The notes under the pieces: generated by a model
Databases searched by the model: none
Told to the model about the DNA's origin: nothing
What the model saw: the letters and a program-made list of their open reading frames with translations, nothing else
Made by a program: the position numbers and the translations under genes
Shown: positions 1 to 52,942 of the stretch, piece by piece
Layout of the letters: every line of letters begins with the position of its first letter
How positions within the stretch are numbered: the first letter of the stretch is position 1
Virus record (IMG/VR): IMGVR_UViG_3300036774_000105
Coordinates: 1 to 52,942 of that record
Length of the DNA: 52,942 bases
Strand: one strand, 5' to 3'
DNA from: a virus
Taxonomy: Duplodnaviria > Caudoviricetes

Positions 1-694
1 CATCCGCTATTGGTTTGAGATTAATATGAAAGTTTTCAAAAAAAGCCTTGAGTGTGTCCCACGCTATTTTTCCAATCTCTATGCCAAGGGCGATGATTTG
101 TTTTACAATTGGAATTATGAAATCCAGAAGGGTATTAAGCTGGGGGGTTATCCAATCCACTATTCTCCCCAAAACAGAAAAAAGGAATGTCGAAACAACG
201 GCCAGCTTCGCTATAAACAGGTTGATGGTATCCATAAAGGATTGACCGAAAAGCCCTTTAAATCGGAAAAATACTTTCTCTACCAATTCTCTCAATATTC
301 CATAAAATATTTTCACGAGACTTACCGCTACTGTGAAAATGCTGACGAGGATACTTCCCCATTTCACAAATGTGGCCCGGTTGTCTCTCACCCAGTCCAG
401 GAGCCCCTGCAGCAGCGGTAGCAAGGCTTTGCGAAGGGGCCAGAAAAAGTTTTTAAAGAAAATATCAGATGCCAGGGTGAACACCTTGCCGATCTCGGGG
501 GCTCCTGCCTTGAACTTGTTCCAAAGCAACTGGACGCCCTTGACCGCGACACCAAGCAGGAGAAGTTTCTTTACAATCTGGCCCGCAACCGCGGTGACCT
601 TCCCTGTCAGCCCATCCAGGGCCTTGAGGTTGGATTTCATCCCTTTTTCGAATGGAGCGGGATCGTAGGGAAGGGTGATCGTATCATCAGGCAT
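1..694 (-). CDS. Tape measure protein, N-terminal part (runs off the window)
   Basis: Not in the ORF track. Translated by hand from ATG 694: MPDDTITLPYDPAPFEKGMKSNLKALDGLTG..., open to base 1. Amphipathic helical, W/F-rich, directly after the tail chaperone genes. Confidence 0.75.
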   Translation of the reverse strand, partial: MPDDTITLPYDPAPFEKGMKSNLKALDGLTGKVTAVAGQIVKKLLLLGVAVKGVQLLWNKFKAGAPEIGKVFTLASDIFFKNFFWPLRKALLPLLQGLLDWVRDNRATFVKWGSILVSIFTVAVSLVKIFYGILRELVEKVFFRFKGLFGQSFMDTINLFIAKLAVVSTFLFSVLGRIVDWITPQLNTLLDFIIPIVKQIIALGIEIGKIAWDTLKAFFENFHINLKPIAD

Positions 695-944
695 CGATGA
701 CTTCCTCGTTTTCCTTCTTAGGCTGCAGGCTATTGTACTTCTGTATTGTCCAGTCGTACAGGCGCACGCTCATCCCCCCCAGATCAGCCAGGCCGACCGC
801 ACCCGATGTTCCTGCTCCCATGACCAGGGCCGTTTGCACGACCTCCTCCCAGTTTATGTCGATCTCATCGGCGCTCGCGGCGAGCCAGAAGCCCGGCTCC
901 CAGGGGGGTGGCTTTACTGCTCCCCGAGAGCGGAGACGAAAAAA
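687..944 (-). CDS. Tail assembly chaperone GT extension, reached by -1 frameshift
   Basis: The -1 frame ORF (687..983) overlaps the chaperone 3' end at the slippery heptamer T TTT TTC and ends overlapping the tape measure start. Confidence 0.65.
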   Translation of the reverse strand, partial: FFRLRSRGAVKPPPWEPGFWLAASADEIDINWEEVVQTALVMGAGTSGAVGLADLGGMSVRLYDWTIQKYNSLQPKKENEEVIDA

Positions 945-1708
945 CCGCTTGTGCTGACGGACGCTGGCCAGACTTTCCCGCACTCCGCGCAGTGCTTCTC
1001 CAGGGTGCGCTGCAGCCCCACGGAAAGAATCTGTTCCGCGATTGCATTCACATCCTCGAGCATCATTTTCCCGAAAGCCCAGGCCCCGTACTGGCGTTTG
1101 AACTTGTCATCCACCGGCTTGGAATTGATCGAAATAAGGGCGTTTGCATAGGCGCCGTACTGTTGGCGTATCCTGTCTTTCCCTGAAGCGCCGAATGCCT
1201 GAATGTAATCCCGAAGGGTGGGATGATGAAGGCTCACCGACTCAATGCAGAGTAGCTCCTCTTTCGTTGCCCTGTTTGTAACGGAGACCGATGCGACAAG
1301 CGTCCGTTCCACAACGGGATCCGGCTCGCTTTCTATCACCTCCAAATCTTCAAGGCTGTCAGCCTGGTCTCCCTCGCACACAAGCGCCTTTCCGCAGCGG
1401 GGACATTTGTAGTAGCCCTCCAGAAGGTCGTTCCCACCCTGGCCCAATGCCATAAGGGATACGTGATCAGTGTTGCCCGCGGGCATCTCGCGTAGGATGT
1501 TTTTGATCTGCCCTTTGTCCGTTTCCACCTTCCCGGATGCGGATGTTATGGTACGCACCACCCCGGCAAGAAAGGTCAACACCGTGGAGAAAAAATCCCC
1601 CGTGTCGGCAATGGCTCGCGCGTCTGCCATCACTTCCACGGAGGGCTTTCCGTATTCGACTTCAACCCATGTCTCACCCGACCAGGTGAATGGTATTGAC
1701 AGCTTCAC
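914..1708 (-). CDS. Tail assembly chaperone (G-like) with two CxxC motifs
   Basis: Lies between tube and tape measure; CPRC and CAEC motifs; slippery site near the 3' end. Confidence 0.7.
   Translation of the reverse strand: MKLSIPFTWSGETWVEVEYGKPSVEVMADARAIADTGDFFSTVLTFLAGVVRTITSASGKVETDKGQIKNILREMPAGNTDHVSLMALGQGGNDLLEGYYKCPRCGKALVCEGDQADSLEDLEVIESEPDPVVERTLVASVSVTNRATKEELLCIESVSLHHPTLRDYIQAFGASGKDRIRQQYGAYANALISINSKPVDDKFKRQYGAWAFGKMMLEDVNAIAEQILSVGLQRTLEKHCAECGKVWPASVSTSGFFVSALGEQ
938..944 (-). promoter_or_regulatory. -1 ribosomal frameshift slippery site T TTT TTC
   Basis: Frame 0 reads GGT TTT TTC GTC and the -1 frame reads CGG TTT TTT CGT, the canonical X XXY YYZ pattern at the canonical G/GT location. 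Confidence 0.7.
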
Positions 1709-2134
1709 TCATGCCTCCGCTGCCAGTGGAATGATTTCCCACGGCGTAAAAATGCATGTGACCTTTGCATAGGTGGGGTTTGCCAGATCCGTCTCGGGAT
1801 CGGTCATGTCGATGCACTCGCAATCCTGATACATGGTGCGGGCAAACTCCACGCCGCTTGCATCACACCTCACCCGCATTGCTGTATGCACTTCTCCGTT
1901 GAGAAAGAAGCTTTGCAGAAATGCCAGGATCGGGCTGTTCTTCTGGAAGGAGTACACCATGGTGATGTCGGAAAAGGAGATCACCCCATCCCTGATGCGA
2001 CGTTTTCTCCTGAACTCAGGGACCTCCACGACGCCCGTGGAGTATTTCGTTTCGCTCACCGACACGATGCCCGCATACTCCCTTCCATCCCAGGTGATGC
2101 GTACCTTCTCTACGAGATCATTTCTTTGCGCCAC
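1709..2134 (-). CDS. Tail tube protein
   Basis: 141 aa, beta-rich, immediately downstream of the sheath. Confidence 0.7.
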   Translation of the reverse strand: MAQRNDLVEKVRITWDGREYAGIVSVSETKYSTGVVEVPEFRRKRRIRDGVISFSDITMVYSFQKNSPILAFLQSFFLNGEVHTAMRVRCDASGVEFARTMYQDCECIDMTDPETDLANPTYAKVTCIFTPWEIIPLAAEA

Positions 2135-2147
2135 GGATGTTCCTCCT

Positions 2148-4019
2148 TTACGCCGACTTCAGTAGGATGCCCACGCCGATCCTGATGGACTGCCCGGGGG
2201 CGGGATAGGTGAAGTAGACGTCAAGATTTCGGTTTCCCAGCTGCAGCTGGTCGATGGGGTTATTGATGGTATCGGCCTTGACCTCGAAATGATCCTCTGG
2301 CTTTGTCATCGTTCCATCAGCAGCCATCCACTGGCCGAATGTTTCCCCCACGGGTGCATTACCCGTGCTGCCCTGATTCCAGAGCCTGTAGAGGAATGCA
2401 AGAATTGCCATCTTGTCCTCGCGCACTCTGTTCAGGCTGTTCGGGGTATTTTCGCTGGACTGGAGACTCTGCACCGCGCTGTTCTTTATGAACTCCCGCA
2501 TCAGCAGGCCGTTGAAGAAAATGAACTCCAGCGATGTCGAGGGGGTGACCGCGTTGCGCGGTATGATCCCGAGCCCGGGCATATTCTGAATCACGTTCAT
2601 CCCCGTGTTCAGAATGTCGGTTCTATCCCCGTCCAGAAGTGTCGGGTCTCCACCTACGGGGCAGAGCACATCGTTGCATCCATAGAGGGGCTGGCTTTTC
2701 TGCGCTGGGGCGTAGTGGATGCCCAACAGGTTGATGCACCGCAGAATGTATCCCATCATATGGCCCACGTTCGGAACGTTCCGGTAGGGAGCGTTTGTGC
2801 TCTTGGCGAAGGGGTCCACCGTCACCAGCCACTTGTCCCAGCCCACCATCAGGACATCGTCCGTGCGCTGGTAGGTTCCTCCGTTGACCATGCACTGGCT
2901 TTTCGTCTGCGCGGAGGGGAAGTTGATGATGACCTTCGGGTTGTCCGTCCTGCCTCTGCAGTAGGTTTCCATGGCCTTGTGGGCGGTGACGTCCGTTGTC
3001 TCGGGGTTCGCAAGAAGGCGGATGGGCAGCGCATTGAAGTATGCGTAGTCAGAGGCGAATTCCGCCGCCGCGTTGGCCGCGCAGGTTCCATCAGACCCGT
3101 TTACCGGATATGTGATCGTTGCCTGCGTTGCCGGGAAATCCAGGTTCGGAGTCGCGGGTGTAGTCGAGGCCCGAACGATGTTCCACCACTTGCTCTTTGA
3201 GAAAACGTTCAGCACGTAGAAATCAGAGCATGCCGCATAAGGCGAGCACCAGACCTTTCCAAGGTCGACGTCGACCTCCGTCGCGGTCCCCACCAGATCC
3301 TTGCGCCAGGTATGAAGCTGGAATCCCAGGGCTGTCACCACATCGCCGATGACCGCAAACGCTGGGGTGGTAGCTCCGGCGAAATTGAGCCTGCCTGCCA
3401 CGTAGTCGATACTTGTGACCAGGCGATAGATGGTACCGGGGGTGCCGCCGTTGAAAATCATCTTGATGCAGTCCCCGACGCGGAAGGCCCCGGGGTTTGC
3501 AACAGTGACCCAGGTGTCGGACACCGATCCGCCAACGGTTGCCGTGGTGTTAACCCGGTCTCCAAAGAGAATTGTGTAGCCCGTCCTGTTGCCATTGAGC
3601 CCATAGCCCACGATGCCCGGGTACTGAGAATCGTTGTACCCGTCCGTCAGGGTCAGCAATGTCACGGGCGTCAGGTTTTGAATGATCTGGCTCGCGCTCA
3701 CTGGCGAGACGCTATTGACATGGCTCATGAAGTAGAGTTTCGCGGGAACGCCTGCCGCGTTGGCAAAGAACCCGTTGATCGCATCCCACCCGAACCCAGC
3801 GCCCGTCAGGGTGGCAAGGGAAGCGTTGGGCGTGACAACCTGCGCCCCGCAGATCGCCGCCACATCGTTGGGGGACTGCGCGACGAAGACTTGCTTGAAC
3901 ATGCGTTCCAAGGCACAGATCATCCCGCCGATCGTAAAATCGGCCGGGCTGACGGATCGCGATTTCTTTGTGGGCAGGTTCGCCCCGAAGACGCCTACCT
4001 GTCTGTTGAAGGTAGCCAT
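2148..4019 (-). CDS. Contractile tail sheath protein
   Basis: 623 aa with a sheath-like C-terminus (HFEVKADTINNPIDQLQLGNRNLDVYFTYPAPGQSIRI), upstream of the tube. Confidence 0.8.
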   Translation of the reverse strand: MATFNRQVGVFGANLPTKKSRSVSPADFTIGGMICALERMFKQVFVAQSPNDVAAICGAQVVTPNASLATLTGAGFGWDAINGFFANAAGVPAKLYFMSHVNSVSPVSASQIIQNLTPVTLLTLTDGYNDSQYPGIVGYGLNGNRTGYTILFGDRVNTTATVGGSVSDTWVTVANPGAFRVGDCIKMIFNGGTPGTIYRLVTSIDYVAGRLNFAGATTPAFAVIGDVVTALGFQLHTWRKDLVGTATEVDVDLGKVWCSPYAACSDFYVLNVFSKSKWWNIVRASTTPATPNLDFPATQATITYPVNGSDGTCAANAAAEFASDYAYFNALPIRLLANPETTDVTAHKAMETYCRGRTDNPKVIINFPSAQTKSQCMVNGGTYQRTDDVLMVGWDKWLVTVDPFAKSTNAPYRNVPNVGHMMGYILRCINLLGIHYAPAQKSQPLYGCNDVLCPVGGDPTLLDGDRTDILNTGMNVIQNMPGLGIIPRNAVTPSTSLEFIFFNGLLMREFIKNSAVQSLQSSENTPNSLNRVREDKMAILAFLYRLWNQGSTGNAPVGETFGQWMAADGTMTKPEDHFEVKADTINNPIDQLQLGNRNLDVYFTYPAPGQSIRIGVGILLKSA

Positions 4020-4020
4020 T

Positions 4021-4260
4021 TTATTTCACCTCCTCTACGTAGTAGAACCCGATTTGAGACTGAATAGCTTCAGACTTCAGTTCCGCCTCGGTCACTTCCT
4101 GGACGCTCCCCGGGGTTCCCGCGTTCGTGAAAATGATAACCCGGTGGGGAAGGTGCAGCTGGTGCCCACGGTCCTGCTGGAAGTGAAGACGAAACCGCCT
4201 TTCCTTCGCCGCAGGGTATGCGGTTCCCTGGTCATCTCCAACCCTGTCTGCCTTTGCCAT
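4021..4260 (-). CDS. Small hypothetical tail-region protein (79 aa)
   Basis: ATG 4260 (MAKADRVG...) overlaps the upstream TGA; fills the gap before the sheath. Confidence 0.55.
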   Translation of the reverse strand: MAKADRVGDDQGTAYPAAKERRFRLHFQQDRGHQLHLPHRVIIFTNAGTPGSVQEVTEAELKSEAIQSQIGFYYVEEVK

Positions 4261-5486
4261 CACGGTCCTCCTGGCGGGACAGTATCGCCCGCCGCTGGTG
4301 AAAGGATATGCATGACGAGATTGTACGCCGTGTACTTCGGAAGCACAACACGCGCCCACGGCGTTTCGCGTACTTCAATTTCAAGAGTGTGTTGAGTCTT
4401 TGGAAGGGTTTCGTTCACGATCTCAGGGTCTATTTCCACAGGGGGAATGTCCCATAGAAAATCATGCTTTCGCGCGTTGATCCAGACATAACCTCTGGCC
4501 ATGAATGAGCGCACAACCCTATTGAGTCTTGCCAGGGTTTCATAATGCTGGGCCTCGCAATCGATCAACACAGGGTAGCGCAGGTTCTGTTCTTCCTGGC
4601 GGTTGGAAAATGGACCGGCGACATCAAAGGTGTCGTAGGTATCAGAGACCTCCGCCCTGCGCAGCACATGCTCGGGCTGCATTCCCTGCAGCGCAATGCT
4701 GGGCTGGATAAGGTCTGTTTCTCCAAGGGTAATCGTCACGGGGAAAAGAACCACTACGGTATCGCCCGCATGATTGTTCACGAGGAGGGGCCCGCTCCAG
4801 GATGTTAGGAATGTCATCACTCCCGTGACAGGGTCCCATTCATCGACGATGTGCGATTCGACCGTTCCCCCGAATTGCACCAGCGCATAGCGAGCGATGA
4901 AATCATGGTTTCCCGTGAGCACGCAGCTGGAGGCGCCCGCGGTTCCCGTCACCGTGTCTCCTGTTGCGAATCCGGTAGGGTATTGCGCCGCGGCTACCAG
5001 AGCAAGCTCCGTCGAAAGGCCGTTAAGGATGTCCAGCGGGTATTCATCGACCACCGCGTTCATGGCGGACAGAATCAGGTAGTCCTCCTGGTTATGAAGG
5101 ACCGTAAAAATGATGGTCGTTACCGTGGTGATGCCATAGGAGTTATTGATCGTCACGTCCCCGAAAGGACGGAAGGTCGGGATGTAGTACGCGTGCGCTC
5201 CATTGTCAAAGCTCACCTGGTAGGAGAAGTCCGTTGACAACTCAAAATACCTGCCCCACATATTGCGCGACCAGAGCGAGAACACGAAATCACATGCCGC
5301 CGGCACCGTGATGCTTACGGTTTTCTTGAATGTGAGTCCTTGGCTGCCTTGCGGAACCTTAAAGACCAGGCTGGATGTCAGGTGATCGGCTATGAACTCG
5401 GGCTGCAGGTTCTGCGCGTAGACGGATATCGATCCTCCCATGGTCCACCCGCCTACGGTTGTGAAGGGCTCGATCAGGGTTTTCAT
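4260..5486 (-). CDS. Putative tail terminator/neck protein with extra N-terminal beta domains
   Basis: 408 aa between neck genes and sheath; Thr/Gly/Val-rich; start and stop coupled to neighbours. Confidence 0.5.
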   Translation of the reverse strand: MKTLIEPFTTVGGWTMGGSISVYAQNLQPEFIADHLTSSLVFKVPQGSQGLTFKKTVSITVPAACDFVFSLWSRNMWGRYFELSTDFSYQVSFDNGAHAYYIPTFRPFGDVTINNSYGITTVTTIIFTVLHNQEDYLILSAMNAVVDEYPLDILNGLSTELALVAAAQYPTGFATGDTVTGTAGASSCVLTGNHDFIARYALVQFGGTVESHIVDEWDPVTGVMTFLTSWSGPLLVNNHAGDTVVVLFPVTITLGETDLIQPSIALQGMQPEHVLRRAEVSDTYDTFDVAGPFSNRQEEQNLRYPVLIDCEAQHYETLARLNRVVRSFMARGYVWINARKHDFLWDIPPVEIDPEIVNETLPKTQHTLEIEVRETPWARVVLPKYTAYNLVMHILSPAAGDTVPPGGP

Positions 5487-6130
5487 CCCGCCGCGCTCCC
5501 CTGGAAATGATAGAAGCCGCGCTCCAGCTTCTTCTTGATACGCGCCAAGGCTTCCACGTTCCCTTTTTCCACGTACTTGGCGATAGCGTTTCGGATGGCC
5601 AGGGTGGGATCATCCTTTGAACGCTGGGCCATGTACTTTCGATATGCGTAGCGCAACGCGGGACGCGCGGGGATCCGGATAGGTATGCCCCTCCCGAAAC
5701 CGTTTGAGATGTTCACCCCGTATTCGTGAATGTCGAAAAGCTGCTTGAGCGTCAGCCTCTTCTTTTTCGGATCATCCGGGTCCTGGCGGTGGAGTCCTCT
5801 TTTCGGCTTGACCACCCATGCCCGATTCCCCTTGTCGATCACCTCGAGCATATTGATGTATGTTCTCGGGTTATCCAGGCCAATGCCGTACAATGGATTC
5901 CTGGGGAGAGCCCACCCCTTTTTCTTCTTCGCCTTGACTGTGGCGGGCCTCAGTGGTTTCAGCCGCAATGTCTTGTCTTTCAACCCGTCCTGGAAATACT
6001 TGATGATCCCTTTGGCATCGCGCTTCGCATGCGCCTTGAGCATCCCGATGGTAAGAACGGGCAGGCGTTGGATACGCTTGCGGACCGCCCAGTACCGAGG
6101 GGAAAACTTTGCACGCACTACGGGTGCCAT
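5483..6130 (-). CDS. Virion morphogenesis/tail completion protein (Mu gpG / HK97 gp10-like)
   Basis: Basic protein with IHEYG...IPARP motif; neck-region position. Confidence 0.6.
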   Translation of the reverse strand: MAPVVRAKFSPRYWAVRKRIQRLPVLTIGMLKAHAKRDAKGIIKYFQDGLKDKTLRLKPLRPATVKAKKKKGWALPRNPLYGIGLDNPRTYINMLEVIDKGNRAWVVKPKRGLHRQDPDDPKKKRLTLKQLFDIHEYGVNISNGFGRGIPIRIPARPALRYAYRKYMAQRSKDDPTLAIRNAIAKYVEKGNVEALARIKKKLERGFYHFQGSAAG

Positions 6131-6583
6131 CTACATATGCTCCAGGCCGAGAACCATGTACGCTTCCTGATTCCCATATTCGTTTTGATGCGCCCTGTCC
6201 TTGATTTTCCACTGGCGCCCATCGGCGGTCACGGTGCAGCGTTCCAGATCGAACGTCCCCGGGTCAATGCTTTGATCCGTCCAATCCTTCATTGCCGTCC
6301 AGATTATCAGGTCGACATGTTCTTTCATCCCCGCTTTCTCCAGCTGGCGTTGGCTGGGCTGGTGCTGGTAGGGATATGCCCCGATTGTAAAACTCTTTGC
6401 CGGGGTAGACAGGGCCTTGATCGAACCGTAGAGATCGCGCCGGAGGTTCGCTTCCCCTCGAATGTTTATTGTCACGGGCATCCCTATCGCGTTGGAGCCA
6501 GTCGTGAGCATCTGCTGGATGTCCAGCAGCATATCGGCTTGCTCTTTCAAAACGCCCGGGTTCGCTCCAGGTCCGTACACCAT
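6131..6583 (-). CDS. Putative head closure protein
   Basis: 150 aa following the adaptor; C-terminal DGRQWKI beta pattern. Confidence 0.5.
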   Translation of the reverse strand: MVYGPGANPGVLKEQADMLLDIQQMLTTGSNAIGMPVTINIRGEANLRRDLYGSIKALSTPAKSFTIGAYPYQHQPSQRQLEKAGMKEHVDLIIWTAMKDWTDQSIDPGTFDLERCTVTADGRQWKIKDRAHQNEYGNQEAYMVLGLEHM

Positions 6584-6584
6584 G

Positions 6585-7421
6585 CTATGCCTGCGTCACG
6601 CCGGTAAGGTAGCGGCGAATGGTGGCGACGATCTGACGGTTCAGATCGACGCGAATGTCATTGTACTTCCCCAGGGGGCCATAGTTTCTGCTGAATGCCT
6701 GAACGGATAGAGACCCGCCTCCTGTTCGAGCCCCGATCTGGACAAGCGCCTTCTCCGCCATACCACAGGTGATGATATGGGCGATATCGTCAGGGTAGTC
6801 CGTTCCTCCAAAGGTGTACTCGACACGAAGGTTGCGCTCCCCCCTTGCAAAGACGGGGGTGTAGTTCGCCTCATTGAAATTCGCCTTCGCCTTCAGAATG
6901 CCCTCGTCGTTTATTGTCTGTATCGAGAGGGGACTGATGAAATACTGGTTTGCCACAACGTTCGTATAGCTGATTGCCACAACCGCGACAATCGGCCGGT
7001 GCTTCAGAATAAGAATGCTTGACCCGTCCCCGCTGTAGTATTCGGTGACATCCTGGACCCCCTGGTAGGTCATCTTTATTTTCGCGCAGATCCAGGGGAT
7101 CACGAATCTGTCCCGCATTTTCCCCAACCACCCCTCAGAAAGCGATGCCCATGCGGTGAAGGTAAGGGCGACCATGGACCCATTGGCTGTCGCGGGAGCG
7201 CTGATTGTGATCGTGGTGGCGCCCACGATAGTCACGTATGCGCCGATCGGAATCCCCACACCCGAAATGCCCATCAGCCTGACGATCCCCGTCATGGAGC
7301 CCAGCGTGTTAATGACGTTCGATCCTATGGCCGTGGTGCCCGTTGTGGAGACGACCGTCTTCACATCAAGGTTGTAGCCTTCCAGAAGATCGTAGACGTC
7401 CTGGGCCACGGGTACCGGCAT
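6585..7421 (-). CDS. Head-tail adaptor with inserted beta domain
   Basis: EYYSGDG...LKHRPIVAV...NLRVEYTFGG..YPDDI adaptor-like pattern; position after head genes. Confidence 0.6.
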   Translation of the reverse strand: MPVPVAQDVYDLLEGYNLDVKTVVSTTGTTAIGSNVINTLGSMTGIVRLMGISGVGIPIGAYVTIVGATTITISAPATANGSMVALTFTAWASLSEGWLGKMRDRFVIPWICAKIKMTYQGVQDVTEYYSGDGSSILILKHRPIVAVVAISYTNVVANQYFISPLSIQTINDEGILKAKANFNEANYTPVFARGERNLRVEYTFGGTDYPDDIAHIITCGMAEKALVQIGARTGGGSLSVQAFSRNYGPLGKYNDIRVDLNRQIVATIRRYLTGVTQA

Positions 7422-8069
7422 TCAGAACCCCAGCGCACCCGGGGGAACAATGGAAAAGGCAAGCTCCACATAGAAGTTGATCACCCCTGCGGCGCCCAGC
7501 GCGGTGATCAGGTTGATGACGAGCCCCTCAGCAAGGGCCGCGCTTTGTGCTGGCATCAGAACAAGCACGCCCTCATGTTCGACATCGAATTGGATTGGGT
7601 CTATTGGAACGCCCACCGAGGACAACACGCCCCGCAGCGCCAGAGGATCGGTTGCCAGGGTCCTTGTTCCTACGGTCAATCCGCCCGCACCGGATCCGGC
7701 CGTGATCCGTAGATCGTAATCCGTCCCCGCCACGAATTGCGCTGGCGCGGCGCCCATGACCGGGAATCCCGTTTTTTTCGGCGTCGGGACAATAACACTT
7801 CCCGCCGAATCAGAGGCGCTGAATGCGCTTGCCTTCTTGACTTCGAAGTCGACCGGCTGAGCCGCGGTGAATGGGGTAGTGGTGATCTCATTCAGCTTGA
7901 TGGAATGAAAGATCAAAGCGTAGAGAAGATTCATCCATCGAAACGACAGAAAGGGAACCCCGGCGGTGCTGCCCGTGAGTCCTGTCACCATCTTTGCTGC
8001 CCTGTAATGTCCCCCGTTGAGACCGCCAGGCCCCGTTGTCTCGGGCGGGCTAAGTGCTCCAGCTTTCAT
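7422..8069 (-). CDS. Putative virion structural protein
   Basis: 215 aa, Ala/Gly/Thr-rich, within the head-neck cluster. Confidence 0.5.
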   Translation of the reverse strand: MKAGALSPPETTGPGGLNGGHYRAAKMVTGLTGSTAGVPFLSFRWMNLLYALIFHSIKLNEITTTPFTAAQPVDFEVKKASAFSASDSAGSVIVPTPKKTGFPVMGAAPAQFVAGTDYDLRITAGSGAGGLTVGTRTLATDPLALRGVLSSVGVPIDPIQFDVEHEGVLVLMPAQSAALAEGLVINLITALGAAGVINFYVELAFSIVPPGALGF

Positions 8070-8079
8070 TCATGCCTCC

Positions 8080-8511
8080 CTATGAACGGAGAATTGCCAG
8101 GTACACAATACCCCGGTCAGCGGCTCCGTTTGTGACGATGTTCAAGGTTTCACCCTGGACAATTGTTTTCTGCGCTTGCACATCGCTTGTGGAATGCGCC
8201 AGGGCATCAACGACCGCCATGACGATTGCGGAAGTCAGGGCCGTGGTAACGCGCCGGAGTGTTGCGGTGCCAGAACCGCTGGCAGCCGTTCCTACAGCCC
8301 AGGCGTCGACCAGTTCCCCCGAGACCTCCGCAAGGAATGCAAGGGCTGTCACGTTTGCAGCTGCACTGATGACGATCTTCTGGATATAAAGCGACCGTTG
8401 TTCAATGGCCTGGAATCTGCTCCCCAGCCGGGGGTTCTGTGCCCCGGGCTGGGAATTGTCCAAGGCCGCGGCCTCGTTATCCAGAAGCGTTGCAGGAGGA
8501 ATGAGGTTCAT
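8080..8511 (-). CDS. Putative capsid decoration protein, paralog B
   Basis: Aligns end to end with 8526..8954 (AEVSGELVDAWA, SGTATLRR, IVQGETLN). Confidence 0.55.
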   Translation of the reverse strand: MNLIPPATLLDNEAAALDNSQPGAQNPRLGSRFQAIEQRSLYIQKIVISAAANVTALAFLAEVSGELVDAWAVGTAASGSGTATLRRVTTALTSAIVMAVVDALAHSTSDVQAQKTIVQGETLNIVTNGAADRGIVYLAILRS

Positions 8512-8525
8512 TGCGTCCCCCTTCC

Positions 8526-8954
8526 CTATGTCCGCAGGATTTCGATGAACAGGATGAAACGGTCAAGCGCGCCGTTGGCCTTTGCGTTCAGCGTCTCACC
8601 CTGCACGATGGCTTTCGAAGCCTGAACGAGCGACGTTGTCCTTGCCAGAACATCACCAACCGCAGCGACAATCGCCGATGTGATTGCGGTCGTGGACCGT
8701 CTCAGGGTTGCGGTGCCAGAGGCATTGGATGTAGTGCATATTGCCCATGCGTCGACCAACTCTCCGCTCACCTCGGCAACAAAGTTTTGCCCGCCCGAAG
8801 CGTCGGCGGCGACTACGACCTTCTGGATATAGGTGGACCGCTGCTCGCAGACCTGGAGTCTGCTTCCCATTTTCGGGTTCTGATGGCCGGGCATCAAGTT
8901 GTCAAGCGCTGCCGCCTCGGAATCTTGAAGTGTTGCAGCAGGATAAAGATTCAT
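8526..8954 (-). CDS. Putative capsid decoration protein, paralog A
   Basis: Tandem paralog of 8080..8511, downstream of the major capsid gene. Confidence 0.55.
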   Translation of the reverse strand: MNLYPAATLQDSEAAALDNLMPGHQNPKMGSRLQVCEQRSTYIQKVVVAADASGGQNFVAEVSGELVDAWAICTTSNASGTATLRRSTTAITSAIVAAVGDVLARTTSLVQASKAIVQGETLNAKANGALDRFILFIEILRT

Positions 8955-9508
8955 ATGCCCATCTCCTTTTCAAGGTCGTGGGGGTTCATCACCAGGTAAC
9001 CCGAGGAGGCCAGGGCGCTTACGACCGCCGGGTCATCGCTCTCGACGATCCCCGCCTCGATATGCACCGGAGTGCCATCATCGCCCACCTTGATATCGGC
9101 GGTGATCGCATTGTCCGGGGTGTAGTCGGGATGCTGAAGGCGGATGGGGATGGAGAACTTCTTTGGAGCCGCCTTCATTCCCTGGACATCTTTCACCTCG
9201 CCCTCTTCTTCTTCCACGGTATCAAGGACTGAGAATCCAGCCGCTTTCAGTCTTTCGACCACGGCTTCTTGCTCGGGTCCGCCGGGGATTTCGTAGATCC
9301 CGAACTTCACGTTGATCGAATGCTGCTTGCCCTCGGAATCGAAGAATGCGCAATTCGACTCCTCATAAGCAGCGACTCGCTTCAGAATCATTCGGACCTT
9401 CATGTCCTGTTCCCCTTTCTTTTTCGTCGCTCGCTTGACAGGAGAAGCCGGAGCGGAGGGCTCCGGCTTTTCTTTTCTGTCAAACTCCCTGCTTGTCAGT
9501 ATAGCCAT
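8951..9508 (-). CDS. Hypothetical head-region protein
   Basis: 185 aa, tightly packed after the MCP; the two halves end in similar motifs (AVVERLKAAGFSV / AVVSALASSGYLV). Confidence 0.55.
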   Translation of the reverse strand: MAILTSREFDRKEKPEPSAPASPVKRATKKKGEQDMKVRMILKRVAAYEESNCAFFDSEGKQHSINVKFGIYEIPGGPEQEAVVERLKAAGFSVLDTVEEEEGEVKDVQGMKAAPKKFSIPIRLQHPDYTPDNAITADIKVGDDGTPVHIEAGIVESDDPAVVSALASSGYLVMNPHDLEKEMGI

Positions 9509-9512
9509 TCGG

Positions 9513-10958
9513 CTATGCGATCTTCAGGTTGCGGTACATGATCGATGTGGCTTCCCAGGAATCGATCAGCGTTCCATACGTCTTGATGAGGAACGGCAGG
9601 TTGTCATCCGTCTTTGCCAGAGGTTCCGTTGTCACAAGACCGTTGAACCGGCTCCCCTGGCTGTTCGTGTACGCAAACTTGCCCATTCCTTGGAACTCAT
9701 CCAGATCCCAGAGGATGATGCTCTCCGCCGGGGTAGCCAGGTTCCCGCCGATCGGGACATCCGCGAGCATGGCGGTCGGCACGCTTGCCGTGATCGTCTG
9801 CACAGGGGCTACGGTGTTCAGCTGACCGATGGTCGGGTTTCCAGTGGCGGTGCAGGGGTCCGTGGTGATCTGGCACTGCGTACAGGCCGCTCCCACGGTT
9901 CCTGCCGCGTCGTAGAGATACGCGGGTATGATCAGGAACAGCTTTTCAGCGCCCGCCGCGACCTTCGATCCGTAGAACTTGTAGAACAGCGCCGTGGGGT
10001 CCGCAGTCCAGGTGAACGCGATGACCGATGTACCACCGGTCGGGGTGCAGGTTGATTCCGCCGTCGGAAGCTGCTCACCGCCCCAGGTGATCGTGGACAT
10101 CACGAACCAGTACTGTGTCGCGGGGATTGATCCACCCGCATCCGTCTTGGTAGCCGTGAAGGTTCCCACAGCCGAGACCACGGTAGGGCGCATCTGCGTT
10201 GTCTGGATGATCGGCACGTCCCTGTACGCCTGCAGACGCCAGCCTCCGGGGATTTCCACCTCGGAGAGACCGCCCGCCGCCAGACCCTGATTGAGTCTGA
10301 CGTTCGTCAGGAGCCTGCTGTACTTGGACAGCATCTGGGGGCTCATCAGGAACACCTTCTTGTGATTGATGCCCTGCCTGATGATATTGCGGTCGATGGC
10401 ATCGTCCAGGAGCGACAGATCCGTGGGGATCAGAGGCGTTGCAAACGTCCCGCCTTGCACCCTGTTCGATGCGATCAGCTCATCGAGGCCCGGTGCGCTG
10501 AACCCGGCGCCGTCATTCCCCCATGTGTTCATGGCCACCAGGTCGTAGACGTGCGCCTGCAGGTGGTTTTCCATTTCCACAGCGGCAGCATCGATGTAGT
10601 TCTTCGAGCTGTCCTGCAGGAAATTGGTAACCGCGCCCTTTCGGCGGATGACCTTCAACTGCCGCGACGCCCTCGCGTAGGTTGAGTTGTATGTCGGGGT
10701 GACCGCGCCTTCTCCCATCATCCCCATGGGGGTGGGAAGAGCAGTCAGCCTGTTGAACTCGTGCAGCTTCTGCGCATCGAACCTCGGCACAATCACCGCG
10801 ATCTCGGGCGCAAGGCGCACGATAGTGCTGGTAATCACCTTCTCCAGGTGTTGGGGAACCAGCGCCTCGCCGACGCCCGTTGCGGCCGTCAGCATGGCTT
10901 TCTGAACCAGCGAGCGCTGGTCATTGCTGTATTTGTTGAACTGTCTCAGGATGTCCAT
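9513..10958 (-). CDS. Major capsid protein (HK97 fold) with an Ig/FN3-like insertion
   Basis: 481 aa after protease and scaffold; GEALVPQHLEKVI, FNRLT..P...MGEG and GLDELI patterns; beta insertion about aa 260-400. Confidence 0.8.
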   Translation of the reverse strand: MDILRQFNKYSNDQRSLVQKAMLTAATGVGEALVPQHLEKVITSTIVRLAPEIAVIVPRFDAQKLHEFNRLTALPTPMGMMGEGAVTPTYNSTYARASRQLKVIRRKGAVTNFLQDSSKNYIDAAAVEMENHLQAHVYDLVAMNTWGNDGAGFSAPGLDELIASNRVQGGTFATPLIPTDLSLLDDAIDRNIIRQGINHKKVFLMSPQMLSKYSRLLTNVRLNQGLAAGGLSEVEIPGGWRLQAYRDVPIIQTTQMRPTVVSAVGTFTATKTDAGGSIPATQYWFVMSTITWGGEQLPTAESTCTPTGGTSVIAFTWTADPTALFYKFYGSKVAAGAEKLFLIIPAYLYDAAGTVGAACTQCQITTDPCTATGNPTIGQLNTVAPVQTITASVPTAMLADVPIGGNLATPAESIILWDLDEFQGMGKFAYTNSQGSRFNGLVTTEPLAKTDDNLPFLIKTYGTLIDSWEATSIMYRNLKIA

Positions 10959-10983
10959 CCGTCAACTCCTTCTTTCTTTGGGC

Positions 10984-12207
10984 TCACCAGTCGGGCCAGC
11001 CCTCGGGGCTGGAACCGCTCGGGGTGCGTTCTCCACGCTCGGGCCATGCGCCTTCCGCTGCCATTCCGTTCAGGGTTTCGGCCATCGCCTTGTGGACAAC
11101 TTCCCGTCCACGCGGTGCATCCTCGCTTTTCCCAATCCGCTCCAGGCCGACCTCGGCCGCGAGGGCCTTGATCAGAGCGTTGCGGTTGCTGTCGATGGAC
11201 ATGACCGGTTTTCTGGATTTTCTGACATCCCTTTCGAAGCCCGGCATCCCCAGTTGCTGCCCAAGGGCAAGCGCGATGGTTTCCAGGCTCTTCTCCAGGT
11301 AGTCCATCCGGGATTGAGTCCCCTGGCTCATGTCTTTCTGGACTTCGCGGTCGTAGTCCACGTCGAAGACCTTTGCGATTGAGCGGACAGGGTAGCCGAA
11401 CTCTTTTGCGAGCATGCGCATCAGCTGGGCCTTTGTGATCCCAGGTTTCGCGGGATTGCCGTCAGCCGGGTCCCCTCCCCTGATGCTTGACTTCTCACCC
11501 TCTTCCTTTTCGCTCTCGAGGATATTCTCTTCATCGTAGACAGGGATATCTTCGAGCCGGTTTTCCATGGAATCGGAAGCATCGGTCCCCTGGTGGAGAT
11601 CTGCGCCTTTGCCTGCGGGATGCCCGTCTTTCTGGAAAGGTGTCCCGACGTCTTCGGCGTCAGCGATCCCTCTTCCAGCTGCTCCCTTCGCGTCTTCCTG
11701 CTCCTGAAAAGCCTTGAAGATAAAGGCGAGCCCTTTTCTGATACTCGGATTGATGTGCGGTGCCACTTTGGTTTCCTCCTCCGCCTCGTCTTTCACTTGG
11801 CCCGGCTTCACGGGCTGTATGTCTTCGTTGGGAACGGGGCCACCGATGCGACCATGTTTCTGGTCGTCACCCAGGCCCATTGCGACCTGCTTGCCCGGTC
11901 CCCCCTCGGCCCCTCCTGCTCCCCCTCCCGCATCGGGATTCTCGGGTTGCATCTGCGCCATCCCGCTCTGCAGCATCTGATTGATGAGCGAGGCGATGTT
12001 TTGCAGTCCTGCCTGTTCCTCGGGAGAGAAGGATTTCTGAACCTCCTCCTCGAGGAAGACAATCTCGGCACCTTCTGCTTTCCTCACCGCGAGGGCGGCT
12101 CCGCTTTTCATAACGGCATTGATGAAGGTTGCGATTTTCTGGAGGCCGGTCTCTTCGTTCGCGGAGAAACTCTTCCGCACTTCCTTCGAGACGAATATAA
12201 GTCTCAT
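10984..12207 (-). CDS. Putative capsid scaffolding protein
   Basis: 407 aa, acidic and low complexity, between protease and MCP; N-terminal tandem duplication. Confidence 0.6.
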   Translation of the reverse strand: MRLIFVSKEVRKSFSANEETGLQKIATFINAVMKSGAALAVRKAEGAEIVFLEEEVQKSFSPEEQAGLQNIASLINQMLQSGMAQMQPENPDAGGGAGGAEGGPGKQVAMGLGDDQKHGRIGGPVPNEDIQPVKPGQVKDEAEEETKVAPHINPSIRKGLAFIFKAFQEQEDAKGAAGRGIADAEDVGTPFQKDGHPAGKGADLHQGTDASDSMENRLEDIPVYDEENILESEKEEGEKSSIRGGDPADGNPAKPGITKAQLMRMLAKEFGYPVRSIAKVFDVDYDREVQKDMSQGTQSRMDYLEKSLETIALALGQQLGMPGFERDVRKSRKPVMSIDSNRNALIKALAAEVGLERIGKSEDAPRGREVVHKAMAETLNGMAAEGAWPERGERTPSGSSPEGWPDW

Positions 12208-12227
12208 GCGAGACCTCCTTGCGGGCT

Positions 12228-13193
12228 CTATGCCCGAAGTCTTGAAGCCAGCACTATGGCCAGCTTCGAGAGCGCGGCTACTTGGTTGCCCTCGTAGGAG
12301 GGGCCACTCGCCGCCCGGTTCAGTTCGTTGCCCTCGTAGGAGGGATCGCTCTTGAACACGGATTCGGACCGCATGATCAGCCCAACCATGTGGTCTCGAT
12401 ATGCCTCGAACAACGTTCGAAGCTCATCCTCCCTTTCGGGTGCGGATTTCCTGATAATGCGCTCGATCTGCTCCTCGAGGGCGCCATCGAGCACGATGCG
12501 CTGCGTGTAATAGTTGTCGGCGTCCTTGTTCACCGCCAGCGCAATTCTGAACGCGTTTTTCTGGTCCTGAATGGTCTGAATGCCCAGCGCCTTATAAACG
12601 GCCTGGGCAACACTGGATTGATAGGCTGGACGCGAAACGACAAGAACTCCGTCGAGAGCCACATCATCCATCGCTCGGCGCCCAGCGGTATCCATCTGCG
12701 CGATACCGCCCGTTTCAGGAATCACTCCCTCGACAGAGAATCCTTTCTTGCGCGGGAAGGAGTACGGGGGAAGCCCATTGATCTGCCGCCACAACTTGTC
12801 GGCCTTGTGAATCGTCGGGCTGTTCGGATCAAAGCCGTCGCTTTCGTCATAGAGGCGGTAGCCCGTCATCCATTCACCTTCTGGTGTGATCTGGCTGTCG
12901 ACCAGCTTCCCCACGTCATCAGTGAAATCAACACCGTGCTTGCCTGAATACAACAGGACGTCTCCTGCTTGGGCCTGCGTATGAAATGAATTGATTGCCT
13001 TCTGAGTCATTCGTTCCCCAGCCCCATCGATCTTTACGCCGCTGGAGATGCCATAGAGGTATCTGCGCTTCTGACCGCTCTCGGCTTTCTCGACCACCCT
13101 CATTCTGTCGCCCTCGATTTGAGGACCGAAGTAGAAGGCAATCCTGCGCGATTCACTCATTGGAAGAATCTTATCGTTCGGACGTTGCGCCAC
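12228..13193 (-). CDS. Prohead maturation protease
   Basis: LYGISSGVKIDGAGERM, His in GKHG, GFSVEG catalytic-Ser motif, VLVVSRPAY. Confidence 0.75.
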   Translation of the reverse strand: MAQRPNDKILPMSESRRIAFYFGPQIEGDRMRVVEKAESGQKRRYLYGISSGVKIDGAGERMTQKAINSFHTQAQAGDVLLYSGKHGVDFTDDVGKLVDSQITPEGEWMTGYRLYDESDGFDPNSPTIHKADKLWRQINGLPPYSFPRKKGFSVEGVIPETGGIAQMDTAGRRAMDDVALDGVLVVSRPAYQSSVAQAVYKALGIQTIQDQKNAFRIALAVNKDADNYYTQRIVLDGALEEQIERIIRKSAPEREDELRTLFEAYRDHMVGLIMRSESVFKSDPSYEGNELNRAASGPSYEGNQVAALSKLAIVLASRLRA

Positions 13194-13413
13194 GCAATAG
13201 ATTGAGAGAACTTTCGTGTATTACATTTTCCACGCCCTGCTCAAGGTCAAATTGGAGAATTGCTTCCCGGACCGTCTCTGAAAGGTTGACGGGTCTCTGC
13301 AGTTCCTTCTCCATCATGCTCCGTCGACTGTTGAGGGCGCTGTACAGGGATGCGGGCAACCGAACGATCAGGGTTTTCGTTTTCTTCTCAGACAAGCCGG
13401 TATGCGCCTCCAA
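13171..13413 (-). CDS. Ribbon-helix-helix DNA-binding protein
   Basis: TLIVRLPASLYSALN...NLSETVREAI pattern. Confidence 0.6.
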   Translation of the reverse strand: MEAHTGLSEKKTKTLIVRLPASLYSALNSRRSMMEKELQRPVNLSETVREAILQFDLEQGVENVIHESSLNLLRGATSER

Positions 13414-14242
13414 GCGCCTCTTCGTGTTTCCCTTTCTTCCTGGCGAGAAAAGTGATATCGCAATGGCAATTGATCACGTCCTCTGGCCCACTATTCGGAT
13501 CATGGGGGTAGGCCATCAGGATGAATCCGCCCGTCGGCTCCCATCCGTCTTTCGTTTTCATGTACTCAGGAACTTCGAACAGGTCATCGATTTCCAATTC
13601 CCGCTTGTCCACATCGGCATGCCCTGGTCGCGGCTCTTTACTGAGGCTGGGGTGATGCTCCCAGCGTTTCTTCACCACGATGCCTGGGTTCTTTTCTGCC
13701 AGGCGCGTGTAGTAGGTATGCTTGATATCGTTGATGGTACTCCTGGTCTCCGTAATCGCGATTGCATTGATGTTCCTGGGCACCCCGATCTCGGGGTCGA
13801 TTTTCGTATAGCCCTCAAACGTCGCCACGATCTGCTTGCGGAACTCTTTGACCAGATCCTCATTTATCTGTCCTTTCGCCTCGCCCTGGCGTCGCACGAA
13901 TGTGGGAAGTCCTGTCTTTGTGGAGAAATCCAGCAGCACTCGCCGCAAGTCTCCTGAAAGCCTTGTACGCAAATCGTCTGTCAGAAGTTTCCCGCGCTCC
14001 GCGCCCTTGCGGATAAAAACAGATCGCTTAGGGAGAACGTCCTGCAGGTTGGGCAGTACCATCGTCCGCCATGCTCCACCAAGCCGGCGCACGCTATCCT
14101 TGACGCGCCCGACCTTAACGCGCCCGACCGCGTTTGCCACGGATTGATGGTTTGCCGCGATGATCTTCCCCATGAGCCGCTGGTATGTTCCGCCGACCCA
14201 GCCATACCTTCGGCGGAGCCGGTCAAGGTGAACTTTCCCCAC
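13388..14242 (-). CDS. Head morphogenesis protein (SPP1 gp7 / MuF-like)
   Basis: AIAITETRS, KKRW, RPGH and YPHDP....EDVINCHC motifs of MuF-like C-termini. Confidence 0.75.
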   Translation of the reverse strand: MGKVHLDRLRRRYGWVGGTYQRLMGKIIAANHQSVANAVGRVKVGRVKDSVRRLGGAWRTMVLPNLQDVLPKRSVFIRKGAERGKLLTDDLRTRLSGDLRRVLLDFSTKTGLPTFVRRQGEAKGQINEDLVKEFRKQIVATFEGYTKIDPEIGVPRNINAIAITETRSTINDIKHTYYTRLAEKNPGIVVKKRWEHHPSLSKEPRPGHADVDKRELEIDDLFEVPEYMKTKDGWEPTGGFILMAYPHDPNSGPEDVINCHCDITFLARKKGKHEEALGGAYRLV

Positions 14243-14245
14243 GCC

Positions 14246-15142
14246 CTACTGCCCCACGATCTTCACGGGAGCGTTACCAGCGAGCCTGTCTCCAATCTGC
14301 CTCCTCTTTCCCCTCGACTCATCACCCGCATCCGGGGGAAGAGAGATCGGATCATCGGCGGTCTGCCCTCGCTCGCGCATCTTCGCACTCAGTGGATTCA
14401 TCTTCGGCCTATGGCCAGCCCCGCTCTCCGTCTCCGGCTTGTCAGCGCTCTTGCTCAGTTTCTTTTTCAGGTTCCCCGCCATTGGCCCCAAGAGTTTCAG
14501 ATCGCGGGATCCGGCAAACGGTACGTAGCTTTCCTTCTGACACTTGCACAGGCTCTTGCGCAGCCCGCACTTTGTACAGAAGGGGGGCTTGAGGATATCC
14601 CGTGCTTTCTGGATGAATGACTTTTCCCGATCGGCGCTGTCCATAACGTAGGGCTGGCGATCCTTCGTTGTTCTATCGAGCAACCCACGCGCGATCTGTT
14701 TCTGGCCCTGAAGCTGAAGCTCATCCTCTGTTGGCTCCGAACCGAGAAAGGTTGCCATGGCCGCGGCGTCTTTCTCTGCGGACTTGCTCGCGGGCAGTTT
14801 CTTTCCCCCCGATTCTCTCAGATGACCTTCCAGTTCATCTTCTGTGATGCCTGGCATTTTCCCCTCCTCGCCTTTCCGGCGTCTTGCAAGCTCAGAACCG
14901 AAAAGCCCACGCTGGCGTTCGCTCACGATGGGTGTATGCGCCCGGTGTTCGTCCTTCATGACGCTCACAATGTTGTCCATAGTCTCTTCCTTTCCTACGC
15001 TGCCCTGAACGGCTCGCCATGCCGCCTCTGCAGCCTCTTCCTTCGAATCACCCAACTCCAGGGCGTCCTGGTACGTTGATGCGAGGATGTCCTGTTCCAT
15101 TTCGTCCAGGTCGTCGATTCCGTGTTCAATCGTCATTATCAT
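14246..15142 (-). CDS. Head-region protein with ChaB-like N-terminus
   Basis: EQDILASTYQDALE...EEAAEAAWRAVQ resembles ChaB; CTKC..CKC motif; many xxK-S/A/D motifs. Confidence 0.5.
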   Translation of the reverse strand: MIMTIEHGIDDLDEMEQDILASTYQDALELGDSKEEAAEAAWRAVQGSVGKEETMDNIVSVMKDEHRAHTPIVSERQRGLFGSELARRRKGEEGKMPGITEDELEGHLRESGGKKLPASKSAEKDAAAMATFLGSEPTEDELQLQGQKQIARGLLDRTTKDRQPYVMDSADREKSFIQKARDILKPPFCTKCGLRKSLCKCQKESYVPFAGSRDLKLLGPMAGNLKKKLSKSADKPETESGAGHRPKMNPLSAKMRERGQTADDPISLPPDAGDESRGKRRQIGDRLAGNAPVKIVGQ

Positions 15143-15401
15143 CCTCCTCGTCTTCTACCAGTTCCGCGCGGAACATCATTCCCTGGAATGCCTCGGGGCA
15201 CATTTCCAGCCAAAGCTCTCCGTCCTCATCCGTGGATTTGATTCTTGGCCTATCATCTCCCACGTAAATTGGAACGTCGCGCAGCATTTCTACGATGTTC
15301 TCATTTCCTTCAAGCACTACCTTGCCGTCTTCTCCAAGTGTCGCGGTTGCAACCACTTCCTGGCTGCCGTCATCTTTTGTTTCATGGAACCTTACCATCA
15401 T
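15126..15401 (-). CDS. Small acidic protein coupled to the polyvalent protein
   Basis: 91 aa; its start overlaps the stop of the 1287-aa gene. Confidence 0.55.
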   Translation of the reverse strand: MMVRFHETKDDGSQEVVATATLGEDGKVVLEGNENIVEMLRDVPIYVGDDRPRIKSTDEDGELWLEMCPEAFQGMMFRAELVEDEEDDNDD

Positions 15402-18400
15402 CAGGCGACCCTCCTGTCCATGTCATGCGTTATCACACCATTCTTGATGACGTCATTGAACTTGCTCTGGAAACGGAGAATCTCTCCTTTGGAAAGACCC
15501 GCGTCTTTCAAATCACTGACTAATTTCGGAAGATCTGTCTTCCTCATGTTCTCAAGAAGATCAGGTGGCACCTGGAAACTTTTCCCTATAGCCTCCCAGA
15601 TATAGCTCATTGTCTTACCGCCCCGACCACTCCATGCATAACCATTGTCAATCAAGGCGATTTTCCCATCGGGGTACAACATGAAGTTTCCCGTGTGCCT
15701 GTCAGTGTGTGTAATAAGAAAATCGAACGTCGCACACCGCATCTTCTCATCCATACTGCATTTCGTTTTCCATTGACCTACAGATCCAGCGGTCTGCGCT
15801 CCAATTGCAAACTCCATTGCCGAGCCATTTTCATGTTTCTCGGGGCCTACTTTGTTTTTCCACTCAATAGCCCGTACGATAACGTTCGGAACACGATTGA
15901 GCCCTATTGCTCGATCGACCAAATAGGCGCCCTTTTCGTGCGCCGCATCGCTTGCTACCCCAGGCTTCCATGCGACCTTTACCTTCTTCCCTTCAACTTC
16001 AATGTCGGCAACATAACTCGCATTGATGCCGCCACCGAGATGCATCCGCCCCGATGCCTTACCTGTCTGCATTCCCTTTATATGTTCACTGTCGGGCTGC
16101 TGTTCAAGAGCATGGATTGCCCGAAGAGGGTGCTCTGGCGCAACCCATGGCGCAGCCAATCGGATTTCCATTTTCCTCTTCTCTTCGCCTTTCGGAGTGT
16201 TGGGATCACTTTTTAGATATATCTTGGCGCGTTCCAGAAGGTGTTCCGCGCTGTAGCCACGATATCGATCTCTTACTGTCGGGTGTACGCCAGCGCTGCC
16301 GCGCCTTACCCTTCTGGCTTCCAGTACTTCATCAGCAAACCTATTTTTGTCAGCGACAACTTTCTTGTCCCAGGACATTTTCTCCCATCCCGCTGGGGCT
16401 GTATGTCTCGGGTTCGGTTTCCCTTCAGGTAGCGCCTGCGCAGCGATGGCTGCGGCCTCTCTTTTGCCCCGGCCAATGATGGGTTTCCCGAAATGCGGGT
16501 CTCCTTTCCTTGGCGCAGGAACACGAACCCACTTCCCGTTGACCTTTTTCCACCATCCATCCACCCGGTGATGCATCGAACCTTCATGATTGATGTTCGG
16601 GATCAGCCTTGCGATCTCAGCCGGGGCTGGGGCTGGGCCAATGAGCGGCGGGGGTTTCATCTCAGCCATCTGCTTAAATGCTTTCTCCGCGACGGCCATC
16701 ATCTCTCCTGGCTCCATTCCTTCGTTGATGCGCGCTCTGAATCCCTCTGCCTGGTCGGGCCATGCAAGATCGTGTAGTGCGATTAATTTTCCCCTGCCAG
16801 CAGAATGCGGCCCCTCACGTATAAGCATTTCAAACTCTTCCATGTTCTCTGGAAGCGCTATTCCACGAAGAAGGTTTTCTTTGATCTCTGGTGGCATATC
16901 GCCGATATGCCACACTTCATTCGCCGGTGTCCTCCCTTCGCCACCAAACAAACCGACAACTTTTGCGTATTCCGCCAAGGCATCGTTGTCCATGCCCCGC
17001 ATCCGACGCGCTATTCTCTCCTGCCATGCGGGGTCTGCCGCAAAGGCGTGCTTCTGCAGACGAATGTGCCTGAGAATCAGCCCCTCCGCCTGGGGCCTTA
17101 GCATCTTACCGGCATCGAGCAGTTCGAGGAACTTTTTCCTTCCTATGGTGCCCCTGTTTCGTTGATGTTCTATGACCGGGTTCTCTGCCTCCCGTTCGGG
17201 AGCCGTCTCTTGAAGAGGTTCCTTTTCTTTTTTGTCCCTTTTCGCAAACTCTATAGCCGCGAGTATTTCATCCTTGTCCGGAGTACCATGATTGATCTTC
17301 ACCAGCGCATCGATCTGTTCATCATCGAGATTATCTATCGCCTTTTCTCTTTTCGCTTTATCCGGAAATTCATCTTTTATTGCATTAATCAGCTTCTCCC
17401 TATTTTCATTCTCCTCACGAACGATAACCAGATCCTCCTCGGGGAACAGACTCACTCGCGCCCTGAAATCCTCCGCTCCCCCGGGGCCGGGATGATCGAA
17501 CTCGACGTAGCGCACTCCGTCCTTTTTGAACTGTGGCATCATTCGTTTTATGATGTCATCAGGCCCCTCCCCCTCATCCAGCGCTTGAAGAACTTCCTCA
17601 TCGATGTCCTGGACTTTCCCTGGCTTCGCATCCACGGCGAGTACTTTCGGTTTGCCTTTTCCTCCGGCATGCCCCGCAGCCAGGGGATCGTTTGCGAATC
17701 CCTGGGCGGCGCTTTGATGGGGTGCAAGGTAGACCGGCTCCCCTGGCTTGAAGTCCTCAAAGCTGGCCGTAGTACCATGGTAGAACCGCTGGGGCTCTCC
17801 TTTTTCTTGTTCCTGCCTTTTTGCATTTCCGCGCCTTCTCAGTATGCGCTCCGCTTCTCCCTCGCCCGGGGGTGCCTCGATATCTTCTCCTGTCATGTTC
17901 CCCAGTTCATGAAGCGTCTTCTGATGTTCCGCGCGCATTTCTTTCGGGATCGGGTCACCGCGCTTCCAGCCCTCGGGTGCGATGCCGATCTTTTTGTAGT
18001 CATTCCATTTTCCATCCGTCTTCTTGATGCGCACACTGATGTACTTTCCCCAGCGCACGGTGTCGCCGATCGCAATGGCATGCCCTTTGTAAATCATCTC
18101 CCCCTCGAGGGCGGCATTATACAAGGGCATCAATTGCGCTCTCAGAATCAGCCGATCGATGGGCTGGCGCATGGCAGCGGCAACGGTACGTTTCTGTTCG
18201 CGTTCTCTCAGCCCGAATACATCAGGGATCAGGTTCTCCAGCCCCTGGCGTTTGCCGGATTCAACTTCGGCCAACCTGGAGACCATCTCAGGAAGTGTCG
18301 CCAAGGAATGCGCCTCATCGTAGGAATGACTGTTGTAGCGCATCTCTATGTCCTCCAGGATTTCGTGTTCCGTGTATTCGTCTTTCTCATCATCCGCTAT

Positions 18401-19264
18401 GGAATCCCCGATCCATATTTCCCAGTCAGGCGTGTAGGGTTTGCCCATATGATTGCTGCCGCCAGCCCAGTCGGGATCGAACATCGTAGTGACCAACTTG
18501 TCATCGACGATATAAATGGTGTAAGGGCCAATCTCGCCTTCATCAGAAACCTTCACCGTCTCCGTGGAGGGCAACGCCTGCCTGGGGGTCGCCCAGTCCT
18601 TTGTGATCAACTTGTGGCCCTTCCTGGCCTTCAGTAGATCGAGCAACCCGTCCATAGAAACTTCGTGAATCGGTCCCATGAATCTGGCATCATCGTAGTT
18701 CTCCAGGAATGCTTGCTTTGCCAATTCACTCCCGTCAAAGCCCAGCATCACTTTGTCTTCGTCATATTTCCCTGTCTCAGGGTTCATGCACTCAATGATG
18801 AAAGCGTTCTCCGCGTCCTTGTTCGGACCCATGAAGCAGTCGACCTGGTCACCATCTACTCCCTCAGTGGTGCGAATGTATCCGTAGGGATGCGTCATCT
18901 TTGTGCGCCACTCGCTACCGTCGGCATCCTCGCCCTCGCGGATGGAGCCTTTCCTGTTTTCAATGGAGATCGGCAATCCCTGAAACTCGCGCCTCCCTTG
19001 TAGTTTTGCTTTCTCCACAAACCTGACCGCCTCGATAACCTGCTCTTGCATGACCGCGGGCGCCACAGCTTCTGTACCGAAAAGCGTTGTCAGGTGCGCG
19101 ACCAGATCGTCGGGCGTCCACCCTTCCTTCTCCGCTCTTTCCACCATGTCCATTGCGTCATCGCGCATGACCGCGTAGGCAGCTGTCAGGTCCATGGCCA
19201 GGGGCTGTTGCATGGCCTGAACTTCCTTGATGGAAAGGTTGGGGAAGATCAATTCGTCAGGCAT
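15401..19264 (-). CDS. Polyvalent protein: InPase domain + ADP-ribosyltransferase-like domain + C-terminal PI3/4-kinase/HipA-like kinase
   Basis: ISIENRKGSIREG...YGYIRTTEGVDGDQVDCFMG (InPase); RFYHGT..F..F....VYLA (ART-like); VAWKP..HEKGAYLVD..DFLITHTDRHTGN..IALIDNG (kinase). Confidence 0.75.
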   Translation of the reverse strand: MPDELIFPNLSIKEVQAMQQPLAMDLTAAYAVMRDDAMDMVERAEKEGWTPDDLVAHLTTLFGTEAVAPAVMQEQVIEAVRFVEKAKLQGRREFQGLPISIENRKGSIREGEDADGSEWRTKMTHPYGYIRTTEGVDGDQVDCFMGPNKDAENAFIIECMNPETGKYDEDKVMLGFDGSELAKQAFLENYDDARFMGPIHEVSMDGLLDLLKARKGHKLITKDWATPRQALPSTETVKVSDEGEIGPYTIYIVDDKLVTTMFDPDWAGGSNHMGKPYTPDWEIWIGDSIADDEKDEYTEHEILEDIEMRYNSHSYDEAHSLATLPEMVSRLAEVESGKRQGLENLIPDVFGLREREQKRTVAAAMRQPIDRLILRAQLMPLYNAALEGEMIYKGHAIAIGDTVRWGKYISVRIKKTDGKWNDYKKIGIAPEGWKRGDPIPKEMRAEHQKTLHELGNMTGEDIEAPPGEGEAERILRRRGNAKRQEQEKGEPQRFYHGTTASFEDFKPGEPVYLAPHQSAAQGFANDPLAAGHAGGKGKPKVLAVDAKPGKVQDIDEEVLQALDEGEGPDDIIKRMMPQFKKDGVRYVEFDHPGPGGAEDFRARVSLFPEEDLVIVREENENREKLINAIKDEFPDKAKREKAIDNLDDEQIDALVKINHGTPDKDEILAAIEFAKRDKKEKEPLQETAPEREAENPVIEHQRNRGTIGRKKFLELLDAGKMLRPQAEGLILRHIRLQKHAFAADPAWQERIARRMRGMDNDALAEYAKVVGLFGGEGRTPANEVWHIGDMPPEIKENLLRGIALPENMEEFEMLIREGPHSAGRGKLIALHDLAWPDQAEGFRARINEGMEPGEMMAVAEKAFKQMAEMKPPPLIGPAPAPAEIARLIPNINHEGSMHHRVDGWWKKVNGKWVRVPAPRKGDPHFGKPIIGRGKREAAAIAAQALPEGKPNPRHTAPAGWEKMSWDKKVVADKNRFADEVLEARRVRRGSAGVHPTVRDRYRGYSAEHLLERAKIYLKSDPNTPKGEEKRKMEIRLAAPWVAPEHPLRAIHALEQQPDSEHIKGMQTGKASGRMHLGGGINASYVADIEVEGKKVKVAWKPGVASDAAHEKGAYLVDRAIGLNRVPNVIVRAIEWKNKVGPEKHENGSAMEFAIGAQTAGSVGQWKTKCSMDEKMRCATFDFLITHTDRHTGNFMLYPDGKIALIDNGYAWSGRGGKTMSYIWEAIGKSFQVPPDLLENMRKTDLPKLVSDLKDAGLSKGEILRFQSKFNDVIKNGVITHDMDRRVA

Positions 19265-19388
19265 GTGCTTTCAGTATTGCCAGGGCTATTATCGCGACTG
19301 CGAGAATCAGTCCTACGACGCTGCATATGAAAAAGCGTTTCCTTTCCTGGCGTAGCGCCAACTTTCCTTTGCGGTGATCAATCTCCAT
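19257..19388 (-). CDS. Small single-TM protein (43 aa)
   Basis: MEIDHRKGKL...FFICSVVGLILAVAIIALAILKAHA; overlaps both neighbours. Confidence 0.45.
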   Translation of the reverse strand: MEIDHRKGKLALRQERKRFFICSVVGLILAVAIIALAILKAHA

Positions 19389-19695
19389 CTTTTTTATCCG
19401 AATGAGGAATCCCAAGAGATGCACGACGTAGAAAATTGTCGATATTCTCCTGTTCCTTTTTGACGGCTTGCGCGGCGGATATTCCATCGCCGTTTGCCAC
19501 CTTTGTCATGGTTACGATCAGCGCATCTCCCTGCACTTTGTTGGCATTCAGAAGACGAAACATTGCCGCCTTGATAATGTGTATGTCTTTGGGAATCCTG
19601 GCCACCTTGCGCAAGGAAACAATAGTTGCCGTAAGCCCGGAAACTATCAATGTGCCAACCACAGCAGTCAAAATATCTGAGAAGTTAACGATCAT
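19378..19695 (-). CDS. Membrane protein with N-terminal TM helix
   Basis: ILTAVVGTLIVSGLTATIVSL; GGAGG RBS upstream. Confidence 0.55.
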   Translation of the reverse strand: MIVNFSDILTAVVGTLIVSGLTATIVSLRKVARIPKDIHIIKAAMFRLLNANKVQGDALIVTMTKVANGDGISAAQAVKKEQENIDNFLRRASLGIPHSDKKDGD

Positions 19696-19857
19696 TTAAT
19701 CGCCTCCGTCCTGGGGATTGTCTGGTTTGAATATCTCTTGCCGGACTCCGCACCTTGGACATTGAATGGTTTCCTTTTTCCCTTTATCGACCATTTGGCT
19801 TTTTATAATATGGGCTGGCAACAGAGGCCAGTCGTTCCCGCATGCCTTGCAGATCAC
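19696..19857 (-). CDS. Small Zn-ribbon protein (start uncertain)
   Basis: CKAC...CPRC; GTG just after the portal stop. Confidence 0.45.
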   Translation of the reverse strand: MICKACGNDWPLLPAHIIKSQMVDKGKKETIQCPRCGVRQEIFKPDNPQDGGD

Positions 19858-19858
19858 A

Positions 19859-21415
19859 TCAATTGCCCTGTCCAATCTGGCGCATATGCAGCGGGTCCAT
19901 GGCACTTCCATCAGGGGGTGCGCCTCCCGCCTGGCCCGTGGGCAGATCGTACTTGGGGTCTGCAAATGGCTCCTCATTCCTGGCAAGGCGTATCTCATTC
20001 ACCGCGTAGATCCCACTCTTCACCTTGTTTGTGTCCAGGGTCAGCTCCTCTTCATCGCTCAGTCCTGTTTTGTATTCAAGGTGATAGTCGCTTCCAAACC
20101 GCCAGGTCAGTACATCATTATTGAATGCGCTTTCGATCATTTTCACGATGGGGTAGATTCCCTTCTCGCGCTCGATGCGCTCCTGGCTTTCGCTTGTACT
20201 GCGCCCGCTTGTGTCTTCGCTGCCTGTCAGGTTGATTTCGTTATTGCTCATATTGAAGACGAGGGCGACGGTTTTCAGAATCTTCTCCTGTCGCGCGTCC
20301 TGGTATGAAAAGGTTTGTTCCTTTGACAGATCCAGAATGGCAGGCTGACCGTATCCCGAGAGTACACGGATGGCTCCCTTCCTGGGCATGTTTATGATCG
20401 ATTCGATTCTGCTTTGTTCCGCCACATCCATGGGCATCTGGAAATCAGCCGGCGCATTCGTGATGTCTCCAAATGGTGAAGACTCCCCAAACAGGGCCAG
20501 CTTGTCAGGAGGCTGCGTTCCATCCGCTCGCATGGCCGCTGCCTGGTCGAAGAACAGAATCTCCGCCAGCTTGTTCACCAAGCATTCAAGGGGGATCGCA
20601 CCGTATGCCATGTCGCTTGAAGGGATGTAGCTCTTGTAGACGATTTCGTCCGCAAAGTAAACCTTTGCCTCGACCGCGGGGATCATCTGAATGTAGGCCG
20701 TCAGGGGGCTCACGTATCGCGCACGGAAAGGGATCACCGTCCCGCCTGGCAGCACATAGACATTATCGATCACGCTTGATTGCGGGTTTTCGTCTTTGTA
20801 CCAGGCCCAGCTGCCATGCACCATTGCGTCTTTCACGCTTTTCTTGATGAAGTCATCGTAGGTGTCATGAGCGTTGGGATGCTGCAACCAGTCTTCGATC
20901 TGTTCTGCCCGATCGTCAGTTTCCTCGCGCAGGCGCTTTCTCCACCGCAGAAGAGCGGAGGAAAAGTTTCCCATGTCGGGATGCAGGTCGACCAGGTGCT
21001 GCTTTATCATGCGCTGGGCCGCGATGCGAGTGCTGATATGATTCCAATCCAGGGGATTGTCGGCTTCCTTGAAAACCGCGAATGCCATTTTCATTCGGCT
21101 TTCGAGTCTGTCCTCGATCTTGCTTTTCTTCTCGACACTCCACTCCAGGGCGGCGATGCGATTCATTCGAGCGGTGACAATTCCAAAGACAGGGCTGCAC
21201 ATGCGGAACAGGTTGATGCGCTCCTCGAGGGTAAGTCCGAATAGCGGGCGCTCGATCTCTCCTTGGATGATCGTTCCTTTGCGGCCATAGCCTGCTACGT
21301 TCCATGTCTCGCTGGCCGTGTAGAGGTTGATTCCGCGTGCTTTGCGTTCTCTCCCGAGGTATGCGCTTTGCTCTTGTGTGAGCATTGACTCCGATGACAA
21401 TGCGTAGATGGGCAT
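19859..21415 (-). CDS. Portal protein
   Basis: 518 aa near the terminase; YGAIPLE, VALVFNMS..EI and AVNEIRLARNEEP portal motifs. Confidence 0.85.
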   Translation of the reverse strand: MPIYALSSESMLTQEQSAYLGRERKARGINLYTASETWNVAGYGRKGTIIQGEIERPLFGLTLEERINLFRMCSPVFGIVTARMNRIAALEWSVEKKSKIEDRLESRMKMAFAVFKEADNPLDWNHISTRIAAQRMIKQHLVDLHPDMGNFSSALLRWRKRLREETDDRAEQIEDWLQHPNAHDTYDDFIKKSVKDAMVHGSWAWYKDENPQSSVIDNVYVLPGGTVIPFRARYVSPLTAYIQMIPAVEAKVYFADEIVYKSYIPSSDMAYGAIPLECLVNKLAEILFFDQAAAMRADGTQPPDKLALFGESSPFGDITNAPADFQMPMDVAEQSRIESIINMPRKGAIRVLSGYGQPAILDLSKEQTFSYQDARQEKILKTVALVFNMSNNEINLTGSEDTSGRSTSESQERIEREKGIYPIVKMIESAFNNDVLTWRFGSDYHLEYKTGLSDEEELTLDTNKVKSGIYAVNEIRLARNEEPFADPKYDLPTGQAGGAPPDGSAMDPLHMRQIGQGN

Positions 21416-21432
21416 GGCAGCCCTCCCTTTTG

Positions 21433-21708
21433 TTACGTCTTTTGTTCAGCCGCCGGTCCAGCCTCAGGAATTGGGACTCCCGGCATCACAAGATCTATGG
21501 TGTAAACCTTGAGGTGCGCTTCTCCCTTCCCTTCGGAATCCACATGGCCATTGCTCTCGACATGGACAAATCCCTTTGCGGATGCCTTTGTCACCATGTC
21601 AGTGAGCATCTCTTTGACGGGTGCGGGGATGTAGGGCCACGCCGGGCTTGCGGCAGCCTTCTTGAGAATCTCAGGTCCGTCACCCTGGTAGATAATCGAC
21701 CAACTCAT
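21433..21708 (-). CDS. Hypothetical protein
   Basis: 91 aa with AGGAGG RBS. Confidence 0.55.
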   Translation of the reverse strand: MSWSIIYQGDGPEILKKAAASPAWPYIPAPVKEMLTDMVTKASAKGFVHVESNGHVDSEGKGEAHLKVYTIDLVMPGVPIPEAGPAAEQKT

Positions 21709-21726
21709 TGAAACCTCCTATGATCT

Positions 21727-22029
21727 TCATCGCCTCAAGGGCGGTGGAGTCCACGTTGGAAAGTTGCACTCGGGGCAACGTTGGAAAATCCCCCAAGGGG
21801 TGCGCTGGAAGATACGATTCTGCGCTTCCGCATCTTTGTGATCCCACTTATAGCCACAAGAAGGGCATTCAACCGTTGGCGTCATGTCTTCCTTGAACCG
21901 ATGCTGCTTCCTGTATTCGGAGATGATAAGAAGGGCCTGCTCTCGCGTGACGGGCGTTTTCTTTTTCGGGGGTAGAGGAAGTTTATCAAGTCTGTCCAGG
22001 ACTTGTGCTGCTGGCGTACCTTGGCTCAT
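21727..22029 (-). CDS. Zn-ribbon protein
   Basis: CPSC...CPEC motifs. Confidence 0.55.
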   Translation of the reverse strand: MSQGTPAAQVLDRLDKLPLPPKKKTPVTREQALLIISEYRKQHRFKEDMTPTVECPSCGYKWDHKDAEAQNRIFQRTPWGIFQRCPECNFPTWTPPPLRR

Positions 22030-22031
22030 TG

Positions 22032-23759
22032 CTATCCCCCTGCTGGTACTGTAGCGTCTTGCACAGGCGTTGGCAACCGTCTTGTCAGTTTTGCGGCCAT
22101 GTTCCTGGCGAGAATCAGATAGGTGAGAGCATGCAGGAAATGGTCAGGGCCCGTCTCTTCCCATTTCCAGGCGCCCTTCCCTCCGTATGCCTCGGGGTCA
22201 TAAACACGCACGCTGTTGCCGACTTGCTCGTATAGGTTGGGAATCGTTGGAGCATTTACGGGCAGCATGATGAATTGACTTTGCACGGCCTCTTTGGCCT
22301 GGTCGATAGCCGCGGTACGCCCCACCGTCAGCACTTTCTGCATCAGGCTATCCTTCTTACTCACATCGCCCTGGGCATAGAAGCATGCAAAGAACCCACG
22401 GAACCGTGAGCAGATTACTTTTGTCAGTCGCGTCTCGGGCATGGCATCCATGACACCGACGTTGACGCGGTAGCGTTGGAGAAGCGCCATAAGATCGGAT
22501 ATCTCCCGTATCTCATCGGTGATGCAGAGGCTTTTCAGTCGCACTTGATGAATGCTGTTCACCAGGCGGGCGATCCAGACATTGAACCGCGTGCCCACAT
22601 CGATGCCCGCCAGCGTGAGTCCTGGCTCCGTGTTGCTCGCTGGCATCGTGTAGTCTTCCATGCATGCGTTCAGCATCTCAGCGTCGATCATGGCTCCCTT
22701 TGGCATGTATTCCAGGCCAAGGTCTCCGTTGATGTGGGCCTTCTTTTTCTCCTCGTCTTTTGTTCCGTCATCCAGACGCTGCAGCAGTTCATTCGTTGTG
22801 ACGTAGCCCGTGAACAACTTCGAGAAGTGCATTCCCCAGTGCCCCGCCTTTGCTGCCTCGGTGTTCTCGGGAACCCACTCTCCGATGCCCTTTCGGTTGA
22901 CTGGGGCTCCACATTTATCGCAGATGCACCTGGCTTCATGTCCACCGTTCGGCTCCCAGTCAGGATCGAGTACTCGGTAGTTTCCCTCTCCCTCATCCCG
23001 TACCAGGTGCTTGAACTCATCCAGGATGATTGGGTGGCCTCGGTCGCATCGAAGGGTCCAGAAATGCTTCGAGCTTTTTGCGAAGCTGTTTGTGATTCCT
23101 TTCTTTGGAATGCTGGGGTTCCCCAGGCGAATGTCCCAGCGGTACTTGGAATGAGCCATACGCTCGACCACCTTGTTCAGGTTGTCCTGGTCACATTCGT
23201 CTTCCTCGTCGATGATACCGACGTCTGCCACAAATTCCTTGAATCCTGCCACGCTGTTGCTGCCGACGTAGGCCACCGTCCCTTTCCCGAATTGCTTCAG
23301 GCTTACGCTTTGCGCGCGGCTGCGCCCCGCCTGGTCTGCCTTCACTTGCTCATGCCGCATGTACGCAGAGTACAGGGGAGTGTAGTCCACCGTTCGATCC
23401 ACGCGTTCTCGGACAAACCGACTCACCAGGTCATAGGTGGGCATGACATGAAAGGTGCGCAATCCTTTGATCGCCAGGGTGATCTCCAACCAGATCGCCC
23501 ATTCGGAAACACCCGCCTGCGTTCCCTTCTTGGCGACAAAGCTCGATACAATCCCCTTGGCCATCATGTCAGGAATCTGGTAGAGCAGAACCAGGTAAGG
23601 GTGCGCCTCAAAGTCCAGGACCTCGTTCTTATGCGTACGATGGATAAAATGGCTTATCCAGTCATCATCACTGATCCCGCCCGCGACGTGGAAATCATTC
23701 CAGCTTTTCTGTTCCAGCAATAGCTGGTCGATGTCAGTTGTTTTTGTGAGGACCGCCAT
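22032..23759 (-). CDS. terL: Terminase large subunit (lambda GpA-like)
   Basis: KGTQAGVSE Walker A variant, IIDEED Walker B, GNPS, Zn motif, AGIDVG nuclease, PDHFLHA. Confidence 0.85.
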   Translation of the reverse strand: MAVLTKTTDIDQLLLEQKSWNDFHVAGGISDDDWISHFIHRTHKNEVLDFEAHPYLVLLYQIPDMMAKGIVSSFVAKKGTQAGVSEWAIWLEITLAIKGLRTFHVMPTYDLVSRFVRERVDRTVDYTPLYSAYMRHEQVKADQAGRSRAQSVSLKQFGKGTVAYVGSNSVAGFKEFVADVGIIDEEDECDQDNLNKVVERMAHSKYRWDIRLGNPSIPKKGITNSFAKSSKHFWTLRCDRGHPIILDEFKHLVRDEGEGNYRVLDPDWEPNGGHEARCICDKCGAPVNRKGIGEWVPENTEAAKAGHWGMHFSKLFTGYVTTNELLQRLDDGTKDEEKKKAHINGDLGLEYMPKGAMIDAEMLNACMEDYTMPASNTEPGLTLAGIDVGTRFNVWIARLVNSIHQVRLKSLCITDEIREISDLMALLQRYRVNVGVMDAMPETRLTKVICSRFRGFFACFYAQGDVSKKDSLMQKVLTVGRTAAIDQAKEAVQSQFIMLPVNAPTIPNLYEQVGNSVRVYDPEAYGGKGAWKWEETGPDHFLHALTYLILARNMAAKLTRRLPTPVQDATVPAGG

Positions 23760-24240
23760 TTGTTCCCGCTCCCATGAGCAGCAGCATGTTCTTTTTCATT
23801 ACCAACAGCTTCTCAGGATCGCGCTCCTCACTGCGCCCCGTAGCCTGCCCCATGTCAAATGAAATCTTTCGTTTCCAACGTTTCGGCATCCTATTCGAGA
23901 GCCAGAACTCTTGGGCGCGTGTATTCCCCGGGATGTCGCGCTCGACTATGCGAATCGGCGTTGCAGGATCGCCCTCTTTGTCTGGAGGCTTGTAGTGAAT
24001 CTCGCGGACCTTATGACCAAGGGCTCGCTTGATCACGGCGGCTTCCACAAGGCGATTCGGCTCTTTTTTTCCTTCGGTTATGGCTGCTTGAAAAACAGGA
24101 TATTTGTTCTTCCAAACCGTCAAGACAGCCGGACTGATACCAAGGGCAGCTGCGATCTCCTTCTCGATCATGCCTGTTTCGGCCAGGCGCTTGGCCTCTT
24201 CAGGGTGAAAGTCGGCGCGGTAGGGGCTCTTACGGCCCAT
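23734..24240 (-). CDS. terS: Terminase small subunit
   Basis: MGRKSPY start, HTH (EIAAALGIS...W), KRALG and FWLSNRMPKRW; upstream of terL. Confidence 0.8.
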   Translation of the reverse strand: MGRKSPYRADFHPEEAKRLAETGMIEKEIAAALGISPAVLTVWKNKYPVFQAAITEGKKEPNRLVEAAVIKRALGHKVREIHYKPPDKEGDPATPIRIVERDIPGNTRAQEFWLSNRMPKRWKRKISFDMGQATGRSEERDPEKLLVMKKNMLLLMGAGTNGGPHKNN

Positions 24241-24349
24241 TGTGAGGCTCCTTGCGCTTGTCTATCTTGCGCTGTAGCCACGTAAACAGGGCCAAGGCCA
24301 GAAGGAAGCCTCCTGTCCACACCAGAACCGCTGCCAGCTGCTCACCCAT
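24230..24349 (-). CDS. Small single-TM protein (39 aa, below ORF-track cutoff)
   Basis: MGEQLAAVLVWTGGFLLALALFTWLQRKIDKRKEPHNGP; overlaps both neighbours. Confidence 0.45.
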   Translation of the reverse strand: MGEQLAAVLVWTGGFLLALALFTWLQRKIDKRKEPHNGP

Positions 24350-25760
24350 GCTTTGCCTTCTTCCCTGTGAGGGTTTCCCACCTGGAAATGATTACATCCG
24401 CATAGGCGGTGTCGATCTCGACCATGTAGCAGGTACGGTGCAACTCCTCACAGGCGATCAGCGTGGATCCGGAACCGCCAAACAGATCCAGCACGTTGTC
24501 TCCCCTCTTGCTGGAGAACTTGATCGCACGTCTGGCAAGCTCTACGGGCTTCTCCGTCAGATGCACCATTTTCCCCGGGGGTACCTTTTCGACCTCCCAC
24601 ACATCTGCCTGGTTATTCGGGCCATAGAAAAGGTGCGCCTTGCCTTCCCGCCACCCGTAGAATGCCGCCTCGGATAGTTTCTTCCCCTGGTACGCCCACT
24701 CCGTGTCATGAAGGTAATCCTTGCGACCAAGCACGGGGTGATGCTTCACCCACACAATGGCCTGGCTGAAATAAAGGCCGACCGCTTTCATCGCCGTAGG
24801 GTAGCGATAGCAATTGCTGTATCCACCCCAGGCATAGAAAGGTGCCCCAGGGTCCATAACCGCGGCTGCATTCCCGAACCAGGCAAGCAGCTTCTTCGCA
24901 TACTCCTCTTCGGACATCCAGTCGTTTTCAAGTATCCGATCGCGTGCCCGCATGGTGCGCGTTTTGTTTTTCATTGTGCTATTCTGCGCCGAATCGGTCA
25001 TGGATTGACTTTTTCCCATGGGTTTCGATCTACGCACTTCATCAAGCCGGGCGTTTTTCGTCAGTGCCTTCCTTTGGACAGGAAAAGTATTCGTCATGCT
25101 CTCAATCGATTGCCGGGTTCTTGGTTCGACCGCCACGTTGTAAGGCGGGTCCGTGTTGAGCAGTTGAATAGTCGCTCCTGCCATTAGGCGCTCTATGACT
25201 TTCGAATCTCCCGCGTCCCCTACAACCAGGCGATGCTTTCCCAACAACCACAGGTCTCCCTTTTTCGCCCTGGGCGTTGGCATGGGCAGAATGTTTGTGT
25301 CACTTTCTCTGTGGTCTATCAATTCGTCCAGATAAACGGATGGCAACATAATCAGGTCCGAAATGCTCCCCAGCTTGATATCGCTCTCTGCTATGAATGC
25401 CTCAAAGCTGCGCTGCGTCATTTTCCCGTATTGCGATAGGACCTGCAGCAGCTTGACCTTTGCCTCTTTCAGTGTCGCCGCCTTGATGATGTCTACAGGA
25501 ATAGGTGGAATCTCCCATCCTTCATCCCGCATTTCGTGTAGAACGCGTATCCGTTGATGGCCATCAATGATGCGGACAGGGCCTTTGCCATTCTGCCCTG
25601 GTTTCTTCCAGATGAAAACAGGGAAGGAAAACTCTTTCTCTATTGCTGCTCGCAACTTGCGTTTATTGTCGGGGCTCATCACCTTCAGGTTGCCTTGAAG
25701 GTTTTCCATTCGATCCAGTTCTATTGTCCCCGCGCCCTTGCAGGCAATCTTCAGCTTCAT
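24342..25760 (-). CDS. ParB-like domain fused to an N6-adenine/N4-cytosine DNA methyltransferase
   Basis: IIDGHQRI (ParB-N), TDPPYN catalytic motif, HLTEKP, VLDLFGGSGSTLIA SAM-binding motif. Confidence 0.85.
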   Translation of the reverse strand: MKLKIACKGAGTIELDRMENLQGNLKVMSPDNKRKLRAAIEKEFSFPVFIWKKPGQNGKGPVRIIDGHQRIRVLHEMRDEGWEIPPIPVDIIKAATLKEAKVKLLQVLSQYGKMTQRSFEAFIAESDIKLGSISDLIMLPSVYLDELIDHRESDTNILPMPTPRAKKGDLWLLGKHRLVVGDAGDSKVIERLMAGATIQLLNTDPPYNVAVEPRTRQSIESMTNTFPVQRKALTKNARLDEVRRSKPMGKSQSMTDSAQNSTMKNKTRTMRARDRILENDWMSEEEYAKKLLAWFGNAAAVMDPGAPFYAWGGYSNCYRYPTAMKAVGLYFSQAIVWVKHHPVLGRKDYLHDTEWAYQGKKLSEAAFYGWREGKAHLFYGPNNQADVWEVEKVPPGKMVHLTEKPVELARRAIKFSSKRGDNVLDLFGGSGSTLIACEELHRTCYMVEIDTAYADVIISRWETLTGKKAKHG

Positions 25761-26005
25761 GTCTTTTCCTCAATCCCGGTAATTCTCACAGCGAAAGTCA
25801 TATAAAGCATTCCATCCGACTCGATCTTTACATCTGTTAGAATCATTTCGTCCGGGTTCATTGCGCTGGCAACAGCGACTTTGAATAATTCCGCCATTTC
25901 TTTTCTGGCTTCCTGCGTTGGCCCGCCATGTTTGAAAAGTATGCCTTGCATTTGCGATTGAATCGTCAGCTGCTTTTCGTCATTGGTCATCTTACTATTT
26001 CCCAA
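25757..26005 (-). CDS. Hypothetical protein
   Basis: 82 aa, coupled to neighbours. Confidence 0.5.
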   Translation of the reverse strand: MGNSKMTNDEKQLTIQSQMQGILFKHGGPTQEARKEMAELFKVAVASAMNPDEMILTDVKIESDGMLYMTFAVRITGIEEKT

Positions 26006-26528
26006 TTACAAACCGTCGCCCGATCTGCGCTGCATCCACTTCATCTTCGGTTCGGCATTCCATTCCCAGTTTCGCATTCCAATAGGCGACGTATGCTTTA
26101 TCTTTTTTCATTTCGCGTTCAGCGACCGTCAACATTGTCTTCCATGTGCAGGGGGCCATCAGAAGGGTTTCCATTCCAAGGCGCCATGCATTCGCCATGA
26201 CCATCCCACGAACTTCTCCCAACCGAGCGATCACAACAGCTTGGTGGCGCTTCATCTTGAAGATACCACTTTCTATGATGACTTGGATTTTCTCGGGTTC
26301 GTACGCTTTCTTTATTGTCAGAAGGACTTGATATGTATACGCGCAGAGCAAACGCAAACGAGTATAATAATCTGGTTCTGAATCACGAACTGCCCATGTC
26401 TGTTTTACTCTCCCGTCCGGTTCTATAAGGGCAATCCCCAAAGACCAGGATCCGGGATCGACTCCAATTGTTACTGGAATAATAGGGAGTACCAATTCGG
26501 TATCCTTTCCCCTGGTAAGAACTTCCAC
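25995..26528 (-). CDS. RuvC-like Holliday junction resolvase
   Basis: IGVDPG, VIIE, P.TWK and DEVDAA RuvC-fold motifs. Confidence 0.75.
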   Translation of the reverse strand: MEVLTRGKDTELVLPIIPVTIGVDPGSWSLGIALIEPDGRVKQTWAVRDSEPDYYTRLRLLCAYTYQVLLTIKKAYEPEKIQVIIESGIFKMKRHQAVVIARLGEVRGMVMANAWRLGMETLLMAPCTWKTMLTVAEREMKKDKAYVAYWNAKLGMECRTEDEVDAAQIGRRFVIGK

Positions 26529-26534
26529 ATAGTT

Positions 26535-26564
26535 ATTTTACATCTTGCTGATATACTCCGTCAA
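26535..26564 (-). promoter_or_regulatory. Sigma70-type promoter TTGACG-18-TAAAAT
   Basis: Read directly from the sequence; predicted start coincides with the ruvC GTG (possibly leaderless). Confidence 0.5.
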
Positions 26565-26602
26565 TTCCTTCTAAGCCTCCCTCAAGTCCTTCTCTGTGTA
26601 GG

Positions 26603-26800
26603 TCATGGCTTTTGCTCTGCGAGATATTTCTTCGCGCCCTTTTTTGTTCTTCGCACAAGATCGAACCACCCGAGAGGTATTGCCGGAGCATAGCGGTCAT
26701 GTCGTTCCTGCATTTTCAAACAGACTCGACATGAACGAAAGTTCAAACCTTGTCCAGAAAGATAATAGTGCCAGCAGTGACCAAACAGTTTACAGATCAT
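26603..26800 (-). CDS. Small Cys/His phage protein (DUF1660-like)
   Basis: ICKLFGHCW...CRVC pattern. Confidence 0.5.
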   Translation of the reverse strand: MICKLFGHCWHYYLSGQGLNFRSCRVCLKMQERHDRYAPAIPLGWFDLVRRTKKGAKKYLAEQKP

Positions 26801-27264
26801 CTCTTCTCTCCTTCGCTCGGCTCGTAGCCTTCCTGGACATCGACTGACAACTTCGGGTGTTCGCTCGTGGGATGGCGGGTGAGGGCTTTCATCTGATCAA
26901 TCGCTTTGTTGCGGTCGATGATGTCTCCATCCTCATCGGCACTTAGGAAATCCCTGACTGCTTCTCTCAGCGCGTCCCCGGCCGGTGCGCGGAGGGCGGA
27001 ATCTATTCGATTTGCGACTCTTCGCGCAAGACCAGTCGCTTGATTTCCGTTTTCGTAACTTCTGAGCGCGTGCCTTGCCGATTCGAGAAGCTCTCGCATC
27101 CCGCCCTGCGCCCCCTCGGCCTCGGCTTCCCCTTTGTGCGCGGCAAGGATAGAGCGGACCTTTTTAGAAAAGGCCATTACCATTCGCTTTTCATCGGGTT
27201 TTGCAAATCTTCCCTCCGCCATATCTTCATAAAGGCTTGCCAACTCCTCAAATTCGTGGATCAT
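26797..27264 (-). CDS. Hypothetical mosaic protein
   Basis: Start MIHEFEEL with GAGGAGG RBS; contains AEAEG and GDALREAV linkers. Confidence 0.55.
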   Translation of the reverse strand: MIHEFEELASLYEDMAEGRFAKPDEKRMVMAFSKKVRSILAAHKGEAEAEGAQGGMRELLESARHALRSYENGNQATGLARRVANRIDSALRAPAGDALREAVRDFLSADEDGDIIDRNKAIDQMKALTRHPTSEHPKLSVDVQEGYEPSEGEKR

Positions 27265-27501
27265 CGCTTCCTCCTCAAATATTCCGCTACGATACGCGCA
27301 CATTCTTTGCACGCAACCCACCTAACTCCCGGCTCGCCCGCAGTTCCCTGCGGGTGAACCGTTCAATAGCCGCTTCGCACAGAGTCAATGCCGAAACAAG
27401 CGATCCTGTATCCGAATCATCCTCTGGCTCTGCAAGCCTACGTGTGATGATTTTATAGATTGCTTGGAAAGCCTGCACCGCTTCTCTCAGCGCGTCCCCG
27501 G
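26960..27501. repeat. 22-bp exact direct repeat gcttctctcagcgcgtccccgg (26960-26981, 27480-27501)
   Basis: Read directly; encodes GDALREA in two adjacent genes. Confidence 0.85.
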
Positions 27502-27628
27502 GGGGTGAGTGAAGGGCAGATCGCTCGTAGAACCCCTGTTGGTATGCTTGACGCTCCGTTGCTGTTGTAGGTGTACCATCAGGCCACGAGTCAAAGGCTT
27601 CTGGACTATCTTTCTTTTCTTGGCTCAT
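27287..27628 (-). CDS. Hypothetical mosaic protein
   Basis: 113 aa with GDALREAV linker. Confidence 0.55.
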   Translation of the reverse strand: MSQEKKDSPEAFDSWPDGTPTTATERQAYQQGFYERSALHSPPGDALREAVQAFQAIYKIITRRLAEPEDDSDTGSLVSALTLCEAAIERFTRRELRASRELGGLRAKNVRVS

Positions 27629-28125
27629 ATCGTCTCCTTTGCGGGCGGCTCGGCCTTGGCCGGCACAATGTCGGGGTAGTGACCGGTGTTCTGCGTGGGC
27701 TCCTCGGTATCCAGATCATGCACCATCGCCTCGACCGATGCAGCGGGTACCACGTTGACCCCGGCCTCCGTCTCGGCAGCAGTCCGGATAGTCACGGCGT
27801 TCGGGGTGGCCTCGGTCCAACCCCCGGCCTTGGCCTCGGCCTTGCGCTTCCATTCGTCTCGCTCTTTTTCTATATCGCGCATCGGGTGCTTGACGCAGCT
27901 ATAAATATGTTCCGTGACAAGCGTCGCCGCTTCATCGTCCAGAGGAAAACGTGCCCCGCAGTAAGCACAGTATGTAGCATTCCCCTCGGCCTCGGCAATG
28001 ATGGCGTCGAGCAAATCGATCACCTCTTGACGTGATACGGTAGGACCGGGCGCGGCCATTGTCGAATCCGAGTGACCCATCAGGATTTCTCGTCTCAGTG
28101 CTTCCAGCTTCTCAAGTGTGTTCAC
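27625..28125 (-). CDS. Hypothetical protein with C2HC Zn motif
   Basis: YCAYCG...EHIYSCVKHP. Confidence 0.55.
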   Translation of the reverse strand: MNTLEKLEALRREILMGHSDSTMAAPGPTVSRQEVIDLLDAIIAEAEGNATYCAYCGARFPLDDEAATLVTEHIYSCVKHPMRDIEKERDEWKRKAEAKAGGWTEATPNAVTIRTAAETEAGVNVVPAASVEAMVHDLDTEEPTQNTGHYPDIVPAKAEPPAKETI

Positions 28126-28438
28126 CGGGAGCCTCCTCCATCGCCAAGATGCCCAGCACTTGCTGACTCTCTATTGCACAATGTTCGCAAAGGCAGAATG
28201 TCGATGACGATATCTGTTTTGCCATATCCTCATCGGGGCTCAGTGCTTGTGCGATCCCCACATGGCCGACCATCATTTCAAGGCCGGCCTGCCTGCGCAG
28301 CGCGCCATCATCAATCATGAAACGCTCGGCGGTAACTTTCCAGAAAAAAGGCAGAGTATGATTGTCTTTGAAACTCGCGCCAAGTTTCTTACCACACCCT
28401 TTGCATACAGCCAACTCCCTCAATTCTTTTTCTTTCAC
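28112..28438 (-). CDS. Hypothetical Zn-finger protein
   Basis: CKGC...CEHC; GTG start overlapping the upstream stop. Confidence 0.5.
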   Translation of the reverse strand: MKEKELRELAVCKGCGKKLGASFKDNHTLPFFWKVTAERFMIDDGALRRQAGLEMMVGHVGIAQALSPDEDMAKQISSSTFCLCEHCAIESQQVLGILAMEEAPGEHT

Positions 28439-28590
28439 CTCTTCCCTCCTTTGCTCGAACGGACAAGACGGATGATCTTGGCGGCCTCTGGTCTCGATAA
28501 TTCCAGTGCTTTTGATGTTGTTATCTCGGCATAGCCAAATTTCCAATCCGCAAGTTCTGTTGTCACTATCTTGAGCAGGCTTGGTTTCAT
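28435..28590 (-). CDS. Small hypothetical protein
   Basis: MKPSLLKIV..., GAGG RBS. Confidence 0.4.
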   Translation of the reverse strand: MKPSLLKIVTTELADWKFGYAEITTSKALELSRPEAAKIIRLVRSSKGGKR

Positions 28591-28600
28591 GGCTTCCTCT

Positions 28601-29053
28601 TTATTCCAGCGGATACAATCCGCCACCATCCCAATTTGATTCATTTACACTGGCCAGAAACGCCGCCCGTTCCTTTGGATAATCGAAGCAGTGAATCGCG
28701 GGGACGGGGATTCCTTTCTGCCGAAGCGCCGCCATAATGCAGGCTGGACAATTACCAGTCAACTCACGCAGTTTCGGCATAATATCCTCGACTGCTTTTT
28801 CTAATTTTCCATCATTCATGGAGACGTATTCCCTTTCATCATCTCCGCTATATTCTTTGAATTGTTCCGGGTCTGGAAGTATTGCAAGGAGACTCTGCAT
28901 GGATGGCTGATCTTCTTCGGTGAGATTGCACATTCCGCAGACGCGATTCGGATTTTTTGTACACCGCTCCTCATGTTTTTTCATATGCCCCGGCGAATAA
29001 CCTTTCTTCCCACAGAAATCGCACCGGTATTGGTTCACCTTTTTTTGCGTCAT
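28601..29053 (-). CDS. Hypothetical Zn-finger protein
   Basis: YRCDFCGK....HE..C..NP..CGMC...CPAC. Confidence 0.6.
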   Translation of the reverse strand: MTQKKVNQYRCDFCGKKGYSPGHMKKHEERCTKNPNRVCGMCNLTEEDQPSMQSLLAILPDPEQFKEYSGDDEREYVSMNDGKLEKAVEDIMPKLRELTGNCPACIMAALRQKGIPVPAIHCFDYPKERAAFLASVNESNWDGGGLYPLE

Positions 29054-29060
29054 AGCCCGC

Positions 29061-30287
29061 CTACCCAGTCACCGAAATATCGGTGTCTTTCCTGCCCACT
29101 GAATAAATTCCAAGACCGGGAAGCTCTCCCACTTCACAGGGTTGTAAGGTTTTCCCCTTGGCTACAATTAGTTTCGATTTCGCTATGTGCGTTGGCATAT
29201 ATTCATCCACCTGATCTATACAGGTCAGGGCGGTTCGCAGATTAATCTTCCCCAAGCAAGCAGGAGGATCGTCTTTCATAGTCAGTTTCTCTGTCTCCTG
29301 CGCCGCCTTTTCATACCAGTCCATGTCCAAGTAGCCGTAACGCATTACTCCCTGGTATGGGTTTGTGGGGTTTGTGGGGTCTGTTATATTTTTATAAGGC
29401 AGCTTGCTTTCGTAGAACATCGGCCCATCTCCATGCCTGGTCATGTATGTTCTGGTCACCAAGTAGATATCCAGGTCGAGTGATGTTTTCACCAATCGTA
29501 GGGCGTCTAAAACGTTTGTCATCCCCGTGCTACTCCGTGTCCCATAGGTCGGGTCCCGTTTTTGATCGAGCAGCATTCCCTGGGCTCCCTCAAACACTAT
29601 CCTTCCCTTCGGGTGCTTTGCCAGGAATCGATCAATCACCGTCTCCTCTGACCAGACGGCGGAATGCTCGATCATCCATTTCGCTCCACGAATGAATAGC
29701 TGGGGAAGGGCTGCAATTTCTACCTTTTCCATTGCAAACTTTTTGAACTCTTCCTTTGGCAGTCCCAATTTATCAAGGCGCCACGGGAGGTGTTCTCCTT
29801 CTATCATCAGGAGAATCTTCATCAACTGAGCCTCTGATTTTTCCAGCAGATCCCGCGCGGTGATTTTCAATTGCCTGAAAATGCTTCTTTCTACCGTCTC
29901 ATTTATCCCGCAGCCGCAGGTGTCGTTTTTCTTTTTGTATTTTACGGAGAACTCGTTCACAAGCATATCGTATGGGGTGGTCACTCTGCAGCGCGGATCG
30001 ATCAGAACTTCCCTCGGTGCTGCGTCTTTCAAAAGTCCAAGCTCTTTCATGAATATAAGAGGGTTCAGAATGAAATGACTTGCCAGAAGAGTCCTGGCCC
30101 CCCGTAGGGAGCCAGAACCGAAGTGATGAAAAACATGACTGCGTCCATCGGCAAGGTTGACGGCATGCGATGCCTGGCCTCCTCCATTGAATCGGATATT
30201 CAAGGTTTCTGAATCCGAAAGGAAATTGATGATGTGCCCTTTCCCTTCGTCGCCATAATTCATTCCAATGACCGCATACGCCTTCAT
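29061..30287 (-). CDS. Adenylosuccinate synthetase-like protein (divergent PurA family)
   Basis: GMNYGDEGKG, RFNGGGQASH, FEGAQGMLLD, TRTYMTRHGDGP, MRYGYLD, ALTCID. Confidence 0.85.
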   Translation of the reverse strand: MKAYAVIGMNYGDEGKGHIINFLSDSETLNIRFNGGGQASHAVNLADGRSHVFHHFGSGSLRGARTLLASHFILNPLIFMKELGLLKDAAPREVLIDPRCRVTTPYDMLVNEFSVKYKKKNDTCGCGINETVERSIFRQLKITARDLLEKSEAQLMKILLMIEGEHLPWRLDKLGLPKEEFKKFAMEKVEIAALPQLFIRGAKWMIEHSAVWSEETVIDRFLAKHPKGRIVFEGAQGMLLDQKRDPTYGTRSSTGMTNVLDALRLVKTSLDLDIYLVTRTYMTRHGDGPMFYESKLPYKNITDPTNPTNPYQGVMRYGYLDMDWYEKAAQETEKLTMKDDPPACLGKINLRTALTCIDQVDEYMPTHIAKSKLIVAKGKTLQPCEVGELPGLGIYSVGRKDTDISVTG

Positions 30288-30302
30288 CCCGTTTTCCTTT
30301 CT

Positions 30303-31244
30303 TTAGAGAACCGCGTCCAGGTTCTTTGCGCTTGCTGGGGCGATTTCGATGTCCTTCAGGGCGGCTCCCACCACCATGCCTGTCGATCTATCCCAGGAGG
30401 CCGTCACATCGCGCAGACTCCTTCCTGCCGAAAGCTCCAGGACAGATACGATTGTTTCCCCCAGCTTCGTATGGTCATCAAGGGGGATGACGTGCTGGGC
30501 TCCCAGGACTTCATCCCAGGAAGTTTTCGTTGGGGGGAACTTCCCATTGTTCCCTTCCCGGATCACGATGTGGAAGACATTCCATTCGGGGTAGATCAGA
30601 TCGTACATCTCTTGGGCGCTTCCCCCTTTCAGAACTTCTCCACCCATTGCTCTCTGAATCGCAGAAGCAGACAAGCCCGGGGTGATCTCTTCATCACCGA
30701 TCGTAAAAATGAATCCCTTGCGGCCCCTCTTTGCGAAACAGTCTACGCGCGTCCTGAACTTGGCAAAGTACCAAGCCAGGATATAGCTCTCATGCATGTT
30801 CCCACCACCGCCGCCCTCCAGGAACAGCTTCTCCAGCTGCTCGAAAATGCGGATGTCGGATTCGAATTGTGTTGCCTGGAAAGGTGCAGTGTCTCCCGCT
30901 TCCACGTCCCCGATGCCACAAATGCAAATGTGCGGGTCCACAATCGGCCTGCGCTTGTAGACCTCCTCGCAGACCGTCTTCAGCCCCTTCCTGGCCAGGC
31001 TGTCGATCACCACGTTCATGGATCCGGTGACGTCCAGGGCAAGGATCAGAGGGGTGGATTCTGGATGATCGGGTCCATCCACCGATTCCCTGATTGCGAA
31101 TTTGTGGGGGTCAAGCATCGAGTCCATTGCGGCGCAACGGAAAATGTCCCCTGTCTTTGTGTTGAGATCGTCATAGGCCCCCCGGGTTGGATTCGCTCCC
31201 TTGAATCGATTCCAATCCTCACTTCGATAGCTTCCACTGCCCAT
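30303..31244 (-). CDS. vWA-domain protein
   Basis: LALDVTGSM MIDAS motif, IGD, QFESD, EGGGGGN..ESY, FTIGDE; GGAGGA RBS before MGSGSY. Confidence 0.8.
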   Translation of the reverse strand: MGSGSYRSEDWNRFKGANPTRGAYDDLNTKTGDIFRCAAMDSMLDPHKFAIRESVDGPDHPESTPLILALDVTGSMNVVIDSLARKGLKTVCEEVYKRRPIVDPHICICGIGDVEAGDTAPFQATQFESDIRIFEQLEKLFLEGGGGGNMHESYILAWYFAKFRTRVDCFAKRGRKGFIFTIGDEEITPGLSASAIQRAMGGEVLKGGSAQEMYDLIYPEWNVFHIVIREGNNGKFPPTKTSWDEVLGAQHVIPLDDHTKLGETIVSVLELSAGRSLRDVTASWDRSTGMVVGAALKDIEIAPASAKNLDAVL

Positions 31245-31285
31245 ATGTTCCTCCTGCGGAAAAATAGAAACGCGGCAACGCCGCG

Positions 31286-31738
31286 TCAATCAGCCGAAAG
31301 TAAAAGTGGAAACCTTTTTCCTGATGTATATACCTCCTCAATCTGCGGGCGCAATTGTTCAGCGACCGTTTTCCCGCCGGGCATGACGATGTAAGGCATA
31401 AACTCTTCTTCAAATTCGGCGATGCCACTACTTACTGTTTCCAGTTTTGCCTTTATAGATAAAGACAGGGCCCGCCATCTGCGGCGCGTCTCTTGTAATA
31501 GTGCATCGTCAATTACTCTTGTTTTTCTTTTTCTTCCTGTCGGGGTCTGTGCCACATCGACAGCTTTCGGAAGCGGAAGAATGAAACGAATGTTTCTATT
31601 GCCTGCGCGGAATGCTATGACGGCCCGGGTGCGTTCGATCATGTACCCGAAACCATCCGCTCCGTACTTTGCGAGAATATGCTCGATCTCGCCTTTCGAT
31701 CTTTCAATCGGTACCTCTGTTCCTTGTGCATAGCTCAT
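31286..31738 (-). CDS. Hypothetical phage protein (150 aa)
   Basis: Start MSYAQGTEVP overlaps the HTH stop; WRAL...KAKLE...FEEEFMPY. Confidence 0.6.
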   Translation of the reverse strand: MSYAQGTEVPIERSKGEIEHILAKYGADGFGYMIERTRAVIAFRAGNRNIRFILPLPKAVDVAQTPTGRKRKTRVIDDALLQETRRRWRALSLSIKAKLETVSSGIAEFEEEFMPYIVMPGGKTVAEQLRPQIEEVYTSGKRFPLLLSAD

Positions 31739-31923
31739 TGGTTTTCCTTTGGTCTCCCTCGCTTCCCGTGTAATCCCTTCATCAGCTTTTTCACTTCCTT
31801 TGCGGTCAGGTCGTAGACGCCCCCCCTGACCGTCTCTTTGGGTTTTATCCCAAGGCGACGGCAGGCGGGCTTCAGGGTATTGACCGAGACCCCCGTCAGG
31901 AAGGCTATCCTTTTGAGGGTCAA
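31735..31923 (-). CDS. Small HTH protein with C-terminal AT-hook-like KRGRPK
   Basis: TLKRIAFLTGVSVNTL; coupled to the Ro60 stop. Confidence 0.6.
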   Translation of the reverse strand: MTLKRIAFLTGVSVNTLKPACRRLGIKPKETVRGGVYDLTAKEVKKLMKGLHGKRGRPKENQ

Positions 31924-33269
31924 TCTTCATCACCCCCTTCCTCTTCCTTTTGCTGGGGCTTGCCCAAGTTTTCGTTTGCCACGATGTAACGCACCACCGA
32001 TTCACTGAAGCCATCGATATGCGTCCACCCTTTGCCATACCCCACTCCGTGCTGGTATGCGGCAACGTTGATCAGGTAGCCCCTGTCGTGCGCCACCACC
32101 ATGTCGTGCGACTGTTCATCCGTGATTGCGATGAGAAGGCTTTTCGGATGCGCGTCATGGCATGCCCGCGCTGCCGCTCCCAGTTGCGTACCACTGTGGG
32201 GCTGGCTTTTCATGATCGCATCCATCAGGGCAAACCCGCGCCTGGGCGGGATTGCGACAATGGTGTCGGAAAATGAATAGACATGTGCATGCTCGCTCAT
32301 CTCCCGGATAATCGCAGCCAGGGCGTTTGCCGCATCGAACCTTCTCATGTCGCTCTTTTCAGAAATCGAGTCTCTCATAGACCCTGACGTATCCACCAGG
32401 ACCGTCACTTCCCCTGGAAGTTTCGGCAGCATGGCGGTTGTCTTGAACATGGCCTCCTCGAGGGCATCCTCCAAAGTCGGGGCGTATCGGGCTGCGGCCA
32501 CAAACCGGAACGGAAGAATCCTGGAGACATTCATTTCCTTGATCCCCTGCCGGATGATGACGTCTTCCACTCCCGCTTGCTGCATGTTCCGCAGATTGCG
32601 AAGCATTGCCAGACCACCGATTTTTCTTTCCAGGATCAGGTCGATAAATGTCAATGCCTTGTCTTTCCCCGCGGACAATGCGGTTTCCCAAGTGTCGGGG
32701 ACAGGCAATTTACCATCGATCAGCTGTTTCCAGATCAGGGCCTGCGCCTCGTCTTTCGGCTTTGCGTGGGTGAGGAACAGAACGTCTCTCAGCTTCACGG
32801 CTCCGTCGCGGTTGTACTTGGCAAGCTGGTACGCATCGAACTTCCCGAAGGCTCGAGCAAGCCCTTTCTTGACCTGGGCGGAGAGCGTATGTTTCTTTCT
32901 CCCGATCCAGTAGATCGACAAAAACTCTGCCAGTTCGTCTGCCCTCTGAATCACCGCCTCAATGGTGGAGCCCACCAGTTCCCCGCCCTCCCTTGCCATT
33001 TCTCTGGCAATCAGAAGAGGCACATGGCGCATGTTCATTTGTGTCCTGGCTTCGATGGCGATTGCCGATGCGATCTCCTGGGACACTTCTGGAACCAGAT
33101 CCGCGATGCGTTGCGCAATGTCCACGCCGTTCTCGTAGAAGGTCTGCTCCCAGAGAAGGCATGCCATGACCGACCTGCGCAGTTCCTGTGCCGCGTTGAT
33201 CCGTGCAGCAGGCGCACCCTCGTGCGTCCTGGGGCCAGGGGTGGAAACCGGTACATTCGTTCTCGACAT
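31920..33269 (-). CDS. rsr: Ro60/Rsr RNA-binding protein (TROVE + vWA)
   Basis: LLWEQTFYE, QRADEL, FDAYQLAKYNRDGAVKLRDVLFLTHAKP, TWETALS, AMLRNLRNM, LPFRF, LVDTSGSM, ITDEQ, IDGFSE. Confidence 0.92.
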   Translation of the reverse strand: MSRTNVPVSTPGPRTHEGAPAARINAAQELRRSVMACLLWEQTFYENGVDIAQRIADLVPEVSQEIASAIAIEARTQMNMRHVPLLIAREMAREGGELVGSTIEAVIQRADELAEFLSIYWIGRKKHTLSAQVKKGLARAFGKFDAYQLAKYNRDGAVKLRDVLFLTHAKPKDEAQALIWKQLIDGKLPVPDTWETALSAGKDKALTFIDLILERKIGGLAMLRNLRNMQQAGVEDVIIRQGIKEMNVSRILPFRFVAAARYAPTLEDALEEAMFKTTAMLPKLPGEVTVLVDTSGSMRDSISEKSDMRRFDAANALAAIIREMSEHAHVYSFSDTIVAIPPRRGFALMDAIMKSQPHSGTQLGAAARACHDAHPKSLLIAITDEQSHDMVVAHDRGYLINVAAYQHGVGYGKGWTHIDGFSESVVRYIVANENLGKPQQKEEEGGDED

Positions 33270-33290
33270 GGAGTCCTCCTCTCCAGTAAT

Positions 33291-33302
33291 AAAAAAGGCC
33301 AG
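33291..33302 (-). terminator. U6 tract after the last Y-like RNA stem (possible attenuator before ro60)
   Basis: GGCCAG/CUGGCC terminal stem followed by UUUUUU. Confidence 0.45.
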
Positions 33303-33364
33303 GGATCATTTCGGCTGCGGGTTTTTCTTGATGATAGAAGTAACCGCCTCCTACGCCACTGGCC
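33297..33364 (-). ncRNA. Y-like RNA 4 (minimal, 68 nt)
   Basis: Terminal stem GGCCAG/CUGGCC; conserved UGGCGUAGGAGGCGGUUACUUC; abuts ro60. Confidence 0.75.
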
Positions 33365-33378
33365 ATGATCTCATAAAA

Positions 33379-33482
33379 TCTCCGGGTGTAGGCGGAAGGG
33401 CGTTAGACGGGCTTGAACCGTCGGGGGCCTGGGTTTTCCCTTGCCCCTCTATCCGAAGTAGCCTTTCCTGTCGCCACGGAGA
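33379..33482 (-). ncRNA. Y-like RNA 3 (104 nt, with T-arm-like hairpin)
   Basis: Stem UCUCCG/CGGAGA; UGGCGACAGGAAAGGCUACUUC; GACGG-UUCAAGC-CCGUC. Confidence 0.75.
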
Positions 33483-33493
33483 ATTGAGAGAAA

Positions 33494-33640
33494 GAGGCTG
33501 GAAATAATCGGTTCGGGTTGCGGCCTTTCGGCCAGCGCTCTTCCGCCTGAGCTACCCTCCCACGAAATGGAAGGGATGGGATTCGAACCCATGACCTCTT
33601 CATTAAAATTGAAGTAACCCGCTCCTGTCGCCACAGCCTC
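33494..33640 (-). ncRNA. yrlA: Y-like RNA 2, YrlA-type with permuted tRNA-like domain (147 nt)
   Basis: Stem GAGGCUG/CAGCCUC; UGGCGACAGGAGCGGGUUACUUC; anticodon arm, AGGUC, T arm (UUCGAAU), loop-closed acceptor stem, D arm. Confidence 0.85.
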
Positions 33641-33654
33641 ATGCTCTCAAAAAT

Positions 33655-33734
33655 GAGCGGGTACGGCCGGATCCGGTTATCCCTTTCGGGAATCGTGACA
33701 AGTTACGAAGTAACCGGTTCCTATCACCACGCTC
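33655..33734 (-). ncRNA. Y-like RNA 1 (80 nt)
   Basis: Stem GAGCG/CGCUC; UGGUGAUAGGAACCGGUUACUUC pairing with UAACCGGAUCC; UCCC-GAAA-GGGA hairpin. Confidence 0.75.
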
Positions 33735-33747
33735 GTTTCAAGTCAAG

Positions 33748-33776
33748 AATCTATCGTATAAGGTGATTTATGTCAA
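33748..33776 (-). promoter_or_regulatory. Sigma70-type promoter TTGACA-17-TAGATT for the Y RNA/ro60 operon
   Basis: Perfect -35 and 17-nt spacer; predicted start about 33741, a few nt before Y RNA 1. Confidence 0.75.
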
Positions 33777-33781
33777 GCACC

Positions 33782-34003
33782 TTATTCCCCGCCCGACTTG
33801 TCGACGTCTGCAAGCTGGGGCTTCTCGTTGTTCTCCTTCATTCTCACATCGACCGTGAGGCCGTCGATTTCCGCTACTGCCATCCCCAGCTGCCTGGTGT
33901 ACGGGCATTCAAGGACGATCTGCAGCTGGTCTCCATTTTCCAGCCCGCGCCTGAATGCCTTCTTCACCACAAACCGCTTCCCTTCAAACTCTTTTCCCGC
34001 CAT
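33782..34003 (-). CDS. Hypothetical protein
   Basis: MAGKEFEG..., GGAAGGAG RBS. Confidence 0.55.
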   Translation of the reverse strand: MAGKEFEGKRFVVKKAFRRGLENGDQLQIVLECPYTRQLGMAVAEIDGLTVDVRMKENNEKPQLADVDKSGGE

Positions 34004-34017
34004 GCGCTCTCCTTCCT

Positions 34018-34269
34018 TTACTTGGTTTTTTGATGGTCGCATGTCGTTTCGTTTCCGACCCATGCCCCATCGTCTTCCATGATCCCGATCCTCTGGCACT
34101 GCATTCCCTCCTTTCCATTTCGGAACTTTGGCACCACCACGCTCTTGCAGAACCTGCAAGTGTCCAAACTCCCCATAGGTGCTTGCCTGAACCGCAACTG
34201 ACGCTTTATCAATTCATATGGGCTGATTTCAAGAGCCCTCGCTGTAGAACGAATATTCTCCTCGTTCAC
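34018..34269 (-). CDS. Hypothetical Cys-rich protein
   Basis: CRFC...C...C. Confidence 0.5.
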   Translation of the reverse strand: MNEENIRSTARALEISPYELIKRQLRFRQAPMGSLDTCRFCKSVVVPKFRNGKEGMQCQRIGIMEDDGAWVGNETTCDHQKTK

Positions 34270-34478
34270 GTTTCGTCCCCTCCCATCTTGCTTTCAAGCA
34301 TAGCAAGGAAGTTTTTTTTCAACATGCCTTCTTCATCAAATGCGCTCTTTGGCATCCAGAACTTTGTCCCATCATCTGCAATCAGCAGATACGCCCGCTC
34401 CGTTTCATGCTCAATTTCAAACTCGGTATCAGCTCCTGTTCCTGCCAGCCCAATGCAAGGATCGCTATTCCTGCTCAT
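34266..34478 (-). CDS. Hypothetical protein
   Basis: HETERAYLL...FWMPKS small beta domain. Confidence 0.5.
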   Translation of the reverse strand: MSRNSDPCIGLAGTGADTEFEIEHETERAYLLIADDGTKFWMPKSAFDEEGMLKKNFLAMLESKMGGDET

Positions 34479-34902
34479 CTTGCTCTCCCGAGGCTTTGGA
34501 TTTCCCGTCTCTGAATCCCGGCTTTCGATGGCCTTTCTTTTTCTTTGGCCCTTCAATTCCTTGCGGATGGCACGCGGTGCAGTGGTGAATATTCAACAAC
34601 CGTTCGGCAACCAGAAACCTTCCGCAGACATCGCACTTCTTGAAGCAGAGGCAGGATGGCTGGTAGTAGGTGAAGTGTCCGTATTGACTATCGACCTCAA
34701 TCTTTTCATATGGCCTTTCACATCCCTCGATTGGGCAAGGCCCGCCGATGCGCTCCAGTTGCAGGGCCAGGATGATTTGTGTGTTTCCCGCAGCCGCATC
34801 GATGCACATTCTATAACCGTCTTCCACGGCTTCGTCTGTAAAATGCCCACGAGGAGTCCACTGTTTGATAGACTTGTCGATTGTTGTTTTAAGGTCGCTC
34901 AT
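34465..34902 (-). CDS. Cys-rich protein downstream of the replication initiator
   Basis: Multiple CxxC motifs; coupled to the rep stop. Confidence 0.55.
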   Translation of the reverse strand: MSDLKTTIDKSIKQWTPRGHFTDEAVEDGYRMCIDAAAGNTQIILALQLERIGGPCPIEGCERPYEKIEVDSQYGHFTYYQPSCLCFKKCDVCGRFLVAERLLNIHHCTACHPQGIEGPKKKKGHRKPGFRDGKSKASGEQDEQE

Positions 34903-35678
34903 CCCGTTCTCCTGCGCCTTTCCAGCAGTCCATCGATTTGACTGTGGAAAATGTTGTAGCCCATTCCTGTTCCGTTCTTCTGCACAAAGTCTGTCGGTTC
35001 CTCAAAAAAAACCTGCACCAGCGACCCCAGGACTTCCACCCCAAGGCGTCCGATGTCGGCGCGGACCAGCTTCATGATTTTTCCATCCCAGGTCGGTTTC
35101 GCTCCTTCGTATTCGCCCATGAAAAGCTCCTGGTAATAATCGGTGAACTCACGTACGTCCTTGTCTTTTCTTTCTTTCTTCACAAGGTGAGGAAGGGGGG
35201 CCTTTTCGGGTGAATGCAATGTATTAAGAGTAAGATTATTAAGAGTAAGACTAGTCAGGTGGCCATTTCCGTTCCCATTTCCTTGCCCTGTCAAGACTTG
35301 TCCCTGGGGGGGGTGTCCGGCTTTTCCCGGCGACCCCTCCCCGGCTTTTCCCGGCGACCCCCCTGGGGGGTGTCCGGCTTTTCCCGGCGACCCCCCCAGG
35401 CTGGTAAGGCGTATAATCCTGCGTACTCCTGTCGCGGTTGTCTGCATTTCACAAGCGATATGACCTGCTTCCTGAAGCTGTTTTACCCACGCGCCAACCG
35501 TCGCAGGGTCCACTTGATATAGATTTGAGAAGTAACCGTTGGATGCCCACGAGTAACCGTCGCTGGTGTTTTGAAGTGCTGAAATCTCGGAGTACAGAAT
35601 CTTCGCGTTCGGACAGAGGCGCTCATCGTAGCGCACATTGGCAGGTAGAACAGCCCAGTAAGAAGGATGATCTTCCAT
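34899..35678 (-). CDS. Phage replication initiator (N-terminal winged HTH, iteron-encoding linker)
   Basis: YWAVLPANVRYD..L...AKILYSEISAL...WASNGYFSNLY; internal GSPGKAG repeats. Confidence 0.8.
   Translation of the reverse strand: MEDHPSYWAVLPANVRYDERLCPNAKILYSEISALQNTSDGYSWASNGYFSNLYQVDPATVGAWVKQLQEAGHIACEMQTTATGVRRIIRLTSLGGSPGKAGHPPGGSPGKAGEGSPGKAGHPPQGQVLTGQGNGNGNGHLTSLTLNNLTLNTLHSPEKAPLPHLVKKERKDKDVREFTDYYQELFMGEYEGAKPTWDGKIMKLVRADIGRLGVEVLGSLVQVFFEEPTDFVQKNGTGMGYNIFHSQIDGLLERRRRTG
35221..35394. repeat. Putative origin: 3 x 21-bp iterons ccggcttttcccggcgacccc plus AT-rich 2 x tattaagagtaaga
   Basis: Iterons at 35317, 35341 and 35374; AT-rich repeats at 35222 and 35237; all inside the rep gene. 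Confidence 0.75.
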
Positions 35679-35690
35679 GTCCCCTCCCGT

Positions 35691-35770
35691 AAAATAAAAA
35701 CCCCTCAAGGGTGGCTCTGTTGGTTTCAGACTCGCGCATCCGGCAGAATGCGCTCACCACCCCCAAGGGG
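35691..35770 (-). terminator. Long stem with U-tract directly upstream of rep (attenuator-like)
   Basis: CCCCTTGGGGGTGG...CCACCCTTGAGGGG-TTTTTATTTT enclosing a GCGCAT/ATGCGC hairpin. Confidence 0.55.
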
Positions 35771-35892
35771 TCTCACTGCTGCCGCAGCCCGTGCGGGTTA
35801 CCATCCCGCTCAGTTGCCCCGTATTTTAGCGCCCCTTTTTCTTTGAGTCAAGCTCAATCACCAATCCGCGATCCGTCATATACTGGCGGACT

Positions 35893-36351
35893 TCATCCCC
35901 TATCTTCAGCCCCGACTGGGGGCTCAGAGTCAGTTGCAGGATGTTCCTCGGTCCCTTGCGGATCGTGTACGTCTCCGTTGTTCTGTTCTTCGACAGCAGT
36001 CTCTTCTGCATCGCTTCCTCCTTTCTTCCCGAATCTCTTCATCGCGCAATCGGCCCGGAACAGATCCCACTGTTCACTCAGGCTTTCTATCGCGAGCCTT
36101 TCCTCTATCGTCATGCGGTCAATCCTGTTCAGAAAAACTTTGAACAGCACCGCATCGATGGCCCCTACCGCCAGGGTCTGCATACACCCGACGATCCTTT
36201 CGTTCCAGTCGGCTTCACTCATTCCATAATTTCTTTTTCGATAGAAACTTCCGTCATCCCTAAGAATCTGAACGGCTGCCACAGCTCCTTTCATGGCCGC
36301 GTCCAATTCCTTCAGGACAGATTCATCGACGTCAATTACTTCTACCGGCAT
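35893..36351 (-). CDS. Hypothetical protein
   Basis: 152 aa, AAGGAGGG RBS. Confidence 0.55.
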   Translation of the reverse strand: MPVEVIDVDESVLKELDAAMKGAVAAVQILRDDGSFYRKRNYGMSEADWNERIVGCMQTLAVGAIDAVLFKVFLNRIDRMTIEERLAIESLSEQWDLFRADCAMKRFGKKGGSDAEETAVEEQNNGDVHDPQGTEEHPATDSEPPVGAEDRG

Positions 36352-37242
36352 TCACCCCTCCTTTAGTGCCTTGCGTATTTTATTCTCAAGGTGCGGATAC
36401 TTCTTGATAAACCCTTCAACACCCAGCGCCTCCCATTCATTGTGGGCCTCGGGACTGAGCATCAACCAGTTCTCTGGAATGTCTCGCTCGGGCTCCGCAC
36501 CCCCCGCCCCCTGGCTCTTGATGTGATGTCTATGCCCGCTCCCATTCGGCGCTGCTTGTGTGGGGCCTATATAGATTCCTGTCGCCTCACAGATCGGATT
36601 CGCCTCGCGGTATTCATCTGCGCTCACCGTCGCGTCATGCAGTACCAATTTCTTTCTGTTGATCTCATGACGCCATTCCAACCAGTAGCGCTCTATATCG
36701 CTGGACTGTTCCATGGGAACGCCCCGCGCGGCGATCCTGTTGAAAAGGTATTCAATATGCCGGTGCATCTGCAGCGTGTCAAAGTCGCTTGATGTTTTGT
36801 ACACCCAAGCCCTGCACATCCCATTCCCGATCGGGACTACGTCCCGCACCTTTACACCGAACTGGGGAAGGTCCTCTACGTCCTCCAATCGGACAGTGAT
36901 CGCCTTCGCTGGGGCCAGCTTTTTCATGTCCTCCTGGTAGAGGCTGTCAGCGGTTGCTCCCTCATGATCGATCCCTTCATTCGTGAGATCGGCCAGGACT
37001 GTATAAAGAGCCCACATAAGGGCGTTCTGTCCGCCGCTCCGCTTCTGGTAATGAATCGTGATATCGACGTCCAGATCATAAAGCTCGCCCTTCTCCTCCT
37101 GCTTTCTTGCCAGGCGATCCATTACCTTCCGAAGCCGCGGGAGACTGAAATCGTCGACCTTGAACAGAATGTAGCCCAGAGGAAATCCCCAGCGGCTTCT
37201 CCATTTCATGTCCCAGGACCCGGCAAAGTGAGCGGTGGCCAT
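36352..37242 (-). CDS. NinB-like protein fused to an HNH-like domain
   Basis: KRSGGQNALMWAL (NinB-like); CEATG...HHIKSQGAGG...NWLMLS..AHNE (HNH-like). Confidence 0.55.
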   Translation of the reverse strand: MATAHFAGSWDMKWRSRWGFPLGYILFKVDDFSLPRLRKVMDRLARKQEEKGELYDLDVDITIHYQKRSGGQNALMWALYTVLADLTNEGIDHEGATADSLYQEDMKKLAPAKAITVRLEDVEDLPQFGVKVRDVVPIGNGMCRAWVYKTSSDFDTLQMHRHIEYLFNRIAARGVPMEQSSDIERYWLEWRHEINRKKLVLHDATVSADEYREANPICEATGIYIGPTQAAPNGSGHRHHIKSQGAGGAEPERDIPENWLMLSPEAHNEWEALGVEGFIKKYPHLENKIRKALKEG

Positions 37243-37433
37243 CAGAGATGACCTTTTTCTATGGACAAAAGAGGCTCCCCTGTCTTAGGGCAGGATGCCC
37301 ACCAGCTGTAATCTTTTGCTGGCCTACGAAGACGGCTGAACTCCATCATTCCGTGTTTCTTCCCGCAGCGCGGGCATTTAAGGACAGGGATCATGGCCCT
37401 GTCGTATATGTCCTTTCGCCTCACAGGTTTCAT
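37242..37433 (-). CDS. Small Zn-ribbon protein
   Basis: CPRCG..H...CPKTG; ATGA coupling. Confidence 0.45.
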   Translation of the reverse strand: MKPVRRKDIYDRAMIPVLKCPRCGKKHGMMEFSRLRRPAKDYSWWASCPKTGEPLLSIEKGHL

Positions 37434-37741
37434 TTTCTGCTCCATTTCCTTGGCTCCGTACAAGTAGTGAAGTGCGATGTGCTGTCCGCGTTCACGGGCA
37501 CAGTCTTCCCTGTTGCGGGGTTTTTCCACCACCACATCGGGGCACCACACGATCTGCAGGCCGTCGGTCTGTTCTTGAAGATGTAATCGGGAACCGGCAG
37601 CACCTTTGGCTTCTTCTTTGGTTTCGGGTCTCCCAGAATTGTCTCCTCCTCGATTGCGCCAGACGCCAGATCCATCATGTATGTTTCGTAGTCCACACCC
37701 ATTTGTTCCGCAGCGATCATATCATCGGCTATCTCACCCAT
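37430..37741 (-). CDS. Hypothetical Zn-binding protein
   Basis: MGEIADDMI...CRSCGAP.WW...SHFTTC. Confidence 0.55.
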   Translation of the reverse strand: MGEIADDMIAAEQMGVDYETYMMDLASGAIEEETILGDPKPKKKPKVLPVPDYIFKNRPTACRSCGAPMWWWKNPATGKTVPVNADSTSHFTTCTEPRKWSRK

Positions 37742-37916
37742 GGCCTTGCTCCTTCCATGTACATTCCCGGCATTTCTTCCGGCGATGCAGCCCCTGGGAA
37801 ACTTTATTGTTGACGGTATGCCCACATTCCAAGGTAAAGACATACCGTCCCTCGGCTTTCAAAGGGCAGCTCTCGCTTCTGTATTGATCCACCTTCATGA
37901 CCCGGCGCATAGTCAT
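37734..37916 (-). CDS. Small hypothetical protein
   Basis: LECGH...CREC; ATGA coupling. Confidence 0.45.
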   Translation of the reverse strand: MTMRRVMKVDQYRSESCPLKAEGRYVFTLECGHTVNNKVSQGLHRRKKCRECTWKEQGHG

Positions 37917-38086
37917 GCTCTTGGCTCCGGGGCCTGCGCGTAGATCGCGTCCATCTTGCCCGCCAGCATGTCGGCCTGGGCCTCCTCCAAGGGCTTGTTC
38001 ATTGCCCCGACGAATTGTCTGCCATTTTTCCAGACGGCATAAATCCAGAAAGCCCTTGCCGCCACCCTTCTCTCTTCTTGTGTCAT
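37913..38086 (-). CDS. Small hypothetical protein
   Basis: MTQEERR..., AAGGAG RBS. Confidence 0.45.
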   Translation of the reverse strand: MTQEERRVAARAFWIYAVWKNGRQFVGAMNKPLEEAQADMLAGKMDAIYAQAPEPRA

Positions 38087-38403
38087 TTCCGTCTCCTTGA
38101 AAATCGAAAGAATGCCCGTCGCGGTTTGGCTGGCGCATCCGGCCTGGCGTATCCCATTGGTGCGCCCGGAAGAAACTTGTAAAGGCTGGGCCAACTGGCT
38201 TTCCATTCCGCCTCAATCTGTTGAAAGAAGCCGCGCTGTTGCTGGTAGCGTTTATACGCATCGACCTCTTCGGGAAACCCAAGGCCAATCTGATTGATTT
38301 CCGTCTCGCTCGCCGCAACCATGGCCACGAACAGAACAGAATAGAAATGGCTGCTCATTCCATACCGCCACTCGCAGAGATGTTTATCCCCTTGGCGGAT
38401 CAT
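38083..38403 (-). CDS. Hypothetical protein
   Basis: MIRQGDKHL..., ATGA coupling on both sides. Confidence 0.5.
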   Translation of the reverse strand: MIRQGDKHLCEWRYGMSSHFYSVLFVAMVAASETEINQIGLGFPEEVDAYKRYQQQRGFFQQIEAEWKASWPSLYKFLPGAPMGYARPDAPAKPRRAFFRFSRRRK

Positions 38404-38924
38404 ACCGGCTGTCCTTCCAGGCTGGGGTCTCCCGCGTCTAGAGCCATTTCTCTGGACACCGTATGATGTTCCGGATCCGGTTCGCTGGCATCCATTTCTG
38501 GCGCAGGCTGTTTCTCCAGCCATTCGAATGCCTTTGCCTTTTCGACCGCGATCAACCGTGCCATGGCTGTAGACAGAACGTAAGGCTTGTTCCTCTTGCA
38601 TCTTGCCCTGCCGAATGCGATCTGTTTTGCCCGTGCATAGTTGAAGTGATCGACTCCTGGTTTGCACAGTGCCCACCCGAACTCTCCGGCTTCCGTCAGC
38701 ACAACACACCCGAAAGGAACGCTTGCAATTGCGGGCCTCACCATGATCAGGGTACCAGCACTCAATTCGGAAACAGGAGAGAAGCCCGGTCTGAAGTCAA
38801 ATCCCGCCGTGCGCAGTATCCTTGCCACGGTTACCCGTGTGTCATGATCCGCCGCAAAATGCACCACACGCGTGGGTTCTTGTGGTGTCTTCAGGTAATG
38901 GATGTACTCACGTTTCATGCCCAT
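38400..38924 (-). CDS. Hypothetical protein
   Basis: GWALC...DHFN....KQIAFGRA phage-type motif. Confidence 0.55.
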   Translation of the reverse strand: MGMKREYIHYLKTPQEPTRVVHFAADHDTRVTVARILRTAGFDFRPGFSPVSELSAGTLIMVRPAIASVPFGCVVLTEAGEFGWALCKPGVDHFNYARAKQIAFGRARCKRNKPYVLSTAMARLIAVEKAKAFEWLEKQPAPEMDASEPDPEHHTVSREMALDAGDPSLEGQPV

Positions 38925-39511
38925 AGATTTATCTCCTCTCTATAGTACCTTGCGACAAGGTTTTCACCTTCTCGAATATCGGTCAATAATTCCATACCCT
39001 TCCTGGGTTCCAGGGCGTAGCGCCCGCTGTCTTTCAGATATACAAGAAGGCCGTCCATCTTTTCCCACCCCGGGTGGGCCCGAACATAAAGGGCAACTTG
39101 CTTTTTATGCCAGGGTGCAGAGACTCCACTTTTCAGATCCGTGACGACCAGTCTATTTCTGATGCGCAGCATTCGGTCGACTCTTCCGCAATAGCCCAGG
39201 ACTTCATCGCCCACGAAATATTCAATATCAGCGATCTGCACTCCCAGGTCTCTTTTAAATGCCCGCCATGCCCCGAGGCGTCCCTTGATTGCGGGGTCCA
39301 CTGTTGTTTCATCCAGGATTCCCTGGTCATCCAGTGTGCAGACCCTATGCACCATTTTCCCAAAGTGGCGGTGGTATTCCGTGTAGTACCGAACGTCGAC
39401 TAATCCCGCATCTCGAAGAATGCGAGAGACGGCAGGGACTTCCCGCCGCCTCTCTCCATTACGGAAAAAGTATCGATGCCCTTCTTCCTCGAACTCGATC
39501 TCAGCGCTCAC
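38915..39511 (-). CDS. PD-(D/E)XK nuclease (Cas4/lambda exonuclease-like)
   Basis: HRYF..PAVSRIL, GKMVH, YCGRVD, TDLKSG, QVALY. Confidence 0.75.
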   Translation of the reverse strand: MSAEIEFEEEGHRYFFRNGERRREVPAVSRILRDAGLVDVRYYTEYHRHFGKMVHRVCTLDDQGILDETTVDPAIKGRLGAWRAFKRDLGVQIADIEYFVGDEVLGYCGRVDRMLRIRNRLVVTDLKSGVSAPWHKKQVALYVRAHPGWEKMDGLLVYLKDSGRYALEPRKGMELLTDIREGENLVARYYREEINLWA

Positions 39512-40323
39512 ACCGAGTACCGTGTCTTGCCCGCGTCGTACGCGCGGGATCCGGGATAGTTCCATTCCGCTTTCAGGGCTCGGGCGGATGCATTCATTGC
39601 GGACTCGACCGGCTCTATGAAGCTCCAGGGCGGAGCCCCATCCCCGCCTTTCACAATCGCAGCAACCAGGACTTTGAAATCGGTGACCTCTGCTTTCCAG
39701 TTCTGCTGGACACTTCTGCCCGCGACCCCCACGGGAGCAGCTGTCTTTACGGGTGCAACATCTACAGGCGTTTCAAGGACGCGATCCCTGGCAACGAAAT
39801 CCTCCACCGCTTCCAGCTTCCCTGCCAGGGCCAACTTTTCTTCCTCGGCTTTTTGCTTCGCCTCCTTTTCCTTTTTCGCGTCCTCCGCCGCGATGCGCTT
39901 CCTTTCATCAGCAAGCCAGATGTTGGCCTTCTTGTCGACCTCTGCCTTTGCCTGCTTGTAAGGGTTCTTCATGCTTCCGATCAGAGACGTGAACCACTTG
40001 TGCAGGGTGTCCGCAGCAGATCGACCCTCTTCAAGCTTCTTATTATCGTCGATAGCCTTGATTGCCAGGACACAACGCTTGCCAAGATCGCACGCTCTCT
40101 CGTAGCTCACCTGGTCTACCACCGTCATGGCCATGGCCTGTTTCAGCACCAACTCTGCGGTTGAGCGCACAAGCCCGACCTCTTCTGCGGTAGGAACGTC
40201 CTGCACCTTCTGCAGCAAGGCAACGGTTGCCTCGATCTGGCGCTTTGCGGTTGTCAGTTCCTGTTCGGGAACCGTGACAACCTTTTCCTCTTCAAACAGT
40301 TCGATGTCGACTCGCCCCATCAT
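39508..40323 (-). CDS. Coiled-coil protein of the recombination module
   Basis: Charged helical protein between the annealase and nuclease. Confidence 0.6.
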   Translation of the reverse strand: MMGRVDIELFEEEKVVTVPEQELTTAKRQIEATVALLQKVQDVPTAEEVGLVRSTAELVLKQAMAMTVVDQVSYERACDLGKRCVLAIKAIDDNKKLEEGRSAADTLHKWFTSLIGSMKNPYKQAKAEVDKKANIWLADERKRIAAEDAKKEKEAKQKAEEEKLALAGKLEAVEDFVARDRVLETPVDVAPVKTAAPVGVAGRSVQQNWKAEVTDFKVLVAAIVKGGDGAPPWSFIEPVESAMNASARALKAEWNYPGSRAYDAGKTRYSV

Positions 40324-41396
40324 TTCACTCCTTCCTTGAGTCCATGATCCGCCATGCGGTTCGTGAGCATCTGATTCCACTGAACCGCCAGATCACGCAG
40401 CCTTGTGACATTATCCCCCGCGTCCTTTCCTTCCTTTGTCATGGCCACAAGCTCATCCTCTGTGGTCAGGTAGAAGCAGTCGGCCCTTCCTTCGGGAATA
40501 AGTTTCAGTGATTTCCCCGCCGCATCCAGCAGCGGCCCCTGGGCGGTATAAACGCGGGCCAGCCTGATATAGGTGCTATTCAGGTTGGCCTTTGCCGCCT
40601 CGATTTCTTGTGCTGTTGCTGGTTTTTCTTCAAGCAGCTTTCCTTCTGTATCCGTTTTCACACCCCCGACCGCCTGGGGTTCCTTGACATTCGGAGTGAC
40701 GTCGATCACGTCATCCTCGCTTTCAATCTCGGCATCCACAAAGGGCATGCCACGCAGAACATCCCGGAAGCAAAGACGGAATGCCTGGCCTATGGCGCAC
40801 TTTTGCGTCATGAAATGTCCGCGCTTCTGCCAGACGCTGTTCGGGTAGGGCGTGCCGTTCACCCATTTCAGCATCACCGTCTCCAGGTAGCGGACCTTCC
40901 AGACGAACTCCCGAGGCCAGTCCCTGCGCTTGATGTGAATCGCAACAGTGTACGCGGACTTTTTCCATTCCTTCGCATCGGCCATGATCTCGCCGCTCTC
41001 TTCAAGGACCCAGTATTCCAGGCGCCCCGTAGCCTCGGCGCGGTCTATATAGACCTCATAGCCCACCACGGGAACAAGCGTCCCGCCCTTCGAATCATCG
41101 TCGGAATCCTTTCCGATCTTCACGGCATGAATCTCGCGTTTCAGCGGGTTCAGTTGCCATTCGTGGGCAACCGCCACGAACAGTTCCATCTGTTCATCGT
41201 TCAGGTTCTTGGCAATCCCCATGATGCGGAAGGCTTCGATGATTCCCTGTTTTGTGATGGTTTCCTTCGTATGAACTCTTGGCGCCTCCTCAAATGGAAC
41301 CATGGCCTTCTCCGGGATCGGGGGTTCCTTTTTTGCTGGGGCTTTCTTCTTTGCGGCTGTCTTTTTGGTAGACGCCTTCGCCTTGCTTTTAGTCAC
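40320..41396 (-). CDS. bet: Bet/RecT-family single-strand annealing protein
   Basis: LNPLKREIH, VVGYEVY..RA, W.KR.HFM..KCAIGQAFR..F; AAGGAGG RBS before GTG. Confidence 0.8.
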   Translation of the reverse strand: MTKSKAKASTKKTAAKKKAPAKKEPPIPEKAMVPFEEAPRVHTKETITKQGIIEAFRIMGIAKNLNDEQMELFVAVAHEWQLNPLKREIHAVKIGKDSDDDSKGGTLVPVVGYEVYIDRAEATGRLEYWVLEESGEIMADAKEWKKSAYTVAIHIKRRDWPREFVWKVRYLETVMLKWVNGTPYPNSVWQKRGHFMTQKCAIGQAFRLCFRDVLRGMPFVDAEIESEDDVIDVTPNVKEPQAVGGVKTDTEGKLLEEKPATAQEIEAAKANLNSTYIRLARVYTAQGPLLDAAGKSLKLIPEGRADCFYLTTEDELVAMTKEGKDAGDNVTRLRDLAVQWNQMLTNRMADHGLKEGVK

Positions 41397-41521
41397 AATT
41401 TCCTCCTTGACGATTGTATGCTGGCGAAGTAGAATTACCTCGCTCAACAGGGACCATGCCCCTGTTCCTCATGCGCGGCGCCGGGCCTTCGGGTTCGGCG
41501 CTTTTTTTACCTCCTTCCCGC

Positions 41522-41550
41522 AGTCTATCATTAAGCAATCTGTTGTGCAA
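41522..41550 (-). promoter_or_regulatory. Sigma70-type promoter TTGCAC-17-TAGACT
   Basis: Directly after a terminator; shares taatgaTAGA with the 46404 promoter. Confidence 0.55.
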
Positions 41551-41551
41551 C

Positions 41552-41589
41552 AAAAAAAGAGGGGGGAGAGGATTTCTCCTCGCCCCCTC
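41552..41589 (-). terminator. Intrinsic terminator
   Basis: GAGGGGG...CCCCCTC stem followed by T7. Confidence 0.7.
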
Positions 41590-41633
41590 CGGCCAGTGTG
41601 CCGCCGAAACTGCGCTCCACCAGCCTTCTTTCT

Positions 41634-41810
41634 TTACCATTTCATCCTCCCTATGATCTTCAGTAGCTCATCTCCTGTGGTGCTCAGGTCATCCAGGAGA
41701 TTCTGGGTCATGATCGCCTGGTCCCTGTTGTAGATGACTGTTGGAGCCTTCAGGAACTTCGCGATCTTTTCGATCCTGTCCAGCTCTTCATGTGTCAGGA
41801 CTCGGTTCAT
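41634..41810 (-). CDS. Small hypothetical protein (58 aa, below cutoff)
   Basis: MNRVLTHEELDRIEKIAKFL..., strong AGGAGGGAGG RBS. Confidence 0.55.
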   Translation of the reverse strand: MNRVLTHEELDRIEKIAKFLKAPTVIYNRDQAIMTQNLLDDLSTTGDELLKIIGRMKW

Positions 41811-41925
41811 CCTCCCTCCTTGACGAAAGCGGAGGCGCGGCCTACATTCGAGCCGTGCGGCTCCATGCGGCCGTACTTCCTTTCTTCAGTCGGGCCGGGG
41901 TCCATGCTCTCCCCGGCCCTTTCTT

Positions 41926-43002
41926 TCACGAGGCGAGCACCTTCCACTCAGACGGGCTGAGCTCGACGATCTCCCCTCCGATCCGCTCCGCCTCGTACTG
42001 GCGGTCAACATCCTTCAGGTCATGCGCGAGCATATTGACGCCATTCGCCAATCCCCAGCGGCTCATGTTTGCCTTTCCGCCGAGCAACACATTTTCCATA
42101 ACCCTCTGCCCTTCGTCTTTCGTCAGGGCAAAGCGTTTCGTGACGTTTACAATCACCTCATCCATCGGCTTTGCTATCCGGTCATCGATAGCTCCCTCCG
42201 CCTTCATGAGGAAGTCCTGGAGGTTTGCGGGGTCCATGGCGTCCCTGATGATATCCCTGGCCCGCAGGCGGATCAGCTCGATCTCCTTTTTCAGGGTTTC
42301 CTCGCTCCAGATGTTCCCCACACCGCCCTCACCGTTTTCAAGCTCTCGGCCCAGGTGGTACTGGCGCAGGACGCTTTCCCTGATGGCTCCATTCCAGCAG
42401 ACCAGGTTCCAGGTCATCTTGCGAATGTCCAGGGCGGCATGCCCTGTCTCGCTGTTGCGAATGGTGATCCCCGCCATGATAGTGATGGGCTCCTTGAGGA
42501 ACTCATGCTTGTGGGGCTCTATGTCCACGCGGGCTTTGGGGAATACGACCTGCAGGTACATGTTCGTTTCGCTTACGGCGTATGTGCGCATGAGCATTTC
42601 CGCCGCGCTCAGATCCTTGAGGGATGGAATGATCGCATCCAGAAGCATGAAGTTGTCCAGGGGTTTGAACCTGGCCCCCAATACCGCCCGCACGTTCCCA
42701 TCCAGGGTCCGTATCAGGCGTTTTTCCTCCGGTTCCTGCCTTGACCATGCATTCACGTTGTACTCGCGCAGGCCCGGAACTTCCGCCGTCTTTCTGTAGT
42801 AGTCTATCGGGATTCCCACCCGATCGGCCAACTGGCGATGTGCGCTTTGCGTGATGCCAAACGTCCCCAGTCCTTCAAGGTCCAGATGCTCGGGGTCTGT
42901 CATCGTTACCTGTTTCATCCGGGGCAGGTAATCCTGTTTCGCCTTTTCCACTCTGGCGATCTCGTCCGTGAATGCCCTGAAATGCTCGAAGTTGCTCCTC
43001 AT
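41926..43002 (-). CDS. DUF932-like phage protein
   Basis: LIRTLDGNVRAVLG.RFKPLDN, IRNSETG, LVCWNG, WGLANGVN; AGGAGG RBS. Confidence 0.65.
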   Translation of the reverse strand: MRSNFEHFRAFTDEIARVEKAKQDYLPRMKQVTMTDPEHLDLEGLGTFGITQSAHRQLADRVGIPIDYYRKTAEVPGLREYNVNAWSRQEPEEKRLIRTLDGNVRAVLGARFKPLDNFMLLDAIIPSLKDLSAAEMLMRTYAVSETNMYLQVVFPKARVDIEPHKHEFLKEPITIMAGITIRNSETGHAALDIRKMTWNLVCWNGAIRESVLRQYHLGRELENGEGGVGNIWSEETLKKEIELIRLRARDIIRDAMDPANLQDFLMKAEGAIDDRIAKPMDEVIVNVTKRFALTKDEGQRVMENVLLGGKANMSRWGLANGVNMLAHDLKDVDRQYEAERIGGEIVELSPSEWKVLAS

Positions 43003-43048
43003 GACGTCCTCCTGAGAATGATCTGATACTGCCAGCAACGCTGGCGTA

Positions 43049-43140
43049 TGCCGGACCAGGGAGTCGAACCCTGCTTGCGATCCGCTCGCGTCCCACACGG
43101 CTTGTTACTGCCTTCCCTACCATGAGCCTCGCATCCGGCA
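43049..43140 (-). ncRNA. tRNA-like element (acceptor stem + T arm, non-canonical core)
   Basis: GCCGGAU...CAGGG-UUCGACU-CCCUG-GUCCGGC-A; intergenic. Confidence 0.45.
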
Positions 43141-43248
43141 AAGAAACCGGCGCCGCCTGTCCATCGTGCAGCGCCGGAACGACCGGGCCGAACCCGCATA
43201 GTTCAGCCCTTGATATAGAGTATCTCTTCCCCGATAGGACCTCCTTGC

Positions 43249-43551
43249 TCACCCACAATTTCCCGCGATTAGAAGGCTCGCGGTTGCCCGTTTGTCATCC
43301 GCTCGACGAGCGGCTTTCATCATTTTACGAATCGCACCGTACTCGCTTGCGACTCCCACGAACTGCCCTTCCCTGTAGACGCGGTCGGTCCCCCACTTTT
43401 TTGCCCAGCCCGGGGCGAAGTGATACCACTGCCTTCCGCATGCGCATGCCCCCATGCCCAGGCGACCAGTGTAGTCTTTCAGGTACTTCCTGCAGCACGC
43501 CTTGCGTGAACCGCCCACCTCTTGAAGCTGCCCCGCGGTGATGCGCGTCAT
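43249..43551 (-). CDS. Hypothetical protein
   Basis: 100 aa, ATGA-coupled to ssb. Confidence 0.5.
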   Translation of the reverse strand: MTRITAGQLQEVGGSRKACCRKYLKDYTGRLGMGACACGRQWYHFAPGWAKKWGTDRVYREGQFVGVASEYGAIRKMMKAARRADDKRATASLLIAGNCG

Positions 43552-44072
43552 ACCATGTCCACGTATTCGAGGATCACTTCCAGGGCTTCCTGGTAAGAAT
43601 GCGAAGCAGTGACCCGTTTCTGCATTATGGAAACGAGTCCTCCTTCCCCGTTTTCCCGAAGTGCCGCGGATGCCCTTCCGGTGATTGAGAATATGTTCCC
43701 ATCACCAGTGGCTCTTATTGAAGGCTTTTTCTTTTCATCCTTCGTGAATGTATCCGCCATGAACTCTATGTTCTCGGCATAGATGATGACCTTGCTCCGC
43801 TTCTCTCCCTGGTCGGTATCCCACCGCTCCTGGCGCAGTCTTCCCACCACGCGGACCTGGCGTCCCTTCCCCAGTGTCTTGCGCATGGTTTCCGCCAACC
43901 GGTCCCTGGAGGAGACAACGAAAAAGTTGACCTCGGGCGTTCCCCCACCCGGGGGATAGCGAATGCATGCAATGTTGAATCGGCAGATTTCAACGCCCTT
44001 TCCGTCTTTTTCGAACTCGGGGTGATCGCTCACCTTTCCTTCGAGTAGAACGTTGTTCACATCACTTCCCAT
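43548..44072 (-). CDS. ssb: Single-stranded DNA-binding protein with fused C-terminal domain
   Basis: VNNVLLEGK..DHPE, KGRQVRVVGRLRQERW...RSKVIIYAENIEF. Confidence 0.85.
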   Translation of the reverse strand: MGSDVNNVLLEGKVSDHPEFEKDGKGVEICRFNIACIRYPPGGGTPEVNFFVVSSRDRLAETMRKTLGKGRQVRVVGRLRQERWDTDQGEKRSKVIIYAENIEFMADTFTKDEKKKPSIRATGDGNIFSITGRASAALRENGEGGLVSIMQKRVTASHSYQEALEVILEYVDMV

Positions 44073-44170
44073 ACAGACCTCCTCTGTCCTGATTCCATTG
44101 ATCGCTCGTTCGGATTGCGATCCGTGGTTTACGGTGCCAGGAAGCGGGGGCTCCTGGTCACCGCCGTCAC

Positions 44171-44386
44171 CTACTCTGTGGGGTCTCCGTTTTCATTGTG
44201 TTCGGGAATCTTCGGCCCCACAAGGAACTCGAGTCCCGTCATCTCAGTGATGCGGCATTTCGTCATCTTGTTCAGCCAGGGGAGGATGTCCGTCTGCCCC
44301 AGTGCTGTCCAGATTTCATGAATTGCCACACCATCGTTTCTGCATTCCAGCAGTTCTCCGTCCAGATGAATCTCGGTTGTTTTCAC
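44171..44386 (-). CDS. Hypothetical protein
   Basis: 71 aa, GGAGGAGG RBS. Confidence 0.5.
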   Translation of the reverse strand: MKTTEIHLDGELLECRNDGVAIHEIWTALGQTDILPWLNKMTKCRITEMTGLEFLVGPKIPEHNENGDPTE

Positions 44387-44769
44387 GCCCCTCCTCCCAG
44401 CAGGCCCAGCAACCAGTCGGGTGGCCCTCCTGCCCTTCCCCGTATCGGCGCACGCAGCGCTCGCACCCTGGGGTCATCATCGGCAAGCTCTTGTTCTTTC
44501 CCGTCCATGAACTGGACCCAGTCGTCCATGAAGTGAAAGGCATGCAGTCCGTCGAGTGTCCCCTTCCAGGCGTATTGATCGTGTTGCGATGCTTTCGCGG
44601 CTTCGTCATCCACGAAGACCACCATGAGTCCCGTCCTGGCCCAGTTGTTCATTGCCTCGTCGTAGTGGTAATGGTGCCCATTTTTCATGACGGCAAACTC
44701 TACAACTTCCTGGTTTGCGCATCCCAATATTTCCATGGCCGTTCGAACCGTTCCCAGTCGTACCAACAT
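44383..44769 (-). CDS. Hypothetical protein
   Basis: 128 aa, AAGGAG RBS. Confidence 0.55.
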   Translation of the reverse strand: MLVRLGTVRTAMEILGCANQEVVEFAVMKNGHHYHYDEAMNNWARTGLMVVFVDDEAAKASQHDQYAWKGTLDGLHAFHFMDDWVQFMDGKEQELADDDPRVRALRAPIRGRAGGPPDWLLGLLGGGA

Positions 44770-44823
44770 CAGCTTTCTCCTTCCATTTTCCCCTGGCTAC
44801 GCAGAATGTCTGCGTAGCCTTTG

Positions 44824-45147
44824 TTATATGATCCCCTGGATTTTTCGCGCGAGTCCAATACTCGCCGTCAGCCCCATGAAGATTTCCATCAACTTTTCCG
44901 TCGAGTATCCCATGCATTCCGCCGCCACAATGCGTCCGGAGATATTGTTTCTCAGTTTCTCCAGCGCCACCTCGGCCTTCGAGGGTTCCCACTGGCGGAT
45001 TCCCTTCAGTAGTTCACGGTCGCTATAGCGGTAGCGCCGATCAGGAGCATTGGGCTCCATCAGCCTTTCGATCTCCCTTCCCGCCGGAGACTGCCAGTAC
45101 AGTCTGTCCAGCTCTTCCTGTTCAAGACGAACCCTATTGCGCTTCAT
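44824..45147 (-). CDS. Hypothetical protein
   Basis: 107 aa, AAGGAG RBS. Confidence 0.55.
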   Translation of the reverse strand: MKRNRVRLEQEELDRLYWQSPAGREIERLMEPNAPDRRYRYSDRELLKGIRQWEPSKAEVALEKLRNNISGRIVAAECMGYSTEKLMEIFMGLTASIGLARKIQGII

Positions 45148-45350
45148 GCCGTTTCTCCTTTTCTCGTTTCAACAGGAAACCGTATGTTCTGGAATGCGAT
45201 GCTGACTTTTGCCTCAAGCATTCCTTTTCTCATTTCCATTCCCGCGATGATGGCTGCCTGTAATCGACCCCATCCCTTTCTTTGAAGCTGGTAGGCGCGT
45301 TCCTTCCTCACGCCAGCCCGCGCCTTTCGAATCATTTCTCGTGTCCCCAT
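45144..45350 (-). CDS. Small basic hypothetical protein
   Basis: 68 aa; overlaps the 3' tail of the receiver-like ORF. Confidence 0.45.
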   Translation of the reverse strand: MGTREMIRKARAGVRKERAYQLQRKGWGRLQAAIIAGMEMRKGMLEAKVSIAFQNIRFPVETRKGETA

Positions 45351-45735
45351 CTTCTTTCCTTTCTCCTCGAATCAATGGAAGCACATCAGGGTAGGGCGCG
45401 AGAATAACGCGCTGGTCTTTCAAGATGTCCCGCATCTGCCTGGCTCCCATTTTATTTACGCTTTGGATGACAACGGTCCCGACCTGAACCCCCAGGCGTT
45501 TCATCGCCCTGGCGACCGTGCGCCCGTCTCCCCCTTCTGGCCATACCGAATCGTACAAGTCATGGTCAAGGAAAATCAGGTTCCACTTGCACTCTCTCCA
45601 GTATTCCAGAATGGCTATTGCCGATTCGGCATTCTGCGCCATCCATATCTCGGGCTGTTTTCCAATTCTGTTGCGCAGTTCTTCCCTGATTGCCTCCGTT
45701 CGATTCAGGTCATCGTCAACAATAAGTACACGCAT
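45214..45735 (-). CDS. Receiver-fold protein of the cyclic-phosphate-processing (cREC) type
   Basis: VLIVDDD, IFLDHDL, GDG..VA, IQSVNKMGARQM; no cognate histidine kinase. Confidence 0.6.
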   Translation of the reverse strand: MRVLIVDDDLNRTEAIREELRNRIGKQPEIWMAQNAESAIAILEYWRECKWNLIFLDHDLYDSVWPEGGDGRTVARAMKRLGVQVGTVVIQSVNKMGARQMRDILKDQRVILAPYPDVLPLIRGERKEDGDTRNDSKGAGWREEGTRLPASKKGMGSITGSHHRGNGNEKRNA

Positions 45736-45752
45736 CGTTTCTCTCCTTTGCT

Positions 45753-45950
45753 CTAATTCCCCCCGCCCTCGACTTGTCCAAGAAGCAGAATCTGTTCTGC
45801 TCCAAAGACGTCCATGTGACCGCAAGCCTCGCAGCGGTAGTGTTCCGCATCAGGTTCAACTCCTCCCTGTTGCTCTCCGCAATTAAGGCAGAAGCCCAAA
45901 TTGTCATCCTCCTGGATTGCCGCAAGAACATCGTCAAGTTTAATTTTCAT
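45753..45950 (-). CDS. Small Zn-ribbon protein
   Basis: GFCLNCG...VEPDA..Y.CEACG...VFGAE. Confidence 0.6.
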   Translation of the reverse strand: MKIKLDDVLAAIQEDDNLGFCLNCGEQQGGVEPDAEHYRCEACGHMDVFGAEQILLLGQVEGGGN

Positions 45951-46120
45951 TGCAATAGTCCAATGGCCTTGATCAGAAGGAATGCTTGCTCGTAGAGCGC
46001 GTCTTGTGTTGATTGATGGAACTCCTTCTCATCAGCCTTTGTCCACGAGGTGACTCTCACCACGTTTTCCGCAGCCTGGCGCACAAGCGCGAGAATGCGT
46101 TTCTTCTGGTTTCTGTTCAT
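45947..46120 (-). CDS. Small hypothetical protein (57 aa), first gene of the early operon
   Basis: MNRNQKKRILALVRQ..., GAGGAGG RBS, ATGA coupling. Confidence 0.55.
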   Translation of the reverse strand: MNRNQKKRILALVRQAAENVVRVTSWTKADEKEFHQSTQDALYEQAFLLIKAIGLLQ

Positions 46121-46403
46121 ATAGTTCCTCCTCTGTTCTGATTTTGCGGCTGGGCATTGTCAACCAGCCTGCCGCATTAAGGGCGCTCTTGCGCCCTGAC
46201 TCTGCGATTTGATATCCCCCCGGCACTCTTGCCGGCCTGCCCGATCGGGCATTGTCCGCGTTCTTGGCATCGCGGCCCCTCGCCCCTTCCCTTCCCTTCA
46301 TCAGCAGGTCTCGTATGGTGCTTCCCGGCGGTCAGGCTATCCCCTCCTTCTACCGGCGCTTGCTCCCCGATCCCCCGCTTGCTCTTTCAATGATTCTGGT
46401 ATG

Positions 46404-46432
46404 ATTCTATCATTACTCAGCAGGCTTGTCAA
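46404..46432 (-). promoter_or_regulatory. Strong sigma70-type promoter TTGACA-17-TAGAAT (early promoter)
   Basis: Near consensus, with AT-rich upstream sequence, just after the late terminator. Confidence 0.8.
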
Positions 46433-46458
46433 CATAATAATAGGGATTGTTGGGGAAT

Positions 46459-46489
46459 AAAAAACCCCCCAGGTGGCGACCCGGGGGGG
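46459..46489 (-). terminator. Intrinsic terminator ending the lysis/late transcript
   Basis: CCCCCCGG/CTGGGGGG stem followed by TTTTTTATT. Confidence 0.75.
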
Positions 46490-46543
46490 AACGGGAAAAG
46501 GCAGGACACTCTCCACCGGGAGGGGATCATGTCCTGATTGAAT

Positions 46544-47035
46544 CTACTTCGGAAGAAACAGATATGTCAACAGCCCGGCGGCACTTCCTATGCCCACAGC
46601 GGAAAGCTGCTTTAGCCCCGGCCCCAGCGGAAGGGTCTCCTCCGCCGTCATAACCACCAGAGCACTCACCACAACACTCACCACCACCGACCACACATTC
46701 GGCTTGGGCACAAAGCCCGCGATCCGTTTGTCATCCAGCAGGATTGTGTAGTGTAAATATGGCGACACGTCGACCGTTATCCATTTCGGGTCATGAGCAA
46801 GCACCAGATCCCGCCCGTCCAGAAGGGTGATCGTCTCGGGCAGCATTACCAGGGGCTGGGCCTGCAGGATGAAGTCCAGGGCGACGATTTTCCTGGCCGT
46901 CGCGTCCGGCCCCCATTCGGCGATTTTTGCCAGGGCCTGCTCCTGCGTCATGGGCTCTCCCCTGGCGTATCCTGCTCCCACGAACAAGACAAGAACGAGA
47001 ACCCACAGGAACCTATATTTCGTCAATCGTCGCAT
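46544..47035 (-). CDS. Membrane protein of the lysis cassette (spanin-like role possible)
   Basis: N-terminal signal/TM segment and two C-terminal hydrophobic segments. Confidence 0.5.
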   Translation of the reverse strand: MRRLTKYRFLWVLVLVLFVGAGYARGEPMTQEQALAKIAEWGPDATARKIVALDFILQAQPLVMLPETITLLDGRDLVLAHDPKWITVDVSPYLHYTILLDDKRIAGFVPKPNVWSVVVSVVVSALVVMTAEETLPLGPGLKQLSAVGIGSAAGLLTYLFLPK

Positions 47036-47363
47036 TGTGGACCTCTACTTTGGCAGGCTTCCCGGCGTCAAGCTGGATTGCCTTCACGTTGTCTGCTTTC
47101 ACCGCGTGCCCCGGGGCGGCTATCGATGTCAGGTCGACGGTCTCCCATCCAAGCTCCGTCTTCACGGCCACATGGTCAGGGTCCAGGCGCTGGAAAGTGT
47201 CGGCTCTTTTGACCTTCCCCAGTGTTGCTGTTCGAACAAGTCCCTCCACCAGGGAGATTCCTGACCTGATTCCAAAGATTGCCAGAATGGCACCAAGGGC
47301 CACTCCCGCGACTTCAAGCAAGCCCTTCCAGTGCTTTTTCACCCATTCCCACAGGTTCTTCAT
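47013..47363 (-). CDS. Membrane-anchored protein of the lysis cassette
   Basis: N-terminal TM (LLEVAGVALGAILAIFGI). Confidence 0.55.
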   Translation of the reverse strand: MKNLWEWVKKHWKGLLEVAGVALGAILAIFGIRSGISLVEGLVRTATLGKVKRADTFQRLDPDHVAVKTELGWETVDLTSIAAPGHAVKADNVKAIQLDAGKPAKVEVHNATIDEI

Positions 47364-47415
47364 GATTCCCTCCTTCCCACCTTCGCGTGGCGGGCCAAGG
47401 CACGACTTTCGATCC

Positions 47416-47781
47416 CTATGGCGCCCCGGGGGGTGTCACCCCTACCGGGGATTGCACCGGGGCCACTGGCGCATCAGGCGCGGGCGTTTTCCCTTCTGCC
47501 TTGTCTATCGCTCCCTGTACCAACGCGGGGATACTCTGGACGATGATTTCATAGCATAGTTGTCCAAGAGCCCAGGATAGTCCGCCCATAAGCAGGCGAA
47601 GCCCCAAAACGGCCGTCACCACGGGTGCCACCACCCACCCCAGCGCCAGGGTGAGAATCGGCAGCAGCGCCGCGGGAAGCCAGGATGGAACCGTCTTCCA
47701 GAGTCCCTTCAGCCACTGGAGAATGCCCACCACGACGACCGTGATGCCAAAAACAAGAAGCACGAACAGTTTCAAATCCAT
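47416..47781 (-). CDS. Putative holin
   Basis: Three hydrophobic segments, next to the endolysin. Confidence 0.6.
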   Translation of the reverse strand: MDLKLFVLLVFGITVVVVGILQWLKGLWKTVPSWLPAALLPILTLALGWVVAPVVTAVLGLRLLMGGLSWALGQLCYEIIVQSIPALVQGAIDKAEGKTPAPDAPVAPVQSPVGVTPPGAP

Positions 47782-47792
47782 TGTGTCCTCCT

Positions 47793-48281
47793 TCAAGGAA
47801 ACTCGTAGTGATCGGGGTCGGTACCGAGCCCCGTCGCCGGATCAAGCGGCAACCAGTCGCCCCCCCAAGTCCAACCCATCGCCCGCGCGATTGCGCCCAT
47901 TTTCTTATACAGATCTGCATGCGCGGCATAGTTCCACGTCGGAACCATCGTTGTCTTTCCCGCCGCGTCTGTATGCGGAACCAGCGGCTGCGCATCCATC
48001 GCCCTGCCCGATTGATGTCTGCTTGGCGTGTTCACACCATCACAATTCGTGGCCCAGGTATTCTCTGTCTCGGATGCGAATGGATAATAGCCTGCCACTT
48101 TACGCAATAGATTGACGACGAGGATCGCAGCGCGACTCTGGACCCAGCGGGCGATCTGTTGAATCTGCACTCGCAGCGTTTCACTTATAACGTGCGCTAT
48201 CCCAGCGTCCGTCCATGCCTGGTCAAGTTGTAGAGCGCTTCCCTGAACCGCAGGAGCCATGTCAGATATCTTGTTGCTCAT
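47793..48281 (-). CDS. Endolysin, M15-family (L-Ala-D-Glu-type) peptidase
   Basis: ETLR...Q, SRHQSGRAMD, WGGDW, DPDHYE. Confidence 0.8.
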   Translation of the reverse strand: MSNKISDMAPAVQGSALQLDQAWTDAGIAHVISETLRVQIQQIARWVQSRAAILVVNLLRKVAGYYPFASETENTWATNCDGVNTPSRHQSGRAMDAQPLVPHTDAAGKTTMVPTWNYAAHADLYKKMGAIARAMGWTWGGDWLPLDPATGLGTDPDHYEFP

Positions 48282-48832
48282 ATTTCCATGATATCTCTTC
48301 CATAGGCTTTTGTCTCGGGAGGCAAGTCCCCCCTTGCCCACCGAATGGGCCCGCAATTGTATGCTTCCACCGCACCCTTCCAGGATCCGGTGAATCGGTA
48401 GAGATCGGCAAGATACCGAATGCCAACCCTGATGGCCGTCTCGGGGTCAAAGGGATCGATAGGGTTCCCATCGTTGTAATGTTCGGAGAACCACACCAGG
48501 TTGTAGGGCATCAGCTGGGCGATCCCTTGAGCGCCCATCCACGAAACAGCATGGACGTTCCAGTCGCTATCCATCGGGTCACCGCTCTTGCTGCATTCGG
48601 TACTGAACATCCGGCAGGCAAGCCAGACAGGAACGGCTGTTTCATCACAGTAATAGACGACCGGCTTCAAGTATTCCAAGGGCGGATTGTAGAGCAGTGG
48701 TTTCGGCCTGGAAGTGTCATGTCTCGGGGTCCATTCTTTCGGCAATGTCTCTTGCCGACCCGGGGCTGGCATGAAGCTGGAAAGGGCGAGGACAATCAGG
48801 AGCGTTACGGTTGCCAGACCGATTGTTCTCAG
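48278..48832 (-). CDS. Lytic transglycosylase (SLT domain) with N-terminal hydrophobic anchor; start uncertain
   Basis: Catalytic E in TECS, AVSWMGAQGIAQLMP, GIRYL, AYNCG. Confidence 0.8.
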   Translation of the reverse strand: MRTIGLATVTLLIVLALSSFMPAPGRQETLPKEWTPRHDTSRPKPLLYNPPLEYLKPVVYYCDETAVPVWLACRMFSTECSKSGDPMDSDWNVHAVSWMGAQGIAQLMPYNLVWFSEHYNDGNPIDPFDPETAIRVGIRYLADLYRFTGSWKGAVEAYNCGPIRWARGDLPPETKAYGRDIMEI

Positions 48833-50229
48833 GAATTGTACCCCCCCGCCGCCGTATCGGCGCACGCGTTTCCTGCGCCAGCGTCGGCGTAGGACGTGTT
48901 GTACGTCGCGGTCTTGGAAGCTCCGTTCGGCGCATTCTGCTGCATCTTCGTGCATCCTATAAATCCATATCCCATTCCTCCCGGTGCGAGACCTTTCCCC
49001 CTGCATAGGACAACGCCAACGCAGTTGTAAAATCCATTCCCGTTACCCGCCGCGCTCCCACCACTCCCATTCCCAATACAATTGGTGAGCCGGTTGCAAG
49101 TACCAAAACCATATCCTGATCCAACACTACCGGCTATTCCAGTTCCCACACAGTTGGTAAGGTGATCACAAGAATTAAATCCAATACCGACTGCACTTGT
49201 GGTATTTCCCGTTCCGACGCAGTCAACGAGAAAACTGCAAGTATCGAAACCGTGTGCCTCGCCGGTAGCGGCTACCGTGCTCGTTCCGGTGCACCCGATT
49301 AAATTGGTGCATTGATAGAAAGCGAAAGCATTGTTGGTGCTGGTATTGGTCAGTGCAACTTTTACGTTTTCAAATCGTTCTGTATCTATACTTGATGGGA
49401 GTGAAGCATGATAGAGCCCGTACAAGGTGCCAGCATACGATCCGGAGTAGACGATGGACGATCCCTTCTCGCCGAACACGTACACGGTCCCCGTGTTGTC
49501 GAGGTTGATCAGCACCCCGGCGGTCGGCCCCAGGTTCGGCGCGGTCCACGTCCCGCTCTTGATAAGCACGCGCTTGAACTGCCCGAGGGTGGCCCTCGCC
49601 CACGCATCCAGCTTCGCGTTGCTGTCCACCACCAGGTCGTACAGGTCGCCGGGCGTCTTGTAGGCGGCCTGGTTCACCGTCCCGATCACCCCCGCGCTCA
49701 CCGCCACGGTGGCGAGGAGTATCTGGTAGGCGGTTGGCGCCGAGGTGTCGATGGTCAGCGTGTAGCTCGGCGTCTTCGTAAACGCCCATGTCCCTGTTGC
49801 CTTTGCCCTGGCTCGCGTCAGGCTGTCCGTCTCCGCATATGCCATTTTCACGTAGTAGGTGGTAGTCCCCGAAAATGTGCCTTGCGCTGATAGAGCACCC
49901 CATGAAACTCGCTCACTCGTTATGTCTTCATCGGCTGTCAGGGGTGGAACAGCAGCAGTGTTGCCGACGGAAACAGTGAAAGGTGCGTATCCAATGCCCG
50001 CCGTGATATTCACATGCGAATGGCTGCCATCGTCTGTGACGATACCTCCCTGAATCAAAGCCGCGGTGCCTCCGATTAAGTCATAGAAAAGAGACCCTAC
50101 CCGATCCATCAACCATGCAAAATCGCGGATCCGGTCCTGTTCGTAATCAAGGTCTCCATCGCCATCGGGGATTTTATTCGGGTGGCTCCCGGTCATCTTT
50201 ATCGACCCGTATTGTGTTATGGTACTCAT
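48829..50229 (-). CDS. Tail fibre/receptor-binding protein with beta-helix repeats
   Basis: After the baseplate genes; C-terminal GFxxCxxLxxCxGxG repeats. Confidence 0.65.
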   Translation of the reverse strand: MSTITQYGSIKMTGSHPNKIPDGDGDLDYEQDRIRDFAWLMDRVGSLFYDLIGGTAALIQGGIVTDDGSHSHVNITAGIGYAPFTVSVGNTAAVPPLTADEDITSERVSWGALSAQGTFSGTTTYYVKMAYAETDSLTRARAKATGTWAFTKTPSYTLTIDTSAPTAYQILLATVAVSAGVIGTVNQAAYKTPGDLYDLVVDSNAKLDAWARATLGQFKRVLIKSGTWTAPNLGPTAGVLINLDNTGTVYVFGEKGSSIVYSGSYAGTLYGLYHASLPSSIDTERFENVKVALTNTSTNNAFAFYQCTNLIGCTGTSTVAATGEAHGFDTCSFLVDCVGTGNTTSAVGIGFNSCDHLTNCVGTGIAGSVGSGYGFGTCNRLTNCIGNGSGGSAAGNGNGFYNCVGVVLCRGKGLAPGGMGYGFIGCTKMQQNAPNGASKTATYNTSYADAGAGNACADTAAGGYNS

Positions 50230-50882
50230 CCAATGGTCCCTCCTGCATAAACCGTGAATGCCCCCGCCGTGGTGTATCCAAGAAAAACCCTGAAATACGC
50301 GGGAACAAAATCAGTTGCGATTGCCTGCACGATCTGGGCAACTTGCGCGGGCGTCAATGTGCTTGTCCCGACGTCGACATAGATATTCCCTGGGATTATA
50401 GGTTCACTTCCCGATCCTGTTCTTATGATTCCCATCCAGTTCGCATTCACGCCTGCCCCACGCACGCTCCACCCGTAGCCAAGGAACGTCTGATCTCCAA
50501 CGCGCACGGGCCAGTCAGCGGTAAGCCCCAGCCATATCGAAGCCGAAAACCCCGTAATGGCATCTATAACGGGCTTCACCGACGCCGCCCATTCACCGCG
50601 TTTTTTCTGTGCCTTGACCGCACTTGCGATGGCCTGCCGCACTTGTGCGTCGCTCATCATCAATTGCGTCGCCGCATTGAACATATAGACAAGCTCAGGA
50701 AGTACCACGGCTGCCGCCTGCTCGGGCCTCATGAATGCCTGCATCGCCAGTATTTCTGCGGTGACCAGGTTGATCCAATAATCCATTTTATTCGCGAGCG
50801 CCGTTGTACCCGCGTCGCCCGCCAACTGCATGACCTTTGGGAAGTTATTGATCGTGGGGGTTAGGCCGACTTTTGCCGCCAT
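50226..50882 (-). CDS. Baseplate wedge protein (P2 gpI-like)
   Basis: 218 aa between the J-like gene and the fibre; ends in FVPAY. Confidence 0.55.
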   Translation of the reverse strand: MAAKVGLTPTINNFPKVMQLAGDAGTTALANKMDYWINLVTAEILAMQAFMRPEQAAAVVLPELVYMFNAATQLMMSDAQVRQAIASAVKAQKKRGEWAASVKPVIDAITGFSASIWLGLTADWPVRVGDQTFLGYGWSVRGAGVNANWMGIIRTGSGSEPIIPGNIYVDVGTSTLTPAQVAQIVQAIATDFVPAYFRVFLGYTTAGAFTVYAGGTIG

Positions 50883-50883
50883 G

Positions 50884-52740
50884 CTACACCTGCGTCAGCG
50901 TCATGGTGCCCGCTGTAAGAATCTCTGTTGTCGCGCACTGGTAGTACCAACTTGCGCTTAACGTCTGCACGACCCCACCGATCGTCACCGCCGTGAGTAC
51001 CGCATACGATACGCCCGGAACGTATGCGATCAGCAATTCAAGCAAAGTGGACAGTTCTATCAAGTCTCCAAATTGCCGAACCCCTGCCGCCGAGAGACCA
51101 TTGATGATTGCGGCGACCGTGGTGTAGTCGGCGGGCCCGAAGCCTGTTGAGAAGATAGAATTGATGAGCGCAATGGCAGATACAATTCCCCCCGTCCCCT
51201 TGTATGTGTTCACTATGTCTTGCCCCGCTGCCGATGTGATCAGTTGAAATGCCAGCGTCGCATAGGGAAGAACCGATGCCCATGTATATCCAGCGGAGAG
51301 ATGAATGTTTGCGGAAATAAGGGTAAGGGAAAACGTGCCCGGTATAACGACAACATTGACCGCTTGCATTATTGTCTTTGAAATAAGGTACGTCTGCAGC
51401 GCCGCTTGCTGGGGTGCCGTAAGCGGACCCTGCGTTCCTGCGGCAACGGCAACCACAGCGCAAGACAGAATCCCGTACGCATTCTGTATCACCTGCGCCT
51501 GACTTATCGAGGTGCCTCCCACGCTGCCCCACGCAAGGGTAAGGGCTATGCCATCTCCGACTGTGACGAATCGATCTCTTGCCTTCAACAGAAGGGGAGC
51601 GAGTACCTTTGTGGTCTGGATTGACTCGTACTCAGCCGCGCCAGAAAACACCGTTGCGTTATACACGCCAGTGATATTCGCATCCGCTCCCGCGTACTGA
51701 CTGATTGCCCCCAGGGTAGTGATGTTCGCCGCCGCTCCTCCCCCCCACGCATAGGTTGCATTGATCGGCTGGTTTTGCGTCGGGATGGCACCATAGGTTC
51801 CATCGCCGAATCGAATCGTGGAGGAGCCGTCAGTGTTTGAAATAAGACGGAAGACAAGATCGGTCCCGATGTTATACACGGGGGTGTCGACCCGGGTCCA
51901 CGTCCCCTGGCTGTTTGTGATCGTAATGACCGATTTAAGAACCCCCGTCTGTGCGATTCGGAACTCCTGCCATGGGGTTCCATCACTTACGCCAAGCTGA
52001 AAGGATGGAACCGTTGTCTGAGAGTATGCGGTGATTGGCCTGGACAGCCTGGTAATTGTATGCGTCCCCGTTCCTTGTGTGGAGAAAGCGATGAATCCTG
52101 CGCCGCCCGCCATGGCTCCTGCCCTTGTGGGGTAGAGCTTCAGCTGGTTTGCCGTCGGCCCTGCTCCTGCCGTTACCAGAAGAACAAAGTAATCGGTGTT
52201 CAGAGCAAACCCAGTCGGGAGTGTCCCAGAGGTTGTCAACCGTACCTTTTCGCCGGTGACGTATGTGACGCCCGGGTTTGCGGCAGTGGTCACAATGCTT
52301 GTCCCGACGACCCAGTTCGCCGCGGGCTCGGGGTCCGCATAATTCGTTGCAACAAAAGCAAGGCTCCCGCGCGCCTCAAACTTTCTCAGAGAATTTGACA
52401 GGCTCCCAGGATAAAGCGCCGCCACATCGGCCTGGGCCACGGTGTATGGTAGCCCGGTGGATGCGCTAATATCGAACATCAGGATTCCAGATGATTCCGT
52501 CTGTCCTGCGGGGTAGTAGTCCAGCATCGCCGCCAGATCGTTGACCGCTTTCCTTGTGAATGCGGTTCTCAGGAATGCCTGGTTTGCGCTTGCATTCTCT
52601 ATGACCGATAGCACATCCATGATCCCCGCGATAAGCCTCTTGAACCAGTCAGGTTTGTCCACGAGCAGGGGATCGCTATTGATGTCAGCCAGAACAGTGG
52701 CGTATGTTCTTGAAGTGTATTGTATAGGGTTACCGGGCAT
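50884..52740 (-). CDS. Baseplate wedge protein (gpJ / T4 gp6-like)
   Basis: QYTSRTY, LAAMLDY.P, IRFGDGTYGAIP, GAAEYESI, ARDRFVT. Confidence 0.8.
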   Translation of the reverse strand: MPGNPIQYTSRTYATVLADINSDPLLVDKPDWFKRLIAGIMDVLSVIENASANQAFLRTAFTRKAVNDLAAMLDYYPAGQTESSGILMFDISASTGLPYTVAQADVAALYPGSLSNSLRKFEARGSLAFVATNYADPEPAANWVVGTSIVTTAANPGVTYVTGEKVRLTTSGTLPTGFALNTDYFVLLVTAGAGPTANQLKLYPTRAGAMAGGAGFIAFSTQGTGTHTITRLSRPITAYSQTTVPSFQLGVSDGTPWQEFRIAQTGVLKSVITITNSQGTWTRVDTPVYNIGTDLVFRLISNTDGSSTIRFGDGTYGAIPTQNQPINATYAWGGGAAANITTLGAISQYAGADANITGVYNATVFSGAAEYESIQTTKVLAPLLLKARDRFVTVGDGIALTLAWGSVGGTSISQAQVIQNAYGILSCAVVAVAAGTQGPLTAPQQAALQTYLISKTIMQAVNVVVIPGTFSLTLISANIHLSAGYTWASVLPYATLAFQLITSAAGQDIVNTYKGTGGIVSAIALINSIFSTGFGPADYTTVAAIINGLSAAGVRQFGDLIELSTLLELLIAYVPGVSYAVLTAVTIGGVVQTLSASWYYQCATTEILTAGTMTLTQV

Positions 52741-52742
52741 GC

Positions 52743-52942
52743 CTACCTCCCCACCGCCGAGATAGTTGTCTTTTTCATCTGAGTCAAATCGCCCAGTTCA
52801 ATATAGCCGACCTGGATATCCCGGTTCTCTGCTGAATCAGTAAAATCGATTGCGTTCCAACTCGATACGGCTCGCCTGTCGGGGTATCCTCCACGGCCAT
52901 CCATCACGCGGACATTTCGAAGTGCGATTGCCTGAAGAATGG
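52743..52942 (-). CDS. Partial baseplate gene (gp25/gpW-like position), 5' end outside the window
   Basis: Open frame ...ILQAIALRNVRVMDG...DIQVGYIELGDL...GR* ending 2 nt before the J-like ATG. Confidence 0.5.
   Translation of the reverse strand, partial: ILQAIALRNVRVMDGRGGYPDRRAVSSWNAIDFTDSAENRDIQVGYIELGDLTQMKKTTISAVGR

Follow-up and report, generated by a model that had tools for sequence, protein, structure and literature searches.

The RNA encoded at positions 33494 to 33640 of the phage DNA studied here is probably a Y RNA of the YrlA class, the second of four tandem modules ahead of rsr, with a tRNA-like effector domain that would tether Rsr. The window, meaning the whole stretch of DNA that was analyzed, is 52,942 nucleotides long (IMG/VR record IMGVR_UViG_3300036774_000105). 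A preliminary description had presented the same RNA as a circularly permuted tRNA mimic with a Lys(UUU) anticodon loop and an Ala-type acceptor, and had connected it with Ro60 and YrlA RNAs. The anatomy and the connection with Ro60 and YrlA stood; the Lys and Ala identities did not, because the features behind them vary freely among relatives.

The four modules of this ~53-kb phage lie between a promoter-like site and a gene with TROVE and VWA domains (Ro60/Rsr), in this order:

33748 to 33776, minus strand: sigma-70-like promoter TTGACA-17-TAGATT, lying ahead of module 1 and identified by consensus only (1 site against 0.3 expected)
33648 to 33745, minus strand: Y RNA module 1, with the Ro-type motif GUGGUGAUAGGA and a U run at its end, without a tRNA-like domain (z = -3.95)
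33494 to 33640, minus strand: Y RNA module 2, the RNA under study, a Ro60-binding stem plus a tRNA-like effector domain (minimum free energy fold, Rfam YrlA match)
33372 to 33490, minus strand: Y RNA module 3, with the motif GUGGCGACAGGA and a T-arm-like hairpin GACGG-UUCAAGC-CCGUC (z = -2.63)
33283 to 33372, minus strand: Y RNA module 4, with the motif GUGGCGUAGGA and an outer stem GGCCAG/CUGGCC followed by UUUUUU, terminator-like (z = -1.47, weak)
31920 to 33269, minus strand: rsr, a Ro60 orthologue of 449 amino acids with TROVE and VWA domains (Pfam TROVE, 1.4e-15)

The Rsr protein also matched VWA_2 (4.5e-5, below the cutoff of that model) and PHROG 850 'RNA-binding protein' (1.1e-49). Its ATG, at 33269 on the same strand, is 225 nt downstream of the RNA end at 33494, which supports the Ro60 and YrlA connection made earlier. 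The 5' motif GUGGYGAYAGGA..GGYUACUUC heads all four modules, each of which folds as stem, internal loop, stem; GGCGACAGG is the Ro60-binding-type motif of the array. Modules in arrays, mostly of 2-6, were found directly upstream of rsr in 152 loci. A 79-aa open reading frame on 33403 to 33642 was considered as a small protein and rejected, since what is conserved there is RNA pairing, maintained by compensatory changes.

Read 5' to 3' on the minus strand, module 2 is made of the following parts:

33634 to 33640, minus strand: outer stem 5' strand GAGGCUG, paired with CAGCCUC at 33494 to 33500
33623 to 33633, minus strand: Ro60-binding-type motif UGGCGACAGGA, located in the long stem's internal loop and recurring in each of the four modules
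33616 to 33621, minus strand: inner stem 5' strand CGGGUU, paired with AACCCG at 33514 to 33519 and closing a multi-helix junction in the fold
33614 to 33598, minus strand: anticodon-arm-like hairpin CUUCA-AUUUUAA-UGAAG (fold, geometry enrichment, loop profile, covariation)
33597 to 33593, minus strand: 5-nt variable loop AGGUC (A44 G45 G46 U47 C48), read from the sequence
33592 to 33576, minus strand: T arm AUGGG-UUCGAAU-CCCAU (Rfam tRNA and YrlA alignments, fold)
33555 to 33575, minus strand: closed acceptor helix CCCUUCC-AUUUCGU-GGGAGGG, 7 bp with G3·U70 (sequence, fold)
33575 to 33569, minus strand: acceptor 3' strand CCCUUCC, followed by A73 at 33568 and the linker UUUCGU at 33567 to 33562
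33561 to 33555, minus strand: acceptor 5' strand GGGAGGG
33554 to 33553, minus strand: U8 A9 (UA), directly before the D arm
33552 to 33537, minus strand: D arm GCUC-AGGCGGAA-GAGC, with A14, G15, G18, G19 and A21 (sequence, YrlA model, fold)
33520 to 33536, minus strand: extra hairpin GC(U)GGCC-GAAA-GGCCGC after the D arm (fold)
33494 to 33500, minus strand: outer stem 3' strand CAGCCUC, paired with 33634 to 33640

The minimum free energy (MFE) fold of 33650 to 33494 reproduces these parts without deviation (-61.9 kcal/mol, z = -3.25), and none of 200 shuffles folded as well. Sequence and fold together confirmed the earlier account of four arms, a closed acceptor and ends placed between the D and anticodon arms. 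The acceptor pairs G1-C72, G2-C71 and G3·U70, and the positions of G1 (33561) and A73 (33568), had been given exactly; A4-U69 is the next pair. Three points were absent from that account: the extra GAAA hairpin, which we also found in Hyphomonadaceae/Terricaulis modules; the closure of the whole element by GGGUU/AACCC and GAGGCUG/CAGCCUC; and a possible extension of the acceptor, in the fold, to 9 bp (A73-U, U-G) around a UUC triloop. The RNA has a closed acceptor and encodes no CCA. In the loop of the anticodon-arm-like hairpin, U33 is at 33608, UUU at 33607 to 33605 and A37 at 33604. The nucleotides of the tRNA tertiary core are all present, namely U8, A14, G15/C48 (the Levitt pair 15-48), G18G19/U55C56, G46, U54/A58 and G53-C61. 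The chain enters and leaves the tRNA-like domain between positions 26 and 27, and the Ro stem sprouts from the core junction, an arrangement that we call type H.

Inside UGGCGACAGGA, GGCGA-CAG is near the Ro60 motif GNCGAAN0-1G given in the text of PMC4201824. Taken as GGCGACAG at 33632 to 33625, in the internal loop of the terminal stem, it deviates from that motif once (C for A), and no complementary 3' strand was recognizable for it. Relatives carry the variants GGUGAAG, GGCGUAG and GGCGAAG.

The Rfam tRNA model gave 32.1 bits (gathering score 29) on 33625 to 33568, with the D arm skipped and the acceptor mispaired. The best non-tRNA match was the YrlA model (RF02553), with 30.6 bits on 33621 to 33511 against a gathering score of 69, and tmRNA_permuted reached 18.6 bits on the T arm and acceptor against a gathering score of 47. 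The YrlA model matched upstream of Rsr relatives in eight of the first nine loci (the ninth, L002, gave tRNA matches only); relatives score 25-53 bits with this model, whose consensus has neither of the two extra hairpins. Sub-threshold matches also occurred in 13 of 14 control genomes. Because of these control matches, and because 30.6 bits is far below 69, we base the YrlA assignment on synteny and comparative anatomy rather than on the score. ARAGORN found no tRNA in native order, either in the window or in 45 native-order modules. Once the window RNA was un-permuted by a script, it was called as tRNA-Lys(ttt), and a tRNA was called in 45 of 45 un-permuted type-H modules. We rejected these calls as proof of an anticodon arm, since 40 of 55 modules without the hairpin were called tRNAs as well.

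The comparative set consists of 110 unique tRNA-like modules that carry a Ro-type motif and lie next to Rsr relatives (112 before two probable tRNA dimers were dropped). This regex-derived set is non-exhaustive, as 15 T-acceptor-D matches without the Ro-motif pattern, some of them genuine tRNA pairs, were left out. Four of the dropped matches (L001:2044, L039, L044 and L124) look like real Y modules. The module regex had no match in crAss001. In viral, genome and metagenome collections, single-protein scans brought up no Rsr relative above 58-60% identity, and a DNA search of cultured phages gave only 65-78-nt matches, to the T-to-D region. The same kind of RNA is present, unannotated, upstream of the Ro-like genes of the cultured phages BRock, MET23-P3 and CcrColossus, the last with two modules that have this hairpin.

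All 110 related modules share the order T arm, closed acceptor, D arm. The 5-7-5 hairpin recurs in about 45-55 of them, and about half lack it. With all five pairs formed and exactly 5 nt left between its end and the T stem, the hairpin was found in 22 of 112 modules, where 200 shuffles averaged 1.2 and never exceeded 4; with at least four of five pairs, the same fixed geometry was found in 46 of 112 against 8.2 in shuffles. The loop profile of 57 such hairpins shows C32 in 43, U33 in 51, A38 in 50, and A (38) or G (15) at position 37, and 32 of the 57 are followed by AGGUC or UGGUC. In the covariation rows, 45 of 48 of which had been pre-selected for at least four of five pairs, four of the five hairpin pairs change on both sides. 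Of 47 rows, 43, 47 and 47 form the three inner pairs, each of which shows 2-5 pair types. The outer two are weak: U·G predominates, and they are left unpaired by 14 and 12 of the 47 rows. RNAfold recovered the T arm in 90 of the 110 modules, the acceptor in 91 and the D arm in 82. It recovered the 5-7-5 hairpin in exact register in only 5 of 55, with a tendency towards an ACUUC/GAGGU pairing or a smaller loop. Given this recovery and the weak outer pairs, the case for the hairpin in many relatives is one of geometry, loop profile and covariation, not of energy. A 22-nt pattern built from its features (stem, U33, A37, NGGUC) retrieves genuine phage tRNAs, with 41 of 82 matches in canonical tRNA order.

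The window hairpin is the element called the V stem-loop or long variable loop in the YrlA papers. By the comparisons above, it apparently matches a real anticodon arm both in geometry and in loop signature. The family, as represented by the modules compared, is composed of two mutually exclusive predicted architectures, with either an intact anticodon-arm hairpin or an anticodon stem made in trans by the two ends. For instance, loci L104 and L105 have a T arm identical to that of the window, but their anticodon stem is formed in trans, without the hairpin. Neither the anticodon-arm character of the V stem-loop nor the split into two topologies is stated in the available text of the YrlA literature; the figures and supplements of PMC4201824 and 10.1101/312249 may already draw 7-nt loops. 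A more far-reaching version would be that about 40% of Ro60-adjacent tRNA-like Y RNAs are complete tRNAs opened at 26/27, with C32, U33, R37 and A38 fixed, positions 34-36 free or diversifying, and the Ro60-binding stem growing from the core junction, rather than the literature's 'tRNA without anticodon loop plus long variable loop'. We offer this version tentatively and consider it rather doubtful.

The identity features of the window RNA were not conserved among its relatives. The preliminary description had read UUU as a Lys anticodon and G3·U70 with A73 as an Ala-type set, and had named beforehand, as the test, the conservation of UUU and G3·U70 in homologues; both vary freely. The 57 hairpin-bearing modules display 23 different triplets, with UUU in 3 of them. 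Positions 34 and 35 are among the most variable of 39 scored columns (entropy 1.72 and 1.83; 1.75 at pair position 42), with positions 33 and 38 nearly fixed, and one locus (L007) has two hairpin modules with the triplets GAU and GCA. The 3-70 pair is C-G in 44 of the 110 modules, G-C in 15, A-U in 14, U-A in 12, G·U in 11, U·G in 5 and something else in 9. Position 73 is U in 36, A in 32, C in 27 and G in 14, and G3·U70 occurs together with A73 in 6 of 110. By the test named beforehand, free variation of the triplet, of the 3-70 pair and of N73 leaves the Lys and Ala reading unsupported. By the same variation, the anticodon-like loop is apparently kept as a shape (the U-turn frame) and not as a Lys anticodon, and G3·U70/A73 seems to be one among many acceptor states that can replace one another, rather than a set of alanine identity elements.

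Among known systems, the window RNA most resembles YrlA (Salmonella Typhimurium, Mycobacterium smegmatis, mycobacteriophages, CcrColossus; RF02553). According to the text of PMC4201824, YrlA is a tRNA mimic that TruB and DusA modify, and it is encoded on the same strand as Ro60, no more than 4 kb away. Its crystal structure is an L shape, and the term 'circularly permuted tRNA' has already been applied to it (text of 10.1101/312249). The window RNA shares with YrlA the Rsr-adjacent position on the same strand, a putative 5' GNCGA-type motif in a stem formed by the ends, the T arm 5' of the D arm with the closed acceptor and UA between them, the tertiary-core nucleotides, and a V stem-loop at the place of its hairpin. 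It differs in its intact anticodon hairpin, its ends at 26/27, the extra GAAA hairpin, the four tandem modules and the 30.6 against 69 bits. In Salmonella YrlA, the anticodon stem is built from the 5' and 3' strands, without an anticodon loop (text of 10.1101/312249).

Other systems share parts of this anatomy. Thermus phage phiLo also has Y-like RNAs (Yrl1/Yrl2) directly upstream of its Ro60 gene, and its Ro60 binds both of them and host PNPase in vitro (text of PMC12135203). That system is our model for the mechanism proposed below. The phiLo Ro60 is only 26% identical to the window Rsr, and the phiLo RNAs are described as stem-bulge-stem with a CGAA motif, the words 'tRNA-like' and 'anticodon' occurring 0 times in the available text of that paper. 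Yrn1 of Deinococcus radiodurans is likewise an Rsr-bound Y RNA with tRNA-like features and a potential 5-bp 'anticodon arm' (text of PMC4201824). Unlike the window RNA, it has T and D in a different orientation, a 6-nt loop, no variable arm, both strands of the Ro helix conserved and a known partner, PNPase. Like tmRNA, including the two-piece permuted tmRNA of Alphaproteobacteria, the window RNA has a tRNA-like domain, G3·U70, A73, and a T arm followed by the acceptor strands; unlike tmRNA, it has no tag reading frame, pseudoknots or free CCA end, and G3·U70 is unconserved among its relatives. Permuted tRNA genes (Cyanidioschyzon merolae, other algae and Thermofilum, as cited in the text of 10.1101/312249) also have the 3' half before the 5' half and an acceptor that is initially a closed loop. 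These mature through a circular intermediate, whereas the break in the window RNA carries a conserved protein-binding stem, its triplet is unconserved, and it bears no sign of maturation.

By analogy with these systems, the likely function of the RNA is Rsr binding and the tethering or gating of Rsr towards host RNA-decay or tRNA-binding factors. The ring of the phage Rsr would bind the stem of the Y RNA, and the tRNA-shaped domain would act as the effector, directing Rsr towards a host factor that recognizes tRNA shape or structured RNA. The most likely factor would be an exoribonuclease such as PNPase, for which the D. radiodurans RYPER and Thermus phage phiLo are precedents. The phage may thereby reshape RNA decay or repair during infection.

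Some of the same observations suit other explanations. The four modules could form a cis-acting leader of the rsr mRNA, with Rsr-binding sites in the 5' UTR for autocontrol. This is compatible with the tethering Y RNA and, in our view, unlikely. One promoter-like site stands upstream of module 1 and the consensus scan found none in the interval from the array to rsr, 14 nt separate the end of the array from the ribosome-binding region of rsr, and upstream arrays recur in the 152 loci. Published Y RNAs, however, are stable and separate (text of PMC4201824). The promoter scan, moreover, gave a consensus match only, and the U runs after the stems in modules 1 and 4 suggest discrete RNAs or attenuation. 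PrrC and PARIS target tRNA-Lys. It is distinctly unlikely that the RNA is a Ro60-tethered decoy or competitive inhibitor of anticodon nucleases, with the UUU stem-loop blocking a tRNA-Lys-directed nuclease and the varied triplets serving against different nucleases. The phage setting fits such a role, and the hairpin type accounts for 24 of the 39 viral modules and for 20 of the 70 genome modules. The window hairpin, moreover, differs at one loop position (A32 versus C32) from the anticodon arm of genuine phage tRNA-Lys(UUU) genes with the same stem, two of which, with the loop CUUUUAA, were found. The contrast between variable positions 34-35 and nearly fixed 33 and 38, and the GAU and GCA pair of L007, also fit, but neutral drift in a shape-constrained loop would equally give free triplet variation. 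The hairpin is missing from about half of the tRNA-like modules, including L104 and L105, chromosomal loci of Acidobacteriota and Hyphomonadaceae often carry it too, and the 10 neighbouring open reading frames scanned contained no anticodon nuclease or tRNA repair gene. The idea is in any case not new: Salmonella YrlA, which an SOS-induced anticodon nuclease leaves uncut, has been put forward as a possible competitive inhibitor (text of PMC7790460).

Two further explanations take the tRNA parts more literally. A two-piece aminoacylatable RNA would arise if RNase P cut before G1 (33561), the 3' side were trimmed to A73, CCA were added, and AlaRS charged the product through G3·U70. The perfect 7-bp acceptor with G1-C72, G2-C71, G3·U70 and A73 suits this, the set GGG...UCC-A recurs in L003, L004, L008 and the cultured Streptomyces phage BRock, and for the M. 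smegmatis YrlA, whose stem also has 7 bp, in vitro cleavage by RNase P RNA and in vivo addition of CCA have been described (text of PMC4201824). We nevertheless hold it very improbable. The 3-70 pair and N73 are unconstrained, G·U is no commoner at 3-70 than at 5-68 (9 of 54 each), and all seven acceptor pairs are formed in only 54 of 110 modules, many of the acceptors being 6 bp with a tetraloop. The possible 9-bp helix with a 3-nt loop would be an atypical RNase P site, the CCA is not encoded, and the same text states that its authors did not detect cleavage of the Salmonella and Deinococcus RNAs. Least probable of all, to the point of being hardly credible, is a true permuted tRNA-Lys gene that matures through a circular intermediate, as in some algae and archaea, or a functionless relic left by a decaying tRNA dimer. 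No part of a tRNA is missing, the un-permuted sequence is called tRNA-Lys by ARAGORN, and the extra hairpin after the D arm would fit an origin by tandem duplication. Yet the 26/27 break is occupied by the conserved Ro-type stem, and the triplets vary regardless of the rest of the molecule, which argues against maturation to a working tRNA; the text of 10.1101/312249 reports no bacterial enzyme for such processing. Compensatory changes keep the structure, whose association with rsr extends across phyla; both points speak against a relic.

For the window itself, the result is mostly a clarification: the RNA probably belongs, as a phage copy, to an RNA family already known, and the two identity features that made it striking are unconserved. 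Gene finders can mis-call these Y RNAs as tRNAs; for instance, the annotated 'tRNA-Gln' of CcrColossus overlaps one. For the family, many YrlA members would offer a full anticodon stem-loop, and the candidate partners therefore widen to enzymes that bind the anticodon loop. If the triplet is functional, each Ro60-tethered module would show a different 'anticodon' to anticodon-directed enzymes such as nucleases and modification enzymes, and the module arrays of phages and bacteria would be panels of baits or sensors.

Module 2 (33494..33640, minus strand) belongs to a virus record that is 52,942 bases long and complete or nearly so; it is a real, well-formed RNA gene that joins a known family. 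Read as RNA from 33650 to 33494, its minimum free energy fold (-61.9 kcal/mol, z -3.25) reproduces the layout listed below, and none of 200 shuffles was equally stable. All the arms of a permuted tRNA claimed in the preliminary description were confirmed by sequence and fold, with G1 at 33561, A73 at 33568 and a G3·U70 pair (tRNA numbering).

Elements of module 2, in order along the RNA (33650..33494, minus strand), from sequence and fold except where stated
Outer stem, minus strand: GAGGCUG/CAGCCUC
Internal loop, minus strand: carries UGGCGACAGGA, between the outer and inner stems
Inner stem, minus strand: CGGGUU/AACCCG, then a single A
Anticodon-like hairpin, minus strand: CUUCA-AUUUUAA-UGAAG
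Spacer after the hairpin, minus strand: AGGUC (sequence)
T arm, minus strand: AUGGG-UUCGAAU-CCCAU
Closed helix, minus strand: CCCUUCC(A-UUUCGU)GGGAGGG, then UA
D arm, minus strand: GCUC-AGGCGGAA-GAGC
Last element, minus strand: extra GAAA-capped hairpin 3' of the D arm

The Rfam tRNA model exceeded its threshold of 29 with 32.1 bits, over a stretch that runs from the hairpin through the variable loop and T arm to the acceptor 3' strand, with the D arm deleted in the alignment. The Rfam YrlA model spanned the entire tRNA-like part but, at 30.6 bits, fell short of its threshold (69). ARAGORN called no tRNA at module 2 in the native-order sequence.

The rsr gene starts 225 nt downstream on the same strand and encodes a 449-aa protein whose TROVE and VWA domains mark it as a Ro60/Rsr orthologue. 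Upstream, the array at 33283-33745 (minus strand) is predicted to hold four tandem modules with a common Ro60-binding-type 5' motif. This 24-nt motif (GUGGYGAYAGGA..GGYUACUUC) has four copies between a single sigma-70-like site upstream of the array and rsr, and in the folds every copy starts one module with an outer stem, internal loop, inner stem and variable distal part (z of -3.95, -3.25, -2.63 and -1.47 for modules 1 to 4). Module 3 has a T-arm-like hairpin as its sole tRNA-like feature; in modules 1 and 4 nothing resembles a tRNA, and each finishes with a run of U. PMC4201824 describes this setting for bacterial and phage Y RNAs, which neighbour Ro60, share its strand and carry a GNCGAA-type motif close to the 5' end; PMC12135203 places two Y-like RNAs of Thermus phage phiLo directly upstream of its Ro60 gene. 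Among 152 related loci, a loose regular expression counted mostly 2-6 Ro-type motifs in the 2.5 kb ahead of rsr on its strand, with as many as 8 in Hyphomonadaceae MAGs, and mostly 0-1 on the reverse strand.

By eye, modules that have a tRNA-like domain and modules that lack one both retain a heptamer UWCUUCN just 3' of the inner stem. In the hairpin type (modules with an intact hairpin) this heptamer supplies the 5' strand of the anticodon-like stem, and in many relatives its sequence complements GAAG in the Ro-type motif.

Copies of UWCUUCN in the window, by eye
33611-33617, minus strand
33708-33714, minus strand
33455-33461, minus strand
33339-33345, minus strand

Elsewhere in the window, a type-P5 twister ribozyme match at 46150-46206 (minus strand) is barely above the Rfam threshold (38.2 bits against 37.6, E 1.7e-4). 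A 408-aa adenylosuccinate-synthetase-like protein is encoded at 29061-30287 (minus strand; PHROG 1211, PurZ type, '2-aminooxy adenylosuccinate synthetase', 4.8e-50), and with this PurZ-like gene the phage DNA may have 2-aminoadenine in place of adenine. Directly downstream, a short stretch of a 150-aa ORF at 28601-29053 (minus strand) matches HNH/intron-like endonuclease PHROGs (1.5e-8).

Rsr relatives at 45-60% identity were gathered from virus, genome and metagenome collections. The Rfam YrlA model matched upstream of rsr in 8 of the first 9 loci. A pattern scan for a T arm, closed helix, UA and D arm preceded by a Ro-type motif yielded 112 unique modules at 95 loci, and 15 matches lacking the Ro pattern were left out. 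Removal of two probable tRNA dimers left 110 modules.

When tRNA geometry is imposed (5-bp stem, 7-nt loop, end 5 nt before the T stem), 22 of the 112 modules carry a fully paired hairpin, whereas 200 shuffles gave 1.2 on average and never more than 4. At least 4 of the 5 pairs form in 46 modules (8.2 in shuffles). This enrichment was not approached at any other loop length or spacing. Counting spacings of both 4 and 5 gave 57 hairpin-bearing modules, with C at position 32 (43 modules), U at 33 (51), A (38) or G (15) at 37, and A at 38 (50); 32 of the 57 have AGGUC or UGGUC as the spacer. Column entropy is 0.35 at position 33, 1.72 at 34, 1.83 at 35 and 1.75 at stem position 42. A gapless alignment of 48 hairpin modules, of which 45 had been pre-selected for pairing, has 47 distinct rows; the three inner pairs form in 43, 47 and 47 of these, with 2-5 pair types each. 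The same alignment has both-sided changes at 4 of the 5 pairs, the outer two pairs being weak. A virus-contig search with the window stem, U33, A37 and NGGUC gave 82 matches, of which 41 are genuine canonical-order tRNAs (mostly Thr; two are Lys with CUUUUAA) and 3 are further Y modules with other triplets. Because its pattern retrieved genuine tRNAs, together with the geometry, loop profile and covariation, the hairpin is an anticodon arm at the sequence level. However, RNAfold, which recovers the hairpin of module 2 in exact register, does so in only 5 of 55 modules. ARAGORN, run on modules un-permuted by script, called a tRNA in 45 of 45 with the hairpin and 40 of 55 without it, and so does not discriminate for the hairpin.

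Perfect pairing between the five bases that precede the variable loop and those immediately 3' of the D arm is seen in 28 modules (partner-shuffled mean 8.7, maximum 17), as in the Salmonella-type layout, where the two ends form the anticodon stem. In contrast, module 2 is of the hairpin type, the chain entering and leaving between positions 26 and 27. Only 1 of the 110 modules has both features. Judged from these sequences, tRNA-like Y RNAs have two mutually exclusive layouts, an anticodon stem made in trans or an intact hairpin (for example, loci L053 2193 and L104 2220 versus L035 1677 and L157 858). L104 and L105 share the window's exact T arm, yet are of the trans-stem type. The hairpin type accounts for 24 of 39 viral and 20 of 70 genome modules, and is present, unannotated, upstream of Ro-like genes in three cultured phages, Streptomyces phage BRock, Xanthomonas phage MET23-P3 and Caulobacter phage CcrColossus.

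At L172 673-740 in CcrColossus (NC_019406.1), a Y RNA module upstream of Ro-like gp139 has its hairpin, T arm and acceptor 3' strand overlapped by an annotated 'tRNA-Gln'; this annotation is probably a mis-call like the Rfam tRNA match in the window. BRock (KX925554.1, L170 2121-2610) has four unannotated Y-RNA-like modules between a tRNA cluster and Ro-like gp191; in the last, the anticodon-like loop reads AUGAUAA and the acceptor carries both G3·U70 and A73.

The Lys(UUU) and Ala-type identities proposed in the preliminary description fared differently from the arms. The middle triplet is of 23 kinds among the 57 hairpin modules (GUU 10, UGU 6, UGA, UGG and CUU 4 each), and UUU, in 3, is not kept. 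The acceptor helix has all 7 pairs in 54 of 110 modules and 6 in 47. Pair 3-70 varies freely (C-G 44, G-C 15, A-U 14, U-A 12, G·U 11, U·G 5, other 9), as does N73 (U 36, A 32, C 27, G 14), and G3·U70 occurs with A73 in 6 of 110. Within the 54 perfect helices, G·U is found 9 times at 5-68 and 9 times at 3-70. The GGG...UCC-A set does not behave as a family feature; because it recurs in one Hyphomonadaceae group and in BRock, it may have a lineage-specific role. With a free triplet and G3·U70/A73 not a family feature, the comparison among homologues gives the free variation that the preliminary description named as refuting evidence, and the Lys/Ala reading is not supported.

The proposal that the RNA may be a decoy for anticodon nucleases is not new: Hughes et al. 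2020 (PMC7790460) raise the possibility that YrlA competitively inhibits an anticodon nuclease. An origin of YrlA from dimeric tRNA transcripts is discussed by Wang et al. (10.1101/312249). In the passages of text searched on YrlA, Y RNA, Ro60 and phage anticodon stem-loops, we found no statement that the V element, the published YrlA name for the part where the hairpin sits, combines an anticodon-type loop of 7 nt with a canonical variable loop of 5 nt after it.

The layout suggests that module 2 could descend from a tRNA that was duplicated in tandem and lost both outer parts; on this view, the two anticodon-arm copies would be the 5' hairpin and the GAAA hairpin that follows the D arm. Module 2 has a defined anatomy, is syntenic with rsr and keeps its shape among relatives. 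By analogy with the Y RNA family, phage Rsr would bind the terminal stem via the 5' motif, and the tRNA-shaped domain would act as the effector module. Its likely partner, from what is described in D. radiodurans and phage phiLo, would be a host exoribonuclease such as PNPase or a tRNA-elbow-binding factor, and the phage would therefore redirect RNA decay or repair.
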